Below the pieces are notes generated by a model. It was not told where the DNA came from. It ran no database searches and was given only the letters and a program-made list of their open reading frames with translations. Position numbers and translations under genes: made by a program. Below are positions 1 to 64,000 of a stretch of DNA of 64,000 bases, piece after piece (positions within the stretch are counted from its first letter, which is position 1; the number at the start of each line of letters is the position of its first letter). Source of the DNA: Orbicella franksi (Eukaryota); contig OZ116706.1 in NCBI GenBank assembly GCA_964199315.1, positions 5,642,001 through 5,706,000 on the forward strand, written 5' to 3'.

Positions 1-425
1 CTGATGAAAGAAAAATTAATAAAAATAAATGAACAAGGTTGCGCAGTCATTTCTGACAAAAAAAAACCTCAAATTTGAAAATGAAAAAGTCGCTTCATTT
101 TTATGGAAGAAGCAAAACTGGAAAATATGACTGAAGGAAGATTTTTAGAGTAAGGAAAGAAGTAACAAAGCAGGCATAGCTCACAGGGATGTTCATCATA
201 CCTTCTAGAATTTAAAACCTTAATGTTTTGGTATTACAGAGAGTGTTTACAACAGTTGTAACTTATTGTGGTCACTATTAGATTTTTAAGTTGCTATCTT
301 ATTGCTCTCTTATTAAGAGCTTAAATGAACAACTGCCCAAAACACTTAGCAATAAAAACAAGTTGTTGCTGTGTAGCACTTTAAATTGAATTGTATTACT
401 TTCGTTTAAGTTAACAAAAGGTGCC

Positions 426-530
426 TAATGGTACTTTTTGAGACGTTTTGCAGGAAAAACCCATTCATCAGTCGCAAATGAAACGACTGATGAAGGGGTT
501 TCTCCCGAAACGTCTCTAAAAGTACCATTA
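426..530. mobile_element. Inverted pair of Penelope-like LTR fragments with hammerhead cores
   Basis: 426-474 is an imperfect reverse complement of 484-530. The plus arm reads CTGATGA(487-493)-A-GGG GTTTCT CCC-GAAAC-GTC(512-514); the minus arm is degenerate. Confidence 0.6.
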
Positions 531-879
531 AGCGCTTTTTCTCAACTTAAACGAAAGCAATGCAATTGCTCAAAACATGCCCACAGGACAAGACCTTCAG
601 CGGTTCATTCTAAAATTTCCAAATTATGATATGATATTAACTGTCAAAACTTGAGATAAGGAGGTAATATGAAAATCTCAAGTAACAGGTTGCCCTTGCT
701 TCTCTAAAAAAAAAATTCAACCCAAAGTTTAACTACAAAATATCAAGAAATGCTTGCTAAAAAAAATGCTATGTTAGCAGAGTAGTGAGAAACAAGAAAG
801 GAGCCGAAAAGTGCACACTCTGGGTAAAATGTAAAACCATCACAATGGTATAACTGCGAAAGGAAAAAGCCAAAAGTAC

Positions 880-3800
880 CTTGTTTTGAGAAAAGGAAAC
901 AGACTTGGTCACCACCTCTGAAAGCAAAATGACAAAATAAATAAATTATCAAGCAGTTTAATAATGCAAAGGCATTTGAAAAGGAAAGATAAATGAACAA
1001 CCCATAAATACAGAGGCACATACACAATGATGGATGACAAGGATTATGATCTTTCCGTGAGGATGCACACTGATTTCCACTGTTTTATCAATTTAATGAT
1101 GCTTACACAGCAACTTAGAACTATTACTTGCTAAAAAATAGATGGCATTCAGAGAGGCATTTTGAGCGTAAAATCAAGACAATTTTTTTCCATATTATTT
1201 ATTATAGATGCAAATACAAAATTACAGAACCTAATATAAACATAATTATACTAAAATGATGATGAAGTGGTGCAACTAATAGGGGAAGGGGATGGGGAAC
1301 TAAGTTTGTGACAACTTCAAAAGGGTAAGGTGTAGGTATTGAAAGAGAGTGGTAGAACTGTGCTATTGAAGCCCCCTGTGTCACAGGCAACTAATTTTTG
1401 CCTTTGGGTGACTGGAGAAACTCACTTTTTTCATACAAGCTTATTAATAAGCGGTGGGCACCCAGGATTTCATGGTTAGGACCCTCTGGGCTCCCCATAA
1501 TTTTTGTTAGACCACAGCCTAGGAGTTGAGTGAAAAAGGTAGGTGGCTACTTACAATCACAAAGTAACAACAAAAATCATATTGCAACCAGTCACCTTCT
1601 TTCCCATGCAAAGTGAGCTTGATATTTCTCTGTTTTTCAATCTGTTTATCCTCTGGCTTCCTCTGTAAAAACTCATTTTTTCTCTACAAGGCAAAAAGAA
1701 AAAAAAACTTATGAACTAAAAAATGTTTTAAGGTGTTTGCCTGAAAATAACTTTGACTCTCAATACTATGATACAGTCAGGGAGTCAACCCCTTTAAAAT
1801 TTCCAAAAACCTGCAGTACATCCCATTTCAAACTGTTAAAAAAATAATTTATAAACTACTTTTTAGTTTTAGAACAAGTTAATATAAAACCTTCTCTGAC
1901 TTTAATCAAGACTGGTTATAGAGTAAAGCTCACTGGCTTTGACCAGCCAGGCTCTGAAATTAAAAAGTGTAACAAACAGGCCTTAAGACTAACAGCAGGC
2001 ATTAAGTCACAGACCAGTAAAAGTTTAGATTTGGCTAAATTACATTCCTACCAGCCTCTTTGGTATTAAAAAAACAGCTGTATTGTTACAGTATCTGAAG
2101 AAAATCAAACTGGGCAGATAGCAATGTGAAAGCTGAATGCAGCCTGTAGGAATGTACATCTCAAAATCACTGAAGTTAACCTCTTCAATACCAACTGCAG
2201 CTTCACATATATTAAGTGTTTCCAGATCTTTTGTGAGCTGTAGCGAGGCATGCAAAAAAAAAAAACTATACCTAAACCTCACAAGCAGAAAATATGGCTG
2301 GTTAAAAATGTTTTCATTTGGCAAGTAAAATCTGAAGTGTCACTAGCTAGAAGACCAGTGTACTGAAAGTTAGTCTTCAGTCCTTACCAACCTGCAAATT
2401 AGAGAGTCTGTGTTGTACACTCAGAGCTTGTGTCTCCAACTTTCTGTTTTGTTGTTCGAGGTCAGTGATCTATGATCATAAGAAAACTTAAAGAAATCAG
2501 TAGAAGTGGGTCTTTCCCTGAATAGTATTAGGGTGTCTAAAAATATCTGGCCTCCCACTGCACATAGCAATAAAGTAGAACCCTGGTAACTTGAACTCCA
2601 AAGGGAAACAAAAAACAGTTTGAGTTAGCAGGCTTCAAGTTATCAGGGTCGATTGAATATCCAACTTGCCATGTTAACAATTGATAGTTTACTGATTTTT
2701 CAGCACTTCAGTATACAGTACAGTGCAAATAAAACTTATCTTGTCAGAAACTGTAACACGATTATGCACCTTTCCGATGATAATACAGTACTGTGAAAAG
2801 TGTAACTCAATTATAATGGTCTCAGATTGCTGTAGTGTTAGTTTTGAGTGTCTTTACCGATTACACTACAAGAAAAGCTAATGGGATGACATCCCTGGTG
2901 AGTTACATGAACCAGAATTCGAGTTATTGGGGTAAATTTTGATCAAGGAAAACGAAATTTAATTTGAGTCAGCAGGGAATCCGAGTTATCTGAGTTCGAG
3001 TTAACCGAGTTAAAATGACCGAAAAGTGGGGTCAATTCCAAGGGAAACAGAACTTAGTTCCAGTTAGCGGGAGAGTTTGAGTTATCTGAGTTTGAGTTAC
3101 CAGGGTTCTAACTGTACATTATTATACTAATTTGATTTAGTGCCCTCATTCCAGTAAGCCCCCCCCCCCTTAAAAAGACATCACCCAAGTCAAAGGTTTT
3201 TTCCATCTGTAGTAACCATCCATATTCCCTGTTGCAATACAGGTTCATGCCCCCCTAACCCAATAAACACAATGTGCCTCCATCCTCCCATATTTTTGCC
3301 CAGTGTAATTTAGTTTTGAGTTGAGAATGGTTTGTTTTGTTAGACAGTTTAGGTTCAACCAAATAGGCAGTTCAGAGATGGCACATTGAAAATAAAAAAA
3401 ACACATAAGCACCCCCCTTCAATATTCCAAATAAAAGTAAAAACACCTACTAAGCCATAAATGAAATGCACTTTTTATGATTATCACTCTGGTAAGAAAG
3501 AAATCCAAATACTCATACATGTGGTTACCTGTTTCTTCAATGAATCATTTGCAGTTTTTATTGTATCAAATGAGTCTTTCATCCTTCTGAGGTCTTTGGT
3601 TTTCTTTTGGATGATTTCTTCAAGTTCTGTTAGTTTCTGTTCATATTCCTAGAGGTTGTGCAAGTAATAAAGAAGACATCGCAGTTGAAATTACTCCCAA
3701 TAAAAAAAAAAACAAATTGTGTAAACTATATAAAAGAGCATACTTAAGAATCTTTCTGATAAAATATACAGGGATGTAGCTAGGGGGGGTCATGGGGGAC

Positions 3801-6800
3801 CCATAACCCCCCTTTTGTAAGCCTTTTTTAAGCAAACAACCTACAACAGGTGACAAAAATGACATGACAATCTGGTGAGTACCCTCACTTTGACACAGTG
3901 TGACCCCCCTTTGAAAATTATAGGCTACACCCCTGATATATATTATTTCATTGAATACATGTACGCCCTGTTTGTGTATTTCACTCGACCTCTTTTTGGC
4001 ATCTTATTTCTTAATGATTATGGCAGCTTATTTCGCCAACTGAAACAGAGCTTATTCCAGGATAAAATTTCACTGGAAAACAATGATGTACAGGCCAGAA
4101 TAGTTGTCTGAACTTTTCTGAAGAGTCAGCATAGTTTTTTCTTTACTACACACCTTCTTGATGTCTGCCTCCTTAATATTTATTAACAGACTTTCACATT
4201 CTCCCTACCCCTTTTCAGGGGGGACTCAGCAAAAGACTCATAAGAGTGGGCACAATATGACTACATGATAGAAATTATTCAACTGGTTTCATGTTCCTGC
4301 TGTTAGCTCTGATTGACAAACTAAGGTAACAAAAATATTACGAAATCTAAGCATGAATGGTCACCTCAGAAAAAATCATTTGTTTTGAAGCAACAGGCTT
4401 TCACTCTTTATCAGGAATTGCTTCCTGATCAGGGCTTAACTCAAATTTGATAAACTGAGGTATTTTGCTGAGAGAGTAAATGAATATATGTTCTGAGAAG
4501 ATCTGAGGGGAAAGCTGCTGCTTATAAGTAAGCAGAAGCATGAATCAATACCTGATATATTCATTACCAGTTTACCACAAGAGGTTTCACCTCAACAACA
4601 GCTTGGCAGCGATTCTCCACTTCTCGTGTCACGACTTTGTCTATGATAATGTCTGTTGTGTGGCTGAGTTTCTCTGCATCTCGTAAGGCCCTTTCCCTCT
4701 CACGCAGCTGAACTTCACGTTTATGGAGTGCTTCACTTTCTTTCTACAGTAGAAAATCAATAAATAAAATGGCATCAAATGCTGAATTTCTAGCCATATA
4801 TTTTGTAACTGCTGTACATTCCAGATGAAGGAAAAAAAATAGTTTAAGAAAGTTCAACACTAAAAAAAGCAATTAAATAGCAAAACCAAAACCATTCATT
4901 GTGCATCTTTCATGACTCAGCTCCATCTTTAGACACGTGACAAGTAGTCTGGTACACTTTTTTGAGGATGACATAAATCTACTTGGCAAATGCTTTGCAG
5001 TTTTACAAGAGTGGGAGTTTGAACTCTCGCTACCTCTCATTAACTCTTTCTGTGGTTTGATCTGCTATAATAATACATGTAAGCATTTAAAACACCAAAT
5101 CAGTAAATTAAGGTGGCCAAACACAGTTTTCGCGCACACTTTTGCTGATGCAATTCAGCGCATGCACGAGGATTGAAAAACAAACATGCCTTCAATAGAG
5201 CAATCATTTTATTTACTCAACACCCGCACTATATGCAGTATTTTTCTCCATTACTGAACGCAGTGTATTGATGCCTTTAGTCTTTTATTACAATGCTACG
5301 TTAGAAAAGGTAATGACGCAAAGAACCCAGCAATTCTCAGCTTTTTCTTTGTTACCGAAAGAACCCAGTTAAATGCAGCGCATGCGCAGTTGCTCGAAAA
5401 ATTAAGACCAATTGCTTTTGCAGAAACTTGCCAATTTCTAACGATCCAGTCATTAGAATTTCAAGAAATTTGGCAAAAAAATAATTCAGAAACCACGCGA
5501 ATGATCTATCGCAAAAAATCTGAATCTTGACATAGGGAATTTTTAATAATATAGAACATGCAGTGAAAACGATTTACAGCGAATTACAAAAGTCGCCTAT
5601 GTCAAAATTTTATTAGAACAGTGTTGACAGAAGGGATTTAATGTCAATTCATAGTGGGCAAAAGATTTAAAAAATCTAACGACTGAATTTTTTTTAAATA
5701 AACAAAAACCATTTTTTAAGCCTTGTTTTTAACCAGCCCCATTGCCATGGCAACAGCACTCACCTTAGCCAAAATGTGAGAATAAACCCTTCTGTGGTTA
5801 ACCTTGCCTCTTGCAAAAAACGGGCGCCAAATAGCTTTAAAGTAATGGTGAATTAGGCAGAGGCTCTTGAAAACTGTGTTCGGCCACCTTAAAAACATGC
5901 GTATCAAGATACATTTCCATAAGATTTGCCCCATGTTCTTGTTTCAAACTAGCTGTGAACAGACTCCCAACAAGTGTCATTTTTTCCTCCCCAGAATACT
6001 CTCAGCCTACTCTGCTCACTTCAGACAAAATTCAGCTTGCTCCGCTCCCCGGTTTGTTTGTTGTTGTTGTTGTAAGGGGTTTTTTTTATCCCATAACCCA
6101 ATTGGGAGCCTGTTTATAAGCTTGTTTCAAACCAGACCTGTTCCAGTACCAACCTGTAACATTATGCTTATTTTATTCAGCTCCCTGTGAACTCTTTTCA
6201 CATTGTCTGCCTCTAAGTGATGCTGCACCTTTAAAAATTTACATGTTCTTATTTTAAAACAAATTAAAGTGACCCCTTATTATATTTCAGTTGCTGTTCT
6301 TAGGGTTAATATTTGCCTGCAAATTTAATCATCTGGAACCAAGTGGGTCCTCATGTCACTTAAAGACAAGCAGATTGTTATGGGGAAACAGTCGATAATT
6401 ACCTACTTAAAATAAAACTACTTGTCAAACCCAAGGTAGCACTAAGAAGATGGCCAAGAGAGACATGGCAAAGAACAGTCAACAAGGAAAGAGAACATCT
6501 TGGATTCAAGATATGAGTGGAGGCAGACATGGTGGCAAAAGACTGAGTTGCTTGGAGGAGACTGATTGATGGCCCCATTCTCCTCGAGGAGAGAATGGGA
6601 AGATGATGATGAAACAATTGCATATATCCACTGACCAAGTTATAATAACTAGGAAAAAGTCAAGTACATTTAACTACACCTGCTAAAAGTAAAACTACTT
6701 GCCAAACCTTGTACGTGTATAAAGCTCACCTCTTTCTCATATGATTTTGATGTTAACCTTTCTCTTAAATGGGAACTTGAAGGCTCCATATGACTATGAT

Positions 6801-9684
6801 CTCCATGCTCTACCAGTGAAAGAGCAAACAAAGAAAATATTTTTTTTTTGCAAATTATAACATGCACTGCACCAAAATTGCACAATGTCCCCAATGAGCT
6901 TGATCAACTGAGTTACAGTGTGACTACTCAAACTAGGCCACCTAGAAGAAAACTAACCAATCAAAACATAAAATGAGAACAATGGACTAGTTTGTAACAT
7001 ATAGCTTCTGATGACAGCAAGTAACGGTCTGTTTGACGTGAAAACATGAACACTATTGATTCCTCTGCATTATAAACACCCTTAGAGATTCAGTCCTTAC
7101 ATGTAACAGTGAATTATAATTACAAATCTTGCTCGCAAAATTTGCCTCAAAAACTCGTTTTGCGACAACTAAACTGAAACTGTTGATAAGCGTACAAAAT
7201 TTAGGATCAAAACAAACCAATCAACAAATAACAAAGTTTCCTTAGAGGTTTGCAACACCCCACACTTTGTTGCGTTTTCAATTTTGATAAGATAGATATT
7301 GTTCGTACAGCGTATTCTTCCATATTCGGTGCTCGAAAAAAAACCCGTCCGCTCGTCCAGGACAAGTACAATTTCCTCTTGGGCAAGTAACTTTCCCTCC
7401 TCACTTGCCCCACTGGCAAGAACCCAGCAAGCTGTCCACCAACTACTGATAAATGTTTGATAACAACTTTGTAACGACTAAATTTTTGGCGCATGGAAAG
7501 TGTTTAGATGGGTCTTGACAAAAATTACAAGTCATAGCATTGTTTTGGTTATTGCATGGCACGTGACAGTTCACAGTTCAGAAGTGGTTACCTAGCATAT
7601 GATCAAAATCTGCCCTGATCAAAGTTCTTTCCACAACTAAAAGTAACTGTGACCAGCATGAAAATGCTGTGTTTATTTCTTAAAACTTCAGCAGTATTTT
7701 TCCAGGGTTTTTTTGTGAGCATTTACCAGTTTCACAGTAAAAGCGACATAATTGTGTCACTGACAGCTGTAGAAGCTGTACCTGAAAAGAAGCTGTATAT
7801 TTCTACTGCAAAAACGAATCCCTCGCCAGCAACCAAAAATCTCCCTCACGATCTTCTGCGAATGTTTTCTAACAGAAATATACTGCCACAGACTATTAAA
7901 ACAAAATTGATTAGCAGTCATCACCAAATTTGACTGAAAATAGTTTTACATTCCAACGCAGACGTTTTCACTCAATTGAAACTATTTATCAACTACCTAA
8001 AAGAAAAAAATACGAACTTGCCGCCTTTACAAAATCAACACGGTGCCTGTTTTAGAACTGAAGAGGAGAAACAAAAATGTTCTTTTTTTTTACTTCGTTT
8101 TTAATTTTATGTGCTTCCCTTCAAAATGAATTTTTTGGAGTTACTTAGGTGAGATGCCGTTTAACGTTCAAGGAGTCGCACACAACCCAGTTCCACAGAT
8201 TGAAAACATTGATTCAAGGATTTTCTAAGATACCCAGCCCATAATTCAGGAAACGGCAAATGAAACAGATCAAAACTAAGAAGATTACAAGCAAGTCAGA
8301 CAAGTTGTTACATTCGAACACGCCAGTGAATAACTTGCATTTCTGGTTTCATGAATTATTAATGAGTTTGAAAACTTGGGCAAGTGAGGAAGTGCCCGGG
8401 GCAAGCAATATTTGAGAATTACTTGCCCATGGAGCAAACTGGAATTCAAATATTTTTCGAGCCCCGATATTATTGGTTTATTAGAGAAAAATATTGCTAT
8501 CCTTTGTTCTCAAGTAACATTCTGATTGGTTAACACTTTTCCAAGTGACTCAGTTCAAACAATCACATTGTATACATGTTTTTGTATAAATTCTTTAGAA
8601 ATCATATTGTCAAGGTTTACAAGAGACAACAACAACAATACTTTATTTACTCTATGTCAGAATAGCTTAAAAAAATACATTCCAGATACAATGTGCTTGG
8701 ACAAAATGTACCATAGAAAGACCAAATTTTTAAACTGAATATCTGATCACATTATTTATTTGATTTCTTCCAAGGAGGACCTTGTGTGAAAATGCTCAAA
8801 GGATTTATAATACATTTATAAGCATGAAGACTATGCACAGATATTTATATTTTATCTTTTCTTTCAAACAAATAATTTTTCTTTTGAAAAAAGTTCTGGT
8901 CCCAGTTGTTCGAAGGCTGGATAATGCTATCCACCACACAAATCGCTATCCAGTGGATAAGAGTTAACAAAACAAACCACGCTATCCACTGGATATAGTG
9001 ATTTCAAACATTTAAAAAAGATGACACACCATTTAAATTTGCAAGACATGTTTCGGATACTCAGTATCCATCTTCAGTTAAAGGATGTTTTTGTATCCCT
9101 TATGTATTATGTAACTTTTTCACTGATTTGTACTATTATTCTACATTTTGTAATTTACACCTACCTGTTACCTACTTTATATAAAGTCACTCACTTGTAA
9201 GCATCCTTTAACTGAAGATGGATACTGAATATCCAAAACATGTCTTGCAAATTTAAACAACGTGTCGTCTTTTTTAAACGTTTGATTTCAATCTTACTGC
9301 CACGAAAATTTTGCAACATAGTGATTTGTCCAGTGAATAGCATTTTCTACCTTTCCAACAACCCAGGGCATGTCTATGGACAAATATTTGGCCAATATTA
9401 TTGTTCATGTAAAAATACAAACCATCAACGTCATCTTCAGTCTCAGATGTTTCAGTGACAGTCTCAGATATAAGCTCTTCATCCTCAGCCGCTGGCTGCT
9501 CTAACCGTTTGGAGCCCAAGCGAACTATCTCATACATGGCTTTCAAAGCCTTGTTGTACATCCGCCTCTCAGAACTAGAAATTGTAGTTGCTCCATCTCT
9601 GCCAGAGTGGGGTGGAGTGAAAAGATTTTGGTCAGGAGGGGAGGGATGGGTCTTCTCTGCTACATGAGGAAATAAGCCATCCAT
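880..9684 (-). CDS. CCDC138: Coiled-coil domain-containing protein 138-like, 5' part (gene continues left of the window)
   Basis: Phase-consistent GT-AG exons: 9684-9351 (alternative donor at 9423, same phase), 6809-6730, 6228-6154 (VQHHLEADNVKRVHRELNKISIMLQ), 4743-4591 (KESEALHKREVQLRERERAL...), 3648-3529 (EYEQKLTELEEIIQKKTKDLRRMKDSFDTIKTANDSLKKQ), 2469-2392 (ITDLEQQNRKLETQALSVQHRLSNLQ); less certain 1662-1596 and 917-880. A further acceptor (tttctttcatcag) ends exactly at position 1. Peptides match the CCDC138 coiled coil as I recall it (KETKRLRSSFDALKELNDTLKKQ...QARLDNLQ); no search was run. Confidence 0.78.
2573..3114. mobile_element. Tc1/mariner (pogo/Tigger-like) MITE
   Basis: Termini (a)agtagaaccctggtaacttgaactc ... 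gagtttgagttaccagggttctaactg, TA on both flanks, internal GAGTTA repeats. Confidence 0.65.
3769..3935. mobile_element. hAT-like MITE
   Basis: TIRs cagggatgtagc ... gctacacccctg; no clean 8-bp TSD. Confidence 0.5.
5112..5888. mobile_element. Non-autonomous Kolobok-like DNA transposon (777 bp)
   Basis: TTAA at 5108-5111 and 5889-5892; 20-bp TIR ggtggccaaacacagttttc / gaaaactgtgttcggccacc with one mismatch; RR...YY termini. Confidence 0.75.
6427..6612 (+). mobile_element. 3' end of an RTE-type LINE (decayed)
   Basis: Translates RRWPRETWQRTVNKEREHLGFKI*VEADMVAKD*VAWRRLIDGPILLEERMGR followed by (TGA)3. It resembles the RTE C-terminal GRPxxTWxRTV...AxDRxxWR motif, with in-frame stops. Confidence 0.65.
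7327..8466. mobile_element. Non-autonomous TIR element (hAT-like termini)
   Basis: cggtgctcgaaaaa ... tttttcgagccccg, subterminal ACTTGCCC/GGGCAAGT repeats at both ends, ATATT flanking both sides. Confidence 0.55.
8896..9004. repeat. Truncated palindromic CTATCC/GGATAG repeat
   Basis: ggtcccagttgttcgaaggctggataatgctatcc... with internal ctatccagtggataa and ctatccactggata palindromes; it stops where the 9.0-kb inverted repeat begins. Confidence 0.5.
9004..9285. mobile_element. Penelope-like inverted repeat (two ~84-bp arms) with hammerhead cores
   Basis: 9004-9087 is a near reverse complement of 9202-9285, and TGATTTCAA is directly repeated at 8999-9007 and 9283-9291. Each arm has CTGAAGA-TGGATAC-TGA-(G/A)TATCC-(G/A)AAAC-AT-GTC. 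Confidence 0.65.
9045..9077 (-). ncRNA. Minimal type-I hammerhead ribozyme motif (core intact)
   Basis: Minus strand: CTGAAGA (9077-9071), one extra T, 6-bp stem II GGATAC/GTATCC, GAAAC, AT, then the GTC cleavage triplet (9047-9045). Stem I is weak. Confidence 0.5.
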
Positions 9685-9809
9685 TCTAAATTAAACCATA
9701 TTAAAAACAAATGTTAGCTTAGTATTAAGGGGTTGGTAATCAAACTTGATGGTGTCAATAGTTATTGTTTATCAAAATAAGCAATAATAATTGGCACCAT
9801 CAAGTAAGA

Positions 9810-9904
9810 TAGTCTACATGAAGCCATGCCCAACCCCCGAGGAAGAACAGGACGTACTCACCCCGCGAGGAAGAACAGGGGTGGGTATGGCTACACATAG
9901 ACTA
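9810..9904. mobile_element. Small TA-flanked palindromic MITE
   Basis: tagtctacatgaagccatgccca ... tgggtatggctacacatagacta imperfect TIR; internal direct repeat cgaggaagaacagg x2. Confidence 0.5.
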
Positions 9905-10412
9905 CAAGCAAGATTACCAACCCTGTATTAAAAAGTTACCACTGTACACACGTATACTAAAAGGCTTTGTTTTGAACATGTTCCTTTACATCAGATAATT
10001 TAAACTTATGTTTAAAGCCATTTATTAACACGAATACTAGCTGGCCAGTAGTCTCGTTAGGCCGGGCACCAAGTAAACTGACCGGCTTTGAGAACGATTT
10101 GCCTACCTGGTTTGACCATGTCGAACATTTTATATTCTCACAAACAAGTTCGGTCTAAAATTGGTTTTGCCTGCCTGTGAAAGTCGATAGCCATCCTGCT
10201 GAACTACTGCGGTCAGGTAACTCTTACATAACTCAAGATGAACTGTTCTTTATGAAAATAAACAAAGATGATGTTCGCTTTAGCCATGCATAGATAACTT
10301 AAAGAAGCTGAAGTAATACGCTAGTCAAACGAGAGGTCGACAATTAATTGCAAAGCCACTTAGATAATGTACAGAAAACGATTGTCAAACGACGGCTAAA
10401 TTATCATCTCAC

Positions 10413-10625
10413 CTCGATACATGAGGAACAGGAGAATCAAGAGTGCTTGTACAACACGATTACCTTCCCTAAAGAACGCTCATTTTGAAAATAATTCAAA
10501 GAAGAGCATCGACAACCGCTCTTTGAACAAATCAAATATGGCGGCAAAAACAAGGAGCCTGGTAGCCAAGCAGAAACACGCGCAAAGCCCTCGCGAGTCA
10601 CTCGCGGGTGACCTTCGCGCTTCGC
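10413..10625 (-). promoter_or_regulatory. Putative promoter and non-coding first exon of CCDC138
   Basis: CpG-rich patch with minus-strand donors GAG|gtgaga (10413) and AAG|gtaatc (10464), a GCCGCCAT YY1-like motif (~10537-10544) and CTCGCGAG/CTCGCGGG palindromes (~10590-10610) typical of housekeeping promoters. Confidence 0.5.
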
Positions 10626-10791
10626 GCCCACTTTCTTCGTTCTCGTGATACAGCAAGTATACCACGCAATAAGGAAATAATTGAGAACTTGGAGTCCTAC
10701 AATAGATCCTTTAATAACTAGCTCGCGTTAAGTAAGCAATCATACAAATTGAAAAACTGAAAAACCGTGCAGCATCTTGCGGGATTTTTTG

Positions 10792-10911
10792 TAGCCTGCG
10801 AACAGGTTCCCGATCCCGGCGAACCCGAATTCTTCGGCCGCCCGCTTTGCTCGCCGAATGTTTTTTTTTCCCGTCCTTTCCCGTCCCGGCCTGGAGCCTG
10901 TTCGCAGCCTA
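10792..10911. mobile_element. Small TAGCCTG-type MITE
   Basis: TIR tagcctgcgaacagg / cctgttcgcagccta (one mismatch). Confidence 0.6.
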
Positions 10912-12236
10912 GTTTTTTTGCAAGCTTCTTTTAAAGCTTCTTTGACTTTTAATTGCAGAGTAGCCAGGAATCTCTGGCTTGTTCCACTTAAGATGGTGCA
11001 ATCGCATGGCTTACTAGGGTTGGGGGAAGGGCCCGGTTGAGGGAACGGGGAAGGAATAGGGGGTTCCCTTGGTTACGAAAACAGCCGTCCGCCGCTCCCC
11101 TCCCCGAGTGGCTCAGGGGGGGGGGGGGGGGAGCGAAGAAGGATGGCTAGGGGCTCCCAGGAAAATATTAAAAAGGGTGCGGAGTGAAGAATAAACGCTA
11201 AGACAAGAGGCGTGGAACGCCATTTTGAGAGGGCTGGGCAAGATGCAATTACCGCCATGATTATATCCACTTTTTCTCTCTACTTGCACTTTTTTCAGCT
11301 AGTACCTTTGTGATCACCTATCTAGTGTGTTAGTACTTTGCATGGGCTGGATTTTACGACGCTATTTAAGGTGTGGTCTTGTTCCCCACCGTAGTGGGTG
11401 TGGTTAACGAGCCTATTTTTGGTGCCATGAAAGCAATCCTGCCACGAACTTCCGTACGCTGTTTGTCGAATATTAGTACTATTCGATCATTCCCTTCCAT
11501 TACGCCCGGTTGAAGGGCTTTGGCCCTTTTAACCAGATGTACTAAGACCTGTGCCTCCCCAAACCCTGCAGAGAAATACGAAGACCGAAAATCACGAAAT
11601 TCTGCAGACATTTTTCCACTGACACTCTCCCCACCCCCCCCCCTCCACGCAACCCCCTACATAAAACGAAATGGACAACAACAGCACAACTTTCTTCATA
11701 CAAAACTGTTCTATTAGTCAGGTTAAAACCTTGGTATTTTACAAGCTAATAATAAAATATCATTTCTGGAGCACGAGCTTGCACGTCGATTGCGTTCCAT
11801 TCCCTTAAGGCTTTCACTAGTAAATACCTTTAAACTTAAAAACAGCCAAGGCCTGAACTCTGATTCGTTCGTTAATTATATACATTCTGGAAACTGTAAA
11901 ACTGCGCTGTAAGATATCATCGCTTATTTACAAAAATAGAAATACTCTGCTTGATATATTATACAATAAGACTCGCTTTGTTATAGGTGAACATCTTCCG
12001 CAACGAAAACTACAGACACTTCTGGATGTCACGATGAAAACTAAGATCAAAACTTGTTTTCTTGTATCAAAAACCTTCTAAGAGCTCTTAAAAACATTGT
12101 GAAGCTCAATTTCTAGAGTAACGAAAAAAAACGAGATATATTTGTAATCTGTTATCACCGCAAAAATAAGGAACCGTATCTGCGCGAAGATTTCCCCACT
12201 GTATAGGACTGTGGTACTATTACAATACAAAATTCG

Positions 12237-14353
12237 CTATACATCGATCTCTAGATTGGATTCATTGTCTGATATTGACGGCGAGTGAGTCAAATCTGAG
12301 TTCGAACCATCATGAGAGTCTCTACGCAACTGCAGCACGTGCATTGAAGACGGTCGCGAGCCTGACTTCGGTGTGGCCCCCGCAGGGGGCGAAAATACCG
12401 GGGATGACGCACCCGTGTCCAAAGGAGAAACCGACGGAGAACGAGTCACTAAAGGCGTAATAGCAGGAGTAAAGTTCGGCGAAAATGCCGGCGAAGTATA
12501 GCGTGTGGACGGAGGGCTAATAGGTGAGCGAGGAAGTGAAGAAACCGAAGAAAGCATGTCTGTTGTCACCATTCCTGTTGCAGGATTCCTTGATCCTTGA
12601 CTCGAAGGCAAACTCAGACTCAAAGATTTCTTCGGAGGGGCGTCGTCTTTCATTTTACCAATTTCAAGGAACACGTCCGCTAACGGCTGAAACTGTGGGC
12701 CCCAGTCAAGCAGATAATCCCAGTTATAACTTCCGGTGAGTTCTTCACGACTACCTACGATCGAACTTAACGAGCCACCGTACGAAGGATGATCGTGTCC
12801 TTCTTCGACATACGGTCTCATGCCGTCGATAATCGATTCATCCTCGTCGGCGTCGACTTCCGCAAGCTTCGCGTATAATAAATTACTGACGTCCACTCCG
12901 CCGTCCGCCTCGCCGCCCCCTTCTTCACCGAACACGTGAAGGCTTTCTTGACTTCCCAGCCGAGCGAGTAACTTATCGATTTTGTCCGTTTGTTTATCGA
13001 TCGCGAGGCCCTCCCCTTGCATCATGCTGCTTCCGTCACTGATCGTAAGCTGAGAAACTTGATCAGAGTCTTGCTGAATCCCTGAATCCGGTCCCACAAC
13101 AGTTTTGACATAGTTCTCCGAATGCAGACTCCCGATATCTCCGTTCACGATCACCGGCGGATGGCCATCTTCGAAATCGACACCTTCGGATGATCCTCGA
13201 CCGCTCGACGCGCTGTTCGGCGTATCCGAGGATTCGGTTCCACGGGCAGGCGAGTCACTCGGGCCGTTCAGCGGGGAGCACTCCTGAGAATAGCCGCGCG
13301 GCGTGGAGACGTTATCAAGGGATGAGTCCACGTGGTTTATATTTCCATTTGGAGCTTGAGGATGCACGGTGATCTCATCGAATGAGCCATCGTAACGCAA
13401 GCGAGGATGCTGTCGATTCCTCTTCTTCTTCTTCTTTCGCATATAAATGGCGACCATAACGACGATAAAGGCGATTAAAATGACCCCGGCCAGGACTGCT
13501 AAGGCAATAATTATAGACAAAGTGCTACCAGCTATTCCTCCGTCGTCCTCATCATCTCTTGCTCCTGTGGTCGGACATCCAGGACAGGCAAAGTCTATTC
13601 CTACTACAACCAAGACCAAACTCGCCTTTGACTTTGCTTTGCCGCTATCGGCGCGTACGCGTAACGTGACCTTTGTCACGTCAGTTTCTCTTCTTGCTCT
13701 CCGGCGTGACCCAATCGATTCTTCATCGGCTAAATCAATACTTCTTCGGCTGCGCCTAGCACTGTTGACTCCCTCGAGCGACTTGTTCACGAAGATGACT
13801 CCGGAAGTTCCATTGATTGCAAACACATCTGAACTGCTAAACTCAAACGAATAACGTACGACTCCATCTTCGCCTTCATCTTCGTCTGTGGCGACTACCT
13901 GCCCTACAACGTCGCCGATTTTCGCGTTACCAGGGATGTCAAACTCGTAGCTACTCTTTTCAAACTTGGGATCGCTTTCATCCACGCTCTTGATGTAAAC
14001 TGTCAGGTTTACGTTGCTTGTCAGAGGTGGGCTTCCTCCATCTTCAGCTTTGACTTCCAAAACGTAACTATTACGAGTTTCGTAGTCAAACGTTGCGTTG
14101 GTACTGAGCTCTCCGCTGAAACTGTCGATGACAAAAAGGCTCCAGCCACTCCCCCCGAGGATGCTGTACTTGACCGCTCCATAGTTCCCAGAGTCGCGAT
14201 CAACAGCAGTAACATCGTAGAAGGATGTTCCCACGGGTGAGTTTTCTTCCACCGCCACTTTATCAGGATGAGGGATGTAAAATTCAGGAACGTTGTCATT
14301 TATGTCGCCTACTTTGATTATCACAGATGCAAGGCTCTTCTTTCGTTTAACAC
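12237..14353 (-). CDS. DCHS1: Dachsous protocadherin, coding exon 2 (end of EC25, EC26-27, TM, cytoplasmic tail)
   Basis: Acceptor tttcag|GT at 14354/14353, phase 1; 2117 nt to the stop at 12237. Contains the TM (STLSIIIALAVLAGVILIAFIVVMVAIYM-RKKKKK) and the Dachsous-diagnostic tail motifs SSGRGSS, GPDSGIQQD, EELTGSYNWDYLLDWGPQFQPLADVFLEI and SPAFSPNFTPAITPLVTRSP. It is the single pro-orthologue type of ds/DCHS1/DCHS2. Confidence 0.95.
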
Positions 14354-14947
14354 CTGAAAAAGAAACAGACATGTTTCAACTTCAAGACTGGCTAAAAGCA
14401 GATTATTTTGATTCCTTAGGGTGAGAAACTTCGGTGAGAAACAATTGTTGTTAGGCATAGAAACCTATCCTTCTTGAACCACGGTTGCGTGACAATTTTC
14501 TTGCGAGCGCAAAACGTTACGCACCACCTCACCCCCCATCTCGAGTCTGTTTTTCAGGACTGTTTTCAGTTTTCCATAGATTTGGGTCCAACGTTTCCTC
14601 TGGATTTGAGGGCAATTGAAAGAAAACTTACACTACCTAGTGCAAGATCGCTGGTTGGACTAAACATGGTCGGAAGTACTCAGTCGTGTGTAACCGCTTT
14701 AAGGATAAAACTAGCAGTTGGTTAATGAACAAAAACGCCAGGGAAGTAACGTGTGAGGAAGATTATAAACACAGATTACGAACGATAAACTAAAAAAAAT
14801 CGTTGATTCTTTCAAGATTCGCCATCTGGGATCCATCCACTTAACGCCAATCGTCCACAACAGTCAAGATTACTCTCACCCGGTCCAGCACATCATCGGT
14901 AATTCCTAGGTTAAACCAAAATAAATCAAATAAAAGAGTAGTCTTAC

Positions 14948-17900
14948 CTTCATCTCTAGCTTCTATCGACAGCTTATGTTCCTTGATACTCTCGTGATCT
15001 AACGGCTTGATCGTCACTATTTCACCAGTCGTGCTGTCGATCTTGAAAGACTGTTTATCATTGCCTGACCCGATGGAAAACACCACGCGTCCGTTCAATC
15101 CCGAGTCTCTATCCAATGCATTCACTCGGAGAATCATCGTACCGTTCGGCACGTCTTCGTTGACTTCTTGAACGTAATTCGCGGGATCGAAAACTGGTGG
15201 ATTATCGTTCACATCTGTGATGGTAATGTTCACTTCAACTACAACGCTCTTATTCGTGCTGTCATCCCGCGCTTCAACACCAAGGAGGTAATTCGATTCC
15301 GTCTCGTAGTCCAAACCATCTTTATTGACCTCTATGACACCACTACGGCGACCAATCCTGAACAGTGACTGGGGATCACCAAATTTAAGCTCGTAACTGA
15401 TCTTGGCCACGTTCAAACCGGAGTCATCGACTGCCGAAACCGTCACGACCGAAGTACCGGGTTTCGTGTCTTCGGGAATGCTCGCCTTGTAGGCTGCCTG
15501 GCTAAACCTTGGTTTTCGGTTGATTCTGATTTGCACGGTGACAAAAGCACGCTGAGTGGGAGTACCATGGTCAGTGGCCGACACGATCACGAAGAGCAAC
15601 GATTCCCGAACGCCAACTTCGATCCGTTTCGCCGTGTAGATGACGCCGGAGGAGCTGTTAATCCGAAATTCGTCGACGGAAGTGTCGAACGCATAAGTGA
15701 GCTGCCCATTGGAGCCACTGTCTTCGTCTTCAGCGCTGACCCGCAGGATGGACGTCCCTGCCGCTGTTTCCTCGGACAAAGTCGCCTGATAAGAGCTGTC
15801 CAAAAATTTGGGCGCGTTGTCGTTGACATCTTTAACATGCACGGACAAAGTTGTTTCTGACAGGTGGACTCCGTCGCTGCAGGTGATGTTTAGCAAGTAA
15901 GATTTGGTCCCCTCATAATCAAGAGACCCCAGCAAGCTAACGTCTCCGGTGAATTGGTCAATGTGAAACAGACCTTGGCTGTTCTTGCCGTTACTGAAGG
16001 AGTACGCCAAATTTGGATTTTCGTCCTTGTCAGAAGCAGCAAGACGCTTCAAGACAGATCCCACCTTAAGGTCCTCATCGACGTCCACTGAATAGGGCCC
16101 TGAGAATACTGGGATGTTGTCATTCAAGTCGATAATTTTGACAAACACGTGACTTAAACTGGACTGTGGCGGGGTTCCCCCATCAGTTGCCTTGACAACC
16201 AGGTCGTAGAGGGTCTTATTTTCACGATCAATTGGTCCCCGTGTGGAAATTACACCCGTCTGTGAATTAATGGAAAACTGTTCGTTCACGTTGCCTCCAA
16301 ACATTTCGTACGTTATTTTGTTGTTATCTCCAGAATCCTTGTCTGTCGTCGTTAGTGACGTTACTGTTCTTGGAACAAAACCGCTGGTGAAAGACGCATT
16401 GTCCTCTGTGAGTTGGACGGAAATGTTAGCAGGATAAAACACTGGCGCGTTGTCGTTCAGATCTGTCAAGTTGACGTACAAGGTTAAGTAAGCATTTCGT
16501 GACGAGGACCTTGACGCGATGATATAAAGGCGGAAGTCACGCAATCTCTCAAAATCGAGCTGCGCTTGATTTGCCACTGTCACGACACCGCTTTGAGGAT
16601 TGATGTAGAAAGCGTTTCCGATGTTCCCTTCAACTATGCTGTACGCTATATCATTCGATGGATTCGCTAACACTCGGGTCACTTCGTGATTCTTCGGGCT
16701 GTTCTCGGGAAGGGACACGAAGACTGGCGTGCTGTTCACGAACTGAGGTGGAGTAACCGAGACGGTGCCAACGACAATCTCTACTATTCCCCTTCCGGTG
16801 AGATTGCCGCCATCGTCAGCGACGATGCTCAAAATGTACGCACCGTCTGGAATGCTGGAAACATTTTTGAATCGTAAATGCCCAGTGTTGCTTTCCAAGA
16901 GGAAGTACTGAGGCGAAGAACCGTTGGCAAACCTGTAAGTCATTTGAGTAATTGATGAAGAATCTTCATCCGTTGCACTAACTGTCAGCAACAAATCCTC
17001 TGGCTTGACGACAGACCGCTCGATCACTTTGACATAAGGTATCATCTTAAACTCAGGGGCATGGTTGTTCTCATCGATGATTGACACCTTCACGGCAACT
17101 GATGCTTTCCTCGGGAACACACCTCTGTCCGTCGCGTGACAGAGGAAGTTGTACTCCTTGCTGACCGAGTAGTCGAATTCCTGCACGGTGTAGATCTCTC
17201 CTGTCTTAGAATCGATGCGGAAAACGCCAAATGTATTGTTGCTCAAGGAGTAGACTACGTCTCCGTTCATTCCCCAGTCGCTGTCAGTTGCTGTCACGGT
17301 GAGGATAAGAGAGCCAGTCTTCGTCAGCTCGCGGATATTTACATCGTAAGAATCTTGCTGGAACTTCGGCGGATTGTCGTTTATGTCACCGACAATGATT
17401 GTCACGCGAGCGGTGGAGTTATGAAAAGGAGATGTGACATCGCTTGCTTCTATTTCTAAATCATAACGAGCTTTGTCTTCTCTGTTGAGCCGAGCTGTTG
17501 TCGACAGTGCGCCAGAGAACTCTCCGATTGAAAACTTCCCGTCTTCGTCGCCGCTCTTTAGAACGTAGCGTACGCGGCCATTTTCACCGATGTCTGGATC
17601 TTGAGCTGTTAAAGTGTGAAACACGAAGGGGGCTTGCTCTTCCAAGACAGTCAAATTCAAGCGAGAAGGGTTGAAAACAGGACCGTGATCGTTCTTGTCC
17701 AGAACTCTAATTATCACACTGCAAGTGCCGACGCGAAAGGGGAACGCATTGTCAGTGGCATACACAGTAAGTTGATACTTGTCGTTTGTCTCACGGTCAA
17801 GCGTCGAATTCGTGTAGATCACCCCACTGCTTTCATTGATGGCAAACTTGGACATCACCTTCCCCCTGGGAATGCTATAGGTCAGAGCTCCGTTTGACCC

Positions 17901-20900
17901 GCTGTCTAGATCACTGGCGCTGATCTTCATCACAGTGGTACCCATGGGCTCGTTTTCGCTCACGTTGCCAAGGAACAGACTCGGCTGAAATTCCGGCGCG
18001 TTGTCGTTCACATCGACCAGGAAAATGGTGAGGAGCTGGTATGAGGACAGCGGCGGGGACCCTTCATCTGTGGCAGAAATGTTCAGGACATACTTGGGTG
18101 TGGTCTCGTAATCCAACGCGCCCTGCAACATTAGCAGACCAGTGTCCGCCTGTAAAGAGAACTTTCCAAAGCTATCTCCGCTGCCACCTTGCTCGATTCT
18201 GTACTTCACTCGACCGTTGCCACTTAAGTCCTGATCAATGGCAGTGATGGTGATGACAGGGTAGCCGAACGGTTCGTCTTCCATAACATACGTGTAGTTC
18301 GGCGACACAAAGGCTGGCTTGTTGTCGTTGATATCGTCCACGATGATGAAAACCGTTATGGTACTCGATAATCGCTCGGATTCTGTGAACGCTTGATCGG
18401 TGGCTCGGATGTTCAATGTGTACTCGTCCACCAACTCGCGATCGATTGTTCCGATAGTCTGCACGGTGCCCGACGACGGATCCACTTTAAATTTCGCAGG
18501 TCCTGGGGACTGAGAATCGACTGAATACCGAATCCAGCTGTTCTGGCCAGAATCATAGTCATGAGCTGTTATAGTGGTCACGTTGTAGTTGGTTGGCACA
18601 CCTTCAGGTAGTTGTACCGTGACGGGGTTCCTGTCAAACGTGGGTGTGTTGTCGTTGGAATCTAACACAAACACCGTGACGTACAAAAAGCTACTTTGGC
18701 TGTTTTGTCCCTGGTCTCTGGCTACGATCCTCAACTGGTACTTGCTTCTTTTCTCGAAATCCAGTGGTCTGCGCAGGACAATAACACCGGAGGTCACGTT
18801 GATTTCAAATACTTTTCCACCGTTACCTTGATCGATTGTGTAACGCACTCTTCCGTTGTTCCCGGCATCTTTGTCCTTGGCTGTCACGGTGGTCACGACA
18901 GTGCCAACCGCTTGTTTTTCCGGCACATTCACGAAGAAGCTGTTGTTGACAAAGCGAGGTGCATTGTCATTAACATCTAGGACGTGAATAGTCACGAACA
19001 CAACAGTGGACTGAGGTGGGTTCCCTTGGTCGCTAGCACCAATATTCAACGTGTATCGCTCGTTCTTCTCGCGATCCAACGGAGCTGCAGTGGTGATCAG
19101 TCCAGTCTGCGCATCTATGCTGAACATATTAGTTGTACTAGCAGCGAAGTAGCTGACCTCACCGTTAGACCCTACATCTCGATCTGTCGCTTGCACTGTA
19201 ATGACCGAAGACCCCACATCAATGTTCTCATACACAGCTTTCTCATAAGATAGTTCCTTAAAGATGGGTGCATTGTCGTTAAGATCTTGAACAGTTACGG
19301 TGACACTGGCAGAGCCTGTCCTGGGGTTCTGCCCATGATCAACTGCCTTGACCAGGAAGCTGAAGGATTTTTCCTGTTCTCGGTTCAAGACTTTGTTGGT
19401 TCTTATAACGCCTGTGTTTCGATCGACCACAAACTCGGGACTTGGAGACATTAAAATATATGCAATCTTGGCATTACTTCCAGCATCTTTGTCTGTTGCA
19501 GAAACTTGACCTACGAATGTTCTGTTCGGTTCATTCTCATCAACTGGGAATATGTATGAAGACAGCGTGAACTTTGGATTGTTGTCATTAACATCTTCAA
19601 CATAGACAGTTACATCAGCCGTCGAACTCTTTGGGGGATTTCCTTTGTCGGTTGCAACCACAGTGAATTTATAAACTTCTTTTTCCTCTCTGTTTAGTAT
19701 TTGCTTTATGAAGATCCAACCGTTTGGTCGCAAGCCAAACAAGGTGGTATCCACTCCTGACTGAAAGGAGTATGAAATTCTAGCATTGTCCCCTGTGTCG
19801 GCATCGGATGCTGACACATTCAAGATGTCAGTCCCTGCTGGTGTGCGTTCACTGACATATACAGTGTACGAAGTGTTTGGGAAGATGGGTGCGTGATCAT
19901 TCACATCTACGACAGTCAATCTAAAAGTGGCAGTGGTATTCAATGGCGGTGAACCACCATCTTCTGCCAAAACTCGAATTGAATACTGCCTGGGGCCTTC
20001 AAAGTCAATAGCACGTGTCAATGACAGTGAGCCTGTATCTTGACCCAGTTCAAATGTGTTGTTAGGGTTCACAAGAAGAGTGTACCTCACTTGTCCAAAA
20101 TGACCACTGTCTGGATCCTGCGCAGTCACATTATAAAATGTATGTCCAACTTTGGTGTCTTCTAGAATGTCAACATCAATTATGCCGCTGTCAAATGATG
20201 GAGGATTGTCATTAAGATCAATTACTGTCACGCTCACATTCGCAAAGCCATATAGAGGGGGCTTACCACCATCTTTAGCTTGAATGTTAAGCCACACCTT
20301 TGGAGTTGTTTCATGGTCAACGTTGCTCTGTGTAAATATTGTTCCAGTAGCGTTGATGCTGAACACACTATGGATGTTGCCTCCACTGATCGCGTAGAAA
20401 ATATCAGCATTGGTTCCCAGATCTTTACTTGAAGCATACACTGAGCCTAACACTGTGTGTAAATCAGAATTTTCAACTATGGTGAAGTTGTAAAAGCTGG
20501 GTTCAAAAACTGGAGGCTCATCATTCACATCTAAGACTGTCACTTCTACAACTGCTGAATTTTTGGACTTCAATCCACCACCGTCAGTAACCTCCACATC
20601 AAGTCTGTGAAAGTCCTTTGTTTCTCGATCAAGGGATTTAAGCAGAACTATTACTCCAGTTGATGATTTCATAAAAAAATGACCGTCACTGTTCCCATTT
20701 GAAATTGAAAAGGTCAGTTGTGAGAATATACCACTATCATTATCTCTGGCAAAAACTGTTGCTACAACATCTCCCACTGTCAGATTCTCATACAGTGATA
20801 CACTGTATGTTGTTGGGTTTACGACTGGATAGTTGTCATTCTCATCTACAACTGAAATGTTCAGAACAGAGGTTGCCGTTTGCCCGCCTCCATCAGAAGC

Positions 20901-22847
20901 CACAATGTTAAATATGTATGAAGCTTGAAGTTCATAGTCGATCGGTCCTGATGTTGTTACAATTCCACTTTTAGAGTTTATAGCAAAAGGTGTATTTCCT
21001 TGATTGGTTTCTAAAGAATAGCTTACAATTCCATTAAGTCCACTGTCACGATCAGTTGCTGAAACTAGTGTGACATTGGTGTCACTAGCAGTATTCTCAT
21101 CGACTGTTGCAAAGTAAACAGTTTTGGTAAAGACTGGTAAATTATCATTGGCATCACTTATGTTTACGATAACTGTGCAGTTAGCACTCAATGGTGGAAT
21201 GCCTGAATCAGTCACAGTGACAAGGAACTTGGGTTGGGGAACTTTCTCGCGATCCAACATTGCAGCTGTAAAGATTTCTCCAGTCGTCTGGTTGATTTTA
21301 AACCATGTTTTGAAAAGAGCATCTTGTGGTGTATAGGAGATATTATAAACTAACTTGGCATTTAAACCTTTGTCCTCGTCAGCAGCACGAGTGACCACAA
21401 CCCTTGATCCAATGGTAGCATTCTCTGACAACACAGCAGTAAACACATCTTGATCAAATTCAGGATGGTTATCATTGACATCTCCAACATTAATGATAAA
21501 ACTTTCCTGTGAGGTTTGCTGGGGTTGGCCTCTGTCTTTGGCAACAACTTTCAATGTATAAGCTGCCTGTCTTTCTCGATCCAATTGTTTAGCAGTTGCA
21601 ATAATGTCAACATTATTATTAGGGTCTGACTTAGCACTAAAATGTCCATTACCTCCTTCCAGAGTAACATCAACCTCTCCGTTTTTGCCCGAATCTTTGT
21701 CAGAAACGTAAATTCGTGCGACCGAAGTTCCAATACTGGCGTCTTCGGAAACTTGATAGCTTCCGCCAAGCTGAAATTCTACTCTAATATCGGGTTTATT
21801 GTCGTTAATATCTAGGACATGAATGCTCACAGTTGCAACATCAAACTTGGATGATCCCAGAACGCCAGGGTTTCTTGCTCGAACTAATATGCTGTAATCG
21901 TGTTTCTTTTCATAATCCAGTAGTACATTGTTCACTACCACTCCAGTCTTGTCATGGATGCTAAACACAAAGTTGGGATCCGAGTGCGAGCCACGCTCGA
22001 TCACATACAAAACTTCACCGTTCATTCCAATATCATTATCAGTGGCGAAGACTTTCAAAATCGGTGTACCAATTGCCGAATTTTCGGTAATGTTAGCTGA
22101 ATAAGATTTGTTCGTAAATACAGGATCATGGTCGTTTATATCTAGCACAGTAATGTTGAGTAATGCAAAACCAGTCCGCCGTGGATTACCTCCATCGCTG
22201 GCAGACACATTCAAAATGTATGCGTCGCGCTTTTCTCGATCGAGGACTTTTCCTTGCTCCAAACCTAGTTCTGCACATAAAGCGCCGTTGTTATCCACAA
22301 ACTCAGTCAGCTTGAAAACACTACCAATGTTTCCAGATAATATAGAATATGTTTGCGTCGAATTTGAGCCGAAATCTTTGTCCAATGCCTTGATTCGCTG
22401 CTGCACAGAGCCTTCCTCGTACAGCTTGAAATTGTACACATCGTTCGCAAATCTCGGAGTGTTGTCATTAGCATCAGTTACATTTACTAAAACTAGCAAT
22501 CTCTGAAATGGAGCGAAGGCCACTAAGGAAATTTCGTAGTTTGGAACGGTTTCGCGATCCAAAACAACGTTTGTAGTAATGATCTTCGTAACTGAATCAA
22601 CGTTCAAGTCACCAGCTTGAGGAGTGATGCCTGTTACGATGTTAAAGTTGACGTGTGTCAGGCTGCCGACAAAAGATCCTTTTGGGAGTCCTTCAGAAAT
22701 ATAGAAAGTGGCTGTTGATGCACTGGTGAAGCTAGGATGAAGATCAAACACACATGTGGTCCATAATAACACAATGTACCAAAGCCACAGTTTGGTTTTG
22801 AATCGGCATACATTCCATGGAATACATGTCCGTTCGAAATGACTCAT
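14948..22847 (-). CDS. DCHS1: Dachsous protocadherin, coding exon 1 (signal peptide, EC1 to mid-EC25)
   Basis: 7900-nt exon from ATG 22847 (A at -3) to the donor GAAG|gtaaga at 14948/14947. Hydrophobic signal, then repeated LDRE and DxNDNxPxF motifs. My count over both exons is 27 repeats, the Dachsous number. Spliced CDS is 10017 nt, 3338 aa; the intron is 14354-14947 (594 bp). Confidence 0.95.
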
Positions 22848-25800
22848 AGTTCATTTCTTGCCGTGCCACGGAAACTAGAGCACTAATACATCCGTCGTTG
22901 TGATTTGAACAATTTCCAGCAAGTTTGAAGGGCATCCATAAGCCGTACGGCAGGATTCTAAGCCTCGAATTTACTAAACGACGCCATCATAAGCTCGATT
23001 CGGCACTCGCCAACAATAGAACAACCATCCACCAGAACGGAAACTACTCCGCACTCTGAAGATCGATCTAAAAGACGAAAAATACCGTTGAAATCGCTTC
23101 TGATCTGCCGTGGACGCACTTATCTTCGCAGGAAGTTCCCTTTTGGCGGTTAAAACGCTCCCGAAGAGAGGTTATTCAACTAAAATCCCAATTTTAAAGA
23201 TGATACTTCAACCGAACTTGGTCAGCGTTCTGTATGAAATGCATATATCACGTGACCAAATGACATGTAATCGGATAGTTTCAATACTTGAATGGGTTTC
23301 AAGAATGTCATTACAAATTTTCTCTCCTAATGAAGAAAACATTCGCCGGCCGTGAAATAGTGCAAAATGGTGTCTTAGTCTCCAACTGTGAATTTTTTAA
23401 ATTCTTCTCTTTGAACGATCTTGATTTTCTGTTTGCATACTTTTAGGCAAAATAGCATTATTCCCTGGAGAGATAGCCGTTAAAGTCTGATAACGCGGTT
23501 AATGAATTTTTCGCTTTAGCATAAATATGGAAACGTGAGAGAGGGAATTGTTGAGTGGTACAATAACATAAATATCAAATCCAGACTTGTCTTGACGAAA
23601 GAAGAATTTGAAAACCACTCCAGAAAATGAATTGATGAATTGCTCTCAATGTCAAACGTATTGATTGCTTAGCCATTAACTAGCAAAACTCGTTATTAAT
23701 TCTGTGAACTCTCGACAGCAAATACAAAAGCTGTCAAAGAAAGGTTGCATGGACTTTCACAGATAATGGCTATGTAAATCCAGGATAGCCCTGTTGCCAC
23801 GCAACCAATGAAATGACGTATCTTAAAATATATTCCGGCGGAAATACAAACATAATCGATCAAATGTAAAATTTCCAAATTTAAATTGCGAATTTCACAG
23901 ATAAAAATAGCAAGATATAAGGTTGAGGAGAACGTTGCTTACAGACGTTCATTTTCAACTTCAATTTGATTTCTCCGAATATTAAATTTAACTACATACA
24001 CATGTGTTAAACGCCCGAGGGCATTTAGGTGAAAATTGACTTTACAGCTAACCGCAAAACCTCTGCGGCCCTGTGGCAATCGGCAAACTCACAACTCCTT
24101 CCTTGTCTGTGTTTCGTTTTGGAGTAAAAAAGCATGAATTACGTTTCGATTTATGGTATTCCGGTTTGTTTAGGTCTGGAACAGAATAAAAAAAACTAAA
24201 AATCTTAGTTTTTGATTCAGTAATTCTTCTCTACAAAGACCATGGCGATTTCCAATCAAAACAGAGCTCCTCGGGAGTTTATTAATATGTTTTAAATCAG
24301 TGCTGTTATTCTTTGAGTTATGAATTAAAGACTTTTTGTAATTATGTTTAAATTCTTTCGATTACGTGAAAAAAATTACAATTCCCTTTTTCAGTGGAAG
24401 TCAATACTGGCGCTATATATTTTACACCTTGCGCTTTCAACGCTATGTCAGTATGTGCAGTACATATAACTATAAAACCAACATTGTCTGCTGGTGTCTG
24501 TGTAATAAATGGCTTTTGTTGAAATCCAATTCTAAAAGCTTTATCAATGCGACTTTGTGATTTGCCGCATGCATGATTTCGAACAAACAAATTCAGGCCA
24601 ACATCATGAAATTCGGCTTTCCCTAAGACTGATATGTTTCAAAACTGACTCTTGCTGACTCTCCGTGGTACGGATTGCAGAAAACAGCCGCTAATTCGAG
24701 TCACTAATGTACCTGCAACGGAAAGGTTATCCTAAAGAGTGTCCATAGAATAAAGCACTTTTTGCTCTGATCAGAAAAGATAGATTCTAAGTCGTTAAAA
24801 TTTTACACTGAATGAAAAACTTATCATAGGTAGTAATCATGAAAAGAATATTAAAATCTGACCCGGCCGAGACCTATCGATCAACTCTATCTGTTATCGG
24901 TCAATTTCGAGTGGCAATATATCAGATGTATTTGAATTCTTTCGGGATTTATGCCATAATTAATAAATCTCGATATTTCTAAGCTTCTTAGCAAGCAAAC
25001 ACCTGAGAACGGGCTAGATTCAATCTCCATTGAAATGGACTCACTTAAAAGTCGGAAAGTGGCGTTTATAGCTGTTAAAAACTGTCGCTGGTATGATTTT
25101 GCGGTCGAATTCCCACGACACTCCAATTCAACGATTTATTACAATGAAATGCCGGGATTCGCCTTGTGCGTGACCGCCTAGTGTGTGTCGTCTTCCAGCT
25201 GAAAATGCCGACGACATCCTATTTTAATGGCTTTACTAGCTTTGTCACGCGATAAGCAATTGTATGCTTTTGACTGGATTTGGATCGGAACGATATAAAA
25301 TATGGACACAAAATAGACATAAATATTACCTCATTGGTGGAGATTAAAAAAAACTATCTTGAAACCTCTAAGGAAGGCGGCTCTCGAACCGAAAATGAAG
25401 CCCCCTTGCGTAGCCTGATAGTATTGTCTGAGGGCATCCTAAATAGTTTAAGTTCGCATCTAGCCCCAGACATTTAACACAATTCAGTTATCTATATTTT
25501 TAATCTATGTAAAAGAAAACAAGTGCTGCTATAGCTACCAAGTGAACCAGTCAACGTTTGTACTGAATTCTGAGGCAATTTCAGTGCTGTTAACTGAAGC
25601 CTGTTTTTATGGTCGCGACGCTTGATAAAATAAAACCTTGTAGGCCGCCTCTTCCGCTATGATATCGCAAAGATAATATACAAGATTGCCTCGTTAATTG
25701 TCCATATAGCTGTGCTCTGTTGCCTTACCCAACTGGGTGAGTTTTTTTCAGTCTGAATTCAACTGTGTCAACCTGTATTGTACTTTTAAACAGTTCACAC

Positions 25801-26367
25801 AACACAACAAATTCGGGCTCTGAAAAGTTTTCAACGTACGACGTCGAAAGAATTATGAGTTCCGGATACATTCTTGAACCCTGACCATTTCGAGATGATC
25901 TTTATAAGTAAGTAATAAAAACCTGGAACATTCTCTACATGAATGTCATAAATACGACTTAGTGAAATTATTGCTCACTGGGCAGACACCCTGAGACTGC
26001 AAGTAACTTACACTATGCAGAAAATAGCAACAGTTGGTAATCCACTTAAGAGGTTCTCAAGATTTCCAATTGTTGTGGAAGAAAAACCAAACCCAAACCT
26101 CAAGTGAATAGTAATTTTAAAAAAAAAACAGTCAGCCACAAAAATAAACCCGGGGATAAGTGAGGACTCGACCACGCAAGGAAACCAAGTCACGGCTTAG
26201 GTTTTGCAACGTGACTGGCAGATGACAAAAGCACTTACCAAACGACCAAGCCGGCACGGTGCTCAGGAATTCAAAAATGTAAAGGAAACGGTGCGTTTTC
26301 CGGAATACGTAATCTGTTTTGGTTGAAAATGCCGCCAACAACAAGTGACTACATAAACAACACTGAG

Positions 26368-26390
26368 CAACAACAACAACAACAACAACA
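26368..26390 (+). repeat. (CAA)n microsatellite
   Basis: About 7-8 tandem CAA units. Confidence 0.9.
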
Positions 26391-29300
26391 CATTGGTGAC
26401 ATTCTTCTTTTACGATTCGAAACCTCGAAGCAAGTTTATGGAGGCCAAAGACCCGATTTGAAAATCATCACATTCAGTGAAGCCCTATCCGTATAGAATA
26501 TAATTGTCTGGCACTCGATTCTTAAAAAAGAAAAACGTGATAGACAGTAATTGATGCATAAATACTACACTAAATTAACAGCAATTAAAAATATGAAACA
26601 TGCAACGTATTATTTATAGAAACCCGGTCGAGAAGAGTACATGTAAGTGAAGTCAATATTTTTACAGTTTTGTTACGTAGATACACCCCTTAGAGACCTA
26701 CTGGCGCCATGATTACTTGTGGTTTTTAACGCCACAATCAAAATATGTAATTTGTATTTCGACAATTATTCTTTTTAAAGACAACTTAACACGAAGACTT
26801 AAGCAGATTTAGATGATTCGCGTGGGTAGCTTGCTTAAATAAATTACTTTTACCACAGCGCCAAATCCATGTCGTCATTTGTATATCCTTTTTATTCATA
26901 TTGAAAGTGGTGCGGCATGAGAAAATAAAAAGTCGGCCTCTTGGTTAATTCAGAATATATAATTATCAGTCACCGCCCCTGGCCACATCCTTCCTTTCTC
27001 CCTTAAGCATTTTAACGCCTGGATTTGTTAGCAAATTCAGCTGGTTTTACGCCAGGAGTTTAAAATCTTTTAGATCAGATGGAAAAGATGATTGACATCT
27101 ATATTGTATATCGTACGTACAGTCTTAAAAAATTACGTACAGTAATCCTTCTCTGTTGTTTTCATTATTCATTTTTAATTATTGTATTTACATGTGACGT
27201 ATGTTTGATACAATGAATTTTCAGGGATATGAAGCTAAAAACAACACGATTTATTTGTGGTTATTGGACTATACGTTCTTGCTTCTTCTCCCCACCCTCC
27301 CCTCCCCCGTTAATATTTAAGTACCATTAAAGTTCTTTCTTGAATCTTAAGTTACTGAAAATGCAATTGGTTATAGACAAGAGCTCAAAGACCACATTGC
27401 TCACGTTGAAATTTGCTTCCGATAAGTGATGACGAAGATTCCTGAGCCCAGATAGCAGAAAAAAGAAAGGGGGGATTAAAAACACTACTCCAGGAAAGGA
27501 GCCGTTGTAAATGCAGAAAAGCTTAAAAAAGATCAGACAATAAGAAAACATTTACAATCACCTAGAGAGCGCAGGAATTCCGGCGGAAGTCAGGCAAACT
27601 TCATCAGCTTTTCCAACGGTCAAGGTGATATGGCGGGATTTGTTATAAATCAGTTCTCTCGGCGTAGCCTGGGGGCGAATGTAGTTCCTCGCCATAACAC
27701 AGCGCACCTAACACACCCGCGTCCACGATATTTTTCCAAATTTGATCCAACATACAATTGTGGTCTGCTTTGCAACCGTCAGCTTGTACGGTGTGACTAT
27801 AACAGTGTTTGACAGAAGTCCACTGTCCAAGCAGATTTATAAATAGTTATTGTAAAGATTTTGTCTACGCTGGCCGATTATTCGTTAAGTATCTGTTGAT
27901 TAATATATACATCCAATTTTCTTAAGACTTGTGCTATAGTAAGCTTGACTGTTGCATGTTCAGTGTAGTCCTTTAAAGCCACTGGAATTTATATCGGTGT
28001 AAACTGGGTTCAGTGAAAATCGAGTTATGGCTTGTTTCGCTGCCAAAACATCTCAGACATGACAAACATGTGTAGTCTGAATTATTGAATTATAGCGTCT
28101 TCCAGGTAATTGCCCGGATGCGCTCACAGAGAGCCAGGTATCATTTCTCGGATTTTAACACGATTCTACACGCTAAAAATGTCATTTGTATTTTCTATAC
28201 GTTTCTCCAAAAACCACAAACCGAGAATAGTGACAAAAGCGGATGTGCTTTTTGGACTGTTTAGTGTTGCTGAGAGCTCATCAGTATCGAAATCTGCCGC
28301 TACATAACACGACGGTCAAGATAGAGATTGGGTAAGAATTAAGACGATTAAAACACTGATTGCACGATCCATGAAATAACAACGGGATTAAACTGATAAT
28401 ATCACTTGATATTTCTGATGATCTTCTTATGCTCCGTTATTGGATTTAGGGGTGTGCGAGGGGGCAAGACAGGGGGTTGGTGGTTGCATAGGGGATTATA
28501 AATTCGAAGACAAAATACACCGAAACTGTTTTAGTTTCAAAATTCGCCTGGCTATCTGTTAATGTGAATACGTTGTTCTTTAGTTGAACTTATTTACGTG
28601 TGTTTGGGGTTTTGTCTTTTTAATATCTGCGTCGAACTTCAAATCAATATTGCCATGTTTTGATTTCGCTTACGAATGGCACGCAAGCGAGCTCTCTGAG
28701 TTATTTTATTCCTGGGCGACCTAAACTGTGTTCCTCTTTACACTTGGGAGCATGTAGACATTACATATTGCAAAAACACGTTTTGTCTTAAATGTCCGGA
28801 AATACATGCTTCTTTTAAAGCCTTGAATTTTAAGTTCAACTGCCATTTATATCGTTCACGTAAGCAACATCGACTTCTAGCTGGGCTTATGCATGGTTTC
28901 AACGACTCACCATGTCACTGAGCATTTAGGAAAAGAACTCACTACAAAACAATTTCATAATTGGTACAGGTTTTCATTTTTCATTTAGTTTCTAAAGTCA
29001 CAACTCTTGCACGGAATAAATTCCTTCTAGAAAGACCAGAAACTATCAAGTGGTTTTCATATAGCAAACAATAGGTCCCGCAAAACTTTGATTAAACCAT
29101 AGACAAGTTTACCTCAGGGTATAGAAGAACTATGACGTGCAAAAAAGACCCCCTACTTCCTTAAGCCCAAAGCCATCTACACAAAAGTTCTAAAATACTG
29201 CAATTCACAGAATCAAATGCTTCATTCCCGCGTTTTACAGTCGATCCCAAATAAGTTCTCTAATTTTCAAGCAAATCTCACTGCACTCAAGTGTTTTCGT

Positions 29301-29888
29301 ATAGCTTAAGTCAAATATCTTAAATGATTTTTGCGGGCCTTTGTGTAAAAGATCAAAGAGGGAGCCCGGAGGTTCACCCTACCTACCTTCTTTCTCGACT
29401 GAGTCTTCTGCTTGGGGAATGCGTTGATCAGGATGTGTTTCACTGCTCGTAAACTCTGCGTGATCGAAGCCCCAAATCGACGGTGTTGACCCAAAGTGGT
29501 GTTGACTCCAATAAATCCTTGCGGTCACGGAAATCCCTAACCTTAGTAATCCAGTTATTTTGAAGACGTTCGCGCGACTGGCGCAGCCAGGAGTGTTTTG
29601 TGACTATTAAATGCTGTTCGGCCGAGACATCATACGACTCAAGTGAATTGCGTTTTTTTTCTTTCTTACTTTCCAATAAAAAAGTCATGATCACCATCAT
29701 CATCATCATAAACGAATATATAATTCTCAAAGCACAGTTCTGTTTCTCAAATTCTGAAAATGACAAATGTCAATACTTTTTCATTTTCTCATTAATAAAA
29801 TTGTGCGAATCGCGTGAAACATCTTTAAAAATTACCAGTGTACCTATTTAATCGCTTATGGCTTTTAAAATAACACATTTAAAACTGA

Positions 29889-29891
<3 letters not shown>

Positions 29892-29941
<50 letters not shown>

Positions 29942-29942
29942 T
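29892..29942 (+). repeat. (TTA)n microsatellite
   Basis: About 17 tandem TTA units. Confidence 0.95.
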
Positions 29943-30380
29943 GCTGTGGGAGGGGGGGGAGGCGGTTGCAGTGTATTTACTCTCCCTGCTCCTACTAAAA
30001 TGTATGGACACTCTTTTCAGTTGTGTTCGACGGCTCGTAGTAAGGGTGGTCGTATGAAAAAAATATAACAATGAAAAAAAACAACAACAACTGAGACATT
30101 TGTTGGAACCTAGAGAAGGCCGCCGTTACATCGAGTCGATTTTGTTTAGACAAAATTAATTGGAAAAATCGGTCACCGTTCAGAAATGTTCGGCCTGGAA
30201 GCGACTAAAGAATTTGATCGAGCAGAAAATATTATTAAAGGATTCTAGGAAGTATTTTCTTTTTTCCTAATGTTTACCATCGCCTTTAAAATTGTCTCGA
30301 TCATAAGTTCTTTAACCTTTGTGAAAACGTCGTTTATTGAGAAATTATTTGTGACCAGTTTTCAGTCAGCATCGGGCTTA

Positions 30381-30685
30381 GACCCCGTCCTCCCAACAGA
30401 AATTTGAAAACGCAACAATCACCGGCCACTTAGCTCGGTCATTTGAGGAAATCTCCGTCAGGGAAATCTCGTGATTAACGTGACGTCATCGTTTTCGAAC
30501 AGCTCCGATTTCAAATTGTTTTCCGTACACACCAGTAAAACGCAAAGCCGGTATTTTCTGGTTTGAAGAGCTTTTGCGAAAAGTTCCGTTTTCGTGACGG
30601 ATTAGTGTGGACGGTAGGCCTGATCGACCGTAGAAATAAAGTTGCGTTTTCAAATTTCTCCGGCGTATTAATTGTGGACGGGCAG
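30381..30685. mobile_element. PIF/Harbinger-like MITE (degenerate)
   Basis: tta|gaccccgtcc ... gtggacgggcag|tta ends, with inverted agaaatttgaaaacgcaac / gttgcgttttcaaatttct subtermini. Confidence 0.55.
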
Positions 30686-30927
30686 TTAGACTTCTGAGTA
30701 AGACGAAGTCCGAACCTAAATTTATTCCTCTCGATTTTTTGGAAGTATTGGGGTTTTGCCTTTGCCACCTAAGCCCAGAATACTACTCCTTCAAAAAGAA
30801 ACAAACATTAAAATAATCTTGACCAAACAAAAACGACGAACTTTGCAAAAGTATAACGGGGTTTTTGGGCGAGTGAATTCCGGCAAAAATGCCTTGACTG
30901 CTCTTCATAATACTATCCAAAGATTAA

Positions 30928-31164
30928 AGGAGCTCAGTCACGGTTTGCGCATATTGAAAAGTTTAGCCTCAATTTTTCAAATTCGTCGTTTGTAATCCGT
31001 GTTAATCTTTTCCATCCTTAGCCATCCTTGTTTTTTTATGGTTTATCATTAACTCTTTGGTGTTTTTCTACCTTATTAAACTGTTACTTTCAGATTTCCT
31101 ACCCATGATTTAAGGTAATTTTGTATGTGGCCAAAATGACTCAAAATACCGCGACTGAGCTCCT
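30928..31164 (+). mobile_element. Kolobok-like MITE, copy 1 (237 bp)
   Basis: TTAA|AGGAGCTCAGTCACGG ... CCGCGACTGAGCTCCT|TTAA; nearly the same sequence recurs at 60569 and 62097. Confidence 0.85.
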
Positions 31165-32914
31165 TTAAGATAGAGTACATTAGCTGTAATTGCTCCATCC
31201 GAGAACGTGATTCTCTTCAAAGCAGCACTAGAAACCCACTTGTCTTGATATAGGTTTTCTGTGAACATCAGTAGCGGAATACATCGAACCACTCAATCAG
31301 TTGTTGGAATATTGATGAAATCGATGAATACACTTGATCGAACGGAAAACCCTTAATTGTCTAGTATAGATTCAGATCGATAAATAGCCAAGAAGAATGT
31401 TAAAATACCCAGCTTGGGTGATGTTTTTCAAAACAAGTTAATAATATCTTGACTCGGCCTATGACGGATAAAACTTGTGATCAGAAGTCTCTTCGAAATA
31501 TGGTGGGTCTTGAACTCATTTCAGTCGGAGAAACATTCAATATCTCAAGCGAAAACGAGAAACAAATTGAAAATTCTGTTAACTTCAATTAAAACTGAAA
31601 AATAGTACGTGTGTGAATTGAATACAAGGGCCTATATAGAAATACTGAAGTCATGTGTAAATTGTTTGGTTGCAAACTGTTGGTTCAATGCACGCCCACG
31701 AAAGAAAAAGGTAACATTTTTTCTTGTTCCTTCAGTTCCAAGTATCCAACGATTCCATCATTAAGGCATTGTCCTCCTTCAGTTAAATTATTGCCGTATA
31801 TTTTTTTCTCAGTTCTACTTGTTCCATCCTCTTGAAAAATAGAGTCAAACTAGTAACAATACAGACAAGATGAGACACCGAGACTTGCGCATTTTGAAGA
31901 TTTTGATCCAAGCGAGTAGTAAGAATTGTAATCACCGGTAACTAATTTCATGCGATGCAATTGTTGTATAGTTCAACAGCATGTTTTCATTAAAGTTGTG
32001 TTGTACCTTTATTTCATGTTTCGTTTTCGTTTTTCGTTCTGCAAGTGCACACGCCATCATAACGGAAAATATAATTGGCTCTGTCACGTGTTTTGCTGGC
32101 ACTGAAGCACGGTTATTTTTCGATTTGACTTTGCGGTTTTCAAGGGGTTTCAGTTGACACCTTTTACACGCTCGAAAACAAGACTCAATCGACGACTTTT
32201 GCTTTTAAACAAACATAACAGTCACAGTTCTTTTTACATTAGAGATTTTATTTTTATTTTAGCCGATCTTGCAGAATTGGGAAATGCACTAAATACATTC
32301 ATCTAATACTTATGACCACCACACAGCCTAGCAAGATTTTTACAAAACAAAAATAAATTTGGCAGGAAGTGAACTCTCACGTCACAAGTATCTTTTAATG
32401 CTTCTTGGTGGAGCTTTATCAAGCGTCCATCAGACGTGCACGAGATTCCATGTTTTACTACCGTTCCTAACACCGAGATACGGCGCACAGCGTCGTCACT
32501 TCAAAACTGAGAGAAAACCACGCCTATTACCCTAATTTTTTTAAGTATCCATAATTCATATCACTGGCCGTATTTACCTTAGAAGATGAATAATAGGTCT
32601 TGATGAATACGGAAAATAAGACACATAAAACGTCAGATGAACTTATCAACTAAACGAGCTTATCTGAAGTTTGAATTCGCTTGACTAAAATTATTAATCG
32701 AGCGACCACCACTCTCTCTCACCATAGATTGTTTTGTTAACGCACGAGTTTCATGCATCTCGTTTTTACGCGGACGCACTTTATAATGTTAGACGTTACT
32801 CGTCTTCCTGGATAAATACGGCCAGAAATGCACGCACAAGCCACCCATAAATATGTTCCCACTAACTACTTAGAAAATTACATCGTCTCCATCGTAAGCT
32901 CAAAGCAACTTTAA

Positions 32915-33317
32915 CCGGTGCACTCCCATATGAAAAGGTCGGAGATGATCGTTGGAAAATTTGAATTAAACCCCTACAGGAGACCAATCTGGGTGTGACT
33001 CGAGCTTTATTGGACCCCAGAAAGATACCACTTAAAACGGAATAAGCTCGATTATCAGCCGCTGTTCAGGAAACGAGTCCGCGCTAGTAGACTAATCCCG
33101 TGAGATCGGCACAGATCCAGCCTGAAAACGGAAAAACGGGCGTTTTTTTATTATCATTTCGTCGAGTGCACCCTAAAAGATATTGACAGCTAAAAATAGA
33201 GGCGTTTCGTCATGAACACCATGAGTGAATCCAGAATCCTTGAATTATATCCCTAAGCGAGACAACGAGCATCCTCGACCTTTTCAAATGGGTGTCCCCC
33301 CCCCCCTCCCCCCCCGG
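32915..33317. mobile_element. Non-autonomous element with CC(C)GG/G-tract TIRs
   Basis: ccggtgcactcccatatgaaaaggtcgg ... cgaccttttcaaatgggtgtcccc...ccgg. Confidence 0.6.
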
Positions 33318-34266
33318 AACTTACCGTCCATGATTGTTAAAACGAATTGACGAATTTCACTCTACTAAATATCAGTCGTTGGGCCAGCAACATCTCTGTT
33401 TATTAAATATGAAAATCTATCAAGGTGAAGTTTAGTTAAACGCAAATAAAAACGGCGTGAATGGAGACAATTTTTTACCAAAATAAATAAGCTTAGAGTC
33501 GCTTTTTTTAATGCGTGACATGAAAATGCTTTGGTTTTTGCGTCTATTCAGCTTCAAAACTGGTTAATAAAAAGAAAATCCTTCTACAAGCTGTAACCAA
33601 TCACATCAAACGTATTCTTTTAGCCAATCTGTGAAATTGTAAACCCAAAAGTGACCTAGCCTTTTTCTCTCTCTTCGCGCTAGGCACCAGTTGCAAGTTT
33701 TCCCGCGCTAGGTACAGGTTCCATGTTTTTTTTTCAGCTGGAATTCTAATTGGTTCAATGTGTTTTCTGCGTTTGTTGTGATTGGTCTGCTACGGTTGCT
33801 TTGGTTTTGGTTACTTAACCAATCGTTAGAAGTCTTCTGTAATTCTGTAATTAAGTTCTTCCTTAAGAACGTCCAAACGAATTTTACTTAGTCCGACTTT
33901 CAAACATTTTCCATCACTTCCCTTCTTTTCTTGATCCCAAGACTTACCAATAACTATTAAGTCTAAAGATGAAATCCTTAACTAGTGTGGATACGCACAC
34001 GAAAACTATGAAGTCTCTCTGTGTTGTTCAATAGAAAAACGTTTAAAACATTTTGCACTCGGGCACTCTAAGATGAGGAAAGAAAATTTACTTAGAACTT
34101 AATCACTGCCAAGTGCATCCGAGCTTAACCAAGCCGGAAAGGCAGTTGATTTGAGGTGTCCGCCAGCGACGAGGGTGTTAAGCGGTGTAGGGTCGACTTT
34201 CCACTCCCTTTTTTTCCCTAAAGCGTACATAGACACTGCTTCTTTAGATGTCACGCCAGCTGCTGC

Positions 34267-37200
34267 TCAGTAGAAGGGTTCTAGTCTCACTCCATTTCCC
34301 ACCAAGGAAAAGGGGTTCACCTTTGCCCACATCAGCGCGTTGTTTAGTGACATCACTGAGCGACCATCGTTCAAGAAGAACGCCTGACCCTGAAACGCAA
34401 GAAACACCGTGTCAATTGGAAAGAAATAAGTCTCCTGCTAGTCGCACGCAGTTTCCAGAGAGAAATTTTGTCACAAGAAAACTGAAAAGGAAATTTGTAT
34501 TATTTAACAATTTTCCAAGTTGGCAAGACTCTCACTGTTTGAGAAACAACATAGCGGCCGAACTGGTCAGCTAAAACAAATAGTTCAGTAGCACAACGGT
34601 ATAAATTCTATCCCAGCTCAAAGAATGCCTGATGTCGTCGCAAAAATTCTATACTCAGGGCCGTAGACAGAAAAAAGGCAATGTCCATGACTAAATTCTC
34701 ATCTAAGGTGTTTAGCAGTGTTTTACTTTGTCCATCCAAAATATAAAACAATAAAAACGACAAAAATGACTGTGGCAAGTGCCTCGGTTTGCCTCATACT
34801 CTATATACTGGCTACGGCGCTGATGCTATGACACAAATGATCATGCCAGATAGATCCTTTAAGCGTTTCTGATAGGTCGCTGCTAGGTTACAAATTTTTC
34901 TCGCGCAAGTCGTAACCAATCAGGTAGATCTGGGCTATGTCATCAGAAGACGTCTTTTTCTATAACCTCGTTCCCAGGGTCCGCTCTCTTTCTCGAGAAA
35001 CCAGCCGTTACCAAGGTACTTTCTCGAGGTACAGAAAGTACCAAAGGAACGACTTTGGTTTTTCTCACGATGGAAGAATTGAACACGCCAACAAAGACAG
35101 TAGTTTGGCTAATGTTAGGAGAATACAGCATGTCTTCTATGATTAACGCGCGAGTTTCGTCGTTACCTTGATTCTCTCTCCAGTCAGACATGACAGTTGG
35201 ACATCTGAGTGACTTGGGAGAAGAGACCCCGTCACCATGTCAACACCAACCTCGTACATGGATGCCTCAGTCCCTGACAGAAAATAAAAACGATTGAAAT
35301 TACACCGCATTTAAGCGGAACAAGTATCATTTTTCGAGAGGAATCTCGTTTCTATGAAGTATGAATTGACTTGACACAGTTTCCAGATTTTTCCTTCCAA
35401 ACCCGGTAATGTTGTTGAGTTAATGTTTGATCGTCTTGGCATCATGTCGTAGATTCGCCAAAAGCCTCGCTCGCTCGTCTGATTCGAATGGATGCACTCA
35501 CTTGAAACTTTTTTTTTTTAATATGTTCGTTATACGGTCGTAATCAATCAGTCAAATGAGGAAAACCTTTCATGTCACGTTGTTGAAGAGTTGCTTTCTT
35601 CCTTGGACATAATCATTACTTACCAACACGCTTCAGTAACAAGTCCCAAACGGCCTTCTGTTCAGGAGTGGGAGTGACAGAGGGACTGGAAACAAAAAAG
35701 ACCAACTTATATTATGCTGTTAACTATTATCGTCTTAGTCGACATAAATGATCTTCTCGTTGCTCTAGTTCCAAGCAAACCCTTTTGACCTCCTTCAAAG
35801 AACTGGATTGCGAGTGAATTGAGACAATGTCTCTTTGAGTGATCAACTGTTGTATTCTCATGAGCTGCAAGCTTGTGAAGAGAAATGAGATGCTGATTAT
35901 TGGGGTTAACACATGATAAGCATACACGAAGTACTTACTTGAGAGGCCGGTTGAACGCGAGCCATGCCTCGGATTCGGTTTCGATTTGAGAAGCTGTGAC
36001 CGCCAACTCCACTTTGTCTTGATGAATTAAATGTCTAAGATTAGAAAAAAAATGCAGCATGGTCTTAGACTTTTGGTAATAAAGGAAAACAGTGTAAGCT
36101 CTAGATGTATTCTCGTCTGTCTCGAAACTCAGTCGGTAAAGCGACGGTAATGTTATCCGGAGGTCGTAGGTTGAAATGAATTTTCTTTGGCTCTAGTGGT
36201 ACCCCATTTTGCAGCCAAAAGCTTGCTGAACTTATATGCAATGCTGATAATTTATTCAGTCCAAATAAGAAGTTTCTCTTGTTCCCTTGCGGATTGTCGC
36301 GAGAGTAGTAAGAACGTTTGAGAAGAAAAATCGCCCTCCCATTCTGCTTGTTTTTGGCTGACGGAAAAGAAGAATCCCTTGTAAAACAATGGTAAACAAT
36401 TGAGCAGTGTTTTGTCTCCGCACCTGGCGTGTTTGAAGAGAGGGTGAATGATCGGAGTGTATTTTCTCCTTATCGCCAACAGTGCTCCAAGATATGCGCT
36501 GAGTGCCAGAAGTTCCTGTCTTTGTCTGCGGATAAACAATGGCATACATGAGAACTGTTCAGGCCACGAATTAAAAATTACCCTCAAGAGAAGATGAAGA
36601 ATGAGAAAGTTTATCCCTCATACAGGCCTTATTTCCTTAGACCCTCTCAAGTTATTTTTAGATATGGTATCCAGTCCTCCCGCGGATAATGTGACCACGT
36701 GCGTTGAGTGGATGATTACGTGGAGGGATGAAAAAACTGCGTGAAGCCATTCAGGCTGTCCACATGAGTAATCTCCTGGGATTTCCGTGAGTAATCTACA
36801 AACAACTTGAAAGGGACTACCTTGTGAATAAGCCCTATATAGGGGAATGATTCTGTTACCCTTCAGCCTCCCTAGTTATACCATATCCTCGATAAAAGAC
36901 ATTTCTCTCTGTTGGTTATTCGTTGGAAGGGAGTTTTTGAATCCACATAAGGGGTGAGTCGTTTGATTTTGATCAACACATGAGGGGAAGTCATCACAAT
37001 TATTCTGTTAAATTGCCGCTGAAATGGTAGCACTAATATATTTCTTTACAAAATGTTCCATATAAAATAATTTCATTTCAAGGAAGTGAAATAGTTCTCC
37101 AGGAATACAACAGTTTCACGTAGGAATTGTGTACCATAACCTGCTTTTACTGTAGGATGTGAATTTTCTCTTCTATCACGACTATTGGAACACCTTCACT

Positions 37201-40200
37201 TCACTTCATTTCACTTAAAACTGACAACAACGACTTGAGGCAAAAATAGTCAATGTAACATTGAGAGGGGCTAGTTTGCATTGAGTGAATGAATGGTCGC
37301 TATTAGCTTGTCATACTTGGAAGTCCTGCTTTGCTGTAACCGGTCTGTCCTGATACACGACATCCACTGCAGGACGCCTAGCACGTCATCTAGCACCCAA
37401 TAAGGTTTACTCATGCCATCTGAAAAATAACGTTAACACATGCTCAGACTTCTTGTGCCGAATGCGCATACTATTCTCTGACTGGATAAAAAGAAATTGA
37501 AAATGTTAGGTTTACGCACTGAAGCATTGTCCAAAAAAGGTTCTCTAAAGTAGAGTAATAGCCTATATTACAGTTCAGCGCTGAATGATCGGGCCTTTGA
37601 ATAGAAGCTAGGCTGGAGTTGACTCTGGTCTGATACAAACCTTGTTACTTTACAAAGGTAAATTGTTCTGTTATCTTGCACACTAGTTTCTAATCCGTAT
37701 ATTCACAAGGGCAACCTTTACCTCGCTTCCGTGCAGAGGCTTGGTTACATTTCACAGAACTGTAAAGTAGTCTATTGACCAAAATCCCTTTCTTGCGAAT
37801 AAGACAATAAACGATCCTACAGCAGGCCTCGCTATCCTAAAAAAAAAGCCGCAAGCTCGGGTAGCTTTAATTACCGGGTAGCTTTACTTAACCCGATACA
37901 TCTATAAATTATAGATCTTGGCGCGTTTGTTTGAACAAGTTCTAGGCTAGCCCTACCTCGTACTAAATTCAACCCGATGTCCAGCGCTAACTCAGGAGAA
38001 GAGGACGCTAGGTAATATTTCATGGCGTCCAAGAATTTGCTCTCTTCATACAGCTGCTCTGCTTTCCGCAAGCATTCCTCTACGCTTGGTAACCCCGCCT
38101 GATAAGACCAAAGACAAAGGAATTGAAGGAAATCATATCAGAGAAATAAACATTGATAATTTTCTGGAAGTTAAGTCACCTTTTCGTGTAATTCGTTCAC
38201 TTCTGTGACAGTTCCTTGACATCTCGCACACGATTTGATGAGGTGATTCTCGCTGCCGGGCAGTAACTTCAGTAAAGCGATGCAAGTGTCCCTAAAAAAA
38301 AAATTAAGGTTATGATAGTTGACAAGTGACCGATAATCGCAACTCTCACAACTTATGGCGCAATTGACCAACCAGGACGCGAGGCAATCACAAATGACCA
38401 GCGGCAAGCGCAGGAAAACATGATATTTGTGGCAAGCGCGGGAAAGTATGTTATCAGTGGCAAGGGCGGGAAAACATGTCACCTGTGGCAAACGCTGGAA
38501 ACCAAGTACGCAGCTGCAAACGCGGGAAAAACATTTAACCAGTGGCGGGAAAACGGAGTTTGGAGTGAAACGCAATGAGACGCTGTTAACCAATCACCAC
38601 CCTACTTCCGGACTTCACGTCATTCTCCTTCCGTAAACAAAAACATTTTCTTACCATTTTCCTAATTTTTCACATTTTCTTGCCAGAAGCTCTACAGCCA
38701 AGTGATACATGTGACTGTTATCGTTAATCACGATTCCCATGCTGACAGCCAGTTCCAACTCGTTCCCTCGTATGAGTTTGGACAAAGCAAACTATGACGA
38801 AATAAGCTAGTTAGCATATCTAAAGCAAGGGTGCCAGTTAAAAACAGTAATGATGAAATTAATAGAATTGTCAAGAGCACTTGGAAAACAGACTTCATCC
38901 AGGAAAGCTACTTATGAGAAACTGTCAAGAGTAGAAGGAGGAGAAATATTGAGATAATTATGCCAGTTGTTTTGTTGTAAAATAAATTTTCGGCCAAGCG
39001 AGAAGCAAGGCGCAAAAATAAGATGTGCCAGAAAAGTTAAACAAGTCAGCGTGTGTTTACTACTAAATCTGCTAAAACTGGTGCAGGTTGAGTCTAACCT
39101 TGACATCTCCAACAGCTAAGTGACAACAAGCTGCCAGCACAGGCTGCCCACTGTAGAAATACCAGTCTGCCAGCCCTGCGCTGGTGGACTGAAGAAGTCT
39201 GAAGATAACGCAAAAGAGAAACTTAGTCTTATGATGTCATAGATATCCCACTGAGTGAGTGGCCTCATCACCCCTTACAAGACTCAAACACGTTGTTTTC
39301 TACCTCTGCGTTTTCTTGCTTTTCTAAACCGACCTACTAGCCCTAAGCTTCCAATCTTATCTGTCCCGCTAGCGGTCTTTAAAATACTTTTCCTATTTTC
39401 TTAGCATCCCCTACTTCCTGTTAATCCTCCCACGCCCCCCTTCCCCACGCCCCCCGCGCAACCCAAATTTCGCACGCTTTATCCCTTTTTCCCTCTATTC
39501 CAGGGCTTTGCTGACTTTCCCCCCTCAACGTCCTTTCGCTTATCCCTCATTCGTCTCTTCCCTTCATTATTTCCTTTTTTTTTTATTCCCACTTGTTTTC
39601 CTTCACCCCAATGATTCCCTTCCCTCCACTGGCAGTTACTTACCCTTTGTTCTCGTCAGTCATAAAATTTTTCAGTGAAGGCAAGATGTCGTTTTTCCTC
39701 AGATCAAGAGGTTTCTTCTCTTGTTCCTGTGGCAAAGACAGCCCACCCTCGCACGCTACCTGAGCAACCAATAGGGCGTCGTGAAGTTGACCACGTGACG
39801 TAAAAAATTCAACGAGCTGTAAGAGAATATGGCGACAAAACGAACATAAGTACAAACAGTTCATAATTAATGAACCTCTAGAAATTCTCGGTCACCTAGA
39901 CCCTATCTTAAGGATACTAACATTTTGTCGATCTTGCACACTCGCTTGACCTCATTTGTTCTTATTTTCTTTATAATGTATTCTGAATTCATTTTCAAAA
40001 ATTCCCCAAGCTCGTAAATTTCAACACTATTTACAAGTACCGGTATAAGCTTTTCAAGTTTAAAATTTGTTTCGGCGTAAGCGTGAAAGATTGTGGAACA
40101 TCAGGAAGCTGCGACGTGAGTAGCTGCGTTTCTAGCAGCTTTGAATTGTTGTGTGACGCTCATTGCGTAATTTCAACAAAACATTTAACCCTAGGAGAGA

Positions 40201-43200
40201 CTCCCATATAAAAAAGGACAGGGTTGCTCGTCGAAAACGTTTAAAGGAACCCCTGAGAGGAATTAAGATCCTGTTTTTAGGGCGTGGCTTCAAATTTTTT
40301 CCAACCTTCAGAGGTACCGATTCTAGAACAACACATCATCTCCTGTCGTATATTTTTACGGCTCATTACCCTAAAAGTTACCACGACAGCTTCCACTGAG
40401 GAACTTTTGAGGCTGAACACCCTGAGAGGTACGAAAACCGCTTTTTTAACCCCTAAAAGGTACAACGAGCCCCCCCCCGTCGTTCTTATATGCGAGTCCC
40501 CCCCGGGCATTTAGGATCTTGTGTACATTCAATAGCAGGGACAGAAATACCGTAAGGCATATCGGCAGATGTATCACCAAAATACTGGAACAATCGCACA
40601 TAATTCTTAGAGTAAGCTAAATCATGGTTTTTTAGTGGCGGTACCTTGGTCACATCTCCTAACGCAGCACAGTACGGGACGGCAGCGTCATCATCTTCTC
40701 TCATGAGCTGAGACGTTCGCCTGAAACAAGTTCATCCAGGAAGCGGTCAAGAAATTGAAATTATATTACATGTGTATTGCATTTACTTCACAAAGTGCTC
40801 TAGGGTTTGCAGAGAAAAAAACAAGGTAATGACAGGGATTTGAATAGACACCTTTCAATTAGCTCTCTCCAATAGTCCATTGAAACTCCGGGAGCCATAG
40901 CGAGTGCTCTGTCCCACTACAAACACAACAAATGACAAATTAAATAGATAAGTAATGAGACATGTTATATCGATCAGGTTAGAACTATTTATGGCAAGTT
41001 CAATCTATATTTCTCTGGTCCTTCTATCTGGAACAATTTGGATGAAGAGATAAAACGCTTATCTCTGCGTTTATTTAAACAAAACTTGACTAAGCAATTT
41101 CTAAGTTCTTATGCTTAATGCTAGCTTAGTATTTTTCTTTAAGTTACTATCGCTCTTAATTAAACAATGCTTTGTCAATAACTGCTACTATTACTGCTTA
41201 TATTTCTTTTTATATTTATATCTCTATATATATATTTTTTTCTCCCTCCTCTTTTCTTTATTTTTCCTACAACCAATTTAAAGCATAATAATCCTTGTAA
41301 CTACTCAGTTCGTTTAGTTCTTACTATTTTGAGTAGTTTTGTTGCTTATTTAAGTTTAATTTATTTTTTTGCTGTATGATATTCTATGTGTTACGTAAAT
41401 AAAATGGTTGTTGTTGTTGTCGAGACAAAAATTACAGTATAGCCAAACTTCTGACTAGTGTTAAAAAATTGGGTACATTGTTGAGGAGCTCAAACGTATT
41501 CTGACATAGTTTGTCGAATACATACAACGCTTCAAAGCAGAACGTGTTTCTCCATTTGCTCGGGGTAGCATTTTTTAAAATGCTATTCATTTTGTACTGA
41601 CTAAAATCAATACAAAATGAATTCTAGTAGTAATACGCTTTGAAATGTTGCTTTTGTTTGTTGTTGTTTTCCCGCGCTTGGCGCCAGTCGCGTGTCCTTG
41701 CTCCGAGTTCTCATTGATTCGTTGTGTGTTTAACAATAAAATATTAAATCACTTAATCCAAGTGTCGAAGTGTTTAACACTGCTGTACTGATACACTGAG
41801 AAAAGCAAACACATATTGTAAGTAGAACAGAACCTTGTTAAAAATCCCAGCTGGTGGAAGGCTAACCAGTTGGCTAGTTACAAACTACAAAGCATGGAGG
41901 AGTTGAATTTGGGACTACCATACGCAAACCCATCTAGTGGCAGGGAGGAGGATTTGAACTCGGGACCACGGGATTTCAAATTCAGCGCTCTAAACACGAG
42001 GCCACGCCTCCTCCCCGTTTATGCCTATTGTGATCGGTCATTGAGATTATTTTGCATTTGGTAAGTATTACGTACCTCGCCAAGTTCAACCATGAGCTCA
42101 CAGTATCTCTGTAGCTGGCCAATCTTGGCATGGAGACTCGACGCTTCTTTAATTCTGTCCTCCCTCTTGGACACCAATCCTCCTGCTCGTCCCGACAAAG
42201 TTCGCACCGTTTCTAATTCCTGTGCCTCTGACTAAAAACACACACAGCAAACAAAGTGGAGTCAGGCTGTTTCAAAAGTAACCCTTTCAGTCAAAAAAGA
42301 TATTCACCTTTTGGATTGTCGTTCGTTTCAGTCTATGTTAGATCTGAGAATATGGAGATACATCAAGACAAAATCAACATGCTGATGAGTCTCTTTATCC
42401 TCAATACTTAATTGTTTGCTTCACAATGCAATGATATTGTAAGGAGAAATAAAATGTGGAACATACTCTGCGAAGGTCATTTTAAGTTCAGTCTACAAAT
42501 TTTGACGACATTGAATTCACTAGAATAGCTCCAGGAAAGCAACGTTAGATTTCTATTAAGCCGAAACGCAAACGATCAAAGTGTTTCCTTTGTCTAGTGC
42601 TTGCACTTATGATTGCGCTGGTAATGTGAGAACTGAACAGCTAAGTCAACGTTTCAGTTGTCCACCAACGCAGCCCAACAGTTTCTTTAGAAACCAATAC
42701 CTTTTCTTGACCTAAGTTTCCGGAAATACATAGTGCAAACGTACAGTGTACAATACTCACTGCTTTGTGTTTCACAAGATGTTTTGTATGCATGATGCCT
42801 TTGCTGTAAGATGCTGGTAACAAGCTGTCATCACCATCCCTCAATACTAACACCAAATCCCACAGGTTCCTTGCTCCACATGGGGGCTGAAAGACAAATC
42901 AATATTCTTTATAAATCCACATATTCCTCCAACTAATACAGTAGGAACATCTAGATATCAATAGAGAGAATTTTGATGCAAATCTTACTGTAAAGAAGTC
43001 TGAGACGAGTTTAATTGCTGACAAGTGAGCAGCTTCTCCTTTGGCTGCAACAGTTGCTTTCAGTTCACGAGAAACTCTCCCATTCAACAGCGGTAAGCCA
43101 CCAGTTGACATGGCCGTTTCTTCAAAAAGACAAAAAAAATACGTCATTTATGAAATGCAAGAAGAAAGAGACCAATCTTAGAATTCTTGGATCTCGTTTG

Positions 43201-46200
43201 TTTCATGTTCTTGCACGAAACCAAAAATGACTAAGAATTAACACTTCATTGCTGTACCATGACAAGAAGTAAGAGAAAGAAAACTACTTTTCCCAGTGTA
43301 CTCTGTTTTCCAGTACGTGTAAAACAGGGATGTAGACCAGAACAATCGAGATTTTTTTAAACTTTCTTTAGAGTAACAATCTATTATCTGGGACCACCGG
43401 ACCACAGTACACCCAAAGAGATATATCATTGTGAGACTACAAGTGGAGAAAAACAGATTGAGTGGCACAAACAAATGTACTATTAATGGTGCATATTCAA
43501 AGAGCCATGTCTGCAATCAGGATGGACAAGGACAATCAAACTTCCCGTAAACGAATGTTCACCCTTAGGACCAGAGAAAGTGTTCGCTTAAGAGAAGCCC
43601 CAGCTTATGTGGCTGGAACCATTATTAAGTGTCCGCTTACAGGAGGTGTCAGTCCCTTTTACTGCACAACTTAATACTGGAGATTCAACTGTACGGATAT
43701 ACCTTTAGATTCGGGGGTGGCGGGGGAGGGTTGGGGGTGGGAGGGATGTTAAGCAAACTCGAAGACAAACTCCTGACAAGCTCCCGATGCGACGTACCAG
43801 TATTGTTAGTGACAATGTCATCCAGTGGTCTTTTAGCCAGCACGTCAATCTGCAAGGAACACGCCAAATGGGACAGAGTCCAGATTCTGACAGTGGAATC
43901 ACGTGAACAAGACGCAATAGTGAAAGGTCTGTATCTATGACATGTCAGACCTACAAATGAAGGCACAGAACACTATATCAGTGTAAGTAATACATTGACG
44001 TGAATTTGGCTGTTCTACACATGAAAATTGTAAGAGACACAGGGGCCTCTTGGTTAGTGCGTTCGTCTCTGGATCGAGCGGTCCGAGCTCGAGCCCTAGC
44101 CAGGGACACTGCATTGAATTCTCGGGCAAGACACTTAACTCTCACAGTGCCTCTCTCCATTCACGAGTATAAATGGGTACCGGCGAACTTAATGCTGGGG
44201 GTAACCCTGCAATGGACTAGCATCCCATCCAGGGGGAGTAGAAATACTCCTAGTCGCTTCATGCTACAGAAACCGGGATAAGCTCTGGCCTAATAGGCCA
44301 CTTCGCTTGTATGCAGACTTTACCCGTTTTTAACACATGAAAATTACTGAACAAAAAGTTGGACATTGTTAATCCATACCATAGACATCTGCTCCATGAT
44401 CTAACACAGTTTCCATACAGGATCCATCTCTGTAACGGTACAAACACAAAACACACTGATATTGCTGAATGGTAACAAGATTAACTATACACTGACAGCT
44501 CTTCAAAACCTCATTCAAATTCACAGAAAAACTTTGTAGATTTTCAGCCAATTACCTTGTATCCCAAATTCTTATCGCATAATCCCAGCTTCCTGAAATC
44601 AGAAGAAACGGAAGCTCTGGGTTCCACAGGAGACCACGTACAGGAGCCTTGTGACCTTCTAATGTGTGTACACAGGAATCCTAATCATACAAGCAATGAA
44701 TGAGTTCTTTCACTGCATACTAGTTATGCAATGCTTCCACATGGTGTACCATGGAATATCCCACAAGTCACTTGACTGTATTTTCTTGGTATACACACAG
44801 GCTTTTGGGCCAGTGTCTATACCAAGAACATACAGGCAATAAGTGGGATATTTCATGGTATACCACAAGAGGGCATTGCATAACTATTTTATACCATGCC
44901 ACAGAAAATACAGTGGCCAACACAATCAATGCGACATACGCACAACGCACGATGGGAAGGTTGGGTGTAATACCGTCGATTGTACAATGGTTTTCCTGTA
45001 TTCTGATTGGCTGTATTTTCTATGGCATGGTATAAAAACAAATAGACAAAGTTAAGACCATACAGAGCAGAATATTTTGTAACTTATGAAGTCTAAATCC
45101 CTTCTCAAAGTTGTAGCGCTAAGCTTGAAGGGGGGATTCAGGTCTTTGCACATCACATGCAAAGAATGAAAAGGTAAATTGTCTCACCTCAGTGTAATCC
45201 CAGATTTTAATGGTGCTGATGAAATAGCAAAAACAGATTAGTGTTATGGGGTGACTCTGCCAGGTAAAACACATCTCACTAATTAAAATACAATTTGAAT
45301 AAATTCTAATGTGTGCTTCTGAAAAAACTATAAAATATCCATACCCACCCTAAGGAGGGTTATCGGAAATTCTAAGGGGGAGGGGGTGTCAAAAGCCAAA
45401 ATGATTAAAGGAAAGTAAAACTGGAATTTCCAATGGGATGGGCAGAGTTGTTCAAACCAAGAAACGCCCTGTGTGAGGGGTGTGGATATTTCTGGTAAAA
45501 CACAGTACATTGTACTTGCTCAAGCGAAAAAAAGTCTTTTTAACACTGATTATTATTACTACCTGAAACAGGTCATTTTGACTTACCCATCATCTGATCC
45601 ACTGCAGAGAATTGCTTCTCTTATAGGACTCCATTTAACATGGAAGATCTTTGCTGTGTGACCTACACAGAATCAACCATCATAAAATTAAGACAGTTAA
45701 ACAAGGTTACCTGGTAAATGCCCAACCTTTAATTAACTAGTTACCCTCTTTAAGCATTATGGCTTAATTCTTTCTTAATAAAAAGACATTAATAGAGTAA
45801 CCCAATGTCCTTACATTATGCTTTGTAAGTTATTGATTTGTATATTTTGCAAATTACATCTCTCAACAGAAAAAAAATAGATTTCTAAAGGTCTGATCAA
45901 AAGGCTTTTCAAGATATAGATTATGTTAAAAGGCCTCGTTAAGCCCATGACTTGTATTAAGTTTCAGATGTTAAAGAAGCATGAACATTACCAGAGAATA
46001 TCTTTAAAGGAAGATCTGTACTTGCAGCAACATAAAACACTCTGACACATTTGTCTTCGCAACCTGTTGCGATCATATCTCTATGAAACAGAGAGAAACA
46101 GTATGAAATTGAGTTCATTAAACAACACCTGCAAGATTTTGTGACAGCATGCAACATTTGTATTGAAAACGCTGCACATTGGAAAATGTTCTTGAAAAAT

Positions 46201-49200
46201 AACCTTAAATTGGATCACACTCCAAACCCAAGTCTACCAGTCTGATCATTAGATGGATTTACAAGTAACTTGATCATGCTGGCACCAAGCTAAACAGTCT
46301 ATTTAGAGCTCAGATGGATACATTTGAATAATTATACTATATCAGCAACTTATTCCTTACCACATAAAAGTGATTTCTATTGATTTATACTTGTGTAGGG
46401 ATTTGACATACACCTACCTGTTATTGAGGCTCCAGTCACAGCCATATACAGGCCCAGGGTGTTTGTATCTTTTGACCAAAGTTCCATCCACCTGCCTCAC
46501 AACACTGAAAATAGATAAGCATTACACATGCAGTTGAGCCACACTATCGCAAACTCTCAAGGGTTTACCAAACTCAAAATAGTCCAGATGAGATGGCAAG
46601 GGTAGATAAACCCAATAGTGAGTGACTGAAAAAAAAGCACGTCTAAGGGAAAGCATTTTGAGTTTGCAAGAGCAGTGACTTCACGATAATCTTTGAGATG
46701 ACCACAATCATGTAAATTTTAACAATAAGTCTGATTGTGGGAGAAAAGAAATTTTTTCCAAGAAGCAAAATAATGGAAATGCCAGAAATTTGGAAACCAG
46801 ATCTAAGAGCTTTGAAAGAGTTGTCATCCCCCATATTCCTAAAGATTGACATTGAGTTATATTGAACTTGCACACTGACAAAATTCTTATCCCTTACCTC
46901 AAATTTTCTTAATCAAAACTTCACTAAAACTATGATGGTAGCAACAATTGCTTGACATATACTTTTTTTTAAGATGATGGTAAGAAAGAAGATAAATTGA
47001 AAGATTTCATATTAAGTAACAGTAAAATTAAGGGAAGACTTACCATGATCCATCTGCACTGCAGGAGGCAATTCGTCGTGAATCCTTGTGATTCCAGCTC
47101 ACGTTGTAAACATTATGCTTTCCATGCTGAAACAAGGAGAAATGGGAAAAGCTAATTAAAATTTAAATTGAAAAAAAAAATCAATCAAAGAAAGCCAGGG
47201 GATAGCAACAAAAAACTTTTATTCCTTTTTCATTAATTTACAGCCATGAATTTTAGGTTAATGAGTTGTTTCTGTGTCTTACAGTGTGCATCTACACTTT
47301 ATTATTAAAAGTAATTAAGTTAGAAACTTAAAGATAATAACAGCATGAACCCTCAGGTAGTCAAGGCTAATCTAGGTGGGCCACATGTATGTTTAAGTTA
47401 TACAATTAAATACACTATTAAGCTTACTATTCAACTACTTACTAGACATGTTTAATAAAGGGTTAGCAGTGTATCCCACCTGTAATTTATTATCTGGAGG
47501 TCAGTCAGTAATCCTACAGTACACTGATATTGATTCCGTCACCCCATTTAACATTTTAAGAAACTTCAGAACAGCAAAATTTCATCTCACGTCACTTGAA
47601 AGTAAGGGTACATCTGATTTCACGGATATTTTATACATTCACTTCCATAAGAGGAAGTTATGTTGGTGACAGGCCCAATATTTATTCCTTCAAACCTAGG
47701 GCTTTTTCAATTAACGATGAACCATTTCCAGTGATGGATGGAATGGCATTTTCCAGGAATTATTTCCGCAAAAGAGGACAACCTAGCTAGGAATTTACGG
47801 ATATATCTCATTGAGAGTTTCTGTTCCATTTGACTTTTCCATGAAATTGTCTGTACCATTTGTGACCCATTTTAAAATTTCCAGAATTTCTGGTTGAGCG
47901 GAAAGCACCCCTAGTCCCATTTGCATATCAACACTCTACATGTAATGGAGATTGAAAATACTTTTTTTATGGCATGGACATTTTTCCTAATAATCACCTC
48001 AGTAAATCTCTTGATAATTTTTTCCTTGGCTATATCCCATATGAACACACCATTCTTTGCAGTTGCTCCACAAATACAATTGATGTCTCCTGCAAATTGT
48101 CAAAATTAAAGTCAGTTTTCCCATTGTATTTGTACCATGAGGAAAACAGGTATTTAGTGAATAAAAAGGTTAGCTGCAGTCCTCTATGGCCTTCTCCCTG
48201 CATGTAATTCAGATGTGCAGTGTTTAGGAAAGGAAAATCTTGATAAGTAAATCAATTTAGTTTGTAGCAGAACTCTACATTTTCACTCATTTTGACTTGC
48301 CCAATGACCTTGCCAAAAACATGGCACAACTTGTAAAATGTACACAGTCTGCAGTACTATGCACTGACATGTCCAATAAGTAAATATAAATGACTGGGTG
48401 ACTAGAGGCACTGTGCGTCAAGTCTCTCATCTTATAACGAAACATACATGTAAATTGATCTCAGATTATGTATATATAAAAAGATTCAAGACCTGAAATT
48501 TAAACAAAATACCAAAAACGATCAAAAGAATAAGTATGAAAAATACCAGGTGCCCAGGAAAGAGCATAAATGATCCCTTCGTTCCCGGGAGAAGAATGCA
48601 CCTGTGAAATAAAATTACATTGTTCAGTGAATTTTCATATGCATGTACATGTATATCAAAGACTACTGGTAATGATTAAGGGAAGCCAAGCTTTTTAGTC
48701 CAGCAGACGTTACTTCTGGATAGAAAAAGCTGTTTTGTGAAAAGTTGTCCTACAGAAGCTTTAAAAGCAACAATGCCAGAAGGTACCAAGGATGGGGCTG
48801 GTTTTCTTTCATTTGATCAAAGTTCAAGCTGTCTCAGCACGAAAAAAGAAGATACCATAAACACTGGGATTGTCCTTCTATCAGGATCAAATACCTTGAA
48901 CTTTGATCAACCATTGCTAAACTAGTTTTAACACCATTATTTCTTTTGGTACATGTATATTTGACGAGAAAGTCACATTGTGCTTATGTTTTCATGGGAC
49001 AACCTTCCTCAAAACAGCTATATACAAAGTAAGTCAGCCAATACAAACAGAATAGATACTTACAGCATTCATTGTGTTAACATCCCAGACTTTGATGGTC
49101 CCATCAAATGATGCTGTGGCTAACAAGTCTGGACTTTCTGGCTTGAATTTGCAATCAAATATTGTCTCTACATGCCCCTGAAAATTACCAAATTAAAATG

Positions 49201-52200
49201 ATTAGAATCAACTACTATTATACAAAAGATTGAAAGATTTTATAATTTTGCTTTGTGTGATTACTCCTGGAATTTTACTCCACTTGATCCAATTACGAAT
49301 TACCTATCAGTACCAATTCGACTTAATTTGACCAACAATAGACGAACCAAAAACCGACCAATTTGACTAACAATAGACAGATACCAACCAATGACTGATG
49401 ACAAACTTTACACAAGTCATTACAGTCAGCCAATACCATCATGGCTAAACTGACCAATCATGTGCAACAGACCAGACTTATAACATCATCAACTGACAAA
49501 CACTATTCACTTGACTCTGAAGATGACTTCCGCTCAGGTTGTCGAAACGTCAGTCACCAACAACAGTTCTTTTCACAACTACCCTCACCCGGACGATCAC
49601 ACTATACGAACTACTGATACTCCTGGGGTCAAACCATTTACTAAGTAACCATTATCACTGAGCAGACATGATAGATGTACCAGTATGTGTTCAAGTTAAC
49701 TCACCATTTCTCGAAGAAAGCTCCATTTACGTTTCCCCAAATCATATAACCCAACCCCCCCATCCATAAATGTACACAGAATGCTTGCGGGAGGTAGAGA
49801 ATATGTGATGTGATTTGGCTGAGATGGTGGCATACTTGCCACTGAAGTTGATGAAAGTCCAACAGATGTTTCAATATTGTTGGTTGATGTGCTCTGGAAT
49901 GGTTCTACTACAATGAGAGCATGAAAGCCAGTCATTTTTAATTTAATGCTGATCATAGGAGAACTCTTGGACACATTCCAGACCCGCAGAATGCCAGCTT
50001 GAGTATCTAGAAAGAATGGCAGATTTATAAATCAAGTTAAATTTTCTAAGTTCATAACTTCATATTCATCTGTCTAATCAGTCTATTGCGTCAGTGTCTT
50101 GAATGCTACTTTCACTATGGGGGTGCTTATTGGAATGGGGGGGGGGTTATTAGACAACAGCACTCATGAAATCAATGGGGAGTGCTCATTACAAAGGGAG
50201 CATTTATTGGAAGGACGGCTCTAAACAGAATCATTATCAGATAAGTTCTCCATGCAAAGTAACATCCTTGGCTATTACTTGTATGAAATTCAAAACTGAG
50301 AAGCAAAGTTTTCAGAATATGCACTCAGTAAATTATAAGGAAATTACTTGAGAGATCAGATTGTAAAACATAGTAGTTTTCAACTGAGTGTCGTAAAACT
50401 GTCAAAACCAAAGTAATCACTCTTGACTAGCCAATCACAAAGGACATGGACAATGCAGTGAACCAATCAAAACTTGAAGTAATGACATCTAACCGACACA
50501 AAGCGCATGAAAACGTATGCCAACGAGCCACGATTGGTTTTCGTTAAATTACTTACATGCATGATTGGATAAAAAAATGGTATGAGTTTTGAAGCCAATG
50601 AATCATGATTTCAACAAAACCAGTTACTTTTCACCACTCATGTTAAAACTGCTCTAATCGCAATTTTTACCTCCAGTTACAAACACTCCAGGTGCAGAGG
50701 GGACCCATGCCAATGTATGAATCTTTATTGCAGAGCTTGGTAACTTAAAATTCATAACCACAGTCATAGAATCGGTGTCAATCAGCCTCATTCCATGATG
50801 AGCATTTGAAACCAACAAGTAATCCGCAGACAATGGATCCCATTCGAGGCTTGTCACAGGATCTTCATCATCAGGATCATCAACAGATTCAGGTCTTAAA
50901 TAATGTTTGAAAGCTTTCTGTCCTGGACTTACGACAGATATACTTCCGTCATTATGCCCAAACACAAGTTTCCCTATCTTTCTTTGATTCCAGCGAAATT
51001 GACACACCTCAGAAAAAAACATCATGGATTCTAAATGCTTGGACAACACCCCTCCATTGGTAGAGGTATAGTTCCAAATGTGCATAGGCCCTCGGCCGCA
51101 TATATAAGCTATACAATCAGAATCATGTGGACACCACCCAATGCTTGTAATTGGTGCAGACTTGACATTCTCTAGTGTAGCAATGACACTTTGTTGTGAC
51201 ACACTCCATACACAAATGCAACTATAACTACTAGATGTTGCAAGGAGGTCAGGGTTTTTGGGATGCCATGAAATGCAGGTGATGGTCTTCTTATGCTGTG
51301 CCATGATGGCAGATAGACGGAATTCATTGAATTGTTGATCCAACTACAAATTAAAGAAAAGAAACAAGAATCAATTCGGGGCTGTACATGTACATGTACT
51401 AAGTATTTACTGTGCTTTTCAACAACATGCAAACCCTTAAGTTACGGACGTTGACTCCCATTGTTGTGGCATCCTTATGAACTAGACCTGCATTACCATC
51501 TTAAAGCTCACATGTTTTAATTGCACTTCAACAATGGACCTTTTTAAAAGTGTCACACTTTTCCATTTAGTTTTTTTTTCCATTCCAGTAAAAAATAAAT
51601 TACATTGCTCAATTTATAATGCCAATTTAGTACATCTGTGAAAGTTTCATTAAAATCTGTTGCAAACACATAAAAATATGAGATCCCTAATTTTCCAATT
51701 TTTACAACAAAATGTATGCCAGGGGACAATGCTTGCCCCTTGGCATACAATTTTTTGTAAGGTTGGAGTCCCATATTGTCATGAGTTTCCAATGGATTCT
51801 TATAAAACTTTGTAGATTTACTAAATACAGAATAATACATGTTGGACTATGGAGGTGATATTTGTTTATTTGAAAAAGACCAAAAATTGTTGATATGTAT
51901 ATTGCGTGACATCGGTAAAACGGTCCACTACATAAAGATCTGGGACCAATATTCGCCCACACAGCTGCCGTGTTTGGTGATAGTTTCATCGGTAACACCG
52001 GCACTTGGCTGCAGCTCATTGACTTTATAAAAAATTTTGCCCATAGAAAATATGGGCTCACTGTGTTATGGTAAATTACTTTAGTTTCAACATGCCTATA
52101 TGACAGCAGACTGGTAAATCACTGAGCAAGCACGATATTTTTTCTTCCCAGGGCTAACTTAATTTTTGCATATATTAATAAGTGTATGACCAGGGCTCTC

Positions 52201-54626
52201 ACTAAGTTTTGATTCACCTACAGGTAGCCTTCATCTTCACACCCATTACAAATTTGTTACTTTATGGGTGAATCGCATCAACTACAGCCAATTTCAAGCA
52301 TACTCAGCTGTAACAGGTGCAACAGGTCAACAGGTCACAGCCCTTATTGAGAGCCCTGATCCAGGGGGGGGGGAGCTACTCCCTTATATGGGCTATATGT
52401 GCGGCCCCAAAGGGTATGGTTTTTCAGCCGTTTGGTCATAAATAGGGTATCAATTTTAGCCATTTTGATCATTAAAAGGGTCTGGTTTTTGCACTCTAGT
52501 CTTGAATTGGGCATGTTTTCTTAGAAGAAGCTACTTTTTCATCATTATCAATAAGACTGATCAACAAACGCCCTTCACGATACCTTTAACGTCGGTCTGA
52601 ACAAGCAAACTAAGTATAAGGCAGGTCTGAAACAGGGTATTGATTTTGGATCAGGTCATACAAAGTCATAGGATATTGAAAATCCCTGATTTTGGTAATA
52701 AATAGGGTAAGGGTTTTGGGAAGCTAGCCACACACCCCAACCAAATATTTCTTGGAGTATTACCCCCCCTGCCCCCTCCTGGCTCCTGATCTTTGTATGC
52801 AACATGTCATAGAATTTAGAAACAACATATGTACTAAATTCCTGTGAAAATTGTTACCTCAGACAGCAAAAGTTGTAGTCTGTTTTTACACAATGCAAGA
52901 AGTGCAACCTAGCTATGTAACTTTCCCATGCAAAATGACTGTATGTGTTGGTCAAAGTCAACCCTGATCTTAAGGGAGTCAATTGTCTAATTACTTGGAC
53001 TGTGCAAATCTTGCAGGATTGCTGTTTAGAGGGGGACATTGGGGTTTGCAGCATTGCGGTATTGGACAATTTTTCCAGTGGTATTTCGGTAATTTGACTC
53101 TCAAAATGTGGTATCGCAGTATTCTCCGAACCTGTGGGATGTGGTTTTTCAGCATTTTGGATGGTATTAAAAATTACATTGTATCCTCCTAGTCCTCCGA
53201 CATTTTCTGAGCCTTTTCCAGTTTCCAATTGGACATTCCCAATGAAACTTAGCTCTCATGGTAATGGTAAACTGCAAATCGTAAAAGGTTATGTTACTTT
53301 TTGTTAATTATTAGCTACCCAGCCAATGGATGTTACTTATTTTGTCTAAATCAAAAATTACCTGACCTAACGTTCATTATCAAATTCTCAATTGTTATTT
53401 CCATTTTATTTGCCCTAAACTTTAACATGAAGAGTAGTGGTTTCGGTATGACCTCGCATTTCCACTCGGTATTGAAGTATTGTGGTATTCCGCGATTTTT
53501 TTTTTTTTTTTTTTGCGGTATTGCGGTAATGTCCCCCTCCTGTTTGGGCTGATTTTCACACCACACATATTACATCAACAAGTGTTATGGAAACAGAGAA
53601 AATCTGTCTAATCCAGCTGGAAAATGTAAAAAATCTAAAACACTTCAAGAAATTTAAATCAAATTATTGTATTTTCACGCAAGAATTGAGAAACAGCAAG
53701 GCCAGAGAGCGTGCTGTCTATTATATATTAAGAAACTACAGTGTAGTCATGTCAATTTAAAAAAAAAAAGCAATCAAAAATTTTGCAAGGTTTTACTTAA
53801 AAGAAATTTGATAAGAATTGCGCAAATTAAAATGCATCAAAATTCTAAATATTGTCAATTGACTATCATAAAATTGTGATTAGAGATACCTAACCCGATA
53901 ATGTTTACAATTATAGCTTAAGCACATCGAACAGATCGAAAAAGGGATCCCTACTGACCCTACAAATGTCAAAGTTAATTTCTTGTGGGTTTTTTCTGGA
54001 ATATTCTACCGAGTTGACACAGTTAAGCTTATGTCGCTGAAATATATTAAGCACAAGCTTTAAGTTTAAGTTCAAAGTTTGCGCACTAAAAGATATTGTC
54101 CCCAATTTTGCGAATTTACATCAAAATAGATCTTATAAGCTTAACATCAAAACGCTGCTAACATTTGTTCCGGTAGAATGGAGAGTGCCGTAGTTCTAGC
54201 AGTGGGTGGTAAGGAGCGACGTTGTTTACTGAGGGAAAAAGGAATTTTGAGAAACCACTCCAGCAGTTCTTACAGATTCTCCGAGCAAAATAAACAAAAT
54301 ACAGTGAGAATTCCAATTCCCTTAATTAAAGGCGACAGTGCAAATAAGAGAGACAGCAGTCGTGAACCACGCTTACTAGAAATATTACCACCAGAAAGAC
54401 GTTGGAATACTGCTAGATTAAGGAGCAAAGAGTTCAACCATTGTTCAATATCGTTCCACTAGTTATCGCTATAGTGACCGCGAGGTCATTTACGTACCTC
54501 GTAAACGTAAACGGCGAGCGTCGCACAGTAAGCAAAACGGTCCCCATTGCTGCTTGCTGCGCACACATCGAGGTTCCAAGGCTGACAACCAGCTGCTAAA
54601 AGACTAACCTGTCTCATAAGACTCAT
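34267..54626 (-). CDS. WDR17: WD repeat-containing protein 17 (30 coding exons, 1288 aa)
   Basis: Exons: 54626-54498, 51343-50671, 50006-49705, 49177-49064, 48601-48547, 48089-47998, 47126-47044, 46504-46418, 46080-45992, 45662-45587, 45215-45188, 44680-44556, 44429-44380, 43950-43798, 43119-42989, 42886-42761, 42231-42076, 40916-40852, 40720-40645, 39816-39644, 39198-39099, 38791-38655, 38291-38180, 38098-37957, 37419-37317, 36525-36424, 36034-35939, 35685-35624, 35273-35167, 34389-34267. All are GT-AG and phase-consistent, summing to 3867 nt. Starts MSLMRQVSLLAAGCQPWNLDVCAASSNGDRFAYCATLAVYVYE and ends SLNNALMWAKVNPFSLVGNGVRLEPFY*, matching the WDR17 termini as I recall them. Confidence 0.95.
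37557..37778. mobile_element. AATAGAC-type MITE
   Basis: Imperfect TIR aatagcctatattacagttc / gaactgtaaagtagtctatt. Confidence 0.45.
38395..38560. repeat. Degenerate ~28-bp minisatellite (CAAGCGCGGGAAAACATG core)
   Basis: About six tandem units; related units occur reversed at ~33675-33725 and ~41668-41690. Confidence 0.7.
40189..40507. mobile_element. Non-autonomous element with CCC(G)GG/GACTCCCATAT TIRs
   Basis: ccctaggagagactcccatataa ... ttatatgcgagtccccccggg. Confidence 0.6.
41837..42013 (-). mobile_element. tRNA-derived SINE
   Basis: Minus strand has A-box-like cgtggcctcgtgtttagagcgctg and B-box gagttcaaatcc, followed by a non-tRNA body. Confidence 0.75.
44041..44324 (+). mobile_element. 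tRNA-derived SINE with conserved central domain
   Basis: Decayed tRNA head (tggttagtgcg...gagctcgagcc), central gggcaagacacttaactctcacagtgcctctctcc...ataaatgggtacc, 3' tail ending gcagactttacc. Confidence 0.75.
44745..45035. mobile_element. Palindromic TATACCATG-type MITE
   Basis: ttataccatgccacagaaaatacag (~44890) is the reverse complement of ctgtattttctatggcatggtataa (~45012-45035); further partial copies lie to the left. Confidence 0.5.
49290..49645 (+). mobile_element. Penelope-like element LTR fragment
   Basis: ACCAA-rich 5' part, then a hammerhead motif and the tail agtcaccaacaacagttcttttcacaactaccctcacccggacgatcacac...aaaccatttact; left boundary approximate. Confidence 0.7.
49512..49556 (+). 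ncRNA. Minimal type-I hammerhead ribozyme motif
   Basis: Stem I TGACT/AGTCA (5 bp perfect), CTGAAGA 49517-49523, stem II GAC-TT-CC(GCTCA)GG-TT-GTC, GAAAC, GTC triplet 49549-49551. Stem III has no loop, as in dimer-type motifs. Confidence 0.65.
50372..50655. mobile_element. CCAATCA-rich MITE (TAGAGCGGTTTTCA-type ends)
   Basis: tagtagttttcaactgagtg ... cactcatgttaaaactgctcta inverted ends; a related reversed fragment lies at ~33590-33835. Confidence 0.6.
52191..52358. mobile_element. hAT-like MITE
   Basis: 11-bp TIR cagggctctca / tgagagccctg. Confidence 0.55.
52361..52782. mobile_element. Non-autonomous element with CCAGG/G-tract TIRs
   Basis: ccagggggggggg-agctactcc ... ggagtattaccccccctgccccctcctgg. 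Confidence 0.55.
53029..53539. mobile_element. TIR element with GCGGTATT repeats
   Basis: 12-bp TIR gagggggacatt / aatgtccccctc; ctgttt(a/g) on both flanks. Confidence 0.6.
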
Positions 54627-57600
54627 GATCCCGGGAAAAATTTAGCCGATTTTCAACAGAATGCTCTCTTCGACGCTTTTTTCCGCCATGTTTCCTTAAT
54701 TGGTCTTACCCAGCCTTCCATGATCAACAATCACACGCGGCCAAACATGGGTTCTGCTTCCCTGCACTTTCACCGCAATGGGAACGGACTTGACCGAAAC
54801 CCCGCAAGGCTTCCACCGCACATATTCATTCAAGCGAGCGTGTAAATTTTGACACTGAAAAAAATATCTACTCCTAGGATAAACAGCAATTAAAGCGCTC
54901 AAATTGATTCAGCTGCCTGTCTAAAACCTGTAAACGCAGAGTGGTCGAATAATTCTTATGTAGATGTAAAAAATAAAAATAGACTCGAATATAAAAGAGC
55001 TTTTAGTCAGAAAAACTAATTTCTTGATTAATTGACATGCACTATGGTCAGAGAGGAAAAAATAGCCCTGAAAATGCAGAGTTCTTTGTAACTTATTTCC
55101 GATTTATTCCAATATTAACTTTGAGAAGACAGTGTGATTTTGGCCATTAAATTTGTGTGCAATATTTTATTGAAAATGCGGACGCAAAAATTATAGATTA
55201 TACTCATCGATGTTGACATGTTTCATAACTTTTATTAGCATGCCTTCCGTCGTTTCCAACTTATAGCTTGTGATTAAACAGCAGTTTCCAACTCGGTACT
55301 CAATGGTGTTTAATTTGCAGAATTAATTTTGTTGAGAGAAACTTCGCAAAAAACAGTTCCCTGCGTGTAGCTTCTTTCAGTTCCACTTGCATAATCGATG
55401 AAATAAACAAGAGCAATTCCCTAGTAAGCATTATGGTAATCTGCAAAGCGACATCTTTATGTATGGATCAATTGACTGAAAATTTGTGAGGAAAATTGAA
55501 AAATGGATTTCATAAACTATGTATAAGCCGAAAGGCACAAGTAGCAATGCTTGTTTACTGGATCTGTCGCCACAACGCAGGTTAGAAATCTATGTCAAAG
55601 CTGAAAGTTCAAAGCTAATCGTTTTACCAGTCAATTTTAAAGTTTATATTTTAATTCAGTAACTGAATGCACTCTGTTTTCGATTAATAATCGCTCATGT
55701 TGGCAGTTATGTTGCACTTCTGGAAGTTTCTCCTAGTCGCAGACATACTCCAGCACGCGAAAGAGTTGCTATCGGGCGGAGTGTGCGACACTAGCAATTA
55801 AGGCTAAATATTGGCTCGAGAGATCGATGTGGGAGGAAAAAAAGTTGACAAATGAGTAAACCATTTTTCAACCCACGTTCTTTTGATGTTCTTTAGCTTT
55901 CTTTGTTGTCCTTGACGGTTTTCGTGCGACAAAAAATAAATTAATAGCACTTACGCCGCGAAAATGCTATTGAAAATTATTCGCGACGCTTGACACTATA
56001 GCAAGATAGTTGTTTTAGTGAATTGATTGAAACAGACAGAGTTAGTTAAACATGAATAAATACGGTGAAGGGCTTTCGGGAGAGGAAAGAAGAATTTTAG
56101 AGCCTGCCTTCCTGAGAAAATTCACTTTGTTTTGAAAACGTTTGCACCATATAACAGCGGAACAAAAAATTATAACAGAACTTAATGCACATTCGTCGGG
56201 GAAAAGTGCAAGGGACTGTCAAGAGTTTATTTTGTGTTACAAAACGAGATGCAAATATTGACAAAAGTTGTCAGTGGATTCGATATACGCGCGTTGCACG
56301 TCAAAGAGGACATTGAAAATTCAGACGATATATGAGCAACATAAATAATCAGTTGGGAAAGCTTATAACTGAATGTTAGGACAGTAATGTAAATAGTTAT
56401 ATTCTGCGATTTAATAAATCCCGCCAGAAGTCTTTAAGATTTATTATAGACCACGGAAACGCCATACTTCACAATGTGCAGACTTTTAAATTTGGCCTAA
56501 GCCTTTTACACAAATATCACATAAAATCGCCTATTTAATTATCTCTCCGGAAATTCTCAAACAATTTTCTAAATATCAGAAACAGTTTTCTAAATATCTG
56601 GAAAAATCCCCTAAATATCCAAAAGTTTTTGTTTGTTTTAAAAATTAATCGATTTTGAATCACTTAGGCCAAAATTTTCTAAATTTTCTTGCAGTAGTAG
56701 GAGTTCAGGAAGAAGTTTCAGGCGCTCCGATGTTACCAGTATCCGCCAGTTTCCAAAATTGCTACTTTAGCGCGTTCAGTGACATACATTTTCCAAGTGG
56801 AAAATCGCTGAACTAAATTGTTCAGTCTAGCATAGAATTGAGTAATGCTTCAAGAAAACGGCGAAGAAAACACAGGGCCAAAAAAAGCTGTGAATAATCC
56901 TCAAAACACCATTTTTTTCTAAATATCTCGAAAACTTCTAAATATCCCCAAAAATATCCGGATATTTGCGAAAAGGTCTACTCTGGCCGAATCAACTTAT
57001 ATAAGGCATTAAAATTAGGAACTTCATGTTTTTGCTGTCCTCGCAGAAAACTGAATATCGCACGGCTAAAACATATCAAATCACGCTCCATTTTGTGCTA
57101 AATGACGATTCACCTGGTCAGCGGTTTATGGTGTCGATTCCTTCATTCCTTCATACTCAGGAAATGAGGTAATACCTGAGAATTAGTTATGCGCGAAGGA
57201 AAGGAGACGAAAAAATATTGAAAATTTCAAGTTGCCCTAACAAAGGTAAGTTAAATAATTTTAAGAGATATTTTCTACTGGGTCTGAATTTGATTCTTGC
57301 GAAACATTCGTCAGGTTATTTCGCTTGCTTCGTCGCTGAGAGATCGAGATAACTGGAAAACATTGGGGGCAGTTTCGACGGAATCAAATTAATATTGCCA
57401 TTTATCCTTACGTTCTACCGGAGTGTTTCACCCTTTTGCTGTAAGATCTGCAATATGGTAAAGACGTAATTGGATGCTTAAACTTCAGTCTCAAAGTCTC
57501 AAAGAATTGTCGATATTTTGTTGTTAAGTTCTCGACACTTGGACATGGCCTGCACAAGGGAAATATAACTCGTTTACTTTGGGTCATTTTACGTTTTTAC

Positions 57601-58825
57601 CAGTGTGCTTTTTTAAAAACAAAAATCGCTCTACACCTCTGTTGTCGACAGATATACGGTATTTCCCCCATAGTAGAATATTTCTAATTGAAGTACTTTT
57701 GATTTACTTAGCCGCCTGGAGAATATTTAAAATCTACTTGTGTGCGAAAGTATCAACAACCTGCCGTTGAAACAAACGGGTGCCCAGTGATCGCGACAGA
57801 ATAAATATAGAAATAAACAGAACAATCACGGACTCGCAGAGCGTAACACTCTCGAAACATACAATATGAAGTCTTTGAAGACCTCAGGCGAGGCTTTCTA
57901 TCTTAAGTTGTAGTCTGAAATGTACGTCAGGCAGATAACAGGAATGAAGTTGTGAAAAAGCAACGGAAAAAGCGAGAAACATTTCTTGCTTACTGTTTGT
58001 CAGTCTTTGCACACGTTTTTGCCAGAAAGCTCTCTCTCGCAGGCAACAATCCAAAATGTTTAACAGAAGCATACACCAGTAAATGTTGAGTTTAGCACAT
58101 GTCAATCAAGGAAGGCTAAATGCGCTTCCCGGGTTTAATCTCCCTCGGCCGGTAGATTTCATCACTTGGCATAATAATTAAATAGAGCCACACGAGCTAA
58201 CTAGTTAGCAAAATGTCAGAAATCAAATATGAACATCTTAAATTTGATCTTGCGACCGGTACTGTATCTTCGCAAATAATTACTCAGCTTCGCAGGCCAT
58301 TAAAAGAACTATTTTCCTCACGTGACAGAGGTGAGAGGTGGGTTGAAGGGAAAGGGGTGGGAAGAAGCCCGGGCTCCGATCCGGCCGCCATATGGTCAGC
58401 GGAATGACACGGATGCAAGTCGGAAATCATACAACGAACCGTTAAAATTTCTAGATTCTACCTCTACGGGTGTGGTTCAGGTTTGCCGGCAGGAAGAGTT
58501 ATACCAAGAAGATTCCAACGAACACCTATTTGTACAGAATTCTAACGGATTCTTTGTATTTCTAGTGGATTGTGAGCCCCTTAACTAAATAAATGCCATG
58601 TCTTAGCAACTGTAACTATAACAAAGTGGGATTTTATGCTACACATCTTAAGTGGTAGCCAAACAACATCCTTAACCTCCTAAAGATACAACGAGCATCG
58701 CTGTCAGTTCTATATAGCCAGGGCGATCACGCCAGTAAACAATGCGCACTACGTTTTTCCATTTGTGGTTTTATTTGTTAGTTTTCCTCCCTTATTAGGA
58801 AACGAATCCCTGGATGAGGTGAAGG

Positions 58826-61800
58826 ATGAGGGCATTTGTAGTTTTACTCTTGGCTGGATATGCTATGTTATGCCAGTCAGGTAAGCACAGTTTCAATTCG
58901 TTTATTTGGAGATCTATTTTACAATCAGGTTACTTGTCCTCGTTTTCTATGAGCGAATAGTCAAAGAGACGTAGCCGGAGTTGACAATTTGCTCACAGAA
59001 AACGAGGGCAAGTAGTCTAATTGTTTTGGTAGACACTCTAAAGATTAGAACACAAAGCCGACAATTTTGTGAATTTTTAACCTATAAGTTAGAATACTTT
59101 TCAGTTTCAAGAGCAGTCAAGGCGAGCGCGATCTTTGTCTATCACCGAATAGAAAACAACGAGGGAACCAATCAGATTCGCGTATTTCCAACAGAAGAAA
59201 GCTGAGAGCCCACTACTGATTTGTTATAATGATTATGTGGATGAAAGGTTGTAACTTTGTCCCATGACTGGTTTATGCATATGCACGCGCGGCATTTATA
59301 CCACGGGTCCTCGCCTCCGCGCACAAAAATTTGCACGCCACTTTTAACATTAAACATTGTCCGAGGCCAGAATTGTCGTAGGGTTTAAAGAATTTAGTAA
59401 TTTCGCTTGAATTGTTGATTAAGTAATTAAGGAGGTTGTAGATTTAATTTACAGGAAACAATTCAGAGACTTGTCAAAACCATTATCTCGCAGCAAATGT
59501 GCAACGTCTCAAACTGCTCTAACTTACTTGTTTGCTTTTTTTTATTTCCATGCAGGATCCATAAAGAGAATTAAAAGAGGTAAGAATTACCGTATGTGAA
59601 AGTGTGTAGTATTAAGGATGGCATTCGGGTCACGTTGCTCACACGAACTGTTTCGGTAAAGGAGGCGACTTTGAGAATAGGTTTTTCCATCCCCGAATAA
59701 GATGCTAGTTCAGCATTCTGCAAGGTCGCCGTAACGGCTCACTAGTATCTATTAATACTCCTGGTGGGGGAAAGACACTGTAAGAAAAGAGCGTCTTGTC
59801 CAAGCCGAATATACAAAGATGATCTCTGCAAGGGCTTGAACTCAGGTGATTAACCTACTATATAAGTCCAAGAAGCGTAGAATAAGCTTTCCTTCTCCTA
59901 ATGAGACATCGTTGCAGTCCACTGACAACTAAGGCTCAAGTCCTCGGAAACACGCACATCTACCCTGATCATAGCAAGAGCTTCACCGGATCACCCACGA
60001 CAACTTATTGTTATAGTAATACCGTTTGTTGCTTAGCAACGCGACTGGTTTTATAACTCTAGAAGTTCTTTTCTCCCACAGGATACCTCTCGAGGACTGG
60101 TTTGTGTGTTAAGCCTGAGGCCAACTTTAAAATAAAAGACCCTCGGCTGAATTTTTGGGGCGTGGCATATGTGCTGCCAGATGACGCTAACCCCAAATGT
60201 ACTGAGTCTGAGTGTTCGGAAGACAGTCACTGTGACGCTGACCGGAAGTGCTGTAGGAACTACTGTGGAGGCATGGTGTGCACACCTACAAGTAAGCACT
60301 ATTCTTCTCGGCCACTTCCGAGTTGCCTTTTGCCTGGGTGTCAAAACGAGTCTTCATGCCAAACCATTCATATGAAAATGCGTTCCGCCTACTGGTTCAT
60401 TTTCATGCAAATCACACTCATTTTCATATAAAAGGTTCGTTTTGAAACAGAGACACAAGGTAACTCGGAAATGGCCTATTTACGAAGAACGCTACAGGGC
60501 AAGGTTGACGCCTTCCGTTAATGAGAGTTTCCCACTTAGGAGTGAAATGCTTTCGCTTAAATTGTTAAAGAGCTCAGTCACGGTATTTTGAATTATTTTG
60601 GCCACGTACAAAATTACCTTTAAATGGTAGGAAATCTGAAAATAACAGTTTAATAAGATAGAAAAACACCAAAGACTTAATGATAAACCATAAAGGAACA
60701 AGGATGGCTAAGGATGGAGAAGATTAACACGGATTACAAACGACGAATTTGAAAAATTGAGGCTAAACTTTTCAATATGCGGAAACCGTGACTGAGCTCC
60801 TTTAATAAAGGAATTGAAAGTTAGTTTAAAGCCTCAGGATTCAGCGTAAGGGATCGGCCGCAGGGCTCACTTGCATGCAGGGCTAAGGTTTATCTACGAT
60901 AAAGGGGCAAGGAGTGAAGATATACCTTCCCTGGACAGAAAGCTTATCCATTGCAGGCAAGAGACCATGATCTTGTCGCAGGTTATTCTCTAGCTTTTTC
61001 CTTTTTACCTTGTCACAACAATTTTGATGTCACCAACAATGATTCTAAACTTTCATGTTGTGTGGTGAGATGGCCCTTTTAAAAATCTTAACCTTGTATC
61101 TCTTCTTTTCTTTCAGTGCGAGATCCAGACCCGTGCAAGGTATGTTAAGTTAAGCTACGTGCCAAGGATATTATTTGAAAGCGATTTCTATTAAAACCCG
61201 ATTTTTTGCAATAAGCGATTTCCGAGTTACTTTTTACCTCTGTTCAAAACGAGTCCTGGTGCACAACCTTTCATTATCTTTCATATGGAAATGAGTTTGA
61301 TTTGCAAGACAATGAACATGCTAGAAAAACTAGCTTTAATATGAAAGCTTGTGAACGGAGACTCGTTTTGAAACAGAGGTAAGAGCAACTTGGAAATGGC
61401 TTATTGATTGAGACGCTGCAAATTTACAACCACCTGCATCTCATTATCTGATATATCTGCATTCCGTTCCTTTAAAAGGCTGTCTGATTGTTTCTCCATA
61501 AGTTCCTGTATTTCAGTTCGCGGTTGACAATCCAAAACTCCCGAGTTTCAATTGACAAAATTTCCCCGAGAAAACCACAACAAAACAACAACACAACAAA
61601 TTTTCCATGGCGCAAGCGCTCTTCCGCAAAATCCGGGAACTTTTATTTGCAACTCTAAATTTCAATATGTCAATCAATCCTCGCGTGTGACTTATGTCAA
61701 TCAATCAATGTGTAAATCAATCCTCGCGTGTGACTTCCGGTGAAAGTAATTCCCGGTTCGCTCTCACAAAAACTATTTTCTAAGAAATGGGGAAGACAAA

Positions 61801-63810
61801 ATAACACTAATCTCGTTTTCTTCCTTTTTGGTGTTTTATCAGCAATTCAAGTGTCCTGTCGGTCAAACATGCAAGGTTCAGTACGTTCCATGCGTGATGC
61901 CCAAATGCAAAGACGCCATCGCCGTCAACAGACCAACATGTATTAAGGATCCATCAGGTACGTTTGACAAACTGACCTATCTTGGTCTCGCCTCTTTCCG
62001 ATCTACAGCGTGCAGTGTGGAGAAAACAAACTGTTTCTGTTGAGAATGGTGGGGTTGGTGAGAGACAAAATGGGGAATTTTCCGCCAACAACTTAAACGA
62101 GCTCAGTCACTGTATTTTGAGTTATTTTGGCCACATACAAAATTACCTTTAAATGGTAGGAAACCTGAAAATAACAGTTTAATAGGATAGAAAACACCAA
62201 AGAGATAATTATAAACCATAAAGGAACAAGGATGGCTAGGGATGGAGATGACTGACACAGATTACAAACGACGAATTTGAAAAATTGAGGCTAAACTTTT
62301 CAATATGCGCAAACCGTGACTGGGCTCCTTTAATAGAAAGATAATGTTTATTTACACACGAGCGTGTGAATAACCAGGAAAAAAAAAAATTTGATTCCCC
62401 AACGGGATTCAAACCCAGGAACTCTCTGACACCGAGCATGCGCTCTATCCCCTACGAAGAGACTCAGGGTGGGCAAGGGCATGTACCAGGCTCATATAGA
62501 CAAAAGTTTCACAAACTGCGAGAATCAGGAAAGTCGAGAGCGTACTGCGGGCTTCACATTAACCATATGTCTTTATGTACTGCCATATAGAACGCTCTTG
62601 ACATGATAAGCCCGCAGAACAGGTAGTTTGGTGAGGTAGAACGTGAGGCGCTAAGCGTTTGTGTCACGTTCCGCGCTCTGACCCGGTAGTAAGGAACATT
62701 GCGTTTGTTTTCCTATCTAACTAACGAGCTAACAATTTTCTATCTATTTTCAATTATCAACATCTTTTAAACGTTGCTCTCTTTGGTTCTATGTGATCCT
62801 GCTTCTTCTACAGCGGCCGCACCTCCTCCAGGTAAGGAAAATCAGATTTGGAGAATTAAAAGCTTTTGTCTCTAAAATAGAATTGAACGTATGGCATCGC
62901 GGGAGGGCTAGTAAGACGTCACAGCAACTTCCGTTGCCTTTACCGAGCCCAACCTAGCCTGTTCTATTCGTTTGGTTAGAAGTGGGAAGTCAATGCGAAG
63001 CACGAGTGGAAACTGAAAAGGCGAGGAAATTGGGGCGAGAAGGGGTCACTTTCTTCCCAGATTCCACTCGTTCTTGCACTCGCCTTGGTCCCCTTTCGTA
63101 CGCCCTCGCCAACCCAGAGCCTAGAACAGGCTGAGCCAACCCAAGCTACGGTGAACTGGTGTCAGCCGAGAGAAAACGCAACTGATGTCCTTTCTTAGTG
63201 CAACTACCTTTCATCGTCTGTTCGTCCATATATGTGTCCATTGTTCAAGAAGTAAAGGTTCCATTCCCCAATGTTGTATTGAAATTGGTCAAAAGAAACA
63301 GACTGTACTTTTTGTTTTCTCGCAGCAATGCCTCCGGCAGCACCAGCGATCCCGGCCCAAGGAGCCTATGGACCTCCTATGGCCCAGCAACCGCTGGCAT
63401 ACCAACCGCAGCCACAGGCACCTCAAGCGTCTTTCATGCAGCCACCAATGGCGCCCATGACAGCAGCCATGCCACCGGCCATGCCACCGGGAATGCCACC
63501 TATGGGTGCATTTCAAAACGACGAACTTGGTAATGAAGCCGGTTTATTACCCGGTTTAGGAGGAAATCAACCTGGTATGGAAACTGGTCTTAGCGATGCT
63601 TCCTTGATTAACGCCCTCCAAAATGAAAATCAGGGGCCGGGGCTTCAAAACGATAAACTACCACCAAGCGAACAGAGTAATTTTTTTCCACCGCCACTAG
63701 CATATGAACAGCAGCAACCCTTAGCAGATGCGCCGGCGAGCGAACCTCCAGCGGCTAATCCCGTGATCGCACCGCAACCTGGCTGGGAAAGAAGTTCAAG
63801 AGTTCACTAA
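58826..63810 (+). CDS. Secreted WAP-domain protein with a second Cys-rich module and Pro/Gln-rich tail (7 exons, 309 aa)
   Basis: Phase-consistent GT-AG exons: 58826-58880 (signal MRAFVVLLLAGYAMLCQS), 59556-59579 (GSIKRIKR), 60082-60291 (WAP: C-x30-C-x4-C-x5-C-x5-CC-x3-C-x4-C), 61117-61139 (MRDPDPCK), 61843-61957 (QFKCPVGQTCKVQYVPCVMPKCKDAIAVNRPTCIKDPS), 62814-62831 (AAAPPP), 63326-63810 (Pro/Ala/Gln/Met-rich, TAA). Total 930 nt. Confidence 0.85.
59690..59830 (-). mobile_element. Decayed SINE fragment (same family as 44041-44324)
   Basis: ttaatactcctggtgggggaaagacactgtaagaaaagagcgtcttgtccaag is a degenerate reverse complement of the central domain of the 44-kb SINE. Confidence 0.5.
60310..60480. 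mobile_element. TTCCGAGTT-type MITE
   Basis: ggccacttccgagtt ... aactcggaaatggcc inverted ends; inner aaaacgagtc / ttcgtttt. Confidence 0.6.
60569..60801 (-). mobile_element. Kolobok-like MITE, copy 2
   Basis: TTAA 60565-60568 and 60802-60805; reverse complement of 30928-31164. Confidence 0.85.
61210..61405. mobile_element. TTCCGAGTT-type MITE, second copy
   Basis: aataagcgatttccgagtt ... aacttggaaatggcttatt; inner aaaacgagtc / gactcgtttt. Confidence 0.6.
62097..62329 (-). mobile_element. Kolobok-like MITE, copy 3
   Basis: TTAA 62093-62096 and 62330-62333; colinear with copy 2. Confidence 0.85.
62345..62600 (-). mobile_element. Repeat with internal tRNA-like segment (SINE-like)
   Basis: Minus strand ggatagagcgcatgctcggtgtcagagagttcctgggtttgaatcccgttgggga followed by a T run; boundaries approximate. 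Confidence 0.6.
62955..63133. mobile_element. TAGCCTG-type MITE
   Basis: TIR tagcctgttcta / tagaacaggctg. Confidence 0.55.
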
Positions 63811-64000
63811 GTGCGTCATGTACGAGCACTTGACAATTGACTGTCGAAAGGGCCTCTGAATGGAACGCCCGTGTAAAACTGCGACACTACTCAGAGAGGA
63901 AATGTTTTGTACACACCATCTTCAGGTTCTTCTCCAGCAGTATGCATTCTCTAACAGTAATATAGACATTTAGAGCATAATAAACGAATGGCTAAAATAA

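What the first reader, a model, noticed from the sequence alone, without database searches (positions are those of the whole stretch)
58826..63810. Unnamed modular secreted protein: signal - KRIKR - WAP - 6-Cys module - Pro/Gln/Met tail
Seen: a clean 7-exon, 309-aa model with 14 cysteines in two modules and a ~165-aa low-complexity tail (AMPPAMPPGMPPMG, QQP repeats, acidic distal part, almost no Lys or Cys). Known: WAP domains occur in protease inhibitors and antimicrobials (elafin/trappin with a Gln-rich transglutaminase anchor; crustins with Pro- or Gly-rich and Cys-rich regions) and in biomineral matrix proteins. Signal-propeptide-KR-Cys-rich-polyproline is also the layout of nematocyst minicollagens. 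Inference: a lineage-specific effector for mucus or immune defence, skeletal matrix or cnidocyte capsule, possibly cross-linked or condensed through its tail. I do not recognise this architecture as a named family.
Basis: partly seen in the sequence, partly recalled or inferred. Interest (0 to 1): 0.7.

Follow-up and report, generated by a model that had tools for sequence, protein, structure and literature searches.

The report
Pan-cnidarian secreted WAP–6-Cys protein gene
This is a real, expressed coral gene for a secreted protein (a WAP domain, a second small cysteine module and a floppy proline/glutamine-rich tail) that belongs to an unnamed, unstudied family found in corals, anemones, jellyfish and Hydra, with a core that has barely changed.

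Summary
The 7-exon, 309-aa model is correct. All six introns are GT..AG, and each appears as a joint in RNA contigs from 3-4 independent studies.

The gene is not a coral-lineage novelty. It is the Orbicella-type copy of an unstudied family found across Cnidaria: stony corals, sea anemones, octocorals, a scyphozoan, Hydra and Clytia. It appears single-copy in this genome; copy number was not tested elsewhere.

Features conserved in 26 members:
- a signal peptide;
- an R-x-K/R-R convertase site (22/26), or a signal peptide ending at the same Gly (4/26);
- a WAP domain with a conserved 28-33-aa insert between Cys1 and Cys2;
- a 6-Cys module absent from Pfam, weakly follistatin-N/EGF-like.

The tail varies by lineage.

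Among stony corals the core has dN/dS of about 0.01-0.08 and the tail 0.18-0.29. Three intron positions are shared with Hydra. The elafin/SLPI-type inhibitory loop spacing is absent, and core pI ranges from 5.2 to 9.0.

I therefore favour a conserved extracellular binding module over a fast-evolving defence peptide. The function itself is untested. I found no paper on the family, and the scan has not reported it on other DNA.

The parts
58797..58825 (+). 5'UTR (minimum extent). It holds a 2-codon upstream ORF, ATG AGG TGA, at 58814-58822.
   Evidence: The RNA contig of X1 begins at 58797. The sequence was read.
58826..58880 (+). Exon 1: start codon and signal peptide. It has an MR n-region, a 13-residue hydrophobic stretch and a C-Q-S c-region, and it ends in phase 1.
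   Evidence: The joint 58880/59556 is seen in X1, X2 and X13. The signal peptide is inferred from the sequence; no predictor was run.
59556..59579 (+). Exon 2: 24-nt mini-exon encoding S-I-K-R-I-K-R, an R-x-K-R proprotein-convertase-type site. The Gly codon of the mature N-terminus is split by the next intron (phase 1).
   Evidence: The R-x-K/R-R site is present in 22 of 26 family members. Hydra has the same intron position and phase.
60082..60291 (+). Exon 3: a symmetric phase 1-1 exon. It encodes the conserved mature N-terminus (G-Y-L-S-R-T-G-L-C) and the whole WAP four-disulfide domain, with a 30-aa conserved insert between Cys1 and Cys2.
   Evidence: Pfam WAP 27.3 bits against a cut-off of 20.8. 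PDB profile hit to nawaprin, E 1.4e-4. The four best structural matches are all WAP chains, Z 3.9-4.3. Alignments A1-A3.
61117..61139 (+). Exon 4: 23-nt exon encoding the linker R-D-P-D-P and the first Cys of the 6-Cys module.
   Evidence: Joints 60291/61117 and 61139/61843 are seen in all four runs. In Hydra the intron after 'P-C-x' sits at the same place and phase.
61843..61957 (+). Exon 5: the remaining five Cys of the 6-Cys module, with spacing C-x4-C-x5-C-x6-C-x4-C-x10-C.
   Evidence: All six Cys are invariant in 26 sequences. There is no Pfam family: FOLN scores 15.3 and 18.9 bits in relatives against a cut-off of 21.1. Weak fold matches to SPARC, hevin and follistatin FS domains. This part of the model has pLDDT 66-89.
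62814..62831 (+). Exon 6: 18-nt micro-exon (A-A-A-P-P-P) at the start of the tail.
   Evidence: Joint 62831/63326 is seen in all four runs. An 18-letter gap in the X1 contig lies between the exon 5 and exon 7 pieces.
63326..63810 (+). Exon 7: 161 aa of the acidic Pro/Ala/Gln/Met-rich tail, plus the stop codon. Islands conserved among stony corals include Q-N-D-E, T-G-L-S-D-A and P-Q-P-G-W-E-R-S.
   Evidence: dN/dS is 0.18-0.29. The exon is held by 20 public runs, 10 of them recorded as RNA.
63811..64000 (+). 3'UTR, which runs off the end of the window.
   Evidence: RNA contigs continue past 64000; the X1 contig has 218 further letters.

Best explanation
Shown:
- This is an expressed, apparently single-copy gene for a secreted protein.
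- It is the Orbicella-type orthologue of an unnamed pan-cnidarian family.

Inferred from sequence:
- After signal-peptide removal, a furin-type convertase cuts at R-I-K-R. This exposes an invariant Gly seven residues before the first WAP cysteine.

The mature protein has two parts:
- A 111-aa, seven-disulfide core. It is a WAP domain whose Cys1-Cys2 loop is replaced by a conserved ~30-aa insert, followed directly by a follistatin-N/EGF-like 6-Cys module.
- A ~170-aa acidic tail rich in Pro, Ala, Gln and Met, presumably disordered.

Proposed mechanism (inferred, about 50% likely):
- The rigid core is a high-affinity extracellular binding module for a conserved endogenous partner, either a protease or a secreted ligand or matrix component.
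- It binds through the family-specific insert and the free N-terminus, not through the classical elafin/SLPI loop.
- The lineage-variable tail positions or anchors the core in the extracellular matrix or mucus layer. One possible route is Gln-donor cross-linking.
For: - Gene and transcript.
- Family range and orthology. The tree separates medusozoan and anthozoan clades. Three intron positions are shared with Hydra: signal/pro, pro/mature Gly in phase 1, and inside the 6-Cys module in phase 0.
- Copy number: one full copy in the own genome, plus one broken partial copy.
- Core constraint: 88-95% identity among stony corals, against 43-80% for the tail. dN/dS is 0.011-0.012 for the core where dS is about 2, and 0.08 in the closest pair. 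The tail gives 0.18-0.29.
- Precise N-terminus: 22 of 26 members have R-x-K/R-R just before the invariant Gly. In the other 4 the signal peptide abuts that same Gly.
- Invariant positions: all 14 Cys, plus N15, R22 and G27 of the insert, are invariant in 26 sequences; D20, L23 and N24 are nearly so.
- Against a charge-based antimicrobial mechanism: core pI ranges from 5.2 to 9.0 across the family.
- Against the classical inhibitor loop: the Cys2-Cys3 segment is only four residues (T-E-S-E). The only PDB sequence hit is nawaprin.
- Pairing of the two domains: the same WAP plus 6-Cys unit recurs in tandem in mollusc proteins at 32-39% identity. The best Swiss-Prot fold hits are the WAP-follistatin head of WFIKKN1, with probability 0.93-0.94 and E 0.02.
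Against: - No activity, partner, cell type or localisation was established here.
- The structure models are only moderate (mean pLDDT 65 and 69).
- All fold matches are statistically weak: Z at most 4.3 and Foldseek E at least 0.02.
- Convertase cleavage, the signal peptide and tail disorder are inferred, not measured.
- Strong conservation would also fit a structural role.
- Waprin-like WAP domains can be antibacterial without a protease loop.
Confidence: 0.55

Rival explanations
1. A mucosal defence effector. The WAP core would act as a secreted antibacterial or anti-protease factor, like waprins, SLPI/elafin or crustins. The Gln-rich tail would tether it to mucus or matrix, as the cementoin domain does for trappin-2.
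For: - The WAP domain passes the Pfam cut-off.
- The closest solved sequence is a snake waprin, and the best fold matches are SLPI, nawaprin and omwaprin.
- In stony corals and octocorals the core is basic (pI 8.0-9.0) and the tail is Gln-rich.
- The transcript is present in many coral holobiont RNA runs.
Against: - Core dN/dS of about 0.01 and 88-95% identity among stony corals are unlike arms-race effectors.
- In anemones and most medusozoans the core pI is 5.2-7.6.
- The elafin/SLPI loop spacing is absent.
- The family is single-copy rather than expanded.
- The tail has only one Lys and no trappin-type repeats.
Confidence: 0.2
2. A structural matrix component of a cnidarian-specific structure (cnidocyst wall or tubule) or of mesoglea or skeleton. 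The core would be a disulfide-linking unit, and the Pro/Gln/Met or Tyr-rich tail an elastic or cross-linkable segment.
For: - The family is restricted, as far as named hits go, to Cnidaria, and is present in all sampled classes.
- A short propeptide ending in K-R is common in cnidocyst proteins (my own knowledge).
- The tails are low-complexity and Pro/Gln-rich (Hexacorallia), Gln/Asn/Tyr-rich (octocorals) or end in Tyr-rich stretches (hydrozoans).
Against: - Four hydrozoan-type members lack the propeptide.
- The tail is not conserved between classes and is only 19-66 aa in most medusozoans.
- There is no minicollagen Cys pattern and no Gly-X-Y stretch.
- No small single-WAP protein stood out in the WAP rows of the Nematostella matrisome tables, though the orthologue's NV2 identifier is unknown, so this is weak.
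- The family is also present in non-calcifying cnidarians, so it cannot be skeleton-specific.
Confidence: 0.17
3. A prohormone-like precursor. Dibasic sites would release the core, or tail peptides, as signalling molecules.
For: - The R-x-K/R-R site before the core is conserved.
- Hydrozoan members carry a second conserved site, G-K-R-S-R-I-P, just after the core.
- The Nematostella tail ends in K-K-R-S-I repeats.
Against: - Anthozoan tails, including this one, have no internal dibasic site and a single Lys.
- The conserved part is a 111-aa disulfide-rich domain pair, not a short peptide.
Confidence: 0.05

Closest known systems
Snake waprins (nawaprin, omwaprin)
   Same: Both have a single WAP four-disulfide domain with a short Cys2-Cys3 segment. 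Nawaprin is the only PDB sequence hit (1udk, E 1.4e-4). Both waprins are among the four best fold matches (Z 3.9-4.1).
   Different: Waprins are ~50-aa venom peptides. They have no 30-aa Cys1-Cys2 insert, no second Cys module and no tail, and there is no evidence of orthology.
SLPI / elafin / trappin-2 (chelonianin WAP protease inhibitors)
   Same: They share the WAP fold (4doq, 2z7f). Trappin-2 also joins a WAP domain to a Gln-rich low-complexity anchoring segment.
   Different: Their protease-binding loop, an 8-residue Cys2-Cys3 segment with P1 just after Cys2, is replaced here by T-E-S-E. The trappin anchor is N-terminal and built of Gln/Lys hexapeptide repeats. Here the tail is C-terminal, non-repetitive and almost free of Lys.
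WFIKKN1/2 (GASP) N-terminal WAP-follistatin head
   Same: In both, a WAP domain is followed directly by a follistatin-type Cys module. These are the top Swiss-Prot fold hits (probability 0.93-0.94, E 0.02, 26-29% identity over 84-89 columns).
   Different: The Kazal half of the FS domain, the Ig domain, the two Kunitz domains and the NTR domain are all missing. Pfam finds only WAP. There is no significant sequence match.
Mollusc tandem WAP plus 6-Cys proteins (Babylonia areolata LOC143282961; Haliotis 'prestalk protein-like')
   Same: They carry the same two-domain unit, with WAP and the 6-Cys module adjacent. Identity is 32-39% across both domains, pairwise E 4e-11.
   Different: The unit is repeated 3-5 times in a chain. 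These proteins lack the convertase site, the conserved N-terminus, the 30-aa insert and the low-complexity tail. They are also uncharacterised.
Crustins (crustacean WAP antimicrobials)
   Same: Both are secreted proteins that combine a WAP domain with low-complexity and Cys-rich regions.
   Different: The order is reversed: crustins have the Gly- or Cys-rich region first and the WAP domain at the C-terminus. Crustins are expanded, fast-evolving families, whereas this is a single-copy gene with a core dN/dS of about 0.01.

Membership tests
WAP four-disulfide core domain (Pfam PF00095) | Profile score above the curated gathering threshold | tested here: met
   27.3 bits on exon 3 and 23.4 bits on P0027, against a cut-off of 20.8. 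All seven orthologues scanned also pass.
WAP four-disulfide core domain (Pfam PF00095) | Eight cysteines, including the central C-C pair, in WAP order | tested here: met
   The spacing is C-x30-C-x4-C-x5-C-x5-CC-x3-C-x4-C, read. All eight Cys are invariant in 26 sequences.
WAP four-disulfide core domain (Pfam PF00095) | WAP fold | tested here: inconclusive
   The four best PDB matches are all WAP chains, but Z is only 3.9-4.3 and the model pLDDT is 69. Foldseek gives rmsd 1.0-1.5 A over 30-32 columns at E 0.7-1.1.
Elafin/SLPI-type canonical WAP protease inhibitors | Exposed binding loop spanning Cys2, with about 8 residues between Cys2 and Cys3 and a hydrophobic or basic P1 just after Cys2 | tested here: not met
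   Cys2-Cys3 is T-E-S-E, four acidic or polar residues, and Cys1-Cys2 carries a 30-aa insert. The loop definition comes from my knowledge of the SLPI and elafin complexes.
Follistatin/osteonectin-like EGF domain (Pfam FOLN, PF09289) | Profile score above the gathering threshold (21.1 bits) | tested here: not met
   The window's module gives no hit. The Nematostella and Babylonia modules score 15.3 and 18.9 bits, over profile positions 1-14 of 22 only. Fold hints to SPARC, hevin and follistatin FS are weak.
WFIKKN/GASP | WAP, follistatin/Kazal, Ig, two Kunitz domains and NTR in one chain | tested here: not met
   Pfam finds only WAP in the full-length protein. The rest of the chain is a low-complexity tail.
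Minicollagens (cnidocyst wall) | Central Gly-X-Y collagen helix flanked by polyproline and by Cys-rich domains of pattern C-x3-C-x3-C-x3-C-x3-CC | tested here: not met
   Direct reading of the 309-aa protein shows no Gly-X-Y run and no such Cys pattern. The pattern itself is from my own knowledge.
Trappins (WAP plus cementoin) | N-terminal repeats of a Gln/Lys transglutaminase-substrate hexapeptide before the WAP domain | tested here: not met
   The tail is C-terminal, has one Lys and has no hexapeptide repeat.
Crustins | WAP domain at the C-terminus, preceded by Gly-rich and/or Cys-rich regions | tested here: not met
   The WAP domain starts 7 residues after the predicted mature N-terminus, and the low-complexity part follows it.
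Unnamed pan-cnidarian WAP-6Cys family (defined here: alignments A1-A3) | Mature N-terminus G-x-L/M-S-R/K-T/S-G-x-C, a WAP domain with a 28-33-aa conserved insert, a 6-Cys module, and 14 Cys in a 109-114-aa core | tested here: met
   The window protein has every invariant column of A3. It is 41-96% identical to 25 other members.

The most novel reading that the evidence does not exclude
The family is a cnidarian-specific, essential extracellular regulator. Its non-canonical WAP-follistatin-like core would trap a conserved endogenous protease or a secreted signalling ligand, much as the WAP-follistatin head of WFIKKN/GASP traps GDF8/11. Alternatively it is an indispensable factor in cnidocyst biogenesis. 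Either reading would explain why a small secreted protein has stayed nearly unchanged across stony corals and recognisable in every sampled cnidarian class.
Probability: 0.2. Interest if true: 0.65.

Novelty: new variant of a known kind. Interest (0 to 1): 0.45.

Why it matters
Small secreted cysteine-rich proteins usually evolve fast. This one has a core dN/dS of about 0.01 and is found in all sampled cnidarian classes, yet it has no name, no paper and, in one reference genome, a wrong automatic name ('histone-lysine N-methyltransferase 2D-like').

That combination marks it as a candidate for a conserved, cnidarian-specific extracellular function. Orthologues in the tractable models Nematostella, Hydra and Clytia make that function directly testable.

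The work also defines two things that are not in Pfam: a recurrent WAP plus 6-Cys didomain unit, also present in molluscs, and a WAP subtype with a large conserved insert in place of the usual Cys1-Cys2 loop.

Tried and rejected
Literature and supplements
- Accession and locus-tag searches of the paper library found nothing relevant. I tried LOC114963916, XP_001637778, EDO45715, A7RS00, LOC5517731, XP_020604656, LOC135686199, LOC100202550, XP_002164889, XP_015758041, LOC107337410, XP_029199022, TCONS_00063926 and LOC124445693.
- Topic searches also found no paper on this protein.
- The Nematostella matrisome supplements were searched by identifiers and by two short peptides, with no hit. The orthologue's NV2 identifier is unknown, so this is not evidence of absence.
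- The Hydra nematocyst proteome paper is not held.
- The jellyfish single-cell paper has no supplements held.

Database look-ups
- The look-up of encoding contigs had no record for the Oculina and Acropora proteins.

Fold, profile and feature searches
- Foldseek against PDB and AlphaFold clusters gave no significant match.
- The ESM Atlas feature search gave only WAP, at score 0.78.
- Pfam at E up to 10 gave nothing for the tail or for the window's 6-Cys module.
- No tRNA-like gene lies in the introns.

Ideas rejected
- Minicollagen-like, trappin-like, crustin-like and WFIKKN orthologue were all rejected on defining features; see the membership rows.
- A skeleton-specific role was rejected because non-calcifying cnidarians have the gene.

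Not attempted
- I ran no complex prediction, because no partner is claimed.

Full report
**1. The observation**

I rebuilt the model from the sequence. The seven + strand exons are 58826-58880, 59556-59579, 60082-60291, 61117-61139, 61843-61957, 62814-62831 and 63326-63810. All introns are GT..AG. The CDS is 930 nt and gives 309 aa.

There are 15 Cys: one in the signal peptide, eight in the WAP domain and six in the second module. The tail from residue 144 has P 37, A 27, Q 18, G 14, M 10, one Lys and no Cys.

All internal coding units are phase 1-1: exons 2, 3 and 6 singly, and exons 4+5 together. This is the usual signature of shuffled extracellular modules.

**2. Transcript support**

Exon 7 is held by 20 public runs, 10 of them recorded as RNA, from 11 studies. 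I laid the contigs of four RNA runs from four studies on 58600-64000.
- Every predicted joint is present at the predicted GT..AG. The joints are 58880/59556, 59579/60082, 60291/61117, 61139/61843 and 62831/63326.
- The 18-nt exon 6 is also visible as 18 letters between the exon 5 and exon 7 pieces of a 1367-nt contig.
- That contig starts at 58797 and continues 218 nt beyond the window.

**3. What the parts are**

- *WAP domain.* Pfam gives WAP for exon 3 (27.3 bits, cut-off 20.8) and nothing for the module or the tail. The match covers only profile positions 10-40. The first WAP Cys lies 30 residues upstream, so the Cys1-Cys2 loop carries a large insert.
- *Solved structures by sequence.* A family profile finds only nawaprin among all PDB sequences (E 1.4e-4).
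- *Structure models.* AlphaFold models of the core are moderate, with mean pLDDT 65 from 12 sequences and 69 from 26.
- *WAP fold matches.* The four best chains in an all-against-representatives search are SLPI, nawaprin, a WAP-like cystine-dense peptide and omwaprin (Z 3.9-4.3).
- *6-Cys module.* Foldseek gives sub-significant matches to the follistatin-type (FS) domains of SPARC/BM-40, hevin and follistatin. Pfam FOLN scores just under threshold in two relatives (15.3 and 18.9 bits against 21.1, first hairpin only).
- *Swiss-Prot models.* The top hits are residues 44-117 (human) and 52-121 (rat) of WFIKKN1, which by my knowledge of its domain layout cover its WAP-follistatin head (probability 0.93-0.94, E 0.02).

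I therefore describe the core as a WAP domain with an insert plus an unnamed follistatin-N/EGF-like 6-Cys module. Membership in FOLN is not established.

**4. The family**

Searches with the tail, the core and two profiles recovered the following, with names.
- *Near-identical proteins.* Several 309-aa proteins match almost exactly, including XP_020604656.1 of Orbicella faveolata. That record is mis-named 'histone-lysine N-methyltransferase 2D-like', evidently because of the Pro/Gln tail.
- *Named orthologues.* Oculina, five Acropora species, two Montipora species, Actinostola, Nematostella (XP_001637778, 'WAP domain-containing protein'), Xenia, the scyphozoan Rhopilema, Hydra vulgaris (LOC100202550) and Clytia.
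- *Unnamed sequences.* Several further members come from transcriptomes and from Tara Oceans data.

All 26 full members have a 109-114-aa core with exactly 14 Cys. Invariant positions are the first Gly, S4, G7, N15, R22, G27, all Cys, the N and G of the CC-x-N-x-C-G motif, R72, P76, P83 and P98.

A quick tree separates a medusozoan clade from an anthozoan clade. The branches among stony corals are very short.

The Hydra gene shares three intron positions with the window gene:
- between the signal peptide and the pro-segment;
- inside the Gly codon of the mature N-terminus, in phase 1;
- one residue after the first Cys of the 6-Cys module, in phase 0.

This is strong evidence of orthology back to the cnidarian ancestor.

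In the window's own genome there is one full copy. There is also a broken partial copy covering exon 4 to the 3'UTR. It is 83-87% identical at DNA level, has an in-frame TAA and a frame break, and has no exons 1-3 in the 10 kb fetched.

**5. Beyond Cnidaria**

No named non-cnidarian protein carries the full signature. Mollusc proteins from Babylonia and Haliotis do repeat the WAP plus 6-Cys pair in tandem. They are 32-39% identical across both domains, with pairwise E 4e-11. The didomain unit is therefore older than the family. The convertase site, the N-terminus, the insert and the tail are what define the cnidarian family.

**6. Constraints**

I used three orthologous coral mRNA contigs to estimate substitution rates.

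| Region | dN/dS |
|---|---|
| Core, where dS is about 2 | 0.011-0.012 |
| Core, closest pair | 0.08 |
| Tail | 0.18-0.29 |

- Protein identity to the window among stony corals is 88-95% for the core and 43-80% for the tail.
- The tail keeps short conserved islands, so it is constrained, but far less than the core.
- Between classes the tail is not alignable. It is Pro/Ala/Gln and acidic in Hexacorallia, and Gln/Asn/Tyr-rich in octocorals. In medusozoans it is short and in most members basic; hydrozoan members carry a conserved G-K-R-S-R-I-P site just after the core.

**7. Mechanism**

- *N-terminus.* R-x-K/R-R stands just before the invariant Gly in 22 of 26 members. In the four hydrozoan-type members without it, the signal peptide ends at that same Gly. 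Selection therefore acts on the exact N-terminus, seven residues before Cys1.
- *Inhibitor loop.* The elafin/SLPI protease-binding geometry (about 8 residues between Cys2 and Cys3, with P1 after Cys2; my own knowledge of those complexes) is absent. Here the segment is T-E-S-E. The spacing resembles waprins instead.
- *Charge.* Core pI ranges from 5.2 to 9.0. A purely cationic antimicrobial mechanism cannot be the conserved function.
- *Copy number and rate.* The gene is single-copy and has a very low dN/dS.

Together these favour a rigid binding module with a conserved endogenous partner, with the conserved insert and N-terminus as the likely binding surface and the tail as a lineage-specific anchor. 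I give this about 50%.

The rivals are a mucosal defence factor (0.2), a structural cnidocyst or matrix component (0.17) and a processed precursor (0.05). Cell type would discriminate between them.

**8. Comparison and novelty**

The gene is a member of the WAP superfamily. It is not a member of the elafin/SLPI inhibitors, trappins, crustins, minicollagens or WFIKKN, because each fails on a defining feature.

The proteins are already predicted in public databases, but only as uncharacterised entries. I rate the finding as a new variant of a known kind with moderate interest.
- It is real, and its architecture had no name.
- Its conservation is striking for a small secreted protein.
- It offers tractable model orthologues.
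- No function is shown.

Earlier notes of this scan list other WAP-containing genes in this genome, including unchecked WFIKKN-type cassettes. None concerns this gene on other DNA.

Noticed in passing
window 60567-60807 and 62096-62335: A ~240-nt element occurs twice in direct orientation, in introns 3 and 5, and the copies are 93-94% alike. It has short inverted ends. RNA-contig word depth reaches 55,000 in all four runs. This looks like a very abundant MITE-like interspersed repeat.
   Followed up: partly
window 61209-61406, with a related copy at 60327-60480: Palindromic ~200-nt elements lie in introns 3 and 4. The arms are 66 nt long and 76% complementary. This appears to be a second MITE-like family.
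   Followed up: partly
L010 = G000:C7:9913000-9922999, minus strand (match at about L010 3050-7370): A partial duplicate of this gene runs from upstream of exon 4 through the 3'UTR. It is 83-87% identical at DNA level. The exon-7-like frame has an in-frame TAA and a frame break, and no exons 1-3 lie in the 10 kb fetched. It is probably a pseudogene fragment.
   Followed up: partly
window 58814-58822: A minimal upstream ORF (ATG AGG TGA) lies in the 5'UTR. It ends 3 nt before the main ATG and sits inside the RNA contig that starts at 58797.
   Followed up: no
window 63560: The window has G, making residue 227 Gly. All four RNA runs and all database cluster members read C, which gives Ala. This looks like an allele of the assembled individual.
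   Followed up: no
P0094 (XP_020604656.1, Orbicella faveolata): The reference annotation names this 309-aa secreted WAP protein 'histone-lysine N-methyltransferase 2D-like'. The misnomer is evidently driven by the Pro/Gln-rich tail.
   Followed up: yes
L011 (Tara Oceans metagenome scaffold, 590 nt): A divergent family member (P0044, 168 aa) is encoded without any intron on a metagenomic scaffold. The Orbicella gene has six introns. The source organism is unknown, and this sequence and P0043 sit on long branches in the tree.
   Followed up: partly
P0102, P0100, P0103, P0105 (hydrozoan-type orthologues): A second conserved dibasic motif, G-K-R-S-R-I-P-R-P or a near variant, follows the core directly. 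Scyphozoan-type members (P0101, P0104) keep only the R-I-P part. This suggests that the tail is cleaved off in these lineages, and that G-K-R could be an amidation signal. The motif is absent in anthozoans.
   Followed up: no
window 50654-51343, minus strand: The nearest upstream coding exon encodes part of a WD40 beta-propeller (several Pfam propeller families, best E 8e-21). It is an unrelated neighbouring gene.
   Followed up: partly
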